A stretch of DNA of 10,860 nucleotides from Campylobacterota bacterium. Its GTDB lineage: Bacteria > Campylobacterota > Campylobacteria > Campylobacterales > Sulfurimonadaceae. How positions within the stretch are numbered: the first letter of the stretch is position 1; every line of letters begins with the position of its first letter. Below are positions 1 through 10,860 of this stretch, one piece after another. The translations under genes were made by a program, and so were the position numbers. The stretch lies in NCBI GenBank assembly GCA_034717975.1, contig JAYEMF010000065.1:4996-15855 (forward strand). Reading direction: 5' to 3'. The notes beneath the pieces are model-generated. The model ran no database searches. It was not told the origin of the DNA and saw only the letters and a program-made list of their open reading frames with translations.

Positions 1-1
1 A

Positions 2-928
2 TTAATCATACTCAACCTGCATCTGGGCACCGGTCATCGGTTTTGCATCAAATGCGTTGGCTTTTCCCCAGAAGGAGATGATCTTTTGCAGCAGTTTGGC
101 AGCAAATACCTGGGAGACATTGGTGGGTTCGGGTACGAGTTCTAGAATATCCACACCGATGATCTCCACTTTTGGATTGAAAAAGAGTGCTTCGAACGTG
201 TCCAGTGCAAAATACCAGTCCAGGCCGCCGGGCTGCGGTGTACCGACACCGGGAACCAAAGCAGGATTGAAAGCATCCATATCGATACTTAGCCAGACGG
301 GACCTTCGAGTGATGCCACACTCTGCATGAATTTGGCGCGATTTTCGCTCCGTTGCAGCATACGGTCGCAAAAGCAGGTGATGTCGTCGTCGGTGGCGAT
401 GCGTTCCGCCTCTTTTTCAAAGATGGAGCGGATGCCGGCCATCAGGATTTTATGTCCCTGATTGCGAAGATGGTTGACAGGGCAGGCGTGGCTGTAGGGG
501 TTTCCTTCGTAATGTTCACGAAGATCGGCATGGGCATCCAGAAAGAGGATCGTCCCACGCTCTTTCATCCGCTCGGCAGTCAGCAGCGGGGTGATGGAGT
601 GCTCGCCGCCGATCCCTACAAAGAGTTTATCGCTTGAGATGGGAAGTGATGCTACAACTTTTTGTACTTTGGCATTGTAAGACTCGGTGCTTTCCCCCTC
701 CTCTTTGGAGATCTCTTCTTGAACGGAGATCTGCATATGCTTCATCGGACACCACTGCTGGTCCTCCTCATAAAACTCCAGCTGATCGGTGGCATCAAGG
801 AGGGCGCGAGGCCCTTCACTGGTACCGCCTTTGGCCGAGACGGTCTCTTCGTAAGCGACCGGCAGTACGATGATGTCGGCTTCATCCGCAGATACGTTTG
901 GAAGGGAGAGATAATGATACTGAGACAT
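2..928 (-). CDS. speB: Agmatinase (ureohydrolase/arginase family)
   Basis: 308-aa ORF with ureohydrolase Mn-binding motifs GGEHSIT, DAHADLR, SHAC and SIDMDAFNP...PGVGTPQPGG. N-terminal PVAYEETVS..GT..GP is typical of agmatinases. Exact substrate is inferred from family. Confidence 0.85.
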   Translation of the reverse strand: MSQYHYLSLPNVSADEADIIVLPVAYEETVSAKGGTSEGPRALLDATDQLEFYEEDQQWCPMKHMQISVQEEISKEEGESTESYNAKVQKVVASLPISSDKLFVGIGGEHSITPLLTAERMKERGTILFLDAHADLREHYEGNPYSHACPVNHLRNQGHKILMAGIRSIFEKEAERIATDDDITCFCDRMLQRSENRAKFMQSVASLEGPVWLSIDMDAFNPALVPGVGTPQPGGLDWYFALDTFEALFFNPKVEIIGVDILELVPEPTNVSQVFAAKLLQKIISFWGKANAFDAKPMTGAQMQVEYD

Positions 929-933
929 GCTCT

Positions 934-2229
934 TTATCCTCGGTTCTGAAAATTTTCGATGACGTTATAGATGGCTGAGGTGAGCTGTTTAAGTTCATCA
1001 GGCCGGATGACAAACGGTGGCATAATGTAGACCAGATTCAAAAACGGACGGATCCAGACACCCTCGCGAATAAACTCAGGGGTCATCCATGCCATATCGA
1101 CATTTTTATGCAGTTCAACGACACCGATGGCACCGAGTACACGGACCTCTTTGACAATCTCAAGGGTTTCACATGCTTCCAGATTGGAACGAAGTTGCGT
1201 CTCAATCGCTCTGACACGCTCCTGCCATGGTGAATCTAGCAGGAGTTGAAGACTTCTCTCGGCAACGCTGCAAGCCAGAGGATTTCCCATAAAGGTAGGC
1301 CCGTGCATCAGAATATTGTTGTTTGATTCGACCCCTTTAACCACTTTCTCATTGGTGATAGTCGCCGCCAGTGACATATAGCCGCCGGTCAACGCCTTGC
1401 CGACACATAAAATGTCCGGTACAACGCCGGCATGCTCATAGGCAAAGAGTCTGCCCGTCCGTCCAAATCCCGTGGCTACTTCATCAAAGATCAGCAGAAG
1501 GTCATACTCGTCGCAGAGTGCTTTGACCTGACGAAGATACTCAGGCGAATAGATACGCATCCCGCCGGCTCCCTGAACGATCGGTTCGAGGATAACGGCA
1601 GCGATCTCTTCATGGTGGGTTTCAATGCTTGCTTTGATATCAGTAATGTACGCATCGTTCCATTCATCATTAAAACCGCACTGTGGTGCTTCAGTAAAAA
1701 GATTTTGATGCAGGATATCGTTGAAGATACCATGCATGCCCGTAAGCGGATCGCAGACGGACATGGCACCAAAGGTATCGCCGTGATACCCTTTTTTCAG
1801 GCTGAGAAGCTTTGTTTTTCTGCTGTTGCCGCGGCCATGCCAGTATTGAAATGCCATCTTGATAGCAACCTCGACAGAGACAGAGCCGGAGTCGGAGAAG
1901 AAAACATACTGCAGTGAGTCGTCGGTGATTTCAACCAGTCTCTTTGCGAGAGAGATGGCCGGTTCATGAGTCAAACCGCCGAACATGACATGGGACATGT
2001 TTCCCAGTTGTGAAGTGACGGCTTCATTGAGTTCCGGGACATTATAGCCGTGGATAACCGACCACCAGGAGGACATCCCGTCTATCAGTTTTGTACCGTC
2101 TTCAAGTTCAATATAGACACCATCTGCAGATTTGACAAGCTGCATCTTGGAAGGGTGCTGCATACTGGAGTAGGGGTGCCAGATATGTTCTCTGTCGAAG
2201 TCGATCAGTTCGTTTTTGTGGTTATCCAA
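934..2229 (-). CDS. bioA: Adenosylmethionine-8-amino-7-oxononanoate aminotransferase (DAPA synthase), class III PLP aminotransferase
   Basis: 431-aa ORF with TTG start. BioA signatures: HIWHPY, DGMSSWW, HVMFGG, DSGSVSVEVAIKMA, GYHGDT, EPIVQGAGGM, FDEVATGFGRTG, PLP lysine in VGKALTGG, HGPTFMGNPLAC and C-terminal IRP..YIMPP. Confidence 0.95.
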   Translation of the reverse strand: MDNHKNELIDFDREHIWHPYSSMQHPSKMQLVKSADGVYIELEDGTKLIDGMSSWWSVIHGYNVPELNEAVTSQLGNMSHVMFGGLTHEPAISLAKRLVEITDDSLQYVFFSDSGSVSVEVAIKMAFQYWHGRGNSRKTKLLSLKKGYHGDTFGAMSVCDPLTGMHGIFNDILHQNLFTEAPQCGFNDEWNDAYITDIKASIETHHEEIAAVILEPIVQGAGGMRIYSPEYLRQVKALCDEYDLLLIFDEVATGFGRTGRLFAYEHAGVVPDILCVGKALTGGYMSLAATITNEKVVKGVESNNNILMHGPTFMGNPLACSVAERSLQLLLDSPWQERVRAIETQLRSNLEACETLEIVKEVRVLGAIGVVELHKNVDMAWMTPEFIREGVWIRPFLNLVYIMPPFVIRPDELKQLTSAIYNVIENFQNRG

Positions 2230-2280
2230 AGTGTTTCCAGAGTCAAATATTTATGTTTGATATTATATCTGAATTCAAAC

Positions 2281-2348
2281 TGTCACTCCTGCGAAGGCAG
2301 GAGTCTAAGCCGCTATTATTTTAGATTTCTGCTTTCGCAGGAATGACA
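2281..2348. repeat. REP-like doublet palindrome (two inverted GTCA-hairpin units)
   Basis: Left arm TGTCACTCCTGCGAAGGCAGGAGTCTAA (2281-2308) and right arm TTAGATTTCTGCTTTCGCAGGAATGACA (2321-2348) match at 24/28 as inverted repeats. Each arm contains its own hairpin (ACTCCTGC-GAAG-GCAGGAGT). Confidence 0.8.
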
Positions 2349-2395
2349 ATAAAAAAGAGTTTTAAACGACGATAAACTGCAATAACAGCAGCAGA

Positions 2396-3424
2396 TCAGG
2401 GCTTGAGATCGATAGCTATACCCAGAACGTTCGAGAGACCCTCTTTTTCAATCAGCTTTTGCAGTTTTTTGGAGGCATTATTGATAGCGACATCCATGCC
2501 CTGGGTTGCCTGGCCGGTAAGGTTGAGTTTGTTGCCGCCGATGATCTTGCCCTGATGGTTTCTGACCTCTATCACCAAGGCGATTCTGGCAATATCGAAG
2601 CCTCGTGAACGGGCCGTTTCAATGGATGAAGCCAACGAAACGGCAAGGCTGTTCTGATCGCTTTGCGATGGTCTGACAACACGCATCTTGTTATCGGTAA
2701 GGGCAACGCTGATCACTTCTGCAAATTTTCGGGTATCGCTGTCGCCTTCAACCGAGAAAGCCAGTTGTGCCTTGAGCGTTTCAAAGGCCTTGCTGATCTT
2801 TGCACTCTGCTTCAGGTAGGGGGAGTCATCAAAAGTTTTATCTACCGTGCTCAGTATCAGCAGGGTGGAAAAAGTTTCATTCAATCTGTTAGATGCATCT
2901 GCGTAAAAACGGTAGCGGCTGAGCAGGTCGCTTGATGCCATGAGTCTCTCTTGTGACGTGATTTTTCCATAGGTGAGTTCCAGCTCTTTGAGCAGACCGT
3001 TCATGAAGCTCTGCTTATCGGAACGTACAAGCGCAATAAAGTGGTTATAGCTTCGTTTGTCACTCTTTATGACTTCATAGTTGCTGATACGGATCTTGGC
3101 GATTTCACTTTTCAGTTCGCTTGTCGTTGATTTTTTCAGATACTCCCGGTAGCCCTTGCTGACCTCAGTTGCTGATTCAAAACGTGACGCGATGGAGATA
3201 CCAAGCTGAGCGACCATACTTTCAAGTGCATGTTTTTTAGCCTCATCCAGATTTTTCCCATCACCCACACCGTAGAGATAAGCATCTGAATTCAGCGGTG
3301 GTGTCAGATACCACTCTGGCAGCGGTTTTTTCTGTGTGACTACAGGTGCCGGTTTGGAACCTCCACAGGCACTCAGGCTAATGAGCATAATGGCAAAGAG
3401 AATGCCGGTAAAAAGTGCTTTCAT
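2396..3424 (-). CDS. LPP20-family-like lipoprotein
   Basis: 342 aa with signal peptide and lipobox LSA-C20. PEWY..P....YLYGVG.G....EAKK.AL..M..Q..I.I.S pattern is characteristic of LPP20-type domains. Start overlaps the upstream stop codon (ATGA, 3421-3424). Confidence 0.7.
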   Translation of the reverse strand: MKALFTGILFAIMLISLSACGGSKPAPVVTQKKPLPEWYLTPPLNSDAYLYGVGDGKNLDEAKKHALESMVAQLGISIASRFESATEVSKGYREYLKKSTTSELKSEIAKIRISNYEVIKSDKRSYNHFIALVRSDKQSFMNGLLKELELTYGKITSQERLMASSDLLSRYRFYADASNRLNETFSTLLILSTVDKTFDDSPYLKQSAKISKAFETLKAQLAFSVEGDSDTRKFAEVISVALTDNKMRVVRPSQSDQNSLAVSLASSIETARSRGFDIARIALVIEVRNHQGKIIGGNKLNLTGQATQGMDVAINNASKKLQKLIEKEGLSNVLGIAIDLKP

Positions 3425-4419
3425 TGGGCAATCTGCTTTCGTGCCTGTTCATCATCGGTGATCGAGTTTTTGATACGCAACATCGCAGTATCGATCTCTT
3501 CAACCGGTTCAATGGTCAGCGAGTCGGCAAGCCCATACAGCTGATGCGCTTCATTCAGTTCACCGTTGATCTCTTTTACGACACCGAGGTTATAGGCAGC
3601 GACATAACTGCGTTCGAGCGTCTCATCTAGCAGACGGCTTAAAAGCTTCTCGGCCTTGTCATAACGCTGACGTTCAATGTAGAGAAGGGCATTTTCCAGC
3701 AGTGACTCTTGCAGATCGCTGTAGTCGATGTCCGGCTCTTCGAGTAAAATGACATTGAAGGTGACATAAGAGGGTGTTAACTGCTGGGCAAAGATGGCGG
3801 CTATGCCGGATGCCAGGTATTCAAGCCCCTGTGTTTTGGATGGCAAGCTCTTGCTGTCATCCGAGCAGTGATTCCACTCTCTGGACTTTTTAAAGGTGTC
3901 ACTGTAGATAATATCGCCTTTTGCAATATCGACCATTTTGATCTGTGCTGCCAGAGTAATGACACGTTTGGTGCAGCCAACAGTGTACTCCTGAATTTCT
4001 TTACACTTTTTATCGAGACACTTGTAGCGTTTTTCACGATAGTGGGTGTCTGATGAAGCGGCATTGCTGATCGTACCGCTGATCAGTGCCTGAGCGCCCA
4101 GCAGATTGCCCACTTCCACGGATGTGGATTCATCAAGCAGACCGGAGTTCTGCAGTCGCTGCTCCTGAAGAATTTTATCAATATCGTTGCGGCTGATCAT
4201 TGTAAAATAGGTTTTGCCATCGAGCCGCTTTGAAGCAAGTTCCGACTCGATCTTGCCGGACAAGCCGACACGGTCACGCTGGAAGGGGCTGACGGCGATC
4301 GTCTTGGTCTGTGCCGCACGGTCAACTTTAGCCGGCTGCAGGGCATGCACTTTGACCTTCTGGGAACAGCCTGTAAAGAGTAGCATAGTACCCAGTGTCA
4401 GCAGTAGGGGTATTCTCAT
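3421..4419 (-). CDS. CsgG/HfaB-like lipoprotein with C-terminal TPR-like helices
   Basis: 332 aa with lipobox FTG-C18. CsgG-like core (IAVSPF, FTMISRNDIDKILQEQRLQNSGLLDEST...GNLLGAQALISGTI, IKMVDIAKGDII) and a TPR-like end (YDKAEKLL..AAYNLGVVKE..G...EA..LY). Confidence 0.7.
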   Translation of the reverse strand: MRIPLLLTLGTMLLFTGCSQKVKVHALQPAKVDRAAQTKTIAVSPFQRDRVGLSGKIESELASKRLDGKTYFTMISRNDIDKILQEQRLQNSGLLDESTSVEVGNLLGAQALISGTISNAASSDTHYREKRYKCLDKKCKEIQEYTVGCTKRVITLAAQIKMVDIAKGDIIYSDTFKKSREWNHCSDDSKSLPSKTQGLEYLASGIAAIFAQQLTPSYVTFNVILLEEPDIDYSDLQESLLENALLYIERQRYDKAEKLLSRLLDETLERSYVAAYNLGVVKEINGELNEAHQLYGLADSLTIEPVEEIDTAMLRIKNSITDDEQARKQIAQ

Positions 4420-4571
4420 CGTGTTATCCTTTCAGTCATCCAGGTTTTGCAGTAGAATTTTTGATAGTGTTACCTTATCTAAAACTACTATAATTTTTTC
4501 ATTGGTGCTTAGAGATGCCCAAAAGCCTTTCTGTGACTTATTATGGTTTTATATCATGTTTAGGTGTTTAC

Positions 4572-4624
4572 TGGTATAACTTTAATGATTACTTGAATAC
4601 GGGCTTGGGAGTCTGTAGTATAAT
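4572..4624 (+). promoter_or_regulatory. Candidate sigma70-type -10 elements upstream of wza
   Basis: TG-G-TATAAC (extended -10-like) at 4572-4580 and TATAAT at 4619-4624 in the 250-bp divergent intergenic region. No properly spaced -35 found. Confidence 0.3.
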
Positions 4625-4669
4625 ATCTGTACAGGTCTGTAATCAGAAGAAGCTGAAAAGGGGAAACAG

Positions 4670-5497
4670 ATGATTAAACATATAAGTTTGGTATTGATTT
4701 TTTTGGGTTTACTGATGAGCGGATGTGCGAACAAAGATTTTCGCATGTTTGAAGAGGACTCTCAGTCAGAAAGCGGTGATTCTGAAGCCGTCAAAACAGT
4801 GAGCGATGAAGAGTACCAGCAGGAGCTCGAGTATGAGTGGAAGATCGTTAAAGGCGACCGGGTTGAAATCGCTGTATTCAACCAGTCCTCAGCTTCAGGA
4901 GGCGGACAACTCGAATCGATTATCGACACATCCAGACAGACACAGTTTAATAACAGAGACGGTACGGAAGGGCTTCTTATCCCGACTAACGGTAAAATTC
5001 ATCTTCCGATGCTTGGCCATATCAAGCTTGCCGGTCTGACCGAGATTGAGGCGGGTGATAAGCTGACAGATGAGTACAAAAAATTTCTACGTAACCCTTA
5101 TGTAGTGGTTAAGATCCAGAACCAGCGCCTTTTCGTACTGGGTGAAGTCAACAGACCCGGTGTCGTACAGGTCACAGCCGGGAACATGACTATTTTTGAA
5201 GCACTGGCACAAAGCGGTGATGTTACCGATGACGCGATGCGCACCAATATACGTATTATCAGAGGGGACCTTCGCAACCCTACCATGCGTGAAGTTGACC
5301 TGACCGATATGGGTGCAATGAGGGTTTCAAGCCTGATGCTAAGACCAAACGATATCGTCTACGTCCAGCCTAGAAGTATGAAAGCCTACAATAAAGCGTT
5401 CGACGAACAGGTGCCGTTCTTTAACATGATCAACACTATGCTGGCTCCGTTTGTATCAATTACCTATATTAAAGATGGCTATAAAATACATTGGTAA
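4670..5497 (+). CDS. wza: Polysaccharide export outer-membrane lipoprotein (Wza/OPX family)
   Basis: 275 aa with lipobox MSG-C19. Poly_export motif (GDRVEIAVF...NGKIHLPMLGHIKLAGLT..EA...L......LRNPYVVV) and SLBB domain (FVLGEVNRPG...TIFEALAQSG...LRPNDIVYVQP). Directly upstream of wzc. Confidence 0.9.
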   Translation: MIKHISLVLIFLGLLMSGCANKDFRMFEEDSQSESGDSEAVKTVSDEEYQQELEYEWKIVKGDRVEIAVFNQSSASGGGQLESIIDTSRQTQFNNRDGTEGLLIPTNGKIHLPMLGHIKLAGLTEIEAGDKLTDEYKKFLRNPYVVVKIQNQRLFVLGEVNRPGVVQVTAGNMTIFEALAQSGDVTDDAMRTNIRIIRGDLRNPTMREVDLTDMGAMRVSSLMLRPNDIVYVQPRSMKAYNKAFDEQVPFFNMINTMLAPFVSITYIKDGYKIHW

Positions 5498-5536
5498 GTG
5501 CTCAGTCAGGTCAATACTCCTGACCCGATTTTCCAT

Positions 5537-5564
5537 AGAATACTTCTCAATAGAGAAGTATTCT
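5537..5564. other. Perfect 12-bp stem-loop in the wza-wzc spacer (possible terminator/attenuator or mRNA stabiliser)
   Basis: AGAATACTTCTC-AATA-GAGAAGTATTCT. A smaller hairpin GTCAGG-N8-CCTGAC lies at 5505-5524. No clear U-tract on the + strand. Confidence 0.55.
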
Positions 5565-5608
5565 GATATTAGAATAAAAAATTTCAACTTATGTAAAGAT
5601 ATTATTAT

Positions 5609-7963
5609 ATGAACAGTTCTCAAGACAATACCCAGAGAGATGAAGACGAAATCGATATCAGAGAGATTTTGACGATTCTAAAGCGCTATAAGCTCTCCAT
5701 TGTTTTAATTACACTCTCTATTACTCTGATCAGTGGTATGGTAGCGTATTTTTCGCCTGATATCTATCGTGCAAGCACCACATTTTCAATCAGCTCCGAT
5801 GAAGGGCGCTACGGTGGGCAGAAAGATATCCTGACTATGGCAGCCGGCCCTTCCGGAAGTAGCAGTGAGAATGATATTGCAATGCTACAGTCATCATTCC
5901 TTGCCGAAAAAGCTCTGAAAAACCTGAACCTGGGTACACGATACTTCACGAAAGAACGTTACAAAACCCATGAACTCTATAAATCATCACCCTTTGTAGT
6001 TGCTACCCGCTACCTCTCTCCAAAAGCAGCAGGGGTCAAGTTTCAACTTGCTCCTGTAAATGAAGATACGTTCTGGTTGACTATCGAACCTTCCAAAAAG
6101 ACAAAAATCTTCAATTTTGTTCAATCTTTTTTTACCCCTATTCCAGATTCTGAACAGCCACTCAGCTACAAAGAGATGCACTCCTTTGATGCACCGATCT
6201 CTACACCATGGTTCGAGATTGAAGTCAAAAGGGTCCACAAACTCCAGGATCAACCCTACTTCTTTACCATTGTCCCCAACGCATCGATGACCGGTTATAT
6301 CGGTTCTGGACTTTCTGTCTTCCCGGCAAGCGAAGAGGGTATGATTGTACAAATTGATTATGAAGATACGGTAGCACTCCGTGCCAAAGAAACTCTCGAT
6401 GCGATCCTTCACGCCTATGAGGAAGAGAATCTACTGCAAAAAACCCAGAGTGCTTCAAAAAAACTCAATTTTATTGATGAGCAGCTTAAAGGCATAAGTT
6501 CTGCTTTGAAATCATCATCCAGGGAGCTGCGTCAATACAAATCCAAACGAGTCGGAGTTCCACTAAATCAAAAAACAGCCATTGCCGCTGAAAAAATCAC
6601 TGCATACCAAACGGAGATAGATGAACTCAATATTCAGATCGAACTTTTTGAAAATACCCTAACCTTCATCGAATTAGGCAATGATCTGAAAAATGTCAAC
6701 CTCGGCAATACAATAGACACCGAACCTATCAACCTGATGATAAATCAAATTATTGAAGGTGATGATGAACAGAGCATTCTATTACTTGACTTTACGGAAC
6801 TGCACCCGGATGTTATCCGCATAACAGAAAAACTGCGTAAGCTCAAAGAACGACTGATTCAAACAGTTAAAAGTACCCTTGATCGTTTCAAAAAAAGACG
6901 TAAAGCAATTACCTTACTTCTTGAAAAAGAGCAAAAAAACCTCGAAAGCCTGCCGCAGCAGCAAGAAGATCTGGGCAGTTTAAGCCGGGGATTTATGGTT
7001 AACGAGAATATCTACTCCTATCTTTTGCAGAAGCGGGCAGAAACCGCCGTTGTTGAGGCATCCAAGATCTCAACGATCCAGATGATTGAACCATCTTACT
7101 ATCCTGCGCTTCCGGTTAAACCAAAACGTCTCTTTATGATTATTGTTGGCTTTATTCTCGGCTTGATTGTCGGAATTGGTACGGCATTTATCCGGGCATA
7201 TTCCATCACAACCGTCCAGACCGTCGAAGATATTGAAAAATTGACTTCAATCCCAATTTACGGTGCATTGCCGCTCTTACCTGCACGCAAACACAAGCAT
7301 CTCTATCTCGAAGCGCTGCGCGTGTTACGGACCAACCTTGAGTTCTTAGACAATAAAGGAAAATCGAGGCTCATCACCTTCACTTCTTCTGTCCCAACTG
7401 AAGGGAAAACAACCACCATTTCCGAACTTGGAAAGATACTGGCAAAGGGGCATAAAAAGGTTATCATCCTCGATCTGGATCTAAGACGTTCCAGACTCCA
7501 TGAAAAATTTTCACTTGAAAATACAGCAGGTATGAGTACCCTTTTAGCACATCGACATGATCTAAAAGCAGTCCTTCAGCATACTGATCACAATAATCTG
7601 CATGTCATTACAAGTGGTCCAACTCCGCCAAATCCCTCTGAGCTGATCATGTCCAATTCACTCGATGAACTGATAACTGCACTGCTCAAGGCGTATGACT
7701 ATGTCTTGCTTGATACACCGCCGATCGGTTTTGTAGCTGATGCTATGATCACTATGCACAAGTCGGATATCAACATAATCGTCTTACGTGCCGGTTATTC
7801 CAAAAAAGCGTACATTGAGAATATCAACAAATTTGTGAAACAGCATGATCTCAATGCAGGCTTTGTTCTAAACGGGATGAAAATGGAGAGCTCTTCAGGG
7901 TATGGTTATGGCTACGGATCCGACTACGGCTATGCGAACACTTACTATAATAAAAGGACCTGA
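5609..7963 (+). CDS. wzc: Polysaccharide co-polymerase / BY tyrosine autokinase (Wzc/GumC family)
   Basis: 784 aa with N-terminal DEIDI..I + TM1, a long coiled-coil periplasmic region, PVKPK + TM2, EALRVLRTNL, Walker A SSVPTEGKTT, A' IILDLDLRR, Walker B LLDTPP and a C-terminal cluster of 7 Tyr (YGYGYGSDYGYANTYY). Confidence 0.95.
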   Translation: MNSSQDNTQRDEDEIDIREILTILKRYKLSIVLITLSITLISGMVAYFSPDIYRASTTFSISSDEGRYGGQKDILTMAAGPSGSSSENDIAMLQSSFLAEKALKNLNLGTRYFTKERYKTHELYKSSPFVVATRYLSPKAAGVKFQLAPVNEDTFWLTIEPSKKTKIFNFVQSFFTPIPDSEQPLSYKEMHSFDAPISTPWFEIEVKRVHKLQDQPYFFTIVPNASMTGYIGSGLSVFPASEEGMIVQIDYEDTVALRAKETLDAILHAYEEENLLQKTQSASKKLNFIDEQLKGISSALKSSSRELRQYKSKRVGVPLNQKTAIAAEKITAYQTEIDELNIQIELFENTLTFIELGNDLKNVNLGNTIDTEPINLMINQIIEGDDEQSILLLDFTELHPDVIRITEKLRKLKERLIQTVKSTLDRFKKRRKAITLLLEKEQKNLESLPQQQEDLGSLSRGFMVNENIYSYLLQKRAETAVVEASKISTIQMIEPSYYPALPVKPKRLFMIIVGFILGLIVGIGTAFIRAYSITTVQTVEDIEKLTSIPIYGALPLLPARKHKHLYLEALRVLRTNLEFLDNKGKSRLITFTSSVPTEGKTTTISELGKILAKGHKKVIILDLDLRRSRLHEKFSLENTAGMSTLLAHRHDLKAVLQHTDHNNLHVITSGPTPPNPSELIMSNSLDELITALLKAYDYVLLDTPPIGFVADAMITMHKSDINIIVLRAGYSKKAYIENINKFVKQHDLNAGFVLNGMKMESSSGYGYGYGSDYGYANTYYNKRT

Positions 7964-7991
7964 GGCCTGAGATCAGTATCACCTTGAGCAT

Positions 7992-8759
7992 TTAAAGCGA
8001 GTTGTTGAGGATGGTATTATGAGTAAAAATGTTCTGGTAATCCATACTTTTAAAAACTTCAGTCATTCGCTCAAGATGACGTACTTTGTGTGTATCGCTC
8101 CCAATAAAATCAACCATACCTCGTGATATCAGTTCATTGACTGTATTCCTGGCTCCTTCACCATAATATCCGCCCAGGGAGTTGATGTTCATCTGAAATA
8201 AAACACCCAGGCTCTTGATCTTTTCATAACCGGTTATATTACCCTGCATAAAGAGGTATCGTTCCGGATGTGCCAAAACCGGCTGATAGCCCAAGGATTT
8301 CATTTTATATATCCCCTCTTCAAAACCGACAGGCCGGAGCCCATACGACATCTCAAACAAAAGGTGCTTATTGCCGAATGTTAAAATGTCACGAGACTCT
8401 AAAAGCTCTATGAAATGGGGATCAAAATAGTATTCTGCCGCTACTTCGATCTTTATATCGATCCGCCTGCGCTTGAGCTCTTTTTGTAATTTATATAGGG
8501 CTATTTTGATGTCCCGAGAAGTGTTGGGGTAGCGATGGCTCATAATATGAGGTGTCGTAATGAGCTTTTTATACCCTAAAAGTTTTAAGCGCCATATCAT
8601 CGCTATGGAATCTTCTATTGTGGCAGCCCCATCATCGATGCCGGGGATAAGATGCGAATGCAGATCAACCTCTAGTTGTGTCTTGTGCTCGGTAGGGAAC
8701 ATCTCATCAGCTGAATCATCGGTGATCTTGTCTATGATCTTCTTGAAAAAATTTCCCAA
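7992..8759 (-). CDS. CpsB/CapC-type PHP-family protein tyrosine phosphatase
   Basis: 255 aa with TTG start. Motifs DLHSHLIPGIDDG, ITTPH, AAEYY, VLAHPERY and FIGSDTH. Adjacent and convergent to wzc. Confidence 0.92.
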   Translation of the reverse strand: MGNFFKKIIDKITDDSADEMFPTEHKTQLEVDLHSHLIPGIDDGAATIEDSIAMIWRLKLLGYKKLITTPHIMSHRYPNTSRDIKIALYKLQKELKRRRIDIKIEVAAEYYFDPHFIELLESRDILTFGNKHLLFEMSYGLRPVGFEEGIYKMKSLGYQPVLAHPERYLFMQGNITGYEKIKSLGVLFQMNINSLGGYYGEGARNTVNELISRGMVDFIGSDTHKVRHLERMTEVFKSMDYQNIFTHNTILNNSL

Positions 8760-8935
8760 ACAGTTCCTCTGCTTTCCTTGGTAGCTTTAAACACCCTATA
8801 GTTAATGAACATGCAATAATATCATAACTGCTCTGCATTACCTGAAGAACTAATCCAAACATTATTTAATATTTAATCTTATTTTAATATAAAATATGAA
8901 ATACTTATGTTATATCATCTTAGAAGGAGGATATT

Positions 8936-9268
8936 ATGAAAACGCTAAAAGATCAAAATGACAGACGCTTATTTTTGAAAAAAGCAGCATATGTTATTCC
9001 GACGGTGGTAGGCTTAGGATATTTGACTCAACCTACAGCATCAAATGCTATGGGTAGGAGAGGTGGTGGCGGTGGACATGCCACGTACGTTGCAAGTAAT
9101 GAGGCAACCGGATCATCTTTTAAACGCAATTGTAACAACGGTTGGGGAAATGGTGACGACTGCGCACCTGGAAACTCTCTGTTTAACAATAATGCGGAAA
9201 ACAACAATCCGTTTGATGGAAATCCGCACAATAAACACTTCCCGGATTTGCCAGGAGATATCTACTAA
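8936..9268 (+). CDS. Small Gly/Asn-rich protein with twin-arginine (Tat-like) N-terminus and lasso/RRE-like leader motif; candidate modified-peptide precursor
   Basis: Strong SD AAGGAGG at 8924-8930 before ATG. DRRLFLKK twin-Arg motif, YVIPTVVGLGYLTQPT, ASNA possible peptidase site, G5 linker and CNNGWGNGDDCAPGNS..NNNAEN segment. Confidence refers to the ORF being real; its function is inferred. Confidence 0.75.
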   Translation: MKTLKDQNDRRLFLKKAAYVIPTVVGLGYLTQPTASNAMGRRGGGGGHATYVASNEATGSSFKRNCNNGWGNGDDCAPGNSLFNNNAENNNPFDGNPHNKHFPDLPGDIY

Positions 9269-9298
9269 TACCTGGCAAGTAAAGGGATCTACTAATTG

Positions 9299-9326
9299 CA
9301 AGAATACTTCCTTGGAAGCGTTCTTG
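9299..9326 (+). terminator. Imperfect hairpin just downstream of the peptide gene (possible terminator or 3' stabiliser)
   Basis: CAAGAA-TA-CTTCC-TT-GGAAG-CG-TTCTTG begins 31 nt after the stop codon. No strong U-tract. Confidence 0.35.
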
Positions 9327-9388
9327 TACCATTCAAAAAATATTTAATGGTATCTGTACTATGCTCATTCAAGTAGTAAGTATAACAT

Positions 9389-9664
9389 CTAGTACCAGAC
9401 CACACCTGTTTTGACGGTCCCTGTGATTTAAAAAATAGTCAGTTGTTGTGCTTTGGCAGTGCAGGAGCAGTCATTCTGCTTCAAACTGTCAAAGTGCGGC
9501 AAATGGCTGTTTTTTAAACCACCCAAAGGGAAAGCGTATAGCACACGGATTGACGGCGCCAGCGCATTGCAAACGTACATAAAGTACGCCTGCAACACCC
9601 TGACTTGCACTCCATGCACTCTACGCTTTCAGGGACCGTCAAAACAGGTGTGGTCTGGTACTAG
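9389..9664. mobile_element. MITE (non-autonomous miniature inverted-repeat element), 276 bp including CTAG ends
   Basis: Perfect 35-bp inverted repeat CTAGTACCAGACCACACCTGTTTTGACGGTCCCTG (9389-9423) / CAGGGACCGTCAAAACAGGTGTGGTCTGGTACTAG (9630-9664). CTAG at both ends is consistent with a CTAG or TA target duplication. No transposase inside; interior is highly structured and more GC-rich than the flanks. Confidence 0.85.
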
Positions 9665-9852
9665 TTAAGCGGCTAAATAAGATTTCATAATTGTAGTGAA
9701 GAATGCCTCTACAGGTTTTTAAAAAAAAAGCCCCAAATAGTTCCTATACTAGCTATATCTGCACTATCTAAAAAATCCAATTTAAACATTTTTAACTATA
9801 TTTTATTGTAAATTATGATATATTAACTATATAACTAACTTTCGCTCATGCC

Positions 9853-9879
9853 GTCACCCCGGACTTGATCCGGGGTCCA
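9853..9879. repeat. Single REP-like hairpin (GTCA-headed)
   Basis: GTC-ACCCCGGA-CTTGA-TCCGGGGT-CCA: a GC-rich 8-bp stem isolated in AT-rich intergenic DNA, with the same GTCA head and architecture as the units at 2281-2348. Confidence 0.65.
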
Positions 9880-9969
9880 GTGCTTTTTCATATGTGAAAG
9901 TTGAGTATATAAATTAAAATTAGAGATTTAGATTGATTACATCTAATCAAATGTTGGTAAGGTTAAGAA

Positions 9970-10842
9970 GTGGTAGCTTATGATCATGAGTTGATTATTG
10001 ACAGGTTTGCCTCAGAGAAAAAAGGGGTTTCCAAAAAAAAGCCTCTTTTTATTACAGAAAGTAAAACTTTTTCGGCAGATGATTACCCCTTCAAAGAAAA
10101 GTTTCACAATAATCAAAACAGAATACTCCGCTTATATAGTGACAACGACATAAGATATGCTGTCAAAGATCAAAGATGGGTATTTACCATAGAAGATGTT
10201 GTTAGTTTTTCTTGGCTTCAGGAAAGTAATGAGATTTTTTATCAACTTTTACCATCGGCTACAGAAGAGCTGTTACGCTACTGGCTGCTTCATATCGTAC
10301 TGCCTCTCTATCTGACCACAGAAAACCTATACTATTTTCTACATGCCGGTGCGGTGCAGGTTGATAAAAAATCGGTCCTCTTTATGGCCGACTCTTTTGG
10401 TGGAAAATCAACGCTGACCGATTTTTTTCTGAAAAAGGGACATACGCTTATCTCTGATGACAAAGTTGCTACTTTTGAAGAAAACGACACCTTTATGGCA
10501 GTGCCTTCCTACTCCTACCACCGCCCTTATCGCGCTACAGAAGATCTTGGTATAAAAGTAGATAACTTTGCCACCGAGCCAAGACCGATCAAAGCGATCT
10601 ATCTGCTTATTTCGGTGGATGAGGATGTAGAGACCACCATTTCTCCTGCAAAAGGCATCGAAAAATTTTCCAGTCTACGTTTTGCGACAGAAGTCGGTCT
10701 GCCTCTCTTTATGCAAGAGCGCTTTGCCTATCTGACAAAACTTGCCAATAACACTGCTATCTTTAATGTTACAATTCCCTGGGACCTTGATCGTCTCAGC
10801 GAGGTCTATGACGCTATAGTGGCACATACTAAAACACTTTAA
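9970..10842 (+). CDS. HPr kinase-related P-loop kinase (lasso-peptide-kinase / HprK-related family)
   Basis: 290 aa with GTG start. FLHAGAV motif, Walker A variant ADSFGGKST and LISDD di-aspartate motif of the HprK C-terminal fold. The N-terminus does not resemble that of canonical HprK/P. Confidence 0.75.
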   Translation: MVAYDHELIIDRFASEKKGVSKKKPLFITESKTFSADDYPFKEKFHNNQNRILRLYSDNDIRYAVKDQRWVFTIEDVVSFSWLQESNEIFYQLLPSATEELLRYWLLHIVLPLYLTTENLYYFLHAGAVQVDKKSVLFMADSFGGKSTLTDFFLKKGHTLISDDKVATFEENDTFMAVPSYSYHRPYRATEDLGIKVDNFATEPRPIKAIYLLISVDEDVETTISPAKGIEKFSSLRFATEVGLPLFMQERFAYLTKLANNTAIFNVTIPWDLDRLSEVYDAIVAHTKTL

Positions 10843-10851
10843 GGACATTCA

Positions 10852-10860
10852 ATGACTTTA
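10852..10860 (+). CDS. Probable start of next gene (M-T-L...), truncated by the window edge
   Basis: AAGGA SD at 10841-10845 overlaps the kinase stop codon, followed by ATG at 10852. Product cannot be determined from 3 codons. Confidence 0.5.

Follow-up and report, generated by a model that had tools for sequence, protein, structure and literature searches.

A probable peptide precursor with a putative dual-role Tat and RRE-recognition leader beside an HprK-like kinase gene in a Campylobacterota bacterium

The precursor gene, its leader and its neighbours

The stretch of DNA analysed here (the window) comprises 10,860 nt of a Campylobacterota assembly (G000:C65:4996-15855), and its last base is the end of the contig. 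The completeness of the source genome was rated at 99.9%. The features needed for the analysis, in window positions, are the following.

4670-5497, plus strand: gene for a Wza-like exporter (polysaccharide export context)
5609-7963, plus strand: gene for a Wzc-like tyrosine kinase (polysaccharide export context)
7992-8759, minus strand: gene for a CpsB-type phosphatase, completing the polysaccharide export context (4670..8759)
8926..8930, plus strand: Shine-Dalgarno sequence GGAGG, 5 nt before the ATG
8936..9268, plus strand, stop codon included: precursor ORF P0001, 110 aa, supported by its translation and by homologues
8960..8983, plus strand: DRRLFLKK, residues 9-16, a match to the twin-arginine consensus, with RR invariant in 13 of 13 precursors
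8990..9019, plus strand: YVIPTVVGLG, residues 19-28, of the form [Y/W]xxPx[L/V/I]xxxG, an RRE-binding-type motif that is at the same time the hydrophobic core of the signal
9032..9049, plus strand: PTASNA, residues 33-38, the c-region, in which Pro at -6 precedes a small-x-small site (S36, A38)
9134..9202, plus strand: conserved core module NNGWGNGDDCAPGNSLFNNNAEN, residues 67-89, with invariant columns; the module was found in 54 loci
9389..9664: MITE-like insertion whose terminal inverted repeats are perfect over 35 nt, between the precursor and kinase genes
9828..9879: short palindromic REP-like repeat, with copies on many contigs
9861-9878: terminator-like hairpin inside the REP-like repeat
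9970..10842, plus strand: gene for an HprK-like peptide kinase, 290 aa, GTG start, with H125, K146, D163 and D164 present
10853..10860, plus strand: start of the next ORF (ATG ACT TT..), truncated by the contig end at the position held by PqqD in the related loci L001-L003 and L083

As in the window, genes for Wza, Wzc and CpsB were also observed beside the related cassette L083 of genome G294. The kinase gene starts 702 nt downstream of the precursor gene, across a spacer of about 700 bp, and since this spacer holds both the terminator-like hairpin and the MITE-like element, a second copy of which lies on contig C77 (89% identity), the co-expression of the two genes is uncertain. Scanning of the window gave no match to Rfam, and promoter matches were at chance level. 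Only 18 nt separate the stop codon of the kinase gene from the end of the contig.

Twin-arginine signals follow the consensus (S/T)RRxFLK and continue with an uncharged h-region and a small-x-small c-region. Residues 9-38 of P0001, which correspond to 8960-9049, show this layout, with D-R-R-L-F-L-K-K, then 24 uncharged residues, and then A-S-N-A. From the -3/-1 rule, which is the basis for assigning a signal peptidase I site, a cut of the signal-peptidase-I type was predicted after A38. The same residues hold the positions of a lasso-type leader, namely Y19, P22, V24 (in place of L), G28 and T34, together with P33 and A35-S36-N37-A38. A sequence-only reading of this DNA had already described DRRLFLKK at residues 9-16 as a twin-arginine match, and Y19, P22, V24, G28 and T34 as a lasso leader with exact spacing; the translation of 8936-9268 on the plus strand agrees with both descriptions. 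Thus, the observation of the two motifs was confirmed, and its interpretation, as detailed below, was partly supported.

Curated models recognised little of this protein. Pfam and NCBIfam gave no useful match to P0001 at E values up to 10, and the curated Tat-signal model TIGR01409 did not match P0001 and scored 11.2-14.2 bits on three relatives, under its cut-off of 16.7. TatC was found in the genome (224 bits). The chance level of the motif combination was determined within this genome, in which 4,327 ORFs reach a length of 80 aa and together encode 982,381 residues. The pattern RR.[FL][LIM]K with [YW]..P.[LIVFA]...G no more than 6 residues behind it occurred in 1 of the 4,327, which is the ORF at 8936-9268, and Y..P.[LIV]...G.....T occurred twice among them. 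When residues 17-38 were shuffled 200,000 times, the full relaxed lasso motif was regained in 0.034% of the shuffles, and YxxPx[LIVFA] alone in 7.4%. In addition, a loose filter listed 19 further RR-type candidate signals in the genome, and on reading, no [YW]xxP followed the RR in any of them. These results indicated that the combination of motifs is no chance product of signal-peptide composition.

Downstream of the leader, S81 is the sole invariant hydroxyl residue of the core module, and it is, with low confidence, a candidate phospho-acceptor. The C-terminus of P0001 reads ...GDIY.

Conservation of the leader and its linkage with kinase, PqqD and nucleotidyltransferase genes

Joint conservation of the two motifs in homologues, proposed as a check in the sequence-only reading, was borne out by the 13 precursors of set A3, which without exception keep the RR, one Lys, the Pro of YxxP and the Leu-Gly, and whose C-termini are unrelated. 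The aromatic position of YxxP was Y in 11 of these precursors and W in two, and residue Y+15 was T in six, S in four and another residue in three. A leader-only profile of 38 positions (A4) was then run against 1.84 billion representative proteins, where 582 clusters (50% identity) reached E ≤ 1e-3, 78 of them E ≤ 1e-10. The 150 top-ranking of the 582 matches were all proteins of 46-141 aa that matched near the N-terminus, and 148 of these 150 were scanned for motifs, P0002 and P0006 being left out. The composite of RR/KR, [YW]xxP and G was present in 145 of the 148 family representatives, with RR in 143 of those 145; these counts, as all motif counts for this family, are partly circular because the profile itself contains both motifs. 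With the same proviso, the P of YxxP and the Y/W were each found in 148 of 148 representatives, G(+9) in 146, P(+14) in 135 and T(+15) in 42. A small-x-small site was observed in 148 of 148 under a loose rule, and basic c-region residues in 86 of 148. Ten family proteins that were checked by identity were either unnamed or called 'hypothetical protein'.

The distribution of this leader was compared with that of the kinase in 301 sampled genomes of the order. Matches to the leader profile of at least 38 bits were observed at 11 places in nine of the 301 genomes; the kinase was present in all nine, and nine of the 11 matches lay within 1.5 kb of it, the exceptions being in G061 and G005. Seven of the 301 genomes had leader matches at 20-28 bits only, and the kinase was found in none of these; the matches were small Tat proteins of the FdhX kind plus a single protein of 224 aa, with RRxFLKKAA and no YxxP. 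Related genomes are not independent, and this co-occurrence is therefore given without a statistical claim.

The kinase encoded at 9970-10842 matched PF07475 with an E value of 2.5e-4, which is below the cut-off of that model, and at 22.1 bits (cut-off 200) it fails the HPr-rel-A kinase model TIGR04352. It shares 42-46% identity with the kinases of L001-L003 and 36-49% with kinases that belong to canonical lasso clusters in its order. Among 15 kinases aligned from both contexts (A5), H125, S142, G145, K146 and D164 were invariant and D163 nearly so. A His-Lys-Asp-Asp motif has been reported for lasso-tailoring kinases (PMC9266682), and H125, K146, D163 and D164 correspond to it.

A search with the kinase, which is independent of the leader, gave orthologues (E ≤ 1e-30) in 17 of the 301 genomes, G000 included, and weak matches only in three more. 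Nineteen sites outside the window were found in this way. At eight of the 19 (L059, L063, L067, L068, L069, L076, L077 and L078), a small ORF of 58-77 aa with RRxF[LI]KKAx[YW]xxPxhxxLG lay within 1.5 kb of the kinase gene. The leaders of these eight ORFs read [ST]RRxF[LI]KKAx[YW]xxPxhxxLGxhxxP...AxA, and they were joined to quite different C-termini, including GPSGPP..GW, Cys-rich and Ser/Thr/Pro-rich types; a lasso-B1-like PqqD gene and a PF14907 nucleotidyltransferase gene were usually nearby. Seven further sites belonged to canonical lasso clusters, in which an ABC transporter, a PF13471 B2 protein and an Asn-synthase-type cyclase are encoded, and the remaining four showed neither a leader ORF nor a lasso cluster within short flanks. 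The alignments and gene neighbourhoods suggest that P0001 is likely a substrate of the HprK-like kinase encoded about 700 bp downstream. The sole other kinase orthologues in the family of the window's organism (G228 and G270) both lie within lasso clusters; thus, the cassette may have been acquired horizontally, and it could be decaying.

The neighbouring PqqD, which the sequence-only reading had named for a check of RRE binding, was present in relatives, where it adjoins the kinase at L001-L003, L079, L080 and L083, and was not found in this assembly. Neither a PqqD nor a PF14907 nucleotidyltransferase was detected in the genome of the window, whose contig stops where relatives have PqqD. By analogy with these relatives, we assume that both genes are present in this organism. 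At L083, PqqD directly follows the kinase and PF14907 is five genes away, and among the leader-positive genomes tested, PqqD was present in 5 of 5 and PF14907 in 5 of 5, often distant from the precursor. The PqqD proteins of L001-L003 are 90 aa long and match PF05402 with E values of 9e-12 to 2e-14. A profile of nine PqqDs (A2) found its best match in the lasso RRE TbiB1 (5v1u/5v1v; E 4e-21), followed in order by 9x90_B, TfuB1 (6jx3) and 9x8z_B, and the best NCBIfam models for these proteins were two lasso PqqD models, which they match at 41-55 bits, short of the cut-offs (70 and 80). By similarity, the PqqDs of the relatives are lasso-B1-like RREs.

Two observations bear on the recognition of the leader by such an RRE. 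In G169, the single PqqD of the whole genome is located in a hybrid locus (L081), which encodes two precursors, one canonical lasso (MKKEYAQPKLIVMGSMVKITQ...) and one of the Tat type, each accompanied by its own kinase copy; this arrangement is easiest understood if one RRE reads the KK..YxxPxLxxxG segment common to both precursors. A structure prediction for the PqqD-precursor complex, proposed in the sequence-only reading, was run on the cognate pair of a relative (L002) and gave a weakly positive score of 0.39, compared with 0.01 for the best of three controls. The mark applied to such predictions was reached by 116 of 157 solved complexes and by 2 of 215 mismatched pairs; those that reached it with a score of 0.60 or less were only 18 of the 157 solved complexes and both mismatches. 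Contact agreement between the L002 runs was at least 91%, and the pLDDT of the partner was at least 46; the output listed no individual contacts. Solved B1-leader complexes exist, and the score may merely reproduce known structures, so that the predicted pairing is a weak indication of binding.

A second line of homology starts from the core module. A word-indexed search returned nine candidates, among which seven proteins had E ≤ 0.01; the query is counted among these, giving six homologues, including P0002 (64% identity to P0001). Their invariant part is the C-terminal module NNGWGNGD.APG.S...N.AEN. In four of the six closest full-length homologues (Sulfurovum type), KR and Y-x4-P replace RR and YxxP. 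The Sulfurovum-type relatives adjoin proteins of 365-393 aa whose resemblance to the kinase is confined to a weak P-loop similarity and which match no Pfam model.

Scanning species-representative genomes with core-module patterns gave 137 matches, 61 of which were confirmed and fell into 54 loci. Large proteins account for most of the 54, namely giant adhesins and, in Rhodobacteraceae, TadE-like and vWA proteins. Using nothing but the core motif, the search also recovered L001-L003 of Sulfurimonadaceae, small proteins with the same leader as P0001, the genes of which adjoin, divergently, an operon of HprK-like kinase, PqqD and PF14907 nucleotidyltransferase. At L004 (Roseovarius), the neighbours of a small RR protein are an HprK-like protein, a PF14907 protein and an ABC transporter, and at L040 (Kordiimonadaceae), an RR protein occurs with PF14907 and a PqqD that passes TIGR04353. 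The NGWGNG precursors of L004 and L040 keep the RR, without [YW]xxP, beside kinase, PqqD or nucleotidyltransferase genes. Conversely, L045 of a Bacillota MAG encodes a 59-aa NGWGNG peptide with YVKPSI and no RR; its neighbours are a weakly HprK-like protein, an S24-type peptidase and a PqqD, and the locus lies beside a lasso cluster and sugar transferases. The possibility that NGWGNG...NNAEN is a general mark of kinase substrates was rejected, since tblastn with the Campylobacterota kinase placed a kinase within 10 kb only at L001-L004 and L045 of the 54 loci. With these queries, which were limited to the Campylobacterota kinase, no kinase was found near the large Rhodobacteraceae proteins (TadE-like and vWA) or near the giant adhesins.

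Proposed mechanism and rival explanations

We propose, with a probability of roughly 60%, that 8936-9268 encodes the precursor of a leader-guided peptide-kinase system kin to the LPPs of Bacillota (Popov et al., Nat Commun 2026, PMC13381572) and to phosphorylated lasso peptides, and that its leader serves both as a Tat signal and as an RRE-binding site. According to this model, the [Y/W]xxPx(L/V/I) strand (YVIPTV) of KKAAYVIPTVVGLG would be bound by a PqqD of the lasso-B1 type, which would present the peptide to the HprK-like kinase (9970-10842) for phosphorylation; in relatives, the PF14907 nucleotidyltransferase probably acts as well. DRRLFLKK, KKAAYVIPTVVGLG and P33...A-S-N-A38 together would form a twin-arginine signal peptide, with which the product would be exported by the housekeeping Tat translocase and cleaved by signal peptidase I after A38. 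In this way, Tat and signal peptidase I would stand in for the SipW-like peptidase and the ABC pump of LPP clusters. The hydrophobic core of the signal contains the RRE site, so that a leader occupied by the RRE should be unavailable to Tat, and vice versa. We hypothesise that modification would consequently be ordered before export, the peptide being held by the RRE and then released.

On a larger scale, the 582 clusters might represent a family of secreted peptides in which one segment is both a Tat signal and an RRE handle, PqqD acting as a proofreading chaperone that masks the signal until modification; we regard this generalisation as tentative and judge it to have about one chance in three at best. 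If such a dual Tat/RRE family exists, it would be a Gram-negative counterpart of LPPs with a RiPP logic undescribed in the literature that was searched. The proposed system, if right, would extend phosphorylated linear peptides past Bacillota. It would also name a long-missing type of substrate for the widespread kinase/PqqD/nucleotidyltransferase cassette of polysaccharide loci, add a new role to RiPP recognition elements and a new class to Tat substrates, and offer a simple, testable rule in which an enzyme-docking site inside an export signal ensures cytoplasmic modification before export. RRxFLKKAxYxxPxhxxLG could then serve as a signature for mining hundreds of unannotated small genes.

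Three other explanations of the locus were weighed against this proposal. A lasso core is short, begins with a small residue and carries Asp or Glu at one of positions 7-9 to close the macrolactam. The sequence-only reading had allowed for a B2-type cut after T34-A35, and in a true lasso precursor a cyclase would then form the ring; the YxxPxVxxxGxxxxxTx spacing of P0001 and the kinase orthologues in real lasso clusters of the same order are in keeping with it. The would-be core SNAMGRRGG..., however, is 75 residues long, has R, G and G at positions 7-9 and reaches its first acidic residue at E56, and the T34 position is T in only 42 of 148 representatives. No PF13471 B2 protein was found in the genome, no cyclase adjoins the gene, and Asn-synthase matches lie on other contigs only, the single strong one being a 656-aa gene; the window has neither a B2 protein nor a cyclase. 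The real lasso precursors in clusters of the same order read MKKxYxxPxLxxxGxxxxxTx, measure 39-43 aa where complete and have no RR. In the absence of a B2 protein, an adjacent cyclase and an acidic residue at core positions 7-9, both the cut and the product were rejected, and we consider a true lasso precursor extremely improbable.

Alternatively, P0001 could be an ordinary small protein secreted through Tat or Sec, with YxxP...G as a lineage-specific quirk and with the kinase acting elsewhere, for example in polysaccharide regulation. Much at the locus is compatible with this explanation, as the gene lies within a Wza/Wzc/CpsB locus, the MITE and the terminator-like hairpin part it from the kinase, and no RRE was found in the genome. 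Moreover, the five 'lasso' positions fall inside a signal peptide, a setting in which G, P and T/S occur frequently and in which one would expect a small-x-small site with P at -6; T at Y+15 is poorly kept (42/148). It does not account, however, for the same leader on unrelated C-termini at 8 of the 19 sites that were found through the kinase alone, nor for the P and the Y/W of YxxP, each kept in 148 of 148 representatives and neither needed by a signal peptide. Tat proteins of the FdhX type scored only 20-28 bits on the leader profile and came from genomes without the kinase, and [YW]xxP was absent from the 19 other RR-type signals of this genome. Thus, ordinary secretion appears unlikely. 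The third explanation accepts a modified-peptide precursor and denies export by Tat: RRxFLKK would be only part of an enzyme-recognition leader, which some protease removes, and the product would be retained or leave by another route. The failure of TIGR01409 to match is consistent with this, as are the ABC exporters at some related loci (L004 and L081) and the fact that LPP and lasso leaders function without a signal peptide (PMC13381572); the basic c-region residues in 86 of 148, by contrast, count against it. So do the agreement of RRxFLKK with the Tat consensus residue for residue, the use of RR rather than K/R mixtures in 143 of 145, and the approximately 24 uncharged residues, Pro and small-x-small site that then follow (148/148 by the loose rule). 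Furthermore, the cassettes lack a dedicated peptidase, an exporter was observed only in the lasso hybrid of G169, and TatC is present. A leader without an export function therefore has a rather low probability, and the dual-role Tat/RRE leader is the best explanation.

Comparison with known systems

The proposed logic, in which a protein that binds the signal delays export, resembles that of TorD, DmsD and NapD, which bind twin-arginine signals in the cytoplasm, delay export until maturation and serve cofactor-containing redox enzymes. Those proteins have other folds; here, the binder would be an RRE of the PqqD type, and maturation would be the modification of a peptide. No relevant paper linking a Tat signal with an RRE was found in the literature search; the supplements of PMC13381572 could list non-Bacillota clusters.

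The HPr-rel-A system, for which the literature search found no paper, comprises kinase A (TIGR04352) and a PqqD chaperone (TIGR04353). It has the same three enzyme types and often occurs in exopolysaccharide loci, and at L040 the distant NGWGNG protein adjoins PF14907 and a TIGR04353 PqqD (49.3 bits, cut-off 35). It differs in that the kinase of the window scores 22 bits on TIGR04352 and the PqqDs of its close relatives score better on lasso models.

Phosphorylated and phosphoglycosylated lasso peptides are represented by paeninodin (PadeK) and pseudomycoidin (PsmK/PsmN) (PMC9266682). These systems share with the present one an HprK-type kinase for a linear, leader-bearing precursor, a partner with a nucleotidyltransferase fold and an RRE of the B1 type. 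They are unlike it in that no cyclase, B2 protein or C-terminal Ser occurs here, the product would be linear and much longer, and the leader carries an export signal.

Of the systems described so far, the LPP family (LppA/K/B/S/D/N) of Bacillota comes closest. According to PMC13381572, LPP precursors are 35-200 aa long and carry YxxPxVLxHQxIxFETxxS; the kinase LppK polyphosphorylates Ser3 of the core, and LppB is an RRE that hands the leader to LppS, a SipW-like signal peptidase. The clusters also encode an MsbA-like pump, LppD, and an NTP transferase, and they are located in capsular polysaccharide loci, often beside paeninodin-type lasso clusters (PMC13381572). The YxxPxV-type motif is described there as recognised by both lasso and LPP RREs. 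The authors called LPPs restricted to Bacillota, and the words 'Tat', 'signal peptide' and 'Gram-negative' do not appear in the main text of the article (PMC13381572).

Measured against this description, the Campylobacterota systems are alike in their YxxPxV-type N-terminus and variable C-terminus, in the HprK-like kinase, in the discrete lasso-like RRE and PF14907-type NTP transferase (these two in relatives), and in the polysaccharide-locus setting without a cyclase. They differ in that the extended motif LxHQxIxFETxxS is absent from P0001, LppS- and LppD-like genes are absent from the window and from the cassettes of L001-L003, L079, L080 and L083, and the leader has RRxFLKK, a hydrophobic core and a small-x-small site. 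Pfam scans of neighbouring genes revealed no signal-peptidase-like gene in any of the Campylobacterota cassettes that they covered, and among these cassettes only the hybrid of G169 (L081), beside lasso genes, has an MsbA-like ABC exporter. The Bacillota locus L045, with its NGWGNG-core precursor, YxxP, PqqD and S24-type peptidase, is a further point of likeness to LPPs. Taken together, the presence of a peptidase at L045, the precursor of which has YxxP and no RR, and its absence from the cassettes with RR fit the replacement of LppS and LppD by Tat and signal peptidase I.

Distribution of the NNGWGNG core module

The core of the precursor contains a 23-residue module that is shared with proteins from other genomes.

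9134-9202: module NNGWGNGDQxAPGNSxxxNNAEN, also present in loci L004-L054

This module was observed at 54 loci in very diverse proteins, including small secreted peptides, TadE-like and vWA proteins of Rhodobacteraceae, and proteins of Verrucomicrobia and Bacteriovoracaceae; in Azospirillum, the carrier is an open frame of 5,058 residues that is cut by the start of the locus. In some cases the module occurs twice per protein, and no Pfam model matched its 23 residues.

Repeated elements and lipoprotein genes in the window

Two repeated elements and two lipoprotein genes were located in the window.

9389-9664: MITE-like element of 276 bp with 35-nt perfect terminal inverted repeats
9828-9879: palindromic repeat of ~50 nt; its hairpin (9861-9878) precedes a T-run
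3421-4419 (-): lipoprotein gene, CsgG/LpoB-like protein with a TPR tail
2396-3424 (-): lipoprotein gene, LPP20-like protein

The 276-bp element, which looks like a MITE, lies between the precursor gene and the kinase gene; within the same genome, another copy, 89% identical along 277 bp, is found on contig C77, and contig C106 has a partial one. The palindromic repeat was found on 16 other contigs of this genome with 81-98% identity, and resembles a REP-type intergenic repeat. The two lipoprotein genes (2396-4419) are neighbours of each other and adjoin the polysaccharide export genes.

Related leaders and their gene neighbourhoods

A second leader subfamily, with the pattern ..DEAKREFMKKFGKYAATAPLGMYLLMGPGASKAQA|SGS.., was observed in genus g11 of the same order (L093, L097-L100, L103, L104, L108, and L111). 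Its genes occur in up to three tandem copies and encode highly variable C-termini that are Cys/His-rich or larger. In most loci checked (L097, L099, L103, L104, L108, and L111), the gene adjoins proteins of ~280-420 aa that resemble the kinase only weakly, through P-loop similarity; none of five such neighbours scanned against Pfam gave a significant match.

A hybrid locus was found in a relative of the same order (L081, G169:C1:352000-371000), where a LamG-type secreted protein, a 259-aa protein, a Tat-type precursor, a kinase, and an ABC transporter are followed by a second kinase, a lasso cyclase, a lasso precursor, and the sole PqqD of that genome. In this locus, as in L079, L080, L084, and L085, the GPSGPP..GW-type precursor is always preceded by a LamG/P-domain secreted protein (650-800 aa) and a ~260-aa protein that is likely a lipoprotein. 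The association of these three genes suggests that they form part of a conserved larger module.
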